Source of the DNA: a virus
UHGV virus genome: UHGV-0119633
DNA: 28,006 nt
Strand: one strand, 5' to 3'
Shown here: piece after piece, positions 1-28,006 of the stretch
Layout of the letters: every line of letters begins with the position of its first letter
How positions within the stretch are numbered: position 1 is the first letter of the stretch
The notes under the pieces: model-generated
The model's database searches: none
Told to the model about the DNA's origin: nothing
What the model saw: only the letters and a program-made list of their open reading frames with translations
Program-made: the position numbers and the translations under genes

Positions 1-143
1 GATAATGTTACAGTTTTATAACCTTTGCTGTCAGTTCCTTGTTTTAGAATTCTTCTAGTATCGATATTCCTAACCTTGCCAGTATTACTAACTTCATATT
101 GCGAACCAAAATCATGCACCGCCTCCCATTCTTCAACTTTCAT
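1..143 (-). CDS. HNH/NUMOD4-type homing endonuclease, N-terminal fragment (runs off window start)
   Basis: ATG at 141-143 on minus strand; translation MKVEEWEAVHDFGSQYEVSNTGKVRNIDTRRILKQGTDSKGYKTVTL matches the W..I.G...YEVSN.G.VR N-terminal signature of phage HNH endonucleases; truncated by window edge. Confidence 0.55.
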   Translation of the reverse strand, partial: MKVEEWEAVHDFGSQYEVSNTGKVRNIDTRRILKQGTDSKGYKTVTL

Positions 144-182
144 ATAGCCGTTCTCTTCTAACCATTGACAATAATCATAAAA

Positions 183-266
183 TCATCCTTCTTTCTTATA
201 CTCTTTCCATTGCTCCAATGGACTCTTTTCTTCGAAATCATCAAACTCGTCGTACTCGTCATACAT
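183..266 (-). CDS. small acidic ORF (27 aa, MYDEYDEFDDFEEKSPLEQWKEYKKEG)
   Basis: ATG 264-266 preceded by AAAGGAGAA RBS at 7 nt; very short, not in ORF track. Confidence 0.2.
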   Translation of the reverse strand: MYDEYDEFDDFEEKSPLEQWKEYKKEG

Positions 267-345
267 AAACGCATTCTCCTTTCTAAATTTGTTTTAATAT
301 AAGTTCGAAAACAAAAGAAGAGGTTGAAAATATCAATCTCATCTT

Positions 346-379
346 TCTTTCTATAATAGGGCGTGTAATTTTCGCGAGC
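346..379 (-). promoter_or_regulatory. conserved intergenic motif, copy C (candidate phage promoter)
   Basis: Minus-strand CTCGCGAAAATTACACGCCCTATTATAGAAAG; lies between terminator and next RBS. Confidence 0.35.
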
Positions 380-405
380 CGACTTATCTTATATCAAGAT
401 TCGTA

Positions 406-444
406 GACAAAAAGAAGAGGCCGGGAATCAATCCCGAAACCTCC
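406..444 (-). terminator. rho-independent terminator
   Basis: Minus RNA: GAGG..CGGGA-UUGAU-UCCCG..CCUC hairpin followed by UUCUUUUUGU; just after stop of 453-836. Confidence 0.5.
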
Positions 445-452
445 TCATTCTG

Positions 453-836
453 TTAAACTTCTTCGTTTACTCCGATAGATACTACTCCTCCGATCAACTG
501 ATCTGGCTTCCAATCGTAAGCATCACATAATTCTTTTCCAAAGTTACCGAGTTCTGATAATGGAACTCCGTCTGTCCAAATATCAAACCATTTATCTGGA
601 TTGTGACTCGATACTTCTGTTACCCCTTTCTGTAATAAAGTTTCTGGTACTTCCAGTTTCTTTAGTTTTGGATCAGGAATACTCGGAAGTTTATCCCAGT
701 CAAAATCCTCAAATTTAGGTTTCTTTTTGGTTACAACGAATATAACTCCACCAGCTATCACTAGCCCGGTTCCAATAAGAATTTCCTTCTTGTGTTCCTT
801 TACAAATATTTTTGCTTTCTCAAGTTTTTCTTTCAT
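453..836 (-). CDS. membrane-anchored protein (N-terminal TM helix), paralog family KEK..KAK..KEHK
   Basis: ORF track 127 aa; RBS AAAGGAGAA 7 nt upstream of ATG; hydrophobic segment ILIGTGLVIAGGVIFVV; N-terminus similar to ORF 15181-15537. Confidence 0.6.
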   Translation of the reverse strand: MKEKLEKAKIFVKEHKKEILIGTGLVIAGGVIFVVTKKKPKFEDFDWDKLPSIPDPKLKKLEVPETLLQKGVTEVSSHNPDKWFDIWTDGVPLSELGNFGKELCDAYDWKPDQLIGGVVSIGVNEEV

Positions 837-873
837 AGTTTTGTTCTCCTTTCGACTTAAACAATTTTGTTTA

Positions 874-903
874 TTTGCATAATAGGAGTTGTTTATTTAG
901 CGT
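874..903 (-). promoter_or_regulatory. conserved intergenic motif, copy A (variant CGCT)
   Basis: Minus-strand ACGCTAAATAAACAACTCCTATTATGCAAA; immediately after terminator 904-938 and before RBS of 453-836. Confidence 0.3.
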
Positions 904-938
904 AAAAAAAAGGAAAGCCCAAGTCGTTTTGACCTGGG
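904..938 (-). terminator. rho-independent terminator
   Basis: Minus RNA: CCCAGGUC-AAAAC-GACUUGGG (8 bp, one G-U) then CUUUCCUUUUUUUU; after stop of 960-1457. Confidence 0.65.
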
Positions 939-959
939 TCTTTGCCTTTAGATAATAGT

Positions 960-1457
960 TTAAATGATATCTTTATGTTCACCTTTAAACCATAAAGAAC
1001 CATCCTCGAAACCTTCAATCAGTACACAAGTTCCGACAATATCGGTTTCGTGCTTATTATGTTCCACAACCAAACGATTACCTACTGTTTTCCATGACGA
1101 TAAAGCTCGTTCGTATTTTACTTTTGTATTATACGCAGACACATATCTCTTTTCGTAACCGTCCAATCTCTGTTTTAATTTCTTTACCTCATCACCATCC
1201 GGTTTCTCTTTTTCAGTTTGCTCTTTCAATCTGTCAAGAGTTTCCGTGATATTGTAAGGTAATTCCTTCAATCTGTTCTTGGAAGTACTCAAGTTTTTTG
1301 CTGCTTGCTTATGTAAATAATTCTCAAGCTTATCGATCTTGTCGATAATGTTCTTTGCGGTATCAATCACGATCCAATTAGAACCAAGTTTTGTACCTAA
1401 ATAAATAATTTCGTTTTCTTCCTGTTTCTTTAAAAAGTTGATAAATGTTGTTTTCAT
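960..1457 (-). CDS. hypothetical protein (165 aa)
   Basis: ORF track; RBS AAAGGGG upstream; followed by strong terminator. Confidence 0.6.
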   Translation of the reverse strand: MKTTFINFLKKQEENEIIYLGTKLGSNWIVIDTAKNIIDKIDKLENYLHKQAAKNLSTSKNRLKELPYNITETLDRLKEQTEKEKPDGDEVKKLKQRLDGYEKRYVSAYNTKVKYERALSSWKTVGNRLVVEHNKHETDIVGTCVLIEGFEDGSLWFKGEHKDII

Positions 1458-1486
1458 AAATATACCCCTTTCTTTAAATAAACTAT

Positions 1487-1518
1487 TTTTCTATAAAGGG
1501 AGATGTTTATTTAGCGAG
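1487..1518 (-). promoter_or_regulatory. conserved intergenic motif, copy B
   Basis: Minus-strand CTCGCTAAATAAACATCTCCCTTTATAGAAAA; ~30 nt upstream of start of 960-1457. Confidence 0.3.
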
Positions 1519-1944
1519 TTAATCCATGTTCACTAATTCGTGAATTGAACATTTCAATGCTCTCGCCATTTTTATCAGATTACGAGAATTCGGAGTGGCT
1601 AGACCGTTTGTGTATTTACTTATCGTAACCTGAGTGACACCTATCTTTTCAGCTAATCGATCTTGTGTCATAGCTACGTTTCTCATTTTCCGATTTAGAT
1701 TACGAGCAAATATCTTTCTCCATTCTTCTTCTGAAATGTCAATTGAATCTTCGTTGCCTGGATCATGAATCAGATAGGCTTGTCTATTAAGAAAATCATA
1801 AGCATACTTTTTACCGCCTTTGATCTTTACCGTGATCTCTAATTGTGCACTAGGATACCAATCTAACATTTCTTCCGCTAGATTAGGATAATCCTGACAA
1901 AATGCTTCATATACGGGTTTCCAATATTTTTTACCGTCATTCAT
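1519..1944 (-). CDS. XRE-family helix-turn-helix DNA-binding protein
   Basis: C-terminal RNVAMTQDRLAEKIGVTQVTISKYTNG...LIKMARALKCSIHEL is a classic Cro/C1-type HTH; start moved to internal ATG (1942-1944, MNDGKK) which has GGAGGGA RBS at 6 nt; track ORF extends to 1959. Confidence 0.7.
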   Translation of the reverse strand: MNDGKKYWKPVYEAFCQDYPNLAEEMLDWYPSAQLEITVKIKGGKKYAYDFLNRQAYLIHDPGNEDSIDISEEEWRKIFARNLNRKMRNVAMTQDRLAEKIGVTQVTISKYTNGLATPNSRNLIKMARALKCSIHELVNMD

Positions 1945-2060
1945 CTTAAGTCCCTCCATTTCTTAAAGATTGAATTATGTGCAGACCGAAATTCATTTTT
2001 ACCGTTTTTAGGGCCAAAATGACCGAAAATAGCCAATTTAGCCCCATTTTTGACGAAAAG

Positions 2061-2112
2061 TGCCGAATTATTAGCAGACCAAAAATAATTATTAGCAGAC
2101 CAAAATTCGGCA
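2061..2112. repeat. operator-like element: tandem 21-bp direct repeats flanked by 9-bp inverted repeat
   Basis: AATTATTAGCAGACCAAAA at 2066-2084 and 2087-2105 (period 21) bracketed by TGCCGAATT / AATTCGGCA; related GCAGACCGAAA and TGACCGAAAA copies at 1982-2035. Confidence 0.5.
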
Positions 2113-2116
2113 TATC

Positions 2117-2401
2117 TTACACATAATCGTCCTCATCTATGTCGTCTTCATACTCAAATTCATCATTATAATCGTCACTACCAGATCCATATAACTCTTT
2201 TAAAGCTTCTTGACGTTTGTTAATACTATCGATAGATGCTTTATATGTACTGATTCTGATAAACTCCGACATAGACATTCCGCTAAGTCTAGCTGCCCTC
2301 TCTATAGACGAATACTCCTCGTCATTGCATTTAGAGAAAATAGGTTTTCTTCTCGCTCCAAACTTCAACGGCCTCCCACGTTTCTTTTTAACTTCTTCCA
2401 T
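2117..2401 (-). CDS. small basic/AT-hook (KKRGRP) protein with RHH-like core and acidic tail
   Basis: ORF track 94 aa; RBS GAGGAGGA; motif GMSMSEFIRIS resembles ribbon-helix-helix family; paralogous to 3643-3813 and 6290-6493. Confidence 0.55.
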   Translation of the reverse strand: MEEVKKKRGRPLKFGARRKPIFSKCNDEEYSSIERAARLSGMSMSEFIRISTYKASIDSINKRQEALKELYGSGSDDYNDEFEYEDDIDEDDYV

Positions 2402-2407
2402 AAAATA

Positions 2408-2569
2408 TCAATCCTCCTCGCGAGCACTAGACGAACCATAACGATCTAATTCAATATCTACACCCTGCAAATTATCATAATTATGTATGGTAAGATCTGT
2501 CGATACCGTACCACCAAGCAATAAATCACCGATATCCTCAATACTAAGTTTTACAATAATTCTACTCAT
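2408..2569 (-). CDS. hypothetical small protein (53 aa, MSRIIVKLSIEDIGDLLGG...)
   Basis: Hand-translated; ATG 2567-2569 preceded by AAGGAGGA; stop TGA lies inside RBS of next gene. Confidence 0.4.
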   Translation of the reverse strand: MSRIIVKLSIEDIGDLLLGGTVSTDLTIHNYDNLQGVDIELDRYGSSSAREED

Positions 2570-2584
2570 AAATATCAATCCTCC

Positions 2585-2959
2585 TTACCACTCATCAAAC
2601 TCATGATAATCTTCGTCCTTGCAGCCACCCTTAGCCCACAACAACACCTGTATCAGACGGTCAATATCATACTCTTCAAATATCAAGAATTGTTTGTAAC
2701 CAAGGTAGTCATTAGTATCGCCATCATAAATCTCAAATGTCGCCTTAACAGATTCCTCATCGAACACGCTATCCAGATTCCACGGTTCCAACGGCATAAC
2801 CCCATTAAAAACCCAATCGAAAATATAAAACATAGGATTTAATTCTCTACCATGATCGACCTTAATCGCTAATCTCTCTTCCAAAACACACGGAGTATAC
2901 GGAGCAAATATAGTACCAGCTGGCATACGATTAAATGTTTTAAAATCTACTATCTTCAT
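2585..2959 (-). CDS. hypothetical protein (124 aa)
   Basis: ORF track; RBS AAGGAGGAA upstream. Confidence 0.6.
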   Translation of the reverse strand: MKIVDFKTFNRMPAGTIFAPYTPCVLEERLAIKVDHGRELNPMFYIFDWVFNGVMPLEPWNLDSVFDEESVKATFEIYDGDTNDYLGYKQFLIFEEYDIDRLIQVLLWAKGGCKDEDYHEFDEW

Positions 2960-2962
2960 AAT

Positions 2963-3346
2963 TTATTCCTCCTTATCTTTTTCACACCACATTCCAACAA
3001 GATCACTATACACTTCTAGCATTTTTACATCTGGTTTATCGTGGGTTTTATTATATTCATCAAAATATTCATTGAATGCACAAATACACTTCCAAATATA
3101 CATTTGTTTAGAATCATTTGTTTCATCCATTTCAGGTCTTTTTGCTTCCTCCTTGACATTCACTTTAGCCCAAGCGAAATAATGCTCCATATGCTCTCCA
3201 GGACCAAAGCCAACACAACGCGTGCTAACTGATAACGTAACATCATCGGGTTTTACTTTGTAACCGTTTCGACAACAATAGTCTGCTATAATCTCACAGA
3301 CATCATCTTCTGATAAATTAATAGTAATGTTCTTATTAATATTCAT
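2963..3346 (-). CDS. hypothetical protein (127 aa)
   Basis: ORF track; RBS AAGGAGGA overlapping stop of upstream gene. Confidence 0.6.
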   Translation of the reverse strand: MNINKNITINLSEDDVCEIIADYCCRNGYKVKPDDVTLSVSTRCVGFGPGEHMEHYFAWAKVNVKEEAKRPEMDETNDSKQMYIWKCICAFNEYFDEYNKTHDKPDVKMLEVYSDLVGMWCEKDKEE

Positions 3347-3360
3347 AACTCTAATCCTCC

Positions 3361-3621
3361 TTATCTCACATCAACGTTGCATCCAAAATTAATCAGATAA
3401 TCGGTAGTACAACCCAACACATGAGACATTCTAGCGATAACATCTATTCTAGGGGTACGTTTACATCTCATATAATTAGACATAGCCGACTCAGATATAC
3501 CGATTAATTTAGCCAATTCTTTTTGATTAATGCCGCATAAGTCCATACGGTAATTAAGCTTTTCAACGAAGCGTTTTCGCCATTCAATTTCACTAATAGA
3601 TTTTATAGGAGTCATTTCCAT
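3361..3621 (-). CDS. XRE-family helix-turn-helix DNA-binding protein
   Basis: INQKELAKLIGISESAMSNYMRCKRTPRIDVIARMSHVLGCTTDYL = Cro/C1-type HTH; RBS AAGGAGGA. Confidence 0.7.
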   Translation of the reverse strand: MEMTPIKSISEIEWRKRFVEKLNYRMDLCGINQKELAKLIGISESAMSNYMRCKRTPRIDVIARMSHVLGCTTDYLINFGCNVDVR

Positions 3622-3642
3622 AAAAATATCAATCCTCCTTAC

Positions 3643-3813
3643 TTACTTCTCTTCTTGGTACATTCTCTCTAAAGCAGTTCTAAATACATCAGCAGCACTC
3701 ATACCTGTTGACTTACGAACCTTCTCTAAAATATCTAATTCTTTCCTATTAACACGAACTAGATATCTTGTATCTCTAGGATCTGCTATCGGTTTTCTAC
3801 CTCTCTTCGCCAT
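3643..3813 (-). CDS. small basic/AT-hook RHH-like protein (56 aa, MAKRGRKPIADPRDTRYLVRVNRKELDILEKVRKSTGMSAADVFRTALERMYQEEK)
   Basis: Hand-translated; below ORF-track size cutoff; RBS AAGGGAGG 8 nt upstream; clear paralog of 6290-6493 (RGRP..DPR..Y..R.N..E...LE...K.TGM..ADVFR.ALE..Y). Confidence 0.55.
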   Translation of the reverse strand: MAKRGRKPIADPRDTRYLVRVNRKELDILEKVRKSTGMSAADVFRTALERMYQEEK

Positions 3814-3910
3814 ACATATCGCCTCCCTTCTATGACAGATACCATTAATACGAAAAACAAAAGAAGAGCCTCAACTAAATATCAATCTAGTCAAAGCTCT
3901 CCCACATCAA

Positions 3911-3982
3911 TTAATCTTTAAGATAACCAACTTTATATAAGAATCTTCCTACAACTGCCCAAAACTTCTGTCTGAGTGTCAT
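3911..3982 (-). CDS. possible 23-aa peptide (MTLRQKFWAVVGRFLYKVGYLKD)
   Basis: Strong RBS AAAGGAGGGA 6 nt upstream of ATG, ~30 nt downstream of promoter-like motif D; very short. Confidence 0.2.
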   Translation of the reverse strand: MTLRQKFWAVVGRFLYKVGYLKD

Positions 3983-4007
3983 ATAGATCCCTCCTTTCTA
4001 TTTGGTT

Positions 4008-4040
4008 TCTTTTCATAATAGGCGTTGTTAATATCACGAA
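4008..4040 (-). promoter_or_regulatory. conserved intergenic motif, copy D
   Basis: Minus-strand TTCGTGATATTAACAACGCCTATTATGAAAAG. Confidence 0.3.
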
Positions 4041-4063
4041 AGAAAAAGAGAGAAGAAGTATAT

Positions 4064-4205
4064 CTCAGCTACACGTTTCTCTGCATCCATTTAAAGACAC
4101 ATTCACTGGTCAGTTCCAGTCCCACTAATATACTTTGATGCTACACGTTTCTCCATACATAAGTATGTTCACTGGTCAGTTCCAGTCCCACATCAACTTT
4201 TATTC
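4064..4205. repeat. tandem ~70-bp direct repeat (2 copies) with internal hairpin
   Basis: Both copies share CTACACGTTTCTC and TTCACTGGTCAGTTCCAGTCCCAC (ACTGG/CCAGT stem); located between promoter-like motifs E and D. Confidence 0.55.
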
Positions 4206-4238
4206 TTCTCTCATAATATAAAATGTATTTTTCGCGAA
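4206..4238 (-). promoter_or_regulatory. conserved intergenic motif, copy E
   Basis: Minus-strand TTCGCGAAAAATACATTTTATATTATGAGAGA; directly after terminator 4237-4264. Confidence 0.35.
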
Positions 4239-4264
4239 TAAAAAGAAGAGGCTGTAAAAGCCCC
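4237..4264 (-). terminator. rho-independent terminator (short stem)
   Basis: GGGGC-UUUUACA-GCCUC then UUCUUUUUAUU on minus RNA; after stop of 4274-4657. Confidence 0.4.
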
Positions 4265-4273
4265 TTACTTGTT

Positions 4274-4657
4274 TTACTTAATTTTAATTGAGTCGTATTC
4301 CTCCTTAAATTTATTAAGCTTTTCCGTAAGTTCTTTTAACTCCTCTTCATATCTTTGTTTTACTATTAATGACACTTCGGAATTGTGTTTGTCACATCCT
4401 TCGATTTTAGAGACTCGATAAGCTATCTTTCTGTTCAGTGTTCCTATAGCTTCTTCAAGAGCACCTTCTTTTACCACATCTCTCACGAACTCTATAGTTT
4501 CAGTGTTATTCTTTATCTGTATATGATTCTTACATATAAAGAACGTTACCAATCCTATAGAAACACATGAGACACCGGCAATTATTTTGCCATTGTTGTC
4601 CATAACCACTTCTTTGAAAGACCTCTTTCCTTTCTCTTTAACATCGTGCTTCTTCAT
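4274..4657 (-). CDS. membrane-anchored coiled-coil protein (127 aa)
   Basis: ORF track; RBS AAGGAGG; hydrophobic segment IIAGVSCVSIGLVTFFI; followed by terminator. Confidence 0.6.
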   Translation of the reverse strand: MKKHDVKEKGKRSFKEVVMDNNGKIIAGVSCVSIGLVTFFICKNHIQIKNNTETIEFVRDVVKEGALEEAIGTLNRKIAYRVSKIEGCDKHNSEVSLIVKQRYEEELKELTEKLNKFKEEYDSIKIK

Positions 4658-4684
4658 ATCAAATACCTCCTTTAGAAATTAATA

Positions 4685-4717
4685 GTTTTTCATAAAGGGG
4701 TATGTAATTTACGCGAT
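4685..4717 (-). promoter_or_regulatory. conserved intergenic motif, copy F
   Basis: Minus-strand ATCGCGTAAATTACATACCCCTTTATGAAAAA; ~35 nt upstream of start of 4274-4657. Confidence 0.35.
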
Positions 4718-4734
4718 CACAAAAACCTCAAATA

Positions 4735-4995
4735 TCAATCCTCACTCTCTTTTTCTTCAAACATATCTGGTCTAGCGTATAAAGCTGCTTCAACCTCTTC
4801 TTCAGTCATTAGTGGTTTAATAGAACATCTGTCAAAATCCTGGTCATTAAATCTTACAACCATACCTTTTATCCCTTCATTCTGAGCGTGGATTGCTACA
4901 AGATCCATACAGGTTCTGAAAGTCCTCTTATCCACCGACAATCCAGCTTTTACTTCTACGTTAACTTCTCCGATAATATTCTTTTTACTTTCCAT
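4735..4995 (-). CDS. hypothetical protein (86 aa)
   Basis: ORF track; RBS AAGGAGGATTGAATT-ATG. Confidence 0.6.
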   Translation of the reverse strand: MESKKNIIGEVNVEVKAGLSVDKRTFRTCMDLVAIHAQNEGIKGMVVRFNDQDFDRCSIKPLMTEEEVEAALYARPDMFEEKESED

Positions 4996-4998
4996 AAT

Positions 4999-5289
4999 TC
5001 AATCCTCCTTCGTTTTATCTGCCATATCTCGAATAAGCACAATCTCATTGATATCATCCTCAATACGACGATAAATGCTATCAAATTTTTCCTGATAACG
5101 ATACATGTCTTGCAAATAGAAACTATGTATACGACTGTCTCGCTTACCGAAATTGACGATAACAGTTATGTATAAACCATCAAATTGGATATTAATTGGT
5201 ATATCATTCGCGCACCCAAGATCTCGTAACATCATTAATGCGGTAGTTACGTTAGTTATCATGTTGGTTTCATCGTTATAAAACTTCAT
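4999..5289 (-). CDS. hypothetical protein (96 aa)
   Basis: ORF track; stereotyped junction GGAGGATTGATATTTT-ATG. Confidence 0.6.
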   Translation of the reverse strand: MKFYNDETNMITNVTTALMMLRDLGCANDIPINIQFDGLYITVIVNFGKRDSRIHSFYLQDMYRYQEKFDSIYRRIEDDINEIVLIRDMADKTKED

Positions 5290-5295
5290 AAAATA

Positions 5296-5538
5296 TCAAT
5301 CCTCCAATGGCTTACCAGAACAATCCACCTCGATCATCTCTGGATTAGTATGTAACGTTTTCCCAAACTCCATTAATTCGGTAAGTAATTTGTTAAACTT
5401 AATAATAAATTCTTTAAGTGCCTCCTCACGAGTTTCGCCATACCCTTCGATAGTATAAATAGTATAGTCATCAAAATCTGCGCTTACGGTATGAGACTGC
5501 CACCTACCTTTTCCATCGTCATTATGTGTTAACTTCAT
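5296..5538 (-). CDS. hypothetical protein (80 aa)
   Basis: Start set to ATG 5536-5538 (MKLTHND) which carries GGAGGATTGAGTTT spacing; track ORF extends to 5556. Confidence 0.55.
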   Translation of the reverse strand: MKLTHNDDGKGRWQSHTVSADFDDYTIYTIEGYGETREEALKEFIIKFNKLLTELMEFGKTLHTNPEMIEVDCSGKPLED

Positions 5539-5552
5539 AAACTCAATCCTCC

Positions 5553-5834
5553 TCACAACATTTCATCAGCTAATTCCAAACAAATCTCTCTGGCCTGATC
5601 CCAAATATCAATCTCAAATGACACTCTCTTATATTCTTCCGAAAGAGATGTGTATCGGTCACTAAGCTCCATGTATTCACGGTAGCTTAATGATTCTTCA
5701 CCATCTTTTAGTTTTCTATCAATCTCAATCATCTCTCTCGATACAGCACATTTCTTTTTAATACACTCTACGTACTTATCGCTCATGGCCTGCCTTACTG
5801 CGGTGTTGTATTTGGTGATACTTTCTTTACTCAT
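5553..5834 (-). CDS. hypothetical protein (93 aa)
   Basis: ORF track; junction GGAGGATTGATATTTT-ATG. Confidence 0.6.
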   Translation of the reverse strand: MSKESITKYNTAVRQAMSDKYVECIKKKCAVSREMIEIDRKLKDGEESLSYREYMELSDRYTSLSEEYKRVSFEIDIWDQAREICLELADEML

Positions 5835-5840
5835 AAAATA

Positions 5841-6098
5841 TCAATCCTCCTTCTTGATGACGTCTATGCTAGCCTGAGCTAAAACAAAACCATCCATGTA
5901 ATCAGTATCGATATCAACTGTAATTTGTTGTTTCAACTGATCGGTAAATAACCCTGCGATATCTTCTGAAATACTGTCGGCCGGTGTGTCTGATCTGTAA
6001 ATTTTATTAACACGATACTTTATAATATCTTTTGTTGGTTCTTTAAGTCTTTTTAACTCTCTTTTTAACTTTTTATTCTTGATTTTAAGATTACTCAT
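5841..6098 (-). CDS. hypothetical protein (85 aa)
   Basis: ORF track; RBS GGAGGAATGATGTTTTT-ATG. Confidence 0.6.
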   Translation of the reverse strand: MSNLKIKNKKLKRELKRLKEPTKDIIKYRVNKIYRSDTPADSISEDIAGLFTDQLKQQITVDIDTDYMDGFVLAQASIDVIKKED

Positions 6099-6105
6099 AA
6101 AAACA

Positions 6106-6306
6106 TCATTCCTCCTTACTTCTTCTAACTTCCATTTCTAACCCAGATTGTATCCAACATCTTCTACATTTACTCTCATCATAGCCAGTAACACCACAGT
6201 TACAGCGCTCAGATGATTGTAAATCATAATCGTATGGACAATTAAACTCGACTAATAAATCGAGCATCGTTTCTTTCTGATTTTCATTATCAAATATCAT
6301 TTTCAT
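6106..6306 (-). CDS. small Cys-rich protein (66 aa)
   Basis: ORF track; RBS GAGGTG; CPYDYD...CNCG...CRRC cysteine pattern. Confidence 0.5.
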   Translation of the reverse strand: MKMIFDNENQKETMLDLLVEFNCPYDYDLQSSERCNCGVTGYDESKCRRCWIQSGLEMEVRRSKEE

Positions 6307-6493
6307 CGTTTAACACACCTCGCTCCGATTCCTTCTCATATAACTTCTCCAAAGCCACTCTAAAAACATCGGCCTGTCCCATACCAGTCATCTTGCAGCA
6401 ATCCTCTAGCATTTTATTTTCTTTATCATTTATACGTATCATGTAATGTTTCTTCCTCGGGTCTTTACTATAAGGTCTCCCTCGTCTGCCCAT
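6290..6493 (-). CDS. small basic/AT-hook RHH-like protein (paralog of 3643-3813)
   Basis: ORF track 67 aa; RBS GGAGGTGA 6 nt upstream; MGRRGRPYSKDPRKKHYMIRIN...TGMGQADVFRVALEKLY. Confidence 0.55.
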   Translation of the reverse strand: MGRRGRPYSKDPRKKHYMIRINDKENKMLEDCCKMTGMGQADVFRVALEKLYEKESERGVLNDENDI

Positions 6494-6532
6494 CGGTAAT
6501 CACCTCCAATCAAATATGCTTAACTTTAAATG

Positions 6533-6564
6533 CAAAAAGAGAAGACCCACATCCGAGCCTTCTC
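6533..6564 (-). terminator. possible terminator (long loop)
   Basis: GAGAAG/CUUCUC stem with 14-nt loop, then UUUUUG; after stop of 6573-6782. Confidence 0.3.
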
Positions 6565-6572
6565 CCATCAAT

Positions 6573-6782
6573 TTAACTATTATGTATTTTACCAGCGATA
6601 GCGTGTAGCAGATCCCTCTCATACTGTGTACGAAGCAGCACGATTTTCTCGATAGCTAAATCACGAACTGCCTTTCTAGTACCAGGACTTTCAACCAAAG
6701 ATTCGATAAATAAATCGTCTAAAATCTCTTCAAGGCCTTTCTTGAAATTCTCATTTCTTTCGGTAACACTGTAATCACTCAT
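6573..6782 (-). CDS. hypothetical protein (69 aa)
   Basis: ORF track; no good SD at normal spacing, so lower confidence. Confidence 0.45.
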   Translation of the reverse strand: MSDYSVTERNENFKKGLEEILDDLFIESLVESPGTRKAVRDLAIEKIVLLRTQYERDLLHAIAGKIHNS

Positions 6783-6837
6783 TTTATTATACTAACCTCT
6801 TTTCTTGTAACCTACATACGGCTTAATATATGATGCA

Positions 6838-7173
6838 TCAAATATCGCCTTCTTTTCTATGCTGACTCTTCTCACTGTCAAACCCATCAGGATACCTCTC
6901 CATAAGTTTGCATAAGTTAGTCTCCATAATAGTCTGAAGATCATAACCGATAGCTTTAGCACTGATTGCCAAATACCAAGCAACATCTCCAAGCTCTTTT
7001 GCGATATGCTTTCTATCGAGTTCATGACCCTGAAACAAATGCTTCTTGAGAATATCGATACACTCTCCGGCCTCTCCATTAAGACCCATAAGACCATTTT
7101 GAAGCTGCTCCATGTCTGTTAACTCCTGGTTTGCTGATCTCCATGCTCCATCCTGATATGCGTTAATTTCCAT
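6838..7173 (-). CDS. mazG: MazG-like nucleoside triphosphate pyrophosphohydrolase
   Basis: NGEAGECIDILKKHLF...ELGDVAWYLAISAKAIGYDLQTIMETNLCKLMERYP matches the dimeric MazG-like fold signature; RBS AAAGGAGAAAG; overlapping 6792-7097 frame rejected. Confidence 0.75.
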   Translation of the reverse strand: MEINAYQDGAWRSANQELTDMEQLQNGLMGLNGEAGECIDILKKHLFQGHELDRKHIAKELGDVAWYLAISAKAIGYDLQTIMETNLCKLMERYPDGFDSEKSQHRKEGDI

Positions 7174-7218
7174 TTCTTTCTTTCTCCTTTTCTTATGCTA
7201 TAATTATTTCGGATAAAT

Positions 7219-7260
7219 AGACAAAACCCCTAGAAACGCCGTATAAAGCGTCACAGGGGC
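7219..7260 (-). terminator. rho-independent terminator after nrdG
   Basis: GCCCCU...AGGGG stem with inner GACGC/GCGU pairing, followed by UUUUGU on minus RNA. Confidence 0.5.
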
Positions 7261-7272
7261 ATTCTTAGAGGG

Positions 7273-7764
7273 TTAATCGCACCACAACACAATCTGTCCA
7301 AGTTCTCTAGTTCTCTTTACATCTATAACTCTTTGATTTGAGCTTCCTCTCCATTTCAACTGTACATCTCTGAGTTTCTCGACATACGGTCCGTCTACCA
7401 AAACATCAATGTACTCCATAACCGGTAGATCTTTAACCGCTTCATATGTATATCCGGTGTAAAGCCAGATCGTTTTGTTTGGGAAAGATGCTTTTACTAT
7501 TTCGCATAGTGTCAAAATATCCCATCGGTTTCCTTCAAACAACGGATCTCCACCCGATAAAGTCAAACCGGAAATATAATCTTCATCGAGTAGATCTTCG
7601 AGTTCCTCCCAAGCATTTCCATCAAACAACAATCCATCATCAGGGTTCCAAGTAACAGGATTCTGACATCCAGGGCATTCATGATCGCAGCCGGCAACCC
7701 ATAGGACTACACGAAGACCGTCTCCGTTTTTCATATCGTCTTTCGTAATATCATGGTATCTCAT
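7273..7764 (-). CDS. nrdG: anaerobic ribonucleotide reductase activating protein (radical SAM)
   Basis: GCDHECPGC (CxxxCxxC) radical-SAM cluster plus SLSGGDP, IWLYTGY, VLVDGPYV, WRGSSNQ motifs typical of NrdG; RBS GGAGGTGA. Confidence 0.9.
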   Translation of the reverse strand: MRYHDITKDDMKNGDGLRVVLWVAGCDHECPGCQNPVTWNPDDGLLFDGNAWEELEDLLDEDYISGLTLSGGDPLFEGNRWDILTLCEIVKASFPNKTIWLYTGYTYEAVKDLPVMEYIDVLVDGPYVEKLRDVQLKWRGSSNQRVIDVKRTRELGQIVLWCD

Positions 7765-7799
7765 TTACTATCACCTCCATCATTCAGTTTCACATTTGT

Positions 7800-8039
7800 T
7801 TATATATTCCATTCGTCAAGATCATCCTCGTTATTATCAATAGCTTTCTTTGCCTCAGCAGTTGATGCCTTGATATGACGATAAATAACTTTGCTAATAA
7901 CCGCAACGACTAAAACTGGCCATATAGCTATGAGAATCAATGATTTAGGCTCTTCTGGATCTTTCTTAGCGACCTCATCAATAAGAGAACCCATACAAAA
8001 ATATAACAATGCAGCACAAAACCATTCAAAACCTGTCAT
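7800..8039 (-). CDS. small 2-TM membrane protein (79 aa)
   Basis: ORF track; RBS AAAGGAGA; two hydrophobic segments. Confidence 0.55.
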   Translation of the reverse strand: MTGFEWFCAALLYFCMGSLIDEVAKKDPEEPKSLILIAIWPVLVVAVISKVIYRHIKASTAEAKKAIDNNEDDLDEWNI

Positions 8040-8052
8040 AATATCTCCTTTC

Positions 8053-8376
8053 TTAATCTACACATTTAACTTCGATGCCTGTCTCTTCTTCAAGTTCGCG
8101 GAAATAATCTTCCATTGTTTTACTTCCGTCTTCGATAGCGCCCATAAGCTCGTCAACGTACTCTAATGTCTTAGCGATACGCTTACTTCCGAATTTATGA
8201 ATCCTATGTTCAGCCAGTGCGAAACAAGACATCAGGGCCTCCGTACTAAATGTGGAAGCCCTATCTGAAATATCTTTCTTGATCTTAGCAAGTTCATACT
8301 TGTCGATCACGACCTGATTTTTCTTGTTCTCAATCCTTTCTAATCGTTCGCGCATTCTCCTTTCAGCACGTCCCAT
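8053..8376 (-). CDS. hypothetical protein (107 aa)
   Basis: ORF track; RBS AAAGGAGGA. Confidence 0.6.
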   Translation of the reverse strand: MGRAERRMRERLERIENKKNQVVIDKYELAKIKKDISDRASTFSTEALMSCFALAEHRIHKFGSKRIAKTLEYVDELMGAIEDGSKTMEDYFRELEEETGIEVKCVD

Positions 8377-8380
8377 ACTT

Positions 8381-8650
8381 TTAATCCTCCTTTAAAAACG
8401 TATCTTCAAACTCCAAATCAGGCATAAAATTAGCGCATATACTATCGTAGCGATAATCATAAAACTCGATCTCACTAACGAATATGAATATGCGCCCATC
8501 TTTTAAATAAATTATTCGTTCGGATACGTGTAACTCAGCAATGTCTTGTGCAATGTCACTCTTAGTCATAAACCGTTCAAATATATTTTGTGCCATCCGG
8601 TTGGTTCTTGATATTATTATGTATAAATTAGTATTTGGTTTTTCTGACAT
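8381..8650 (-). CDS. hypothetical protein (89 aa)
   Basis: ORF track; weak RBS AAAGGA. Confidence 0.5.
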   Translation of the reverse strand: MSEKPNTNLYIIISRTNRMAQNIFERFMTKSDIAQDIAELHVSERIIYLKDGRIFIFVSEIEFYDYRYDSICANFMPDLEFEDTFLKED

Positions 8651-8813
8651 TATTTGATCCTTTCAATGCGTAGGGAGTACGATCAAACCATTTTCTAGCT
8701 TTCGAATAGTTTTCCTTTTCTCGCCCTAAACTTTCACATCTAGAATATTCAGCGTGTTTATTGAAACCTATCACTTTCTTAGAATGGCTTTTGTCCACAT
8801 CCACATATCTCAT
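8628..8813 (-). CDS. small basic protein (61 aa)
   Basis: ORF track; RBS AAGGAGAAAAAG; ATG overlaps upstream stop (ATGA). Confidence 0.5.
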   Translation of the reverse strand: MRYVDVDKSHSKKVIGFNKHAEYSRCESLGREKENYSKARKWFDRTPYALKGSNNVRKTKY

Positions 8814-8968
8814 TTCTTTTTCTCCTTGTAATATACAGGTTTATGAGAGTTAAGATTTGTCGGTTCATCGAGACAATCAAAACACGGATCTTCCCATTCT
8901 TCTTTATCCTCATGTCGGCACGATTTACAATACTCAAAATAAACCTCTTTTTCATCATTTGGCCGCAT
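8810..8968 (-). CDS. small Cys-rich zinc-ribbon-like protein (52 aa, MRPNDEKEVYFEYCKSCRHEDKEEWEDPCFDCLDEP...)
   Basis: Hand-translated; RBS GAAAGGAGGAAACCGAG-ATG; CxxC...CxxC. Confidence 0.45.
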   Translation of the reverse strand: MRPNDEKEVYFEYCKSCRHEDKEEWEDPCFDCLDEPTNLNSHKPVYYKEKKK

Positions 8969-9000
8969 CTCGGTTTCCTCCTTTCTAAAAAAGAGAAGCC

Positions 9001-9162
9001 CTAATTGGACTCCTTTTGAGTTACTTCATTCTTTTCGGTGCTATTCTTTTCTTCGTTTTTGTTACGTTTCCCGCTCGCCATATTCAACGCAAATATAACA
9101 GTGGAAACAATACCTGCAATGTAGCTCAGTACGATAATCGCTAAAATCTCTGTGAATGCCAT
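9001..9162 (-). CDS. small membrane peptide (53 aa, MAFTEILAIIVLSYIAGIVSTVIFALNMASGKRNKNEEK...)
   Basis: Hand-translated; RBS GGAGGATTAAATT-ATG; one TM segment plus charged tail. Confidence 0.45.
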   Translation of the reverse strand: MAFTEILAIIVLSYIAGIVSTVIFALNMASGKRNKNEEKNSTEKNEVTQKESN

Positions 9163-9165
9163 AAT

Positions 9166-9846
9166 TTAATCCTCCTTTTTAGATCCGGTGATAAGTTCTG
9201 AATATGGAAGAGTTTCGATCCATCTACAGAATTCTCTCCACTCATCGAGCTTGTGGTTTTTTCTCTGGTGATACATGGCTGCCAGGACTTCATAATTGAG
9301 CATAACAGTACGTTTCTGGTTATAGCTGCTCGGAAGAAGCTGAATCATCTGCCACCAACAGCCTTTGTCTTTAGATTTTAAATAAGATTCACGGCACCAG
9401 TTTAACTGCTCTATTGTGGTATTAAGAACGGATAATGATGCTTTGCATAAATGTTCACAACTAAAATCCTCCAGCGTAAATTCCTTCGCATGAATCTTGT
9501 GCATAGTTGAGCAAGAGTTAGCAACAGTACCGATTTTATAAGTATCGAACTCCTTCCACCAATACAAAGGCGCTGTAATATCCACATACACAGTAATCAT
9601 CCGCATAAATTTACGATGCTCTGTACCAGCGTTCCGAAGTCTTTTCATAAGGTCGAGGTCGTTTGGCCCGATTATAAAACGGCATGTATTACCGCACCAA
9701 TCCGGTTTGAAACCACACGATTTACAAAGACCAGTATCGCATCCGTTACTACTATCACTCTTCTCCCAACTATTCATCGGATTCCGCATACCTCTAATGG
9801 CAGCTTCCCATCCCATAACTTCTACATTCTCAATTTTAATACTCAT
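9166..9846 (-). CDS. ThyX-like (flavin-dependent thymidylate synthase fold) protein, divergent, with Cys-rich insert
   Basis: By-eye alignment to ThyX: VEVMGWEAAIRGMR / TEHRKFMRMITVYVDITAPLYWW / TVMLNYEVLAAMYHQR resemble ThyX core blocks, but canonical RHR motif appears replaced (DTYK) and a CDTGLCKSCG...CGNTC insert is present; RBS AGGAGGA. Confidence 0.4.
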   Translation of the reverse strand: MSIKIENVEVMGWEAAIRGMRNPMNSWEKSDSSNGCDTGLCKSCGFKPDWCGNTCRFIIGPNDLDLMKRLRNAGTEHRKFMRMITVYVDITAPLYWWKEFDTYKIGTVANSCSTMHKIHAKEFTLEDFSCEHLCKASLSVLNTTIEQLNWCRESYLKSKDKGCWWQMIQLLPSSYNQKRTVMLNYEVLAAMYHQRKNHKLDEWREFCRWIETLPYSELITGSKKED

Positions 9847-9858
9847 AATTTAATCCTC

Positions 9859-10602
9859 CTATTCAAGCCAATTGTTATCTAAATAATAAAATCCAATTAC
9901 ACAAGCGATAATTAACACAATCCATACTACCCAAAAGAATATAAGCCACCCGTTTCCGTATTTTAATGTCTCGTACGTTTCATCAATGCTCATATTGTTA
10001 TAGAAATTAGTGTTATCAGGTATGGTTCCGTCTTTTAACCTGGCAAATATAGTTCCTTTGAATTTGGTTGGTGTACCATAATACTTATATCGAACGTCAC
10101 TAGATTCCTTAAGGGTATCGATATAATCCGGTGATGGAATATTGATTTTACTAGACGGAAAAGTAACACCACAAAATATCAATTCTTTGCAGGTCTTATC
10201 CTCGCTTCCAACCCTATCCCATGTCCAGTAGTACTCTGTTCTTGTATGTGTGGTTCTATTTTTGCCAGAACCGGTAGTATAAGTGACAATTCGAGTATGC
10301 ATTGTATATCGCTCTTTCACTTTTTCGACATACATATATTTTCCGTCTATTTCCGGATAAGTAACCGTGTCAACAGCTTTTAGATTTCCATTCACAAAAG
10401 CGTTTCCGACATTGGTCCTCATACCATACTCGAATATATCGGACTCTTTGATTTTTACTGCTTTGTTGTAGATCTCATTCTTATCCATTTGGTGCTCCGA
10501 AATCTTACTAGAAATCAGAACACCAATAAGTAATAGAATGGCTATAATAGAAATACTGGCTAACACTTCCCTTTTAGTTATTTCAATATCATAGTCTCCC
10601 AT
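9859..10602 (-). CDS. membrane protein with N- and C-terminal TM helices (247 aa), LemA-associated
   Basis: ORF track; RBS AAGGAGTAA; hydrophobic VLASISIIAILLLIGVLISS and GWLIFFWVVWIVLIIACVIGFYYL. Confidence 0.6.
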   Translation of the reverse strand: MGDYDIEITKREVLASISIIAILLLIGVLISSKISEHQMDKNEIYNKAVKIKESDIFEYGMRTNVGNAFVNGNLKAVDTVTYPEIDGKYMYVEKVKERYTMHTRIVTYTTGSGKNRTTHTRTEYYWTWDRVGSEDKTCKELIFCGVTFPSSKINIPSPDYIDTLKESSDVRYKYYGTPTKFKGTIFARLKDGTIPDNTNFYNNMSIDETYETLKYGNGWLIFFWVVWIVLIIACVIGFYYLDNNWLE

Positions 10603-10607
10603 ATTAT

Positions 10608-11162
10608 TTACTCCTTGAATAAATCCTGCGGTGCGTCAACTGGAGCATCATAATCCAAATATGTATAATCTTGTGTCTCGTATCCTAATAAACTTAAAAA
10701 TGTTCTTGTCGGGAATTTACGTACATAGCGATTGTATTCTTTTATCTGCTTATTATAGTTACTACGATATTCCGCGATAAGATTCTCTGTAATAGATAAT
10801 TCATTCATTAGTTCTTTATAGTTTGAATCTGACTTCAACTCAGGATATGCTTCAGATACTGCGGTAATAGCTGTCGTCACATTCTCAATGTCTCCTGTTT
10901 TACCTCGGCCTTCCACAATTGACTTAAGAGTCTCTGCTTCGTGTTTATCGTACTGCTTCACACAATCTGCCAGATTCATAACGAGATCTACTCTTCGTTT
11001 TTCCTGAACCTTGATATCAGAATCAGCACTGTTTACTTGTTCTTCTAGAGCAATTGCTTTGTTCTGAGAACTCTGGACTACAAATACACCTAATAAAATA
11101 ACTGCCAGAATACCAGCAGCTACGATTAACATTACCTTCCAATTTTTATTATTTCCTTTCAT
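10608..11162 (-). CDS. lemA: LemA-family protein
   Basis: N-terminal TM then VQEKRRVDLVMNLADCVKQYDKHEAETL...VSEAYPELKSDSNYKELMNELSITENLIAEYRSNYNKQIKEYNRYVRKFP matches LemA family; start moved to ATG 11160-11162 (MKGNNKNW) with AAGGAGA RBS. Confidence 0.75.
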   Translation of the reverse strand: MKGNNKNWKVMLIVAAGILAVILLGVFVVQSSQNKAIALEEQVNSADSDIKVQEKRRVDLVMNLADCVKQYDKHEAETLKSIVEGRGKTGDIENVTTAITAVSEAYPELKSDSNYKELMNELSITENLIAEYRSNYNKQIKEYNRYVRKFPTRTFLSLLGYETQDYTYLDYDAPVDAPQDLFKE

Positions 11163-11338
11163 TTTTTGATCTCCTTTTCTAAATATTTTTTGATTTCTTC
11201 GCAACGTTCTGCATGTTTACAAGTAATGTCTGTATTAGTGCAATATCTACCCATATCGCATTCCAATTCAGCTTTACTAACATACGGATCGAAGTCAGGA
11301 CAATTATGACAATAATCCTCCACGAATAATTTGATCAT
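11159..11338 (-). CDS. small Cys-rich protein (59 aa, MIKLFVEDYCHNCPDF...CTNTDITCKHAERC)
   Basis: Hand-translated; RBS AAAGGAGGAA 6 nt upstream; stop overlaps lemA start (ATGA). Confidence 0.45.
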   Translation of the reverse strand: MIKLFVEDYCHNCPDFDPYVSKAELECDMGRYCTNTDITCKHAERCEEIKKYLEKEIKK

Positions 11339-11407
11339 GTAATTCCTCCTTTCTTTAGTTTACTTATACAAAAAGAAAAAGAGCCCCACAATTGAGACTT
11401 TAATTCT

Positions 11408-11533
11408 CTAAAATATAAGTTCCAAAATTACATTGATGATGCTCACACTGGTCCAAGCAATTGCTCCACCCGCATATAATGCTAATGCAAGTTTTCCTGC
11501 CTCAACCAAGTCTTTCTTAATATTTCTCAACAT
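11408..11533 (-). CDS. hydrophobic peptide (41 aa, MLRNIKKDLVEAGKLALALYAGGAIAWTSVSIINVILELIF)
   Basis: Hand-translated; RBS GGAGGATAAAAGT-ATG; promoter-like motif G 20 nt upstream. Confidence 0.4.
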   Translation of the reverse strand: MLRNIKKDLVEAGKLALALYAGGAIAWTSVSIINVILELIF

Positions 11534-11553
11534 ACTTTTATCCTCCTTAATAT

Positions 11554-11586
11554 CTTTCTATAAAGAAGAATGTTTACTTCGCGAAT
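11554..11586 (-). promoter_or_regulatory. conserved intergenic motif, copy G
   Basis: Minus-strand TTCGCGAAGTAAACATTCTTCTTTATAGAAAG; 20 nt upstream of RBS of 41-aa peptide ORF. Confidence 0.3.
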
Positions 11587-11712
11587 ACGGTCTTCTATAG
11601 AAACGTTCTTTCACTTTTTCTTCATGATCTTCATTTGCAAATTTGCTATATCGTATCGATTTGTTTTTAGATATATCTTCTCTCATGAAACGCTTATCTT
11701 TATATTCTTTTG

Positions 11713-11982
11713 TCACTGTTGACTATCCCCTTTCATCGCCGAACATATACGGCAATCATTGTTAGCTGCTCCGAAACAACCCTCACATTTATCGGTGTTT
11801 GTGCAGTCGAGTAATCCTAAGAAAATATAAAGTTTCTTCATACAATCATTGCATAGATCAAGTTCGTCTATTACACTGCGGTTTTCTCTCAATATAGCCA
11901 CCTTTGATGGAACTTCTCCATTTTTTATACTCACATTCTTGTCGTAATAGTTTCCGCATCTATCACATTTCTTAGCTTTCAT
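11713..11982 (-). CDS. Cys-rich zinc-ribbon-like protein (89 aa)
   Basis: ORF track; RBS GGAGGTTTAA; CDRCG...CNDC...CEGC...CRIC. Confidence 0.55.
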   Translation of the reverse strand: MKAKKCDRCGNYYDKNVSIKNGEVPSKVAILRENRSVIDELDLCNDCMKKLYIFLGLLDCTNTDKCEGCFGAANNDCRICSAMKGDSQQ

Positions 11983-12010
11983 TTAAACCTCCATTTCACT
12001 ATAAATAATG

Positions 12011-12050
12011 AAAAACGAAAAGAGTAGCACCCGATTATTGAGTGCCACCC
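12011..12050 (-). terminator. rho-independent terminator
   Basis: Minus RNA GGUGGCACUC-AAUAAUC-GGGUGCUACU (10 bp with G-U pairs) then CUUUUCGUUUUUC; overlaps stop codon of 12035-12310. Confidence 0.55.
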
Positions 12051-12310
12051 TTGTCAATAAAGTACCTGTTAAATATAAATTTACGATACTTGGCTAATAC
12101 TTCATAAGCTTCATAATCTGTAGAATATCCATGCAGTATCCTGTCTGAGAAATTCTCAATAACAACTTTGAATGTCAAATCTTCGCTTTTTCTAACGATT
12201 AAGATCTCCAATTTATCATCATTAGTACTTCTCACAAATACACCAGCATGAACTTTTTCCTTCAGTTTTTCATGTAAAGCTTTGCTGAAAATATAACCAT
12301 AATCTGTCAT
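12035..12310 (-). CDS. hypothetical protein (91 aa)
   Basis: ORF track; RBS AAAGGAGAA; stop sits in terminator hairpin. Confidence 0.6.
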   Translation of the reverse strand: MTDYGYIFSKALHEKLKEKVHAGVFVRSTNDDKLEILIVRKSEDLTFKVVIENFSDRILHGYSTDYEAYEVLAKYRKFIFNRYFIDKGGTQ

Positions 12311-12334
12311 AAATTTGTTCTCCTTTTTACTGTA

Positions 12335-12366
12335 TTTTCTATAAAGGAGTTTGTTTTATCCGCGAA
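12335..12366 (-). promoter_or_regulatory. conserved intergenic motif, copy H
   Basis: Minus-strand TTCGCGGATAAAACAAACTCCTTTATAGAAAA; ~25 nt upstream of start of 12035-12310. Confidence 0.35.
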
Positions 12367-12393
12367 TATAACGCGAGCCGTGGAGAATGTTTC

Positions 12394-12561
12394 TTACGCG
12401 TACCATCTACTAACAGATTCATACACATCTACAAGTTCCTCGTAACCTAGTAGTCTAAGAAAATCACAAAGAATATCATCGGCATTCTCATGATCTTCTT
12501 CCGGATTCCCGGTAAAACAGTTGCATTTAATTCGCTCAATTACTTCTGCTTCGTCAATCAC
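12394..12561 (-). CDS. hypothetical small protein (55 aa), GTG start
   Basis: Hand-translated; GGAGGA 7 nt upstream of GTG 12559-12561; no in-frame ATG. Confidence 0.3.
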   Translation of the reverse strand: MIDEAEVIERIKCNCFTGNPEEDHENADDILCDFLRLLGYEELVDVYESVSRWYA

Positions 12562-12576
12562 AGTAAGTCCTCCTTT

Positions 12577-12720
12577 CTATTCATCCAATTCAAAATCGTC
12601 ACATGCAGACTGATCAGGTGATACGTCAGTATAAGATCTACGGCAATAATGTTCGCCAGTAGCCATATTGTATCGACAGTGCTTGCAATCTAAGCATTCA
12701 TAGTATTTTTCATCATTCAT
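12577..12720 (-). CDS. small Cys-rich protein (47 aa, MNDEKYYECLDCKHCRYNM...)
   Basis: Hand-translated; ATG overlaps stop of 12717-13361 gene (ATGA), GAGG 8 nt upstream. Confidence 0.4.
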   Translation of the reverse strand: MNDEKYYECLDCKHCRYNMATGEHYCRRSYTDVSPDQSACDDFELDE

Positions 12721-13361
12721 AACTCAACCTCAATAATTCTTTCTGGTTCAATGTCACTATCATCATCGATAAACACAGGCATAATCATACAAATACCAAT
12801 ACTTGTCTGAATAGTAATTGGTCTGCGTTTACCGTCAGGATGATAAACCATAGCTTCTTTACCGTCATCGATAATTCCATAAGTCGCTTCCAACAATCCA
12901 ATTTTGTAATAAGTACCGTCATAAAGCATTAGGTACTCAAACCCAGCTCCAACTTCTTTCTTAGTAAGTTTATAACCTCGACTCCTAGCCTCTGCAAATA
13001 TCTTACTGAAATCTACTTTCCGTTTAATCCCCTCGAAACTAATCAATCTAGTAACGTCAGGGTATTTCAAATTCTCCTTATCAAACAATTCGATTTCACC
13101 AATATCTTCGGTAGTTAATACCAAAGACCAAGAGTTAGTGAAAGAAATATAAGGTTTTCCTTCAAACTCAATTTCACAAGGCTTCTGGCAGCATTCTCTG
13201 GCATTGTTAGTATATGAGAAATACTTTTTCATAGCTGTGTAACGTTTCTTAGCATTCGGTTTAGACTTTAATGAATCTGCATAAATCTCGTCTTGTAATT
13301 TAGTCTTTAATTCATCAATCTTACCTTCATTAAGCATTTCCAATACTTTTACGCTTCTCAT
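12717..13361 (-). CDS. hypothetical protein (214 aa)
   Basis: ORF track; first ATG at 13359-13361 (track start at 13370 is a GTG). Confidence 0.6.
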   Translation of the reverse strand: MRSVKVLEMLNEGKIDELKTKLQDEIYADSLKSKPNAKKRYTAMKKYFSYTNNARECCQKPCEIEFEGKPYISFTNSWSLVLTTEDIGEIELFDKENLKYPDVTRLISFEGIKRKVDFSKIFAEARSRGYKLTKKEVGAGFEYLMLYDGTYYKIGLLEATYGIIDDGKEAMVYHPDGKRRPITIQTSIGICMIMPVFIDDDSDIEPERIIEVEL

Positions 13362-13413
13362 GGAAGTCACGTCCTTTAGTTATTTTGTCTCGGTCGTGCT
13401 AATAACTTATCGT

Positions 13414-13632
13414 TTATTGTTCTTTTCCTAATAAAATACGCAATTCGCTAATTATCTGATCGCTCGTAACATCTCGATATGACCATGTACCAACCTCTTC
13501 TGGTAAAAATATAGTGGCCATAGTTGGACTTTTAATAACGCCAAATAAGACGAGGATTTTATGGAGTTTACTGTTCATGCAGTTCTTTCTCCATAGATTC
13601 CATCGCCTTATATGCTTTATCAATTTATTCAT
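13414..13632 (-). CDS. hypothetical protein (72 aa)
   Basis: Start moved to internal ATG 13630-13632 (MNKLIK) with AGGAGGTGA RBS; avoids 61-nt overlap with upstream gene. Confidence 0.5.
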   Translation of the reverse strand: MNKLIKHIRRWNLWRKNCMNSKLHKILVLFGVIKSPTMATIFLPEEVGTWSYRDVTSDQIISELRILLGKEQ

Positions 13633-13646
13633 TAATCTCACCTCCT

Positions 13647-13907
13647 TTATTTCGGAACCACAATCTTGTGTTTGCCTAACGAGTTCCTTAACACTTTCAA
13701 TCCACAACTTTTAATTTGATCGAGTCCTTTGTTATACTCGACCAACTGAGCAGGATTTCCTCTCATATAAATAGCCCACATATCATCCAGGTTCTTCTCA
13801 AATTCCTGACGTCGAAACATGATTTCCATCATAAGGGTATCCTTATATTCAGATGTGTTTTTATAAGCATCAAATACACCTCCAAAAATATCCTCAAACT
13901 GTCCCAT
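13647..13907 (-). CDS. hypothetical protein (86 aa)
   Basis: ORF track; RBS AAGGAGGA 7 nt upstream. Confidence 0.6.
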   Translation of the reverse strand: MGQFEDIFGGVFDAYKNTSEYKDTLMMEIMFRRQEFEKNLDDMWAIYMRGNPAQLVEYNKGLDQIKSCGLKVLRNSLGKHKIVVPK

Positions 13908-13920
13908 TCACAGATCCTCC

Positions 13921-14121
13921 TTACACTCCATTAACAATCATCGTATTAGGTCGTAAATACAAATCCCCATCCTCGGTTTCATCGAAGACAGGTTCACAAC
14001 CGTTTTCAAAATGTGCTAGATTCAAATGTGATGGTAATACCCAGTTACCGTTTTTCTCGTATACGATAACTCTGCCAGTCATACCGTCATAAATAACATT
14101 GGTGTGATCTTTGTCACTCAT
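13921..14121 (-). CDS. hypothetical protein (66 aa)
   Basis: Start moved to ATG 14119-14121 (MSDKDH) with GAGGAGAG RBS. Confidence 0.5.
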   Translation of the reverse strand: MSDKDHTNVIYDGMTGRVIVYEKNGNWVLPSHLNLAHFENGCEPVFDETEDGDLYLRPNTMIVNGV

Positions 14122-14518
14122 TTTTGCTCTCCTCACTAACGAGTTTGATTTTGTAACCGAGCTTCTTTTCGATTTCTGCTATAGTCATCTCTTGAGGCTT
14201 TTCTTTTAGAGTATTAATGACATAAGCTGCTTTTTCGCATTTGAGAGTCACACCATTTTTTCTAACAGCTACATCATCTCGCAATAAGTCAAAAGTATCA
14301 GAATCACGATTGATATAATAATCTAAAATAGCCATAGGACCTACATGAAAGTCATGTTTAATAATCGGTAAATAGTCTGTTCGAATCTCTAAATCTAATT
14401 TAGGAATAATAAGCTCATATACACCACGTTCAGTTTCGTACTCGTACACCAGTTTTAAATATAAACGATTATCCTCTTCAAACACTTTACGTTCCTTTAA
14501 AACTACATTTTTATTCAT
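14114..14518 (-). CDS. hypothetical protein (134 aa)
   Basis: ORF track; RBS AAAGGAGAAA. Confidence 0.6.
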   Translation of the reverse strand: MNKNVVLKERKVFEEDNRLYLKLVYEYETERGVYELIIPKLDLEIRTDYLPIIKHDFHVGPMAILDYYINRDSDTFDLLRDDVAVRKNGVTLKCEKAAYVINTLKEKPQEMTIAEIEKKLGYKIKLVSEESKNE

Positions 14519-14731
14519 TTATTTCTCCTTTCTAGTCAGCACCTTTTCAAATATCAATCTGCCTTTAAATTGTTGTTTTGTCATACAACTTCCGTCATCG
14601 TTATCTATTGGATTCTCTATAGTTTCTTCACACTCTTTTCGGAATGCACAATAAAGACATTCTCGAAGTCTATCTTTATCTTCATCACTAAGAGCACGGA
14701 TTGCTTTAATGACACTTATCACTTCACTCAT
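14519..14731 (-). CDS. small Cys-containing protein (70 aa)
   Basis: ORF track; RBS AGGAGGTAGAG. Confidence 0.55.
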   Translation of the reverse strand: MSEVISVIKAIRALSDEDKDRLRECLYCAFRKECEETIENPIDNDDGSCMTKQQFKGRLIFEKVLTRKEK

Positions 14732-14733
14732 CT

Positions 14734-14901
14734 CTACCTCCTATTTTTCATCATCCGTTCGAAGTCGTTAATAACTTCTTGCTGATGATTGATGATTCCG
14801 ATCAACTCATTTACTTTTTGAACCAGAATCTTATCGGTATGTCCGTATTCGTCTGATACATACCAAGGTTTATTAAGTCTGTTGATTTTCTTTTTAGGCA
14901 T
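14734..14901 (-). CDS. hypothetical small protein (55 aa, MPKKKINRLNKPWYVSDEYGH...)
   Basis: Hand-translated; RBS AAAGGAGGGTTGATATT-ATG; first gene after long structured leader. Confidence 0.45.
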   Translation of the reverse strand: MPKKKINRLNKPWYVSDEYGHTDKILVQKVNELIGIINHQQEVINDFERMMKNRR

Positions 14902-14937
14902 AATATCAACCCTCCTTTTTAAATCAGTCTCAGTTCC

Positions 14938-14982
14938 TTCAAACAGAAAACAAAAAGAGTCCTAATCATTTCTGATTAAGAC
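14938..14982 (-). terminator. terminator-like hairpin inside 5' leader (attenuator or sRNA 3' end)
   Basis: Plus GTCCTAATCA-TTTC-TGATTAAGAC (10-bp stem, 1 mismatch) with A-run 14940-14957 (U-run on minus RNA); sits between promoter-like motif I and RBS of 14734-14901. Confidence 0.5.
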
Positions 14983-15110
14983 CCTTTCCAAGAATAAGAA
15001 TAGAGTTGCGCAAATCTAATGCCTTCGCGAGGGGGCGGCTTTTACACCGAGGACAGTCGCAACATTAGATATCTCTATCCTAAGCATAACTAATCCCTAT
15101 CCATTTAATT
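14938..15110 (-). ncRNA. candidate small RNA / regulatory leader (promoter-like motif to terminator)
   Basis: Contains unusually GC-rich block CCTTCGCGAGGGGGCGGC (15019-15036) bracketed by 8-bp inverted repeat ATCTAATG (15011-15018) / CATTAGAT (15064-15071), followed by terminator hairpin; no ORF with RBS inside. Confidence 0.25.
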
Positions 15111-15115
15111 ATGCA

Positions 15116-15147
15116 GTTTCTCATAATAGGAATTGTATTTATCGCGA
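15116..15147 (-). promoter_or_regulatory. conserved intergenic motif, copy I
   Basis: Minus-strand TTCGCGATAAATACAATTCCTATTATGAGAAA; directly after terminator 15146-15176, heads a ~210-nt structured leader. Confidence 0.35.
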
Positions 15148-15176
15148 ATAAAGAAAAGCCCCGGATAGAGGGCTTA
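15146..15176 (-). terminator. rho-independent terminator
   Basis: AAGCCC-CGGAUAGA-GGGCUU hairpin then UUUCUUUAUU on minus RNA; 5 nt after stop of 15181-15537. Confidence 0.65.
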
Positions 15177-15180
15177 TCTA

Positions 15181-15537
15181 TTAAATCTTGTTTTTCTCTA
15201 AATAGAGTTCTTCAAGTTGTATAGTTAGTTCTTCTATCCGTGCTTGCCTTTCTGGAATTCTACTAAATTTATTAATGTTTATAGTATCATCCAATCTGCT
15301 TATAGATTCCTTTAACTCGTCAATTTCAAATATCACGCGCTTTATCTCTCTGTCGATACTTCTTTTTGCTACCGATGTAACCTTTCCTAGTCTAATGTCG
15401 ATACTGTTCAGAATCTTAGTCTTATGATTCAACTTGCATCCCATTATAACTAATCCAGTTCCGGCGACAGCTAATGATATCTCGATTTTATGCTCCTTGA
15501 TATAGTCTTTAGCTTTGTTAAATTTTTCTTTCAGCAT
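15181..15537 (-). CDS. membrane-anchored coiled-coil protein, paralog of 453-836 N-terminus
   Basis: ORF track 118 aa; RBS AAAGGAGG; MLKEKFNKAKDYIKEHKIEIS...GLVI parallels MKEKLEKAKIFVKEHKKEILIGTGLVI. Confidence 0.6.
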   Translation of the reverse strand: MLKEKFNKAKDYIKEHKIEISLAVAGTGLVIMGCKLNHKTKILNSIDIRLGKVTSVAKRSIDREIKRVIFEIDELKESISRLDDTININKFSRIPERQARIEELTIQLEELYLEKNKI

Positions 15538-15567
15538 AATAAATACCTCCTTTAAATAACTTTAATG

Positions 15568-15599
15568 ATTTCCATTAAAGGAGATGTTTACGACGCGAG
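15568..15599 (-). promoter_or_regulatory. conserved intergenic motif, copy J
   Basis: Minus-strand CTCGCGTCGTAAACATCTCCTTTAATGGAAA; between terminator 15612-15656 and RBS of 15181-15537. Confidence 0.35.
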
Positions 15600-15611
15600 A
15601 TTAACACTTTT

Positions 15612-15656
15612 AGAAAAAGAAACAAAAAGAAAGACCCCAGCATTTCTGCCAGAGTC
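15612..15656 (-). terminator. rho-independent terminator
   Basis: GACUCUGGC-AGAAAU-GCUGGGGUC (9 bp, 3 G-U) then UUUCUUUUUGUUUC; after stop of 15664-16110. Confidence 0.5.
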
Positions 15657-15663
15657 TATCTCT

Positions 15664-16110
15664 TTAAATATAGTCCAATATGTTTCCATCCACATTGAAG
15701 TCTAATAATGCCGTATTCTTATAACCATTGATAAAATCGAAATTACATTCATTCATTAAACCAAAATCTACGAAATTGTCTCCAATAGGATTCTCCTCGT
15801 CATAAACCCAGCCAACAACTGCTCCTGCTTTTGTTCTCGGAATGCCTAACGTATCGTAGACATCATTCAGAAATAAATGTCCTCTTGATCTCAGCAAAAC
15901 ATTACAATATTTCTGCTGATCTTTCAAAAAGTTCATATTATACTCTGGATCTTTAATCCACCCAATACAGCTATCATCGAAAAACCTAGCATATTGACTA
16001 AAGTTTTCGGTTTTGTCAACCCTGTTTCCTGGATACTCTTCTTCTGATTTCAGATTGAATAATTTCTTTAATTCCTCATCATCAATTTCAATAGTTACAT
16101 TAATCTTCAT
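15664..16110 (-). CDS. hypothetical protein (148 aa)
   Basis: Start moved to ATG 16108-16110 (MKINVT) with AGGAGAA RBS. Confidence 0.55.
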   Translation of the reverse strand: MKINVTIEIDDEELKKLFNLKSEEEYPGNRVDKTENFSQYARFFDDSCIGWIKDPEYNMNFLKDQQKYCNVLLRSRGHLFLNDVYDTLGIPRTKAGAVVGWVYDEENPIGDNFVDFGLMNECNFDFINGYKNTALLDFNVDGNILDYI

Positions 16111-16140
16111 AATTATTCTCCTTTCAAATATAAACATATT

Positions 16141-16172
16141 GTTTCATTAAAGGAGATGTTTACGACGCGAGT
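16141..16172 (-). promoter_or_regulatory. conserved intergenic motif, copy K (near-identical to J)
   Basis: Minus-strand CTCGCGTCGTAAACATCTCCTTTAATGAAAC; ~30 nt upstream of start of 15664-16110. Confidence 0.35.
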
Positions 16173-16288
16173 TATTTATGAAAGCCGATATCGCCGGCAA
16201 TAGCAAATAAACCAGCAGCTATAATTAATGCAGGTTCACTTGTCGCAAGATACAAAAATATTAATATTCCAGAAATTACCCATCCCAT
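16172..16288 (-). CDS. possible hydrophobic peptide (38 aa, MGWVISGILIFLYLATSEPALIIAAGLFAIAGDIGFHK)
   Basis: Hand-translated; overlaps helicase stop; weak RBS. Confidence 0.25.
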   Translation of the reverse strand: MGWVISGILIFLYLATSEPALIIAAGLFAIAGDIGFHK

Positions 16289-17562
16289 TTACACCACCGC
16301 CTTTCATTAAATTTTCGCTTTTCATGCAGAGCTCTGGATATTGCTAGGTCAATACCACTCCTACTTTTTAGATGATAGTAATATAAATCTATGAATGGAG
16401 AATTAAGTCTATCGATCCTACCCTTTGCCTGGAGTAATGTCTTGTATGAATATGTTTGCGAATAAAATACGATACAGTTTGTTTTAATGCAATTGAAACC
16501 CTCGGCTCCTGCTGAATAATTTACCAGATAAATCCACTTCTCGCTTTCTGGTATAGCATCATGCTGGTGTCCGTTATATTCTGCAATAACCACATCTTCT
16601 CCATAATATAGATTCTTCAAGATATCCAGTTCGTAGTCGAATGAATAGAACACAATCATTCTTGGATGTTGTTCAAATATCTCTAATAGTTTTATCTGGC
16701 GTGATTCATCTGAATTAACGATTCTACGTAGAACATAGCAAAGCCCAGAAGCTTGTTGGATAGGTTCTTGTTTAAAAGGATCAAAACGAGTTCTAATAGC
16801 TTGCTTGTATTTATGGATGTCGTAAGTAGCCGAAATATCAATGTCATGAGGTACCGTATGTCTCTCGAAATCCATATCAATAAGAATCCGATCTCTTAAA
16901 CGAATCAATCTCGTCTCATTACGATAACCTTCAACACTAGGATACTTTGTCCAACGAGAATATATAATGTGCTCTTGCCTGAATTCCGTTCTATTACGAA
17001 AGAATCCATTAGCCACAAATACCGTTTCGTAATCTGACCAATTATCACCTGGACTAGCTGATAGTATGATCCATTCGTTAAATTTAGCTATCTTTAAAAA
17101 AGCTTTACACCATGCGCCTTTACCAGTTAGCTTATCTTCGTCAAATATAAATACAGCATCTCGAACATCTGCATATTTCTTTATGCATTGCCAACTATCG
17201 ATAAATATTTTGTTCCCATATCTAGTCTTTTTAGTATCTGGATCAGGATATAAAAGAAACGGCATCAATTCTTCTTCCCATTCAAGATCATTTTTTTTCT
17301 TTGCTGTGCTGATAATGTATAAATCTGGTGGATTAGGTTTCATTGGTTTGTACTCTTTATTACCTATGTATCCTCCGTTTTTAGAGAAATACCAATACAA
17401 AGCAGTTCTAGATTTCCCAGAACCTGTGCCACCGTTAAGAATGCAACCGCTGAACATACGATCTATAGCCTGCTGTTGATGTGGATAGAGAAAATCCGTT
17501 TTGGTTTGAGTTTTGTTGTAAGAAATAGTATGTCGATCTTTATAGCTCACTTCCAAAATCAC
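16276..17562 (-). CDS. superfamily-2 helicase (DEAD/DEAH-like ATPase)
   Basis: Walker A GTGSGKS, Walker B FIFDEDK, motif III SASPG, motif VI QAKGRIDR; upstream YPHQQQAI; no in-frame ATG near RBS so start is GTG (17562) or TTG (17556). Confidence 0.75.
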   Translation of the reverse strand: MILEVSYKDRHTISYNKTQTKTDFLYPHQQQAIDRMFSGCILNGGTGSGKSRTALYWYFSKNGGYIGNKEYKPMKPNPPDLYIISTAKKKNDLEWEEELMPFLLYPDPDTKKTRYGNKIFIDSWQCIKKYADVRDAVFIFDEDKLTGKGAWCKAFLKIAKFNEWIILSASPGDNWSDYETVFVANGFFRNRTEFRQEHIIYSRWTKYPSVEGYRNETRLIRLRDRILIDMDFERHTVPHDIDISATYDIHKYKQAIRTRFDPFKQEPIQQASGLCYVLRRIVNSDESRQIKLLEIFEQHPRMIVFYSFDYELDILKNLYYGEDVVIAEYNGHQHDAIPESEKWIYLVNYSAGAEGFNCIKTNCIVFYSQTYSYKTLLQAKGRIDRLNSPFIDLYYYHLKSRSGIDLAISRALHEKRKFNERRWCKWDG

Positions 17563-17744
17563 TCATCCTCCTTACCACTACCGGTCAACTTCCTATACAA
17601 CTCCATGGCCTCTTCTCCCTGAAAAGCATTCAAAATATCGATAGTCTCGCCTTTCTTTTTCTTACCAACGACTAAAATAGCTGTATCAGGTCCGCCTTTC
17701 ATATCAAAATCAACTGATACTAAAATAGAATCTGTTATTCTCAT
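17559..17744 (-). CDS. hypothetical small protein (61 aa)
   Basis: ORF track; RBS GGAGGA 6 nt upstream; coupled to helicase by GTGA overlap. Confidence 0.55.
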   Translation of the reverse strand: MRITDSILVSVDFDMKGGPDTAILVVGKKKKGETIDILNAFQGEEAMELYRKLTGSGKEDE

Positions 17745-18004
17745 AATTCGTCCTCCAAATTTAATCTCGGAAAATGTTTATCTAATAGCTCCAAAAGTTT
17801 TTCTGCACATTCTGGACACATGTCTAGCCGTAAATGTTTGTGTCTATTATTTCTATCCTTGATAGTGAGCGATAACCAAGATTCATCATAAATAGGATCT
17901 AACGCAATTTTTTCGTCAATGACATGGTCAGCCTCAAACCGTATCTTACACATATCGCAAGTATGTTTGATTTTTTTAAATTTTCTTCCTAAATCTGTCG
18001 CCAT
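17741..18004 (-). CDS. zinc-ribbon protein (CDMC...CPEC), 87 aa
   Basis: ORF track; RBS GAAGGGAG. Confidence 0.55.
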   Translation of the reverse strand: MATDLGRKFKKIKHTCDMCKIRFEADHVIDEKIALDPIYDESWLSLTIKDRNNRHKHLRLDMCPECAEKLLELLDKHFPRLNLEDEL

Positions 18005-18076
18005 TTAAGTTACTCCCTTCTAAAATATAAACAAAAAGAAAGAGAGTCCAAATTAATGAACCCTCTCCTCCTGAAA

Positions 18077-18238
18077 CTATTCTTCAGTTTTGTTCTTCAC
18101 GTTATGTCTCGTTTTCGTCACAGATCTCACTGTCTTGCAAACGTATCGTCCGATGCTCTCAACCACTACTCCCATTGCGAACATACCCCACACTGGAATA
18201 TCAATTGTTTTGTCACCTTTCTTAATATGCATGTTCAT
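18077..18238 (-). CDS. hypothetical small protein (53 aa, MNMHIKKGDKTIDIPVWGMFAMGVVVESIG...)
   Basis: Hand-translated; RBS GAAAGGAGAAA 6 nt upstream. Confidence 0.4.
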   Translation of the reverse strand: MNMHIKKGDKTIDIPVWGMFAMGVVVESIGRYVCKTVRSVTKTRHNVKNKTEE

Positions 18239-18282
18239 AATCTGTTTCTCCTTTCATTGTTTGAATTTAACTTTTATGTATA

Positions 18283-18312
18283 GTTTCATAATAGCAAGTG
18301 CGAATATCGCGA
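18283..18312 (-). promoter_or_regulatory. conserved intergenic motif, copy M (variant)
   Basis: Minus-strand TTCGCGATATTCGCACTTGCTATTATGAAAC; upstream of 53-aa ORF 18077-18238. Confidence 0.3.
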
Positions 18313-18354
18313 ATTTTTATGAGCGTGTATTTGATATGTATTTTGCGCGAAATA

Positions 18355-18987
18355 TCAATATGGAATCTTCCACTTGCCTCCTACTTTCACAGCTCCTGGA
18401 TGCAACCCCTGTCTACACTGTTTCTGAATTGTAGCTTTTGTACAACCTAATTTTTCAGCGAGTTCTTCTGCGGTAAGCATGATTACTTTTCTTTCTTCTG
18501 TATTGTCCTTGTTAACCGCGATCGAAAGTTTTGGTATAGTTAAATTATTAAGTGCTTGTTTTAATTCATCCAAAGCCGATAATTCTTCCTCCTCTTTTTC
18601 TTCCGGTAACCATTTCTTAAATACTTCATAATAGTTACCCTTATTTCCAAGAGCCTTCTTAGCAATTGCCATAGCCAGACCTTTCTCCGGATCGTAAATA
18701 TCATCTTCTCCTGATTTTACGATAGTCTTAGTTCCATCTTCCCACAGAACTACAGTTACCGGATCATTGAAATATACTTTCTTAATTGTAATAGTGTTTT
18801 CTCTCCTCTCTGAACTTTCAACTCCAAACATTTTATTCAGAGCATGTTTAGCTAACATTTTCATTTCTTTATCAATATCCATAGCAAGTACCGGATTTAT
18901 TAAAGTATTAGACTCGTAATGACTCCATCCGACACACCCCCTACATGCATAGGTGTTTTTATTTTTACATCCATAACAACTCAACAT
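18355..18987 (-). CDS. DNA-binding protein: N-terminal Cys cluster plus C-terminal excisionase/MerR-like HTH (HTH_17-type)
   Basis: C-terminus IMLTAEELAEKLGCTKATIQKQCRQGLHPGAVKVGGKWKIP matches Xis-type HTH; N-terminus CYGC...CRGC. Confidence 0.6.
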   Translation of the reverse strand: MLSCYGCKNKNTYACRGCVGWSHYESNTLINPVLAMDIDKEMKMLAKHALNKMFGVESSERRENTITIKKVYFNDPVTVVLWEDGTKTIVKSGEDDIYDPEKGLAMAIAKKALGNKGNYYEVFKKWLPEEKEEEELSALDELKQALNNLTIPKLSIAVNKDNTEERKVIMLTAEELAEKLGCTKATIQKQCRQGLHPGAVKVGGKWKIPY

Positions 18988-19125
18988 AATTTTATTTTCC
19001 TTTCTTAAATATCAATCTTTTACATAATGAAGACCCTCCCAAACTACGAGAGAGCCAAGTTACTCAAACGGATTATCTACCTTTGGCATTGTAAATCCCA
19101 CTACGCATCACCTCACTTTGTTTTT

Positions 19126-19308
19126 TTATTCGTAAGCAGACATTTTTACAAAAGATTCGTCATGTTTGTTAAACTGTATGCTAGCATGACAATATGGTCC
19201 GTAAACTTCGATATATACATGTTTCGGATCAATACATTCATAATAGCTATTTTCGTATTTGACACCCCATTTATTTAACCATTCTTTCCATTGTTCTAGA
19301 TCTGTCAT
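19126..19308 (-). CDS. hypothetical small protein (60 aa)
   Basis: ORF track; modest RBS. Confidence 0.45.
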   Translation of the reverse strand: MTDLEQWKEWLNKWGVKYENSYYECIDPKHVYIEVYGPYCHASIQFNKHDESFVKMSAYE

Positions 19309-19343
19309 AATATTATTCTCACTTTCTAAATATCAACTCTAAC

Positions 19344-19877
19344 TTAAAACTCAAACGGAATTTGTTCTACATCCCCGCCCTGAACAGTAACGCTCTGCAT
19401 TAGCTGTCCAGTCTCTTCGTCGTAAAATAAATCATCCAAGAAATGATCAATGTCATCTTGAACGTCCTGGTCTGCCATTCTCATAACTTCATAGCCTTCA
19501 AGACCGATATGACGACGGAGTTTCTTCAAAACAGTAGCAGTCCATCTTCTGAATTTACGAGCTTCAAGTTTCTTACTAGAATATAAAGCTTCATATATAC
19601 CGATCTCATTTACCGCCAACATCCAACGGTATCTATTTTCCCCTTTTGATCTATCCACCTTTGAAAGGTGATCAGATGATTCGTTATACCTTAAAGGTAT
19701 ATCAGATACGTCTACTCTAACTCTCATCATCATATCCGGATCTAATCTCTGAGATACTTTGAATGTTTTAAGTTCCAAAGCATTACAAATATCTTTCAGG
19801 ATAGCCCACCATTCACCATCCTGCTCGATAAATCTAATATCATATCCCATCCAATTCTCTGTTCTCATTTCGCTCAT
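19344..19877 (-). CDS. Bro-N-like domain protein (anti-repressor-type N-terminal domain)
   Basis: MGYDIRFIEQDGEWWAILKDICNALEL resembles Bro-N/KilA-N pattern; start moved to ATG 19875-19877 with AAAGGAGAA RBS. Confidence 0.5.
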   Translation of the reverse strand: MSEMRTENWMGYDIRFIEQDGEWWAILKDICNALELKTFKVSQRLDPDMMMRVRVDVSDIPLRYNESSDHLSKVDRSKGENRYRWMLAVNEIGIYEALYSSKKLEARKFRRWTATVLKKLRRHIGLEGYEVMRMADQDVQDDIDHFLDDLFYDEETGQLMQSVTVQGGDVEQIPFEF

Positions 19878-19891
19878 ATTATTCTCCTTTC

Positions 19892-20029
19892 CTACCAAAA
19901 CTTCACGTTACGAATCTTTCCACAGATCTTACACCGACATCTAAATATGCCTACTTTAAAACCGCAGTAGTCGTAATAAATATCATGCGGTTTGTCTTCG
20001 AGTTTTTCCCATTCGTGAATATGAAACAT
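19892..20029 (-). CDS. small Cys-rich protein (45 aa, MFHIHEWEKLEDKPHDIYYDYCGFKVGIFRCRCKICGK...)
   Basis: Hand-translated; RBS AAAGGAGAGG 6 nt upstream. Confidence 0.4.
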   Translation of the reverse strand: MFHIHEWEKLEDKPHDIYYDYCGFKVGIFRCRCKICGKIRNVKFW

Positions 20030-20074
20030 ACTATACCTCTCCTTTCTTATCAAAAATCCCACACTGATAAAATT

Positions 20075-20103
20075 TTAGTTAAAATAAAAAAAAAGAGGCC
20101 AGA
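20075..20103 (-). terminator. U9 tract after vWA gene (weak hairpin)
   Basis: Run of nine T on minus strand immediately after stop; stem not convincing. Confidence 0.25.
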
Positions 20104-21672
20104 CTATTTAGCCAAGCCCCTTTCGTTTAGTGCATCCTCAACTGCGGAATATCGATCTGAGTTAAGTTGCTCTAATAAGCACTCTAGCGGATCGGTGTTA
20201 TTACTAAGCACCATATTGGTAATAATCGGACTAAATCCACTTACTAAAGCAACTCCTAGATCGTTCTCTTTTACTGGGATGGTTCCTGTTCTGCTACAAA
20301 TGTTCCAGAATATCAATCTAGGAAGTTTATAGCCGTACTGAGAGTAACGATCTGATATCGTATTAAACAGTGTTTTACTCGGTCTGATATTGCTCCATCT
20401 TGAACCTCCTTCGCAACTAGCACAGCTATCAAATTCCATATCTGATAAGATAAGTATGTTTTTAGGAATGTCGTTCTGTGACATGTTATTGTTGATTGCT
20501 GTTTTGAGAATAAGTTCAAATACAGCTTCGATGTTTGTGTTAGCCACCTCGTTGTATCTCCTGGCAATTTCGATCTTTTCTCTCAAAGATTCTCCGTTAC
20601 TAAGATCTACTAAACGAGGATTCATGCTGAATGTAATATATTTGTCTCTGAATTCACCAGAACTTCTTTCAGAAAAATATATTGCAAGAGCATTGGCTAC
20701 CTCTAAAGCTGTTACACTTGTTCCGCCGACAGGACAGTCCATACTACCCGATCCGTCCGCAACGCAAATTGTGTTACCGTCTCCGTTTACATAATCGGGA
20801 AGTGCTTTCCACAATTCTTCAAGTGTAATGTCATCTTTACCTTTGAGTTTATTCCCGTACCAAAATTCACCCCGATCAAAGTATTTATGTACAATATCAT
20901 GCGGGAATAGTACACCAGCATTGATTTTCGTCTCGCCTTTCTGCAAACTCGCTAAGTAACTACTTCTCCTTTCCTCATCGTTCTTCATAAACGCATTACC
21001 ATATATAATATTGGCTCTTGATGGAACCGCAGAATAATCAATCTTTGACCATTCTTTCTTACACATACTAACTTCCACAACTTTTAAATATGCACGAAGA
21101 TCCGAAAGCATTTTACGATAGGATTTCTCGTTAATAAATAACTTCTGAATCATAAGACGTGCTAGTCGTTTTGTCTCTTTAGACGAAGTGTTTGCAGACG
21201 GCATCCATTTAGCTAATAAAGAAATAGGCTCTCCTAGAGATCTCTTCCTTATATCACTTGTCAACTGTGTAGATACAATTGATACAACGTAGTCTGAAAC
21301 GTCAGTGTCTAATAAACACCATAAATCATCCCATCTACCGTATTCCGGAACCAACGGAATGATTGCCTTTGATATATCGGCATGTTTTTCGGATAGATAC
21401 TTAAGACAATATCTGAATAATCTTCTTTCTCCGAGACCTTCTCGTACATCTCTGGCATAGAACAACCACTTGATAGCAAGCTGTTTGTTTTCGTAGAATG
21501 TCTTTACAAACTTGTCTACGATTTCTCCCTCGTCCATATTTCGCATGGATGTTACTGAAAAGTTGATGTCAAGAAGTTCTTTACCAGTAGTACGGTAACC
21601 AACTGCTCCATTTTCAGTAAGGCTTGTGTTGAATTCATCATTGATTGTTTCTTTCAGATTGTTCATAAACAT
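20104..21672 (-). CDS. vWA-domain protein with MIDAS motif and TROVE/Ro60-like N-terminal region (DUF2828-like)
   Basis: 522 aa; DGSGSM (DxSxS MIDAS) followed by vWA-like layout; N-terminal GYRTTGKELLD and LAIKWLFYARDVREGLGERR resemble TROVE module; RBS AAAGGAGAAAAACT. Confidence 0.6.
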   Translation of the reverse strand: MFMNNLKETINDEFNTSLTENGAVGYRTTGKELLDINFSVTSMRNMDEGEIVDKFVKTFYENKQLAIKWLFYARDVREGLGERRLFRYCLKYLSEKHADISKAIIPLVPEYGRWDDLWCLLDTDVSDYVVSIVSTQLTSDIRKRSLGEPISLLAKWMPSANTSSKETKRLARLMIQKLFINEKSYRKMLSDLRAYLKVVEVSMCKKEWSKIDYSAVPSRANIIYGNAFMKNDEERRSSYLASLQKGETKINAGVLFPHDIVHKYFDRGEFWYGNKLKGKDDITLEELWKALPDYVNGDGNTICVADGSGSMDCPVGGTSVTALEVANALAIYFSERSSGEFRDKYITFSMNPRLVDLSNGESLREKIEIARRYNEVANTNIEAVFELILKTAINNNMSQNDIPKNILILSDMEFDSCASCEGGSRWSNIRPSKTLFNTISDRYSQYGYKLPRLIFWNICSRTGTIPVKENDLGVALVSGFSPIITNMVLSNNTDPLECLLEQLNSDRYSAVEDALNERGLAK

Positions 21673-21716
21673 AGTTTTTCTCCTTTCTTACGGTTTTTAA
21701 TCCCTTTGTTTTAAAT

Positions 21717-21870
21717 TTGCTGTTACCGCCTTAGGTCAAGATGCTTCATTCTTCTTAATTGCCAACATTAAAAATTGCTGTTAGCATCTTAAAAAAGAAA
21801 AGAGAGTAGCTGTTACAAGATACTATAATTCGCTCATCCAATTGTTTTAATTAGTTGCTGTTAGTATCTT
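21717..21870. repeat. four dispersed copies of TTGCTGTTA(G/C) in leader of vWA gene
   Basis: TTGCTGTTACC 21717, TTGCTGTTAGCATCTT 21775-21790, TAGCTGTTACAAGATACT 21806-21824, TTGCTGTTAGTATCTT 21855-21870. Confidence 0.5.
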
Positions 21871-21885
21871 TATTTAACTACTACT

Positions 21886-21917
21886 CTCTCTCATAATAGG
21901 TGTTGTAAATTTCGCGT
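21886..21917 (-). promoter_or_regulatory. conserved intergenic motif, copy L
   Basis: Minus-strand GACGCGAAATTTACAACACCTATTATGAGAGAG; heads the repeat-containing leader of the vWA gene. Confidence 0.35.
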
Positions 21918-21919
21918 CT

Positions 21920-22099
21920 CTAGACAAGTACATACAACTGTCTTCCGTTCACAACACCACAAGCCTCAAGTTTTCCATAAGCCTTCAAAGTGTCTAAACC
22001 GTACTTACCAACCAGACTCACAATATAATCCTCGTAAATTGAATCCAGTCCTTCGCAGTCTTTCTTTATGATCTCGTAAACAGATTCTTCGTATGTCAT
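21920..22099 (-). CDS. hypothetical small protein (59 aa)
   Basis: Hand-translated (MTYEESVYEIIKKDCEGLDSIYEDY...); weak RBS AAAGGGG. Confidence 0.35.
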   Translation of the reverse strand: MTYEESVYEIIKKDCEGLDSIYEDYIVSLVGKYGLDTLKAYGKLEACGVVNGRQLYVLV

Positions 22100-22118
22100 T
22101 TTAAGCAGCCCCTTTTAG

Positions 22119-22358
22119 TTAATAATCGCCAAGACCTCTAAATGAAGACGGGGAATACAAAACACTTCCGTCATCTGGGTTATTCCACCAATGTCCTCCG
22201 CCCGAAGTCGTGTAATCATCAGTTCCTATCATTCCGTATTTATTTTTAATAACATAATTTCCGCTTTTATCCGGCTTCCCCTTTATAAAATCATTGAATA
22301 ACGTTTTCCACATTTTATCGTTTCTATAATATTTTTTCTTTAAGTCATCAATACTCAT
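22119..22358 (-). CDS. hypothetical protein (79 aa)
   Basis: ORF track; RBS AAAGGAGAA. Confidence 0.55.
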   Translation of the reverse strand: MSIDDLKKKYYRNDKMWKTLFNDFIKGKPDKSGNYVIKNKYGMIGTDDYTTSGGGHWWNNPDDGSVLYSPSSFRGLGDY

Positions 22359-22359
22359 T

Positions 22360-22545
22360 TCATTCTCCTTTCAACTTCTTTCCACACATAGGACAGTAAT
22401 TGATTCTACTAATTAAACCGTTACTTCCAGATCCATGAATATCATAGCCGTAAGCATTCAATCTATTAGGATAGTGAATGGCAATACCCTGATCATTTGT
22501 TTTACCAGTTACTAAAGGTTTTCCTCCTTCGCAGTATTCACACAT
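22360..22545 (-). CDS. zinc-ribbon protein (61 aa, CEYCEGG...CPMCG)
   Basis: Start set to third codon ATG (22543-22545) for proper SD spacing. Confidence 0.5.
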   Translation of the reverse strand: MCEYCEGGKPLVTGKTNDQGIAIHYPNRLNAYGYDIHGSGSNGLISRINYCPMCGKKLKGE

Positions 22546-22566
22546 ATTCATTCTCCTTTCTTTTAG

Positions 22567-22851
22567 TTAAAATAAATAGACCAGAGCCACAATATAATGT
22601 AGCACCTGGTCGGTAACGTAATTTATTTTGTTGTATCGGGCTTTCAATGGATCAATAATCATATGAGCTACAAATATCAATCCAAGCTGCCACGTTAACC
22701 CGAATGCTATATAGAACGGTAAAACATATAATCCACAATGAACAAATAGATGATACCAGTTTGATCCTTTTGATTTGGCGATAAAGTCAGATTGTAAAAC
22801 GTAGTCGCCTACTAAGTGACAAAATATAATTAGTAATATTGTTTCAAACAT
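22567..22851 (-). CDS. DUF3307-like membrane protein
   Basis: HLVGDYVLQS...H...IDPLK...DQVLH pattern and 3 hydrophobic segments; start at ATG 22849-22851 with AAGGAGAA RBS. Confidence 0.5.
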   Translation of the reverse strand: MFETILLIIFCHLVGDYVLQSDFIAKSKGSNWYHLFVHCGLYVLPFYIAFGLTWQLGLIFVAHMIIDPLKARYNKINYVTDQVLHYIVALVYLF

Positions 22852-22852
22852 A

Positions 22853-23077
22853 TCATTCTCCTTTCTTATTAAACACACTCAACATCTCATTCTCCTCATC
22901 GCAGAATTTGATACATGGTGGTTCTACTCGCTTAACACCATCCTCAAATTCAACTAGTCCATATACTCCACTTTGCCCAGACGAATTAGTATAATGCTCC
23001 CAGGTATGAAAATATCCATAACTTCCTCTAACTGTACAGAGTCGTCGTTCTTGTTTAACTACCATTTCCCAAGCCAT
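22853..23077 (-). CDS. hypothetical protein (74 aa)
   Basis: Start at ATG 23075-23077 (MAWEMVV) with AAGGAGAATAAC RBS. Confidence 0.5.
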   Translation of the reverse strand: MAWEMVVKQERRLCTVRGSYGYFHTWEHYTNSSGQSGVYGLVEFEDGVKRVEPPCIKFCDEENEMLSVFNKKGE

Positions 23078-23078
23078 G

Positions 23079-23504
23079 TTATTCTCCTTTCTTATTACAT
23101 TTGCTACTCTCACAATCGAAATAATTTACAAAGTTATCTTCCTTGCACTCCTCACACGGATAAATATAAGGATCATGGTTTCGAAAACTTGCTCTATGAT
23201 ATACAGGCCTGCCATAACATTCGCAGCGATGATCTTTCTTATAAGAGTTTGCTCCATAAGCTTGCTGCTCTTCTTCTGTAAAGTTCAAATATCCACAATC
23301 ATTACAGTCTGGCACACGGATATTCATACACTTTGTTAAGAATTCTGGTGGATTCGACTGCTTTATTTTTTCAGTTATATCCCGCAATTCAGACCAAAGA
23401 TTATCAATAGCATCTTTCTTCCCGTCTCGATAACCTTTATCGTATCCTTCCATAGCAGAAGTAGCGATAAGTTCGTTATACTCTTTGTCCGACAAAACGA
23501 TCAT
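23079..23504 (-). CDS. Cys-rich protein (141 aa)
   Basis: ORF track; RBS AAAGGAGAG; multiple CxxC pairs. Confidence 0.55.
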   Translation of the reverse strand: MIVLSDKEYNELIATSAMEGYDKGYRDGKKDAIDNLWSELRDITEKIKQSNPPEFLTKCMNIRVPDCNDCGYLNFTEEEQQAYGANSYKKDHRCECYGRPVYHRASFRNHDPYIYPCEECKEDNFVNYFDCESSKCNKKGE

Positions 23505-23518
23505 TGCTACTCTCCTTT

Positions 23519-23845
23519 CTATAATACTTCCGTAAGAATCCTGAAATCTTTAAATGTGTTGTTTTCCATAGTTACCTCAACTGGTTTATTCAGAAGTTCT
23601 GATACATAATTTACTTTTGCATCTTTTAATATCCGGTCAACTTCTTCAATAGATTTTGTGACTGTCGCCTCTCGGTTTAAATCTTTCCATTTGCATTCTG
23701 GACTAATATTGACGGTATATTTTCCGCCATCCATAACACTACTTCCGCCCATACGAAAGCCGAGCTGCAAACCGATTAGAAACGGATAATCTCTAATAGT
23801 TCCAAACTCGGCAAAAGTAATTTTCCCTAATTCTTTAGTTGTCAT
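23519..23845 (-). CDS. hypothetical protein (108 aa)
   Basis: Start at ATG 23843-23845 (MTTKELG) with AAAGGAGAACAAA RBS. Confidence 0.55.
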   Translation of the reverse strand: MTTKELGKITFAEFGTIRDYPFLIGLQLGFRMGGSSVMDGGKYTVNISPECKWKDLNREATVTKSIEEVDRILKDAKVNYVSELLNKPVEVTMENNTFKDFRILTEVL

Positions 23846-23859
23846 TTTGTTCTCCTTTC

Positions 23860-24444
23860 TCAAAAATTGTCAAGGAAATGTTTATCATATCTCCATTTAT
23901 AAGGTCCGTGTTTCATCTGGTATTTCTTCTTATCTTCCTTACTCCAAAACACTGGTCTCATCTCGATTCCAGCATCTCGCAGCTTCTCCCAAATATCACG
24001 GTATTCGCCTCTAATTATAGCGGATCTATGAGAAGGTGCTGGCCTAGTAAAATCAATCGGTTCTTCATTTACAGAAAGAAGCTGATGAAGCATCTCGGCG
24101 GTAGTCTTTCCTGTTCTACGACCAGCATAAGCACAACCACTAAGAATATAATCCTTCTGCCAACCGAACAGTCGGAAACCTAGAGCCTTTTCTACAGCAT
24201 CGAAATTTACAGTGCAACAGTACTCTTTAGGTGCATGATATATCCATTCCGGTGGTTCTTCCTCAATCTTAATACTCATAAAATCCTTCTTACTCGCCTC
24301 TTTAAGTCCGTCCGCAATATATGGAAATTCATGAGTAAATAAAGGTCTTCCCATGATCTCTTCAGCATAAGCCTGGAAATCACTAAACTCTCCAATCAAA
24401 TATCCCGTGTAAGCACTTATAATAGCAGCCTCTCTTTTAGTCAT
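23860..24444 (-). CDS. hypothetical protein with internal Walker-A-like motif (AGRRTGKTT)
   Basis: ORF track 194 aa; RBS AAAGGAGAACAG; P-loop-like motif near residue 118, no other NTPase motifs recognised. Confidence 0.55.
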   Translation of the reverse strand: MTKREAAIISAYTGYLIGEFSDFQAYAEEIMGRPLFTHEFPYIADGLKEASKKDFMSIKIEEEPPEWIYHAPKEYCCTVNFDAVEKALGFRLFGWQKDYILSGCAYAGRRTGKTTAEMLHQLLSVNEEPIDFTRPAPSHRSAIIRGEYRDIWEKLRDAGIEMRPVFWSKEDKKKYQMKHGPYKWRYDKHFLDNF

Positions 24445-24820
24445 ACTGTTCTCCTTTCTCAGAAACTATCTCAATACTACAGGAAGCAGGGGTCGCGTCC
24501 TTATAAATAGAAGAAGCACAGAATACAATACCGAATATTAGATCCTCGTCTGCGCCAGTTAACCTTCCTATCGTGACACCGTTCTCATCTTTGATAGGTT
24601 TGTTTTCTACTTGTTCCGTCGTTAAGTGGTCGGTATTATTCATAGCGACATTAACAAACTCTTCAGTACACCAAATATCATCGACAATCATTTTATTCTC
24701 CTTTCTAGCTGCATCTAGAAATATCTCATACCTATAGCAATCCTCACATTCACCCGGATATGGCGAATGCTCATCACATTTCTCTTCATTAAAATATCCA
24801 CAATCAGGGTATATTTTCAT
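24437..24820 (-). CDS. Cys-rich protein (127 aa)
   Basis: ORF track; RBS AAAGGAGAAAG. Confidence 0.55.
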   Translation of the reverse strand: MKIYPDCGYFNEEKCDEHSPYPGECEDCYRYEIFLDAARKENKMIVDDIWCTEEFVNVAMNNTDHLTTEQVENKPIKDENGVTIGRLTGADEDLIFGIVFCASSIYKDATPASCSIEIVSEKGEQYD

Positions 24821-25048
24821 TCACTTTCTCCTTTCATAACTCTCCTTTACATGATCAATCCTCTTACCATTACCATCCAGAATCATCGGACCTTTTCTAC
24901 CCATTACGATAGTAGATCCTTCCGGTAAATCGGCAAATATCTCAAGCATTTTCTTTTGATACACAGTAAGTTTTATGCCGGATACTTTTTCGACGAAATC
25001 GACAATATTTAATTCCGGCAATTGTTCAATTAAAGCTTTTTCTTCCAT
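24821..25048 (-). CDS. hypothetical protein (75 aa)
   Basis: ORF track; SD AAAGGAGAAAC at long spacing (TGATATTT-type spacer). Confidence 0.5.
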   Translation of the reverse strand: MEEKALIEQLPELNIVDFVEKVSGIKLTVYQKKMLEIFADLPEGSTIVMGRKGPMILDGNGKRIDHVKESYERRK

Positions 25049-25072
25049 TAAATATCACTTGTTTCTCCTTTT

Positions 25073-25408
25073 CTACTTATCAAAATTCCTAACTTCATTA
25101 ATACTAAAACCGGCAATATCACAGGCTCCAGTATCAGTTGGCGTATACCTTGCACCTTCGATTGACGGATACATGAATTCGATCATTGCAAAGTTAGCCA
25201 CATCAGCTAGGAACTCTGTATTTCCGGTTTCTTTGTACTTTTGAATGCGCTTCTCAATATTTCCTAACGCATCCATACACTTGAACTTATCGTAGTTTTC
25301 TTTCATAGGTCCGTACTTATAATAAGACATAACCATCATATCTTTACGAATCTTATCAAACCTTTCAGAATATTCAGTCTTTAAAATATCTTCTATCGCT
25401 TTACTCAT
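25073..25408 (-). CDS. hypothetical protein (111 aa)
   Basis: ORF track; RBS GAGGAGGATTAA. Confidence 0.55.
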   Translation of the reverse strand: MSKAIEDILKTEYSERFDKIRKDMMVMSYYKYGPMKENYDKFKCMDALGNIEKRIQKYKETGNTEFLADVANFAMIEFMYPSIEGARYTPTDTGACDIAGFSINEVRNFDK

Positions 25409-25699
25409 TTAATCCTCCTCGCTATAATCCTCAATTTTAATTCCTAATAAGATTTTCCACATTTTCTTTTGTAACCAGTTAAAGTGTTGGTTCACTTTAA
25501 TAATAGTAGCAAAACAATTTTTACCTATAGTCAGTTTCGAACCATTTTTGATTTTAGGAATATAAATAGTCCCGATTCCTTGTTCTAAAGTTGGTTCTTC
25601 TTTCTCGTCTTTAATAGGTCGATTCGCAAAATAAACCAATAAGACTATACCGACTATAGCGAAACCAAATAAACCCAAAGCTATTAAAATATCAATCAT
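25409..25699 (-). CDS. membrane-anchored protein (N-terminal TM, MIDILIALGLFGFAIVGIVLLV)
   Basis: ORF track; RBS GGAGGTAA; shares MIDILIA N-terminus with 26466-26822. Confidence 0.55.
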   Translation of the reverse strand: MIDILIALGLFGFAIVGIVLLVYFANRPIKDEKEEPTLEQGIGTIYIPKIKNGSKLTIGKNCFATIIKVNQHFNWLQKKMWKILLGIKIEDYSEED

Positions 25700-25899
25700 T
25701 TATTACCTCCAAACGGTGTTCTCACAGTAACATCTTCTCTGAACTCTTTACATCGAACAGAGGCCTCAAAAATATCACTAATAGTTTCTCCAAGTTTTTC
25801 GATTCCTCTTTTTGCATCCAAGAAATCCTGCTGATAATCCATTTTGCATACGCTTTTATGAATACATTTTTCACAACTTGTTTCTCCTTTAAATATCAT
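25696..25899 (-). CDS. small Cys-containing protein (67 aa)
   Basis: Start at ATG 25897-25899 with AAAGGAGAAAACT RBS. Confidence 0.5.
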   Translation of the reverse strand: MIFKGETSCEKCIHKSVCKMDYQQDFLDAKRGIEKLGETISDIFEASVRCKEFREDVTVRTPFGGNK

Positions 25900-25912
25900 A
25901 GTTTTCTCCTTT

Positions 25913-26239
25913 CTAATAAACACCCATCTTCCTAGCAAACTCTAGTATTTCCTCCATAGTTAACCACTCAGGTTTATCATTCTCGTCGAAAGAATTCCAA
26001 ATATCTTTCATGTTCTGGATATGCTGCTTTTCATCTTTAGCCCAGAGAACGTTAGCACTTCCTCCAATCCTCAAGTAATACTCACAATCCTGTCTCATTC
26101 TGTCTAACATCATATATCTGAAACGCTTTTCTGATTTCAAAATATCTTTCATGGTTAACAGCCCCTTCATTTTTTGTAATAAATCTTTCTTTACCGGAAG
26201 AGCAGGTTTTTCTTTAGTTAAATAAAAATAAGTTACCAT
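25913..26239 (-). CDS. hypothetical protein (108 aa)
   Basis: Start at ATG 26237-26239 with AAAGGAA RBS. Confidence 0.5.
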   Translation of the reverse strand: MVTYFYLTKEKPALPVKKDLLQKMKGLLTMKDILKSEKRFRYMMLDRMRQDCEYYLRIGGSANVLWAKDEKQHIQNMKDIWNSFDENDKPEWLTMEEILEFARKMGVY

Positions 26240-26256
26240 AGACATTCCTTTCATTT

Positions 26257-26454
26257 CTAATCCGTATATTCATGAACTGTATTTAGAACTTTACTAGCAC
26301 CAGAACAACCGCCTATTTCGATAGATAACGTGGCTAAATGTTCTGTTAAATACGTCGCAGCTTCAATATCGTTAACGTATTTGTTACATATGATCTGACA
26401 GGCTGCGATTCGTTTAAGCAATTCGTCCTGTTTATTTTTAGTTAATAGTTTCAT
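26257..26454 (-). CDS. hypothetical small protein (65 aa)
   Basis: Start at ATG 26452-26454 with AAAGGAGAGG RBS. Confidence 0.5.
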   Translation of the reverse strand: MKLLTKNKQDELLKRIAACQIICNKYVNDIEAATYLTEHLATLSIEIGGCSGASKVLNTVHEYTD

Positions 26455-26465
26455 AACCTCTCCTT

Positions 26466-26822
26466 TCATTTGTATTCAAATAGCACTTGCGTATCTGGAC
26501 TGCATTCTTTTCGTTCTTCTTTTTCGCAATATGGGCAACCAAACTTGTCGTAGTTTAGATGCTTACAAAATTCACAAGTTCTTAAAAACGGAACTGGAAA
26601 ATTACCAAAATCCCAGAAAGATATCTCCCCGCACTTAGAACATTTATACTTAATGATTCCGTCATTATCCTCTATAAATTGTCCATTTTTAATAAGTTCG
26701 TTGATGCACTTAGGACAATATATGAAGGTATGTTGTTTGTTCTTATTTCCATGTTTGATAATGAAGTCTAACATTATAGACCACACCATAATGATTATCA
26801 CTGCTATTAAAATATCAATCAT
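26466..26822 (-). CDS. membrane-anchored multi-CxxC zinc-ribbon protein
   Basis: Start at ATG 26820-26822 (MIDILIAVIIIMVW); four CxxC pairs. Confidence 0.55.
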   Translation of the reverse strand: MIDILIAVIIIMVWSIMLDFIIKHGNKNKQHTFIYCPKCINELIKNGQFIEDNDGIIKYKCSKCGEISFWDFGNFPVPFLRTCEFCKHLNYDKFGCPYCEKEERKECSPDTQVLFEYK

Positions 26823-26833
26823 ACTTACTCCTT

Positions 26834-27286
26834 TCATCTATGCTGATCGCAGCACCCATTATCGTAATCGAATTCTTCTCGATCTAATGCGCAGTAATAG
26901 CCAGATATGTTATCGCAAGTCTCTTCATCATAATAGTCTTCAAAATCACAATGAACACACTCCCCGCAGCAATGTTTTTCTCTAATATCTTCAACATTCG
27001 CATACTCATCATCTCCGGTTAAACGTAATAATTCTTTAATCTCATCGTCTGTTAAATCGAGTTCACCAGAGTTAAGTCTACTTCTCAAATATTCTGAAAA
27101 TACAACATCCGAATTACTTGTATAATCAGAAATGATATCACCTAACTTGTCATAAGCATCCGGTCCTTCTCCATATTCCTCAGCACATTTCTTACTATTC
27201 GGAATATAGTACATACACTGATCTCCGGAAACATCACAATAGTATCTTCCTTCATCCGGATCAAATTTTGCAGCTTTACAAGACAT
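26834..27286 (-). CDS. Cys-rich acidic protein (150 aa)
   Basis: Start at ATG 27284-27286 (MSCKAAKF) with AAAGGAGAAAACT RBS. Confidence 0.5.
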   Translation of the reverse strand: MSCKAAKFDPDEGRYYCDVSGDQCMYYIPNSKKCAEEYGEGPDAYDKLGDIISDYTSNSDVVFSEYLRSRLNSGELDLTDDEIKELLRLTGDDEYANVEDIREKHCCGECVHCDFEDYYDEETCDNISGYYCALDREEFDYDNGCCDQHR

Positions 27287-27305
27287 AGTTTTCTCCTTTC
27301 TACAA

Positions 27306-27590
27306 TTAACAAAATTCAAGTCCATACCAAGTATCATTGATTTTAGTTACTTTTAATTTGTCTTCATAATACTCGTTTTTATAATTATCAATCAGCTTCT
27401 TTTTAGCTTTTGATAAATTTGTAAACCATTCCTTATCATACATATCGTAATCCCATTCCCAACTGTCTGGTTCAGTCGCTGTACCGAAGCTATCAATAAT
27501 AAAGCTATCCTTGCCTAAGAACCCGACAGTATCGACTAAGATACCATCGTCGTAAATACAATATACTTTTCTACCGATTTTAGGTTTCAT
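27306..27590 (-). CDS. hypothetical protein (94 aa)
   Basis: ORF track; RBS AAAGGAGATATAA. Confidence 0.55.
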   Translation of the reverse strand: MKPKIGRKVYCIYDDGILVDTVGFLGKDSFIIDSFGTATEPDSWEWDYDMYDKEWFTNLSKAKKKLIDNYKNEYYEDKLKVTKINDTWYGLEFC

Positions 27591-27960
27591 TTATATCTCC
27601 TTTTAAAACATAATTTGAAATCCAGTTTTCATTTGATAACTTATCTTTATCTTTCCTTTCCTCATATGCCTGTTTTGCTTTTGTAAAAAGGTCTATTTTG
27701 TCTTGTAGATATGAATCATAAAAACAACCATATTTGTTGTAGTCTTCAATAACTGCTTTGCAATATTCAATGAAATTTTTATCTTCTTCATGACCGCCAA
27801 TATTTATAGAACCAGCAAGATAATTACCGCATTCACATTTGTAATGTTTTATAGGTCTACCATAACCACCTCGCATATTATTGATTGTATATTCATCTCT
27901 GTAAATATCGTTACTGCTAATTTCCTCTTTGCTGCATTTTGGACAGTAAAATAGTCTCAT
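27580..27960 (-). CDS. zinc-ribbon protein (126 aa, CPKC...CECG)
   Basis: ORF track; RBS GAGGTGGA. Confidence 0.55.
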   Translation of the reverse strand: MRLFYCPKCSKEEISSNDIYRDEYTINNMRGGYGRPIKHYKCECGNYLAGSINIGGHEEDKNFIEYCKAVIEDYNKYGCFYDSYLQDKIDLFTKAKQAYEERKDKDKLSNENWISNYVLKGDINET

Positions 27961-28006
27961 TGATCCACCTCATTTCAAACTTAAATAATTTATTCATCGT
28001 TTTATT

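Follow-up and report, generated by a model that had tools for sequence, protein, structure and literature searches.

A divergent phage Ro60-like protein and a conserved stem-ACAGCAA RNA module beside its gene

Results

The gene and its surroundings

The window, by which we mean the whole stretch of viral DNA that was analysed (28,006 nucleotides), is AT-rich with ~35% GC, and nearly all of its open reading frames lie on the minus strand. The neighbours of the gene described here are typical phage accessory or early genes (Bro-N/anti-repressor, HTH protein, helicase and NrdG). The window is a near-identical variant of an IMG/VR contig of 96.6 kb, UViG_3300045988_045688; a near-identical phage was not found in GenBank. 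The nearest relatives in cellular genomes come from gut Lachnospiraceae and other Clostridia, some of them within complete chromosomes. The initial annotation had spoken of a lytic phage. As relatives sit inside complete bacterial chromosomes, the phage is not necessarily lytic.

The gene occupies positions 20104..21672 on the minus strand, starts with an ATG and encodes a product of 522 amino acids. Its description as a Ro60-like gene (DUF2828 plus DUF7788; PHROG 850) draws on the open reading frame, on Pfam, PHROG and hhalign results and on fold matches. A ribosome-binding site, AAGGAG, can be read 7 nt 5' of the ATG (21680..21685, minus strand). Over the stop codon there is an intrinsic-terminator-like hairpin with a T-run (20087..20113, minus strand), seen both in the sequence and in a terminator scan, which gave GGCTAAATAGTCTGGCC and then TCTTTTTTTT at the 3' end of the gene; the hairpin itself, at 20113-20097, is G+C-rich. 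In the protein, an N-terminal helical region of HEAT-repeat, TROVE-like character spans approximately residues 15-295 (20788..21630, minus strand). It is followed by a vWA domain with a MIDAS (residues 300-492; 20197..20775, minus strand), recognised by the Pfam models DUF7788, VWA_2 and vWA_Ro60, in which the DxSxS is encoded at 20743-20757 and the remaining residues of the site are T379 and D411. The 522-residue reading frame with a DGSGSM motif that had been pointed out in the initial annotation is present as described, the motif being residues 306-311 of the translation, and both of the N-terminal sequence blocks quoted there are found in the translation too.

The protein is a divergent member of the Ro60 family

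The N-terminal half of the protein matches the Pfam family DUF2828 (PF11443) with 117.2 bits against a cut-off of 29, and residues 300-492 match the vWA-type family DUF7788 (PF25043) with 149 bits against a cut-off of 27.1 (E 1.5e-43). The matches to VWA_2 and vWA_Ro60 overlap that of DUF7788 and are weaker. Among the PHROGs, phrog_850, labelled 'RNA-binding protein', aligns over the full length (residues 3-509, E 2e-139), so that both Pfam models and a full-length PHROG 850 match place the protein in the DUF2828/DUF7788 family. Searches of NCBIfam and PADLOC with the protein found nothing. The family is large, with more than 8000 close database matches and 6951 cluster representatives at 50% identity (E<=1e-3). 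It is present in 711 GenBank phage records, with hosts including Escherichia, Salmonella, Mycobacterium, Listeria, Staphylococcus, Enterococcus, Bacillus, Vibrio and Campylobacter, where its members are variously labelled as DUF2828 protein, vWFA protein, RNA-binding protein or Ro-like RNA binding protein.

The relationship to Ro60 is distant. Against PDB sequences, neither phmmer nor hmmsearch with a profile of close homologues detected Ro60 above noise; TROVE chains came out on top in hmmsearch, with E values of 0.09-0.5 and over the MIDAS segment only. None of 24 diverse family members matched the Pfam TROVE model (PF05731) at E<=1, and vWA_Ro60 gave a weak match in nine of the 24, the best having an E value of 0.005, which is below the cut-off. 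The expectation that a Pfam search would return DUF2828 and vWA-type domains was thus borne out, while that of a direct TROVE match was not. Comparison of profiles is far more sensitive to the relationship. A TROVE profile was built from 29 diverse TROVE proteins; the Ro60 gene of the Thermus phage phiLo, which matches Pfam TROVE, was recovered at L199:862-2370. When the DUF2828-family profile was aligned with the TROVE profile in hhalign the probability was 99.2% (E 2.3e-19), over 422 columns (query 44-506, template 37-500) that cover both the HEAT-repeat and the vWA parts. The sequence blocks that had earlier suggested a TROVE-like N-terminal half align with conserved TROVE blocks in this comparison.

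The predicted structure is consistent with this. An AlphaFold2 model of the protein, of moderate confidence (pLDDT 78.8, pTM 0.69), was compared with the PDB using Foldseek. The only significant matches were seven Ro60/TROVE structures, aligned over the full length with E values of 1e-7 to 2e-5 and TM scores of 0.37-0.51. The model, within its moderate confidence, fits the Ro60 arrangement of a helical-repeat ring with an inserted vWA domain. Both halves of the ring protein are therefore represented in the alignment and in the fold: it is the whole Ro60 ring that is conserved and not the vWA domain alone.

At the level of sequence the MIDAS is complete (DxSxS...T...D). The set D306, S308, S310, T379 and D411 is invariant across 24 members of the family with identities as low as 33%, which together with the DUF7788 match substantiates the earlier reading of the C-terminal half as a vWA/MIDAS domain. 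These residues align with D322/S324/S326/T391/D416 of phiLo Ro60, which are invariant in the TROVE set. In the crystal of phiLo Ro60 a Ca2+ ion is coordinated by D322, S324, T391 and D416 (PMC12135203). We regard it as almost certain that the gene product is a divergent ring protein of the Ro60 family. The Ro60-like reading put forward in the initial annotation is well supported overall, though it is not new, as the databases already label the family Ro-like or RNA-binding.

Three tandem hairpins precede the gene

The spacer of 247 nt on the 5' side of the gene (21673-21919, minus strand) contains three tandem hairpins, two intact and one truncated. They share a common design: a 7-bp stem, a 2-nt spacer, the sequence ACAGCAA, a variable loop, the 3' strand of the stem and then a G. 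Module 1 (21816..21870, minus strand) is intact and reads AAGAUAC-UA-ACAGCAA-loop(31 nt)-GUAUCUU-G; it was recognised from its sequence and fold, and gave the second-best match to a covariance model (E 0.099). Module 2 (21737..21790, minus strand), also intact, reads AAGAUGC-UA-ACAGCAA-loop(30 nt)-GCAUCUU-G. All seven pairs of its stem form in a fixed register, it folds with -15.9 kcal/mol and it is the best match to the covariance model (E 0.041). Module 3 (21690..21732, minus strand), AAGGCGG-UA-ACAGCAA-loop-CCGU, with its motif at 21723, is truncated. Its 3' strand has a 5-nt deletion in the window, while a sibling contig keeps the full CCGUCUU-G, and the folding energy is -4.1 kcal/mol in the window against -9.3 in the sibling. 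The covariance match of this module (R1 model, E 0.48) is to the motif only.

The covariance model was trained on loop-trimmed elements, so real loops are penalised and the E values in the window are marginal (0.04-0.5) for this reason. Nevertheless, over the whole window and both strands, the model ranks the three modules as the top three sites. The intergenic region as a whole folds better than shuffled sequences (z = -3.5). Four of the seven copies of TAACAGC in the window lie in the spacer, within 145 nt upstream of the gene, and a total of seven copies was never reached when the window was shuffled; all six copies of ACAGCAA are on the gene strand. We considered whether the motif could be a signal general to intergenic regions, or a promoter, and rejected this since the copies in the window cluster in one spacer. 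The sequence UACUAAC in module 1 recalls a spliceosomal-type branch site, which was likewise rejected because it is absent from the other copies.

Module 1 is enclosed in a candidate small RNA of ~100 nt (21791..21892, minus strand), in which a 13-bp outer stem, GAGAGAGAGUAGU.../...GCUACUCUCUUUUC, is followed by U6. This unit has a minimum free energy of -29.3 kcal/mol. With its putative boundaries it has a Y-RNA-like outline and looks like an independent small RNA, and just 5' of it there is a weak sigma-70-like site (TAGAGA-18-TATTAT, 21922-21893).

The modules lie 18-200 nt upstream of the gene and on the same strand, well within the ~4 kb, same-strand range taken here for Y-RNA-type partners. 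No Rfam family matches the module: a search of the window at E<=1 found no match, and one of 21660-21930 at E<=10 was equally empty. A known ribozyme or RAGATH-type motif was rejected on the same grounds. ARAGORN found no tRNA in the 28-kb window, and a T-loop was not found there either. The remark in the initial annotation that there is no tRNA-type T-arm nearby is therefore literally correct by ARAGORN and Rfam, but it passed over the three structured RNA modules upstream. These have no detectable tRNA-like domain (T arm, D arm and closed acceptor stem), and their helices do not contain the Ro60-binding signature GNCGAAN0-1G (CGAA), having stem-NN-ACAGCAA instead. The one CGAA present, within the loop of module 1, does not exceed what chance would provide for a 4-mer.

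The module is conserved in sequence, pairing and strand

In 67 related viral loci there are 556 copies of ACAGCA on the gene strand compared with 150 on the opposite strand, with a peak in the 500 nt upstream. For ACAGCAA the unique instances across the loci number 250 and 19 respectively. To begin with, stems were scored with a criterion of 6 bp in a free register with G-U pairs allowed. This was uninformative, because chance stems are to be expected, and it was replaced by a fixed-register test with controls, in which the 5' strand was defined as the 7 nt at -9 to -3 of each unique ACAGCAA and a partner was sought 12-150 nt downstream. A perfect Watson-Crick partner (7/7) was found for 92 of the 250 instances. 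After shuffling this fell to three of 250, and with the register shifted by 2, 3 or 7 nt to between one and three.

The 113 best elements comprise 65 distinct stems, have loops of 14-116 nt and are followed by a G in 96 cases. In a loop-trimmed alignment of the elements, which had been pre-selected for pairing, compensatory changes are seen at all seven pairs. Cells with double changes number 176; shuffling gives 34 +/- 6.5 and sliding the register 30-47. In loci anchored on the protein, strict elements occur 136 times on the gene strand and never on the opposite strand in IMG/VR, and 64 times against once in bacterial genomes. A strict element is present in 51 of 62 IMG/VR loci and in 31 of 73 from bacterial genomes; these frequencies are lower bounds, since the strict definition misses variants. 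We consider it very probable that a real structured RNA element, conserved and genetically coupled to this protein lineage, is present in the stem-ACAGCAA module.

Occurrence of the module among phages

In phages of Firmicutes, Actinobacteria, Proteobacteria and Fusobacteria the module is found beside the homologous gene and on its strand. Three elements lie upstream of the gene and on its strand in Listeria phage LMTA-34, and three upstream in Bacillus phage Tsamsa, one of which starts directly after a consensus promoter (TTGACA-17-TATAAT). There are also three upstream in Sinorhizobium phage phiN3, two in Campylobacter phage F367 and one in Fusobacterium phage Fnu1. Downstream of the gene there are three in Staphylococcus phage SEP9 and three in Mycobacterium phage Samty, while in the Escherichia phages heid and Bas63 the elements are in gaps of the tRNA array just downstream. 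Enterococcus phage EfV12 has three elements with the exact motif and one ACAGCGA variant, all in an unannotated gap of 830 nt. Vibrio phage nt-1 and Synechococcus cyanophage B23 have weak or variant forms only. Over 11 loci from distant phages the gene strand has 32 copies of the motif, which form 27 stem elements together with the two copies of the opposite strand, and in nine of the 11 the module is close to the gene and on its strand. In the complete 87-kb genome of Bas63 only two elements have a perfect stem followed by G, and both are within 1.1 kb of gp130, the homologous gene. No other protein gene was found as a consistent neighbour in the annotated loci.

The same module is not found on the gene strand of any of five canonical TROVE-type phage loci (phiLo, a Xanthomonas phage, crAss001, CcrColossus and a Rhizobium phage), three of which have sub-threshold YrlA matches upstream of the Ro60 gene.

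Because the elements are so often next to tRNAs, another factor might be reading them, such as a tRNA-processing or repair enzyme of host or phage, with the co-occurrence arising from shared tRNA regions. Many elements are indeed in tRNA arrays or fused to tRNA-like bodies, and RtcB is near the gene in a Listeria phage. A motif-first scan of viral contigs, with 14 specified bases, returned mostly chance matches and was informative only after filtering for the stem; 15 of the 22 true hairpins that it yielded had no homologue of the gene in the same, short stretch of DNA examined, and most were in long tRNA arrays, which fits an independent reader of the module. However, the window has no tRNA in its 28 kb and yet three modules directly upstream of the gene, the elements of SEP9, Fnu1 and F367 adjoin the gene with at most one tRNA nearby, and TROVE-type Ro60 loci also adjoin tRNAs but lack the module. 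It would therefore seem highly unlikely that the module belongs to some other factor.

Relation of the elements to Y RNAs

In bacteria, the terminal stem of YrlA with GNCGAAN0-1G binds Ro60, and its tRNA-like domain consists of a T arm, a closed acceptor stem and a D arm (PMC4201824). Many of the ACAGCAA elements outside the window enclose a permuted tRNA-like core of this kind. Such a domain is found inside elements of heid, Bas63, Samty, EfV12, phiN3 and many metagenomic loci. In Samty, EfV12 and phiN3 matches to the Rfam YrlA family coincide with the ACAGCAA elements, scoring 34-45 bits compared with a gathering score of 69, and in the closing stem of these YrlA-like cores ACAGCAA occupies the position of GNCGAA. 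At some other loci it is the D-arm region of a tRNA-like body whose place the module takes, and in still others it forms an insert of ~45 nt in otherwise complete tRNA-like genes, which are found by the Rfam tRNA model and missed by ARAGORN. That the two Ro60 lineages share the effector end of the RNA and differ in the protein-proximal signature is what would be expected if the signature is the binding site.

Discussion

Taken together, these results lead us to propose that the protein and the small RNAs encoded next to it form a ribonucleoprotein, with the stem-ACAGCAA modules serving as Y-RNA-like partners; we put the probability of this at roughly 65%. The protein itself is a ring-type Ro60 homologue, a TROVE-like ring of HEAT repeats with an inserted, MIDAS-containing vWA domain. 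It is of the DUF2828/DUF7788 lineage, to which most Ro60-like proteins of phages belong. Its partners in the window would be the three tandem hairpins of the upstream spacer, with ACAGCAA single-stranded in each. It probably binds these RNAs through the module, and in this lineage the stem-plus-ACAGCAA would, we infer, correspond to the GNCGAA-bearing helix by which canonical Ro60 contacts its Y RNA. The variable part of the RNA may then be an effector or decoy end, of which the window would carry a minimal version. Against the proposal it can be said that the modules in the window lack a tRNA-like part and that one of them is truncated, that a part of the loci has no strict element, with weak or variant forms only in Synechococcus B23 and Vibrio nt-1, and that true hairpins also turned up in short stretches of DNA with no homologue of the gene.

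The hairpins could on the other hand be elements that act in cis on the mRNA or on tRNA arrays, as a translational operator or leader, perhaps bound by the protein itself, or as processing or stability signals, and not Y-like RNAs acting in trans. Their placement gives some grounds for this. Only 5 nt separate the end of module 3 from the ribosome-binding site, a short-loop element precedes the start codon by ~60-70 nt in many relatives, a strict element ends within 60 nt of the start in 13 loci, and the single element of Vibrio nt-1 has the ribosome-binding site within its loop and the ATG within its 3' strand. Co-transcription with the gene is also likely, as the genes of the window are on one strand. 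This reading does not account well for the elements that are downstream of the gene in Staphylococcus SEP9, Mycobacterium Samty and Felixounaviruses, nor for the several tandem copies that are usually present or the complete tRNA-mimic domains, typical of stable Y RNAs, that many of them enclose. In both Tsamsa and cyanophage B23 the first element comes immediately after a strong promoter, and module 1 in the window sits in a unit of stem plus U-tract that resembles an independent small RNA. A purely cis-acting role appears unlikely on this evidence, but the two roles are not mutually exclusive. It is plausible, and compatible with a ribonucleoprotein, that the module nearest the ribosome-binding site is cis-regulatory, and this copy may give feedback control of the protein's own translation.

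As to function, Rsr/Y RNA/PNPase, phiLo Ro60 and Bas63 gp130 serve as analogies: the target of the particle during infection would most likely be the metabolism of host RNA or tRNA, or else a nuclease of host defence. Speculatively, its role could be in counter-defence, as for gp130 against Ppl, in modulating a host ribonuclease, as for phiLo Ro60 and PNPase, or in tRNA-centred surveillance or decoying. A broader proposal, which we make tentatively and at a little under even odds, is that stem-NN-ACAGCAA is the recognition element of a second, DUF2828-type Ro60 lineage that predominates in phages. It would define a new class of Y-like RNA, ranging from bare hairpins through YrlA-like tRNA mimics to tRNA-like genes with the module as an insert, and together with the protein it would form a tRNA-centred particle for counter-defence or RNA surveillance in hundreds of phage genera.

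What is new here is the RNA module, which is apparently undescribed, and not the reading of the protein. Full-text literature searches found no description of the module, though an earlier mention in the Annual Review on bacterial Ro60 or in subscription journals is possible. Ro60 and Y RNA make up a conserved but poorly understood system of RNA surveillance, and studies of phage Ro60 have so far dealt only with canonical TROVE proteins, which are rare. Among sequenced phages the DUF2828 type is about eight times commoner. A genetic phenotype (anti-Ppl) is known for it from Bas63, and previously it had no known RNA partner. An RNA signature that is conserved, easy to recognise and next to the gene supplies definite candidates for the ligand, which can be examined by binding, structural and genetic work. 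The module also accounts for unannotated gaps, and probably for some spurious small open reading frames, in the tRNA regions of phages.

Comparison with known systems

The closest characterised relative is gp130 of the Escherichia phage Bas63 (JohannRWettstein), which is of the same family with 34% identity over 501 residues (BLASTP, E 3e-88); it and the 'vWFA/RNA-binding protein' of Felixounaviruses have the same DUF2828 plus DUF7788 architecture. Bas63 has ACAGCAA stem modules just downstream of gp130, one of them with a YrlA-like core; the predicted RNAs are at about 82239-82310 and 82781-82920 of MZ501086. The Bas63 gene precedes an array of 25-plus tRNAs with the modules in the gaps of the array, whereas the window has no tRNAs and minimal hairpins only, placed upstream. 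gp130 counters the Ppl defence system, and a structural similarity to Ro60 has been reported (PMC11482910); the anti-Ppl phenotype is reported for Bas63 gp130 only (PMC11482910). The authors of that study guessed that some of the annotated tRNAs might be Y RNAs (PMC11482910), while the ACAGCAA elements of the locus are unannotated.

When expressed alone, from a plasmid or from T7, gp130 was enough to counter Ppl (PMC11482910), and so at least the anti-Ppl activity does not need phage RNAs. This raises the question of whether contacts of the vWA/MIDAS domain with other proteins account for most of what the protein does, direct binding and blocking of a host defence enzyme such as Ppl being one example, with the hairpins unrelated to its function. 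Host RNAs could however have substituted in the T7 experiment, and the conservation extends over the entire ring. The module moreover follows the lineage of the protein on the same strand and within hundreds of nucleotides in phages of at least four bacterial phyla, and is absent from TROVE-type loci. We consider it quite improbable that the hairpins have no part in what the protein does, and return to the ribonucleoprotein as the preferred reading.

The mycobacteriophage cluster L 'Ro-like RNA binding protein' (Samty gp54) is of the same DUF2828-type family, with ~32% identity. Two or three ACAGCAA modules immediately follow the gene in Samty, one with a YrlA-like core. The host of Samty is GC-rich and the modules are downstream, whereas those of the window are upstream. 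The mycobacteriophage Y RNAs described in 2014 came from phages, ET08 among them, whose annotation includes a TROVE domain (PMC4201824).

The Ro60 of Thermus phage phiLo (PDB 9kop, 9l5y), by comparison, is a canonical TROVE protein (PF05731) with 14-17% identity to the protein described here. Its Yrl1 and Yrl2 RNAs are defined by a CGAA motif (PMC12135203), and unlike the window the phiLo locus has no ACAGCAA.

Bacterial Rsr (Ro60) with YrlA/Yrn1 (RYPER; RF02553) likewise consists of a ring protein and adjacent small RNAs from the same strand. One end of these RNAs is a tRNA-like domain; at the other, the protein is bound by a terminal stem that has a conserved motif next to it. The RNAs of the window differ from YrlA in that the tRNA-like domain is absent and RF02553 is unmatched, as is the Y RNA family RF00019, and the proteins are related only at the profile-profile or fold level. 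The signature is GNCGAAN0-1G for Rsr/YrlA and stem-NN-ACAGCAA in the window. GNCGAA and ACAGCAA thus offer a natural pair of specificities, each matching a lineage to a motif, for studying how Ro60 rings read RNA.

tRNA-like genes carrying the ACAGCAA motif

Many of the loci compared hold tRNA-like genes, 110-125 nt in length, which the Rfam tRNA model matches from end to end and which contain an insert of approximately 45 nt, made up of a local hairpin followed by YAACAGCAA. Examples are found in the homologous loci L013 (2569-2682, 2689-2803 and 2808-2921), L011 (2148-2271), L006 (2064-2180) and L196 (4854-4963). The insert lies within or adjoining the anticodon arm, and in cyanophage B23 the motif is replaced by ACUGCAA. 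None of the insert-bearing genes was called by ARAGORN; in the record of cyanophage B23 one of them is labelled tRNA-Undet. In L036 and L045, the Ro60-like gene is preceded, at a distance of some 100-230 nt, by a conserved block with CCTGATGAGG, a hammerhead-like core sequence, which is positioned between tRNA-like elements. This block has no Rfam match at the gathering threshold.

Hairpin elements and overlapping features

The window and its sibling, IMG/VR contig L002, differ at hairpin 3, the truncated copy nearest the ribosome-binding site. Five nucleotides, GTCTT, present at 2981-2985 of L002 are missing from the window at 21690-21695, so that the hairpin has lost the greater part of its 3′ strand. 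The deletion is flanked by GT direct repeats and may reflect either natural variation or a mistake in assembly; over 7.5 kb the two sequences show only two further small differences.

Some predicted elements overlap small CDSs annotated as hypothetical proteins, namely F367_017 (L193, 2858-2995) and, on the strand opposite to the elements, bas63_0137/0138 of Escherichia phage Bas63 (MZ501086, 82748-83022). These CDSs are probably annotation artefacts. In the sole element of Vibrio phage nt-1 (L194, 2955-3000), the loop includes the ribosome-binding site of the Ro60-like gene and the 3′ strand includes that gene's start codon. This layout suggests a translational operator.

Genomic context

Neighbouring genes in the window, all on the minus strand, encode a Bro-N/anti-repressor-like protein (19344-19898), an HTH DNA-binding protein (18355-18987), a helicase (16276-17562) and the anaerobic ribonucleotide reductase activase NrdG (7273-7764). 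While in relatives the Ro60-like gene sits inside tRNA arrays, no tRNA genes were found anywhere in the 28-kb window. Close homologues occur within the complete chromosomes of a Clostridiales bacterium and Breznakiella (L217, AP018533.1, 1.01 Mb; L276, NZ_CP067089.2), which implies prophages, and the phage group of the window may therefore be temperate.

In Listeria phage LMTA-34 (L070) the Ro60-like gene is preceded, at a distance of approximately 1 kb, by a match to ROOL RNA (RF03087; 961-1512) that at 88.5 bits falls slightly below the gathering score of 99.1. The gene for RtcB, annotated as a ‘tRNA splicing ligase’ (5341-6509), follows 1.3 kb downstream, an arrangement with the Ro60-like gene that recalls the bacterial rsr-yrlA-rtcB operon.

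What the first reader, a model, noticed from the sequence alone, without database searches (positions are those of the whole stretch)
21673..21919. Repeat-rich 247-nt leader upstream of the vWA gene
Downstream of promoter-like motif L, the leader carries four copies of TTGCTGTTA(G/C). Two are a 16-nt near-identical repeat, TTGCTGTTAGCATCTT and TTGCTGTTAGTATCTT, with a partly palindromic TGCT...AGCA core. This looks like an array of binding sites for a regulator (one of the XRE or RHH proteins in the window?) or a structured RNA leader controlling the vWA gene.
Basis: seen in the sequence. Interest (0 to 1): 0.5.

Follow-up and report, generated by a model that had tools for sequence, protein, structure and literature searches.

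The report
Y-RNA-like modules beside phage Ro-like gene
The "repeats" are the reverse complement of an invariant RNA motif (ACAGCAA next to a short helix) that occurs in tandem beside a Ro60-like protein gene in many unrelated phages, so they are most likely small structured RNAs bound by that protein, not DNA sites for a repressor.

Summary
The repeat is real. TTGCTGTTA occurs three times exactly; the "fourth copy" is a chance look-alike. It was read on the wrong strand: all genes here are on the minus strand, where the motif is UAACAGCAA.

Each true copy follows the 5' strand of a 7-8 bp helix, whose 3' strand ends in a conserved G. The helix sequence differs between copies but stays paired.

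The same module (helix, 1-2 nt, ACAGCAA, variable loop, helix, G) lies next to the orthologous gene in gut Clostridia phages and in Listeria, Bacillus, Enterococcus, Staphylococcus, Fusobacterium, Campylobacter, Salmonella and Mycobacterium phages. It is always on the gene strand. In relatives it is often grafted onto tRNA-like bodies.

A covariance model built without the window's lineage hits window 21813-21874 (E 1e-7) and 21734-21794 (E 2e-6). The third copy is truncated by a 5-nt deletion.

Best reading: Y-RNA-like ligands of a Ro-like protein, with the last copy possibly acting as a translational operator. Binding is inferred, not shown. This is a new variant of a known kind.

The parts
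21813..21874 (-). Module 1 core: helix AAGAUACU/AGUAUCUU, spacer A, ACAGCAA (21855-21861), 29-nt loop, then 3' G
   Evidence: The model R2, built without this lineage, scores it 45.8 bits, E 1.3e-7.
21791..21892 (-). Extended hairpin around module 1. The outer stem is GAGAGAGAGUAGUAG.UUAA / UUAA..CUACUCUCU and is followed by the U tract UUUUCUUUUUU (21791-21801). It looks like a closing stem of a small RNA, or an intrinsic terminator.
   Evidence: The 97-nt fold has -29.3 kcal/mol, z -5.5. L068 keeps the outer stem with a different sequence, followed by GCUUUUUUU. The terminator scan did not flag it because the loop exceeds 8 nt.
21807..21815 (-). It is the 3' strand of the outer stem, not a motif instance.
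   Evidence: It has one mismatch. It reads UAACAUCUA in L070 and is unrelated sequence in L068.
21734..21794 (-). Module 2: helix AAGAUGCU/AGCAUCUU, spacer A, ACAGCAA (21775-21781), 29-nt loop with an inner hairpin, then 3' G
   Evidence: R2 scores it 39.8 bits, E 2.3e-6. The fold has -16.1 kcal/mol, z -3.1. Relative to module 1 it shows a compensatory A-U to G-C change.
21687..21736 (-). Module 3, truncated: AAGGCGGU-A-ACAGCAA (21717-21723)-loop-ACCGU. The CUUGU that completes the 3' strand in L001 and L070 is missing here. The module ends 3 nt before the Shine-Dalgarno sequence.
   Evidence: R2 gives only a local hit of 15.7 bits, E 0.3, in the window. The intact copy scores 40.6 bits in L001 and L070. 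The deletion is shown and the folds.
21680..21686 (-). Shine-Dalgarno sequence AAAGGAG of the Ro-like gene (ATG at 21670-21672)
   Evidence: Read from the sequence.
21893..21898 (-). Weak -10-like TATTAT directly before the extended hairpin, inside a block CGCGAAAnUUACA..CUAUUAUGAG shared with L068 and L070
   Evidence: In Bacillus phage Tsamsa, Fusobacterium phage Fnu1 and Listeria phage cka16, consensus promoters sit directly before the first module. Its function here is inferred.
20104..21672 (-). 522-aa DUF2828 + DUF7788 (vWA, MIDAS DGSGS) protein with a Ro60-like fold. It is the proposed protein partner.

Best explanation
On the minus (gene) strand, the 247-nt gap encodes three tandem copies of a conserved RNA module.

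**Module anatomy.**
- A 7-8 bp helix, usually 5'-(A/U)AG(A/G)(C/U)NNN.
- One or two unpaired nucleotides.
- An invariant single-stranded ACAGCAA.
- An A/U-rich variable loop.
- The 3' strand of the helix, followed by a conserved G.

**Proposed role.** The module is the recognition element by which the adjacent Ro60-like DUF2828-vWA protein binds its own small RNAs. In that sense it is the counterpart of the Ro-binding helix of Y RNAs.

**The three copies.**
- Module 1 is wrapped in a longer stem followed by a U tract. It probably yields a discrete small RNA of about 95 nt.
- Modules 2 and 3 lie in the 5' leader of the protein's mRNA.
- Module 3 ends 3 nt before the Shine-Dalgarno sequence. It could let the protein repress its own translation.
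- In this window, module 3 is crippled by a 5-nt deletion.

**Shown:** the motif, the helix and its covariation, the strand specificity, the co-location with the gene across distant phages, and the Ro60-like fold.

**Inferred:** transcription as stable RNA, binding by the protein, and autoregulation.
For: **1. RNA-level structure**
- The minus-strand fold has z -3.6; the plus strand has z -1.4.
- The helix is 94-96% paired, against 68% in shuffles and 34-47% in slid controls.
- Cells changed on both sides number 115 of 384 and 255 of 912, against 35 and 70 expected.
- The helices include G-U pairs, which would be C-A mismatches on the other strand.

**2. Family membership, tested independently**
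- Model R2, built only from other phages, hits the two intact window modules at E 1e-7 and 2e-6, and nothing else in 28 kb.

**3. Strand and location**
- ACAGCAA occurs 427 times on the gene strand and 26 times on the opposite strand, with about 29 expected per strand.
- 119 of 119 model hits in 39 viral loci are on the gene strand, as are 62 of 62 in 80 bacterial or MAG loci.

**4. The gene is the only constant neighbour**
- Modules flank it in Bacillus Tsamsa, Fusobacterium Fnu1, Listeria LMTA-34 and cka16, Salmonella Felixounavirus, Mycobacterium Samty, Enterococcus EfV12-phi1, Staphylococcus SEP9 and Campylobacter F367.
- The window itself has modules but no tRNA gene. The link is therefore to the protein and not merely to tRNA clusters.
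- Reverse test in IMG/VR: 26 of 52 stretches holding a helix-forming module carry the gene, against 7 of 68 stretches holding a chance match.

**5. The protein is Ro60-like by fold**
- Ro60 is known to bind adjacent, same-strand, often tRNA-like Y RNAs (PMC4201824, PMC12135203).

**6. tRNA-like bodies in relatives**
- In relatives the module replaces or extends the anticodon region of tRNA-like genes. 32 of 36 long tRNA hits carry it.
- 40% of instances are followed by a T-arm-like or anticodon-arm-like hairpin, against 7-10% in controls. This echoes YrlA.

**7. Signs of expression**
- Consensus promoters sit directly before the first module in three phages.
- In Listeria phage CKA15 the orthologue's upstream region holds extremely abundant non-coding RNAs. 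The authors guessed these were Y RNAs (PMC12282133).

**8. Leader position**
- In 67 of 130 distinct upstream regions the last module ends a median of 48 nt, and as little as 18 nt, before the start codon.
Against: - There is no binding or expression data for this phage or for this motif.
- ACAGCAA is unlike the known Ro-binding motifs (GGUCCGA; GNCGAAN0-1G).
- The protein has no sequence-level similarity to Ro60, and RNA binding by DUF2828 proteins has never been shown.
- About half of the upstream regions lack an exact-motif module within 400 nt.
- Vibrio phage nt-1 gave no model hit.
- Half of the module-bearing IMG/VR stretches did not include the gene in the DNA held.
- The sequences used for the covariation counts were picked because they form a helix. 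This inflates the percentage paired, although not the diversity of pair types.
- The promoter in the window is weak.
Confidence: 0.6

Rival explanations
1. Pure cis-acting leader or attenuator. The hairpins only control expression of the downstream gene, through termination at the module 1 U tract and occlusion of the ribosome-binding site by module 3. No stable trans-acting RNA is made.
For: - The modules lie between the upstream ORF and the gene.
- Module 1 looks like a terminator.
- Module 3 abuts the Shine-Dalgarno sequence.
- The last module often lies 18-72 nt from the start codon.
Against: - In Staphylococcus, Salmonella and Mycobacterium phages the modules lie downstream of the gene.
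- Modules occur 1-3 kb away, inside tRNA-like genes and behind their own consensus promoters.
- An invariant 7-mer in many copies suggests one shared reader, not local folding.
Confidence: 0.15
2. The module is read by some other factor of tRNA metabolism or of the phage-host conflict, not by the DUF2828 protein. Candidates are a host or phage RNase, RtcB-type repair, a modification enzyme, or a host anticodon nuclease for which the RNAs act as decoys.
For: - The modules are embedded in tRNA arrays and tRNA-like bodies.
- Many carry anticodon-arm mimics (UUU, GUU, GCU, CAU).
- An RtcB gene lies nearby in a Listeria phage.
- Tad2-like and Tad8 anti-defence genes lie next to the locus in relatives.
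Against: - The window, Fnu1, SEP9 and F367 have modules directly beside the gene with few or no tRNAs.
- Across the lineages examined, no other gene is a constant neighbour.
Confidence: 0.18
3. The repeats are DNA operator sites for an XRE or RHH transcription factor encoded in the window.
For: There are three or four direct repeats in a non-coding region upstream of a gene.
Against: - Strict strand asymmetry.
- No dyad symmetry.
- The flanking sequence changes so as to keep base pairing, including G-U pairs.
- The motif is present inside tRNA-like genes.
- It is conserved in phages of Firmicutes, Actinobacteria, Proteobacteria, Campylobacterota and Fusobacteria, which do not share such regulators.
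Confidence: 0.03
4. The module is a small selfish or mobile RNA/DNA element that spreads into intergenic DNA and into tRNA anticodon loops.
For: - It is multi-copy and tandem.
- It is found inserted in tRNA bodies and in circularly permuted form.
Against: - Copies within one genome have different helix sequences. Only the 7-mer, one G-C pair and the 3' G are fixed. This argues against recent copying.
- The tight link to one gene and one strand also argues against it.
Confidence: 0.04

Closest known systems
Bacterial and phage Y RNAs (YrlA, Yrn1) with Ro60/Rsr (Chen et al. 2014, PMC4201824)
   Same: - Small structured RNAs encoded within a few kb of a ring-plus-vWA protein, on the same strand.
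- Often several per locus.
- A short conserved single-stranded or bulged motif beside a helix serves as the presumed protein handle.
- The rest of the RNA is frequently a tRNA mimic.
- The module takes the place of the anticodon arm.
   Different: - The motif is ACAGCAA after the 5' strand, not GNCGAAN0-1G or GGUCCGA.
- Rfam Y_RNA and YrlA models do not hit.
- The protein is Pfam DUF2828, not TROVE, and is related to Ro60 only at fold level.
- The module occurs both open-ended and as a capped hairpin inside complete tRNA-like genes (circular permutation).
- The window's copies have no tRNA-like part at all.
Thermus phage phiLo Ro60 with Yrl1 and Yrl2 (PMC12135203; PDB 9KOP, 9L5Y)
   Same: - A phage-encoded Ro-type protein with two candidate RNAs directly upstream of its gene.
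   Different: - phiLo Ro60 is a canonical TROVE protein.
- Its RNAs were found through the CGAA motif.
- Binding and PNPase recruitment were shown experimentally there. Nothing is shown here.
Highly abundant non-coding RNAs upstream of CKA15_055 in Listeria phage CKA15 (PMC12282133)
   Same: - CKA15_055 is the orthologue of the window protein. P100-like phages carry three ACAGCAA modules 70-340 nt upstream of it.
- The authors proposed Y RNAs.
- The protein was found in virions.
   Different: - No motif or structure was defined in that paper.
- Their most abundant region (26,236-26,727) appears to lie further upstream than the three modules.
- I could not map their coordinates onto the modules.
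Autogenous translational operators that mimic the protein's RNA ligand (for example the E. coli thrS leader; from general knowledge)
   Same: A copy of the ligand-like element sits next to the Shine-Dalgarno sequence of the protein's own mRNA (module 3).
   Different: This is untested here. The position is not universal among relatives, and the window's copy is damaged.

Membership tests
Y RNA / YrlA family | Encoded near a Ro60-type gene and on the same strand | tested here: met
   The window modules lie 18-200 nt upstream on the gene strand. All 181 model hits in 119 loci are on the gene strand.
Y RNA / YrlA family | Conserved Ro-binding motif (GGUCCGA bulged helix, or GNCGAAN0-1G near the 5' end) | tested here: not met
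   The invariant motif is ACAGCAA. There is no Rfam Y_RNA or YrlA hit at gathering or E<=10 thresholds.
Y RNA / YrlA family | tRNA-like domain (T and D arms) | tested here: not met
   It is absent in the window (ARAGORN 0, Rfam 0). It is present in many relatives: 32 of 36 long tRNA-like genes carry the module.
Y RNA / YrlA family | The partner protein is a TROVE-domain Ro60 orthologue | tested here: inconclusive
   Pfam gives DUF2828+DUF7788, not TROVE. There is no sequence hit to Ro60. The fold matches Ro60 over both domains.
Y RNA / YrlA family | Physical association of the RNA with the protein | not testable with these tools
   This needs EMSA, RIP or CLIP.
Ro60-like (TROVE+vWA) proteins | Alpha-helical repeat ring followed by a vWA domain with a MIDAS motif | tested here: met
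Transcription-factor operator array (XRE/RHH) | Dyad-symmetric or double-strand-readable sites whose conservation follows the regulator | tested here: not met
   The sites have no symmetry and a strict strand bias. The flanks covary as RNA helices. Conservation spans five phyla.
Intrinsic terminator (module 1 outer stem) | Stable stem-loop directly followed by a U run | tested here: inconclusive
   The stem has -29.3 kcal/mol and is followed by UUUUCUUUUUU. L068 keeps a stem plus U7. The consensus scan did not call it because the loop is too long. There is no transcript data.
tRNA gene | Cloverleaf recognised by ARAGORN or the Rfam tRNA model | tested here: not met
   There are no hits in the window.

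The most novel reading that the evidence does not exclude
The helix-ACAGCAA element is a portable 'handle'. Phages graft it onto hairpins, tRNA halves, anticodon-arm mimics and whole tRNA bodies, so that one Ro-like, virion-packaged protein can carry a panel of tRNA-like RNAs. This RNP would act early in infection, either as a decoy or as a repair/quality-control platform against host tRNA-targeting defences. It would be a second, independent Ro/Y-type RNP lineage, widespread in tailed phages.
Probability: 0.15. Interest if true: 0.9.

Novelty: new variant of a known kind. Interest (0 to 1): 0.72.

Why it matters
DUF2828 'Ro-like RNA-binding' genes are common in large tailed phages. A search found 711 GenBank phage records, and more than 8000 database proteins, the cap of the scoring. 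No ligand and no function is known for them.

A defined, easily searchable RNA module that travels with the gene gives three things:
- a concrete candidate ligand to test;
- an explanation for many unannotated or mis-annotated stretches in phage tRNA regions, including 'tRNAs' of about 115 nt and small spurious ORFs;
- a possible identity for very abundant phage non-coding RNAs seen in transcriptomes.

If binding is confirmed, it would be a second recognition code for Ro-type proteins. It would also be a natural example of a protein handle grafted, in both circular permutations, onto tRNA scaffolds.

Tried and rejected
- **Rfam:** gathering threshold on the window and on 25 related loci, and E-value mode on the gap and on two arrays. 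Only tRNA was found, plus chance snoRNA/miRNA hits with E>1.
- **ARAGORN on the window:** nothing.
- **Megablast of the region against GenBank phages:** no match.
- **Sequence searches of the protein and of its profile against PDB:** no Ro60 hit. Only fold comparison links them.
- **Plus-strand RNA:** folds no better than chance.
- **Plus-strand promoter reading:** TTGCCA-17-TAGCAT overlaps a repeat, scores 9/12 and is not conserved. Rejected.
- **Minus-strand promoter inside the module 1 loop:** TTAAAA-17-TATAGT is not conserved in L068. Rejected.
- **A repeated 'motif L' promoter:** not found in the window.
- **Pseudoknot between ACAGCAA and the loops:** no complementary UUGCUGU was seen on inspection.
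- **Intron hypothesis for the tRNA inserts:** the inserts carry conserved flanks (AAAUG......GGUAAAAAGSC) or sit 5' of an anticodon-like arm, not at position 37/38. They do not look like introns.
- **Weak model hit at 17809-17850 (minus):** lacks the motif and has E about 0.5. Treated as chance.
- **Mapping the published CKA15 coordinates onto the modules:** failed. The record is not in the collection and the supplement holds no coordinates.
- **Exact 16-mer scan of IMG/VR:** about 93 hits, roughly the chance expectation. It was useful only to show that there are no extra copies in the source contig.

Full report
**1. What is in the window**

All ORFs around the finding are on the minus strand. 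The gap 21673-21919 (247 nt) lies between the stop of a 59-aa ORF and the ATG of a 522-aa gene at 20104-21672.

TTGCTGTTA occurs exactly three times in the 28-kb window, at 21717, 21775 and 21855, all in the gap. A one-mismatch copy, TAGCTGTTA, is at 21807.

On the gene strand the repeat reads UAACAGCAA. The minus-strand transcript of the gap folds much better than shuffles (-51.8 kcal/mol, z -3.6). The plus strand does not (z -1.4).

**2. Anatomy of the three copies**

Each true copy follows the 5' strand of a helix, and the partner strand lies about 30 nt downstream.

| Module | Sequence (5' to 3') |
|---|---|
| 1 | AAGAUACU-A-ACAGCAA-[29 nt]-AGUAUCUU-G |
| 2 | AAGAUGCU-A-ACAGCAA-[29 nt]-AGCAUCUU-G |

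The single difference between the two 16-mers (C against T on the plus strand) is one side of a compensatory A-U to G-C exchange.

- Module 1 is enclosed by a further stem (GAGAGAGAGUAGUAG... / ...CUACUCUCU) followed by UUUUCUUUUUU. As a 97-nt hairpin it has -29.3 kcal/mol, z -5.5.
It is UAACAUCUA in L070 (protein 98% identical). In L068 the sequence is unrelated but the stem is kept. It is a look-alike, not a copy.
- Module 3 is AAGGCGGU-A-ACAGCAA-[22 nt]-ACCGUCUU-G in the source IMG/VR contig (L001) and in L070.
- The window lacks CUUGU there, which leaves a 5-bp helix. Module 3 ends 3 nt before the Shine-Dalgarno sequence AAAGGAG.

**3. Relatives**

The window comes from IMGVR_UViG_3300045988_045688. 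In 67 viral loci that encode relatives of the protein (36-68% identity), ACAGCAA occurs 427 times on the gene strand and 26 times on the other, with about 29 expected per strand.

The instances fall into two arrangements.

- **Type I** is the window's kind: helix 5' strand, 0-2 nt, ACAGCAA, a loop of 11-120 nt, helix 3' strand, G.
- **Type II** is its circular permutation: 3' strand, G, a short loop, 5' strand, 1-2 nt, ACAGCAA. It sits in the anticodon region of tRNA-like genes.
- In 18 related loci, 36 of 96 Rfam tRNA hits are 103-133 nt long, and 32 of those hold exact ACAGCAA near nt 55-65.
- 40% of 509 instances are followed within 60 nt by a T-arm-like or anticodon-arm-like hairpin, against 7-10% in controls.

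**4. Covariation and an independent model**

A MAFFT alignment of 48 type I modules gave the following.

- All eight helix positions show changes on both sides.
- 95.6% of cells are paired, against 67.8% in shuffles and 34-45% when partners are slid.
- 115 cells are changed on both sides, against 35 expected.

These sequences were chosen because they form a helix. The percentage paired is therefore inflated, but the diversity of pair types and the fixed register relative to ACAGCAA are not. A partner-swap control on all 324 instances gave helices of at least 8 bp in 45% of true pairs against 12% of swapped pairs.

Model R2 was built from 44 modules that excluded the window, L001, L068 and L070.

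| Target | Score | E-value |
|---|---|---|
| Window 21813-21874 (minus) | 45.8 bits | 1.3e-7 |
| Window 21734-21794 (minus) | 39.8 bits | 2.3e-6 |
| Truncated module 3 in the window | 15.7 bits | 0.3 |
| Intact module 3 in L001 and L070 | 40.6 bits | 1.6e-5 |

R2 found 119 hits in 39 viral loci. It found 62 hits in 80 loci from bacterial genomes or MAGs, mostly Lachnospiraceae and other Clostridia, which points to the likely host range. Every hit is on the gene strand. On the 119-hit alignment, 94.3% of cells are paired against 67.8% in shuffles.

The fixed features are ACAGCAA, an A-U and a G-C pair near the base of the helix, the 3' G, and a G-poor loop start.

**5. Breadth across phages**

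The same module flanks the orthologous gene in the phages below.

| Phage | Modules |
|---|---|
| Bacillus phage Tsamsa | 2 upstream, the first right after TTGACA-17-TATAAT |
| Fusobacterium phage Fnu1 | 1, after a consensus promoter |
| Listeria phages LMTA-34 and cka16 | 3 directly upstream, after TTGACA-17-TATCAT |
| Enterococcus phage EfV12-phi1 | 3 upstream |
| Campylobacter phage F367 | 2 upstream, overlapping an annotated small 'CDS' |
| Staphylococcus phage SEP9 | 3 directly downstream |
| Salmonella Felixounavirus | 4 downstream among tRNAs |
| Mycobacterium phage Samty | 3 downstream |
| Vibrio phage nt-1 | No model hit; only a bare ACAGCAA 20 nt before the start codon |

The neighbouring genes differ in every case, and only the DUF2828 gene is constant.

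The window has modules but no tRNA gene. This argues that the link is to the protein and not merely to tRNA clusters.

A reverse search of IMG/VR used the pattern AGAC-N4-5-ACAGCAA-N22-52-GUCUWG. The gene was found in 26 of 52 stretches whose match forms the helix, against 7 of 68 stretches with a non-pairing, chance match.

**6. The protein**

- Pfam assigns DUF2828 plus DUF7788 (vWA). PHROG 850 calls it 'RNA-binding protein'. SEA-PHAGES annotators call the mycobacteriophage homologues 'Ro-like RNA binding protein'.
- An AlphaFold2 model built from 47 sequences has pLDDT 81 and pTM 0.73.
- By Foldseek its six best PDB matches are all Ro60/Rsr, aligned over the full length (E 1.6e-6 to 2.9e-5).
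- There is no sequence-level similarity to Ro60.

**7. Literature**

- Ro60/Rsr proteins bind Y RNAs that are encoded nearby on the same strand. Bacterial YrlA RNAs carry a GNCGAAN0-1G motif and a tRNA-like domain in which the Ro-binding stem replaces the anticodon arm. That survey covered only TROVE-annotated genomes (PMC4201824).
- Thermus phage phiLo Ro60 binds two upstream CGAA-motif RNAs and recruits host PNPase (PMC12135203).
- In Listeria phage CKA15, the orthologue of the window protein (CKA15_055) was matched to Rsr by HHpred and was found in virions. Three extremely abundant non-coding regions lie within 2 kb upstream. The authors suggested Y RNAs but defined no motif (PMC12282133).
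- No paper in the library mentions ACAGCAA in this sense, and none links DUF2828 with an RNA.
- Rfam 15 has no matching family.

**8. Interpretation**

The shown facts fit one picture best:
- an invariant single-stranded 7-mer beside a covarying helix;
- strict gene-strand polarity;
- many copies per locus;
- frequent fusion to tRNA-like bodies;
- constant partnership with a Ro60-fold protein across phyla.

The module is the RNA handle recognised by the DUF2828 protein, and the RNAs are functional analogues of Y RNAs. I put this at about 0.6. That the element is a conserved structured RNA family tied to this gene I put at about 0.9.

In the window, module 1 (own weak -10, closing stem, U tract) probably gives a discrete small RNA. 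Modules 2 and 3 are leader elements. Module 3, next to the Shine-Dalgarno sequence, may be an autogenous operator (about 0.3), and it is damaged in this variant.

Binding, transcript ends and regulation are inferences.

The rivals are listed separately:
- a purely cis-acting leader;
- another tRNA-related reader or a decoy role;
- a DNA operator array;
- a mobile element.

The DNA-operator reading is effectively excluded.

**9. Novelty**

The principle, a Ro-type protein with adjacent Y-type RNAs, is known. Four things appear undescribed:
- the motif;
- its pairing with the DUF2828 branch;
- its modular and circularly permuted use on tRNA scaffolds;
- its spread across tailed phages.

I therefore rate it a new variant of a known kind.

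Noticed in passing
window 21689/21690 (minus-strand CCGU|AAG); also two further differences from L001: The window differs from its IMG/VR source contig and from L070 by a 5-nt deletion (CTTGT). The deletion removes the outer half of the 3' strand of module 3, just before the Shine-Dalgarno sequence. There is also an AA deletion and a G>T change elsewhere. This could be a natural variant or an assembly error.
   Followed up: partly
L012:2569-2921, L010:2539-2915, L005:2064-2717 and 30 more: tRNA-like genes of 103-133 nt have a 40-60 nt insert carrying a hairpin plus ACAGCAA in or before the anticodon arm. Several share one body but show different anticodon-like loops (GUU, UUU, GCU). ARAGORN misses them; the Rfam tRNA model finds them.
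   Followed up: partly
L044:2813-2900 (also L035 and L059, upstream of the gene): A conserved GC-rich element of about 90 nt resembles tRNA-Sec. It scores 38 bits, below the gathering score of 47, with E 1.8e-6. Its anticodon loop is CUUGAAA.
   Followed up: partly
L084:980-2080 (Listeria phage cka16): Two consensus sigma-A promoters are followed by about 330 nt and about 700 nt with no ORF and no Rfam hit, flanking a tRNA. They probably correspond to the hugely abundant CKA15_059-061 transcripts of PMC12282133. They are distinct from the three ACAGCAA modules.
   Followed up: partly
L070:4640-4918; L069:1174-1947: Anti-Thoeris-type genes lie next to the Ro-like gene in close relatives: Tad8 (PF25189) immediately downstream and a Tad2-like gene (PF11195) upstream. 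In the window the downstream neighbours are instead a 56-aa ORF and a Bro-N anti-repressor-like gene.
   Followed up: no
L288:3858-3995 (Campylobacter phage F367_017): An annotated 45-aa 'hypothetical protein' lies on top of two module hits (37.1 and 26.3 bits). It is probably not a gene.
   Followed up: no
L077:5841-7052 (Listeria phage LMTA-34): An RtcB-type 'tRNA splicing ligase' gene lies 1.3 kb downstream of the Ro-like gene. This recalls the rsr-yrlBA-rtcBA arrangement of Salmonella.
   Followed up: no
window 17809-17850 (minus): A weak model hit (14 bits, E about 0.5) has an AGACAC/GUGUCC helix but no ACAGCAA, and it lies in coding sequence. It is most likely chance.
   Followed up: yes
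L286:3280-3873 (Enterococcus phage EfV12-phi1): Each of the three modules is preceded by a second conserved hairpin (UAGCUNNNACC..GCC.GAAGCAUAAAGAA). This may be a lineage-specific extension of the module.
   Followed up: no
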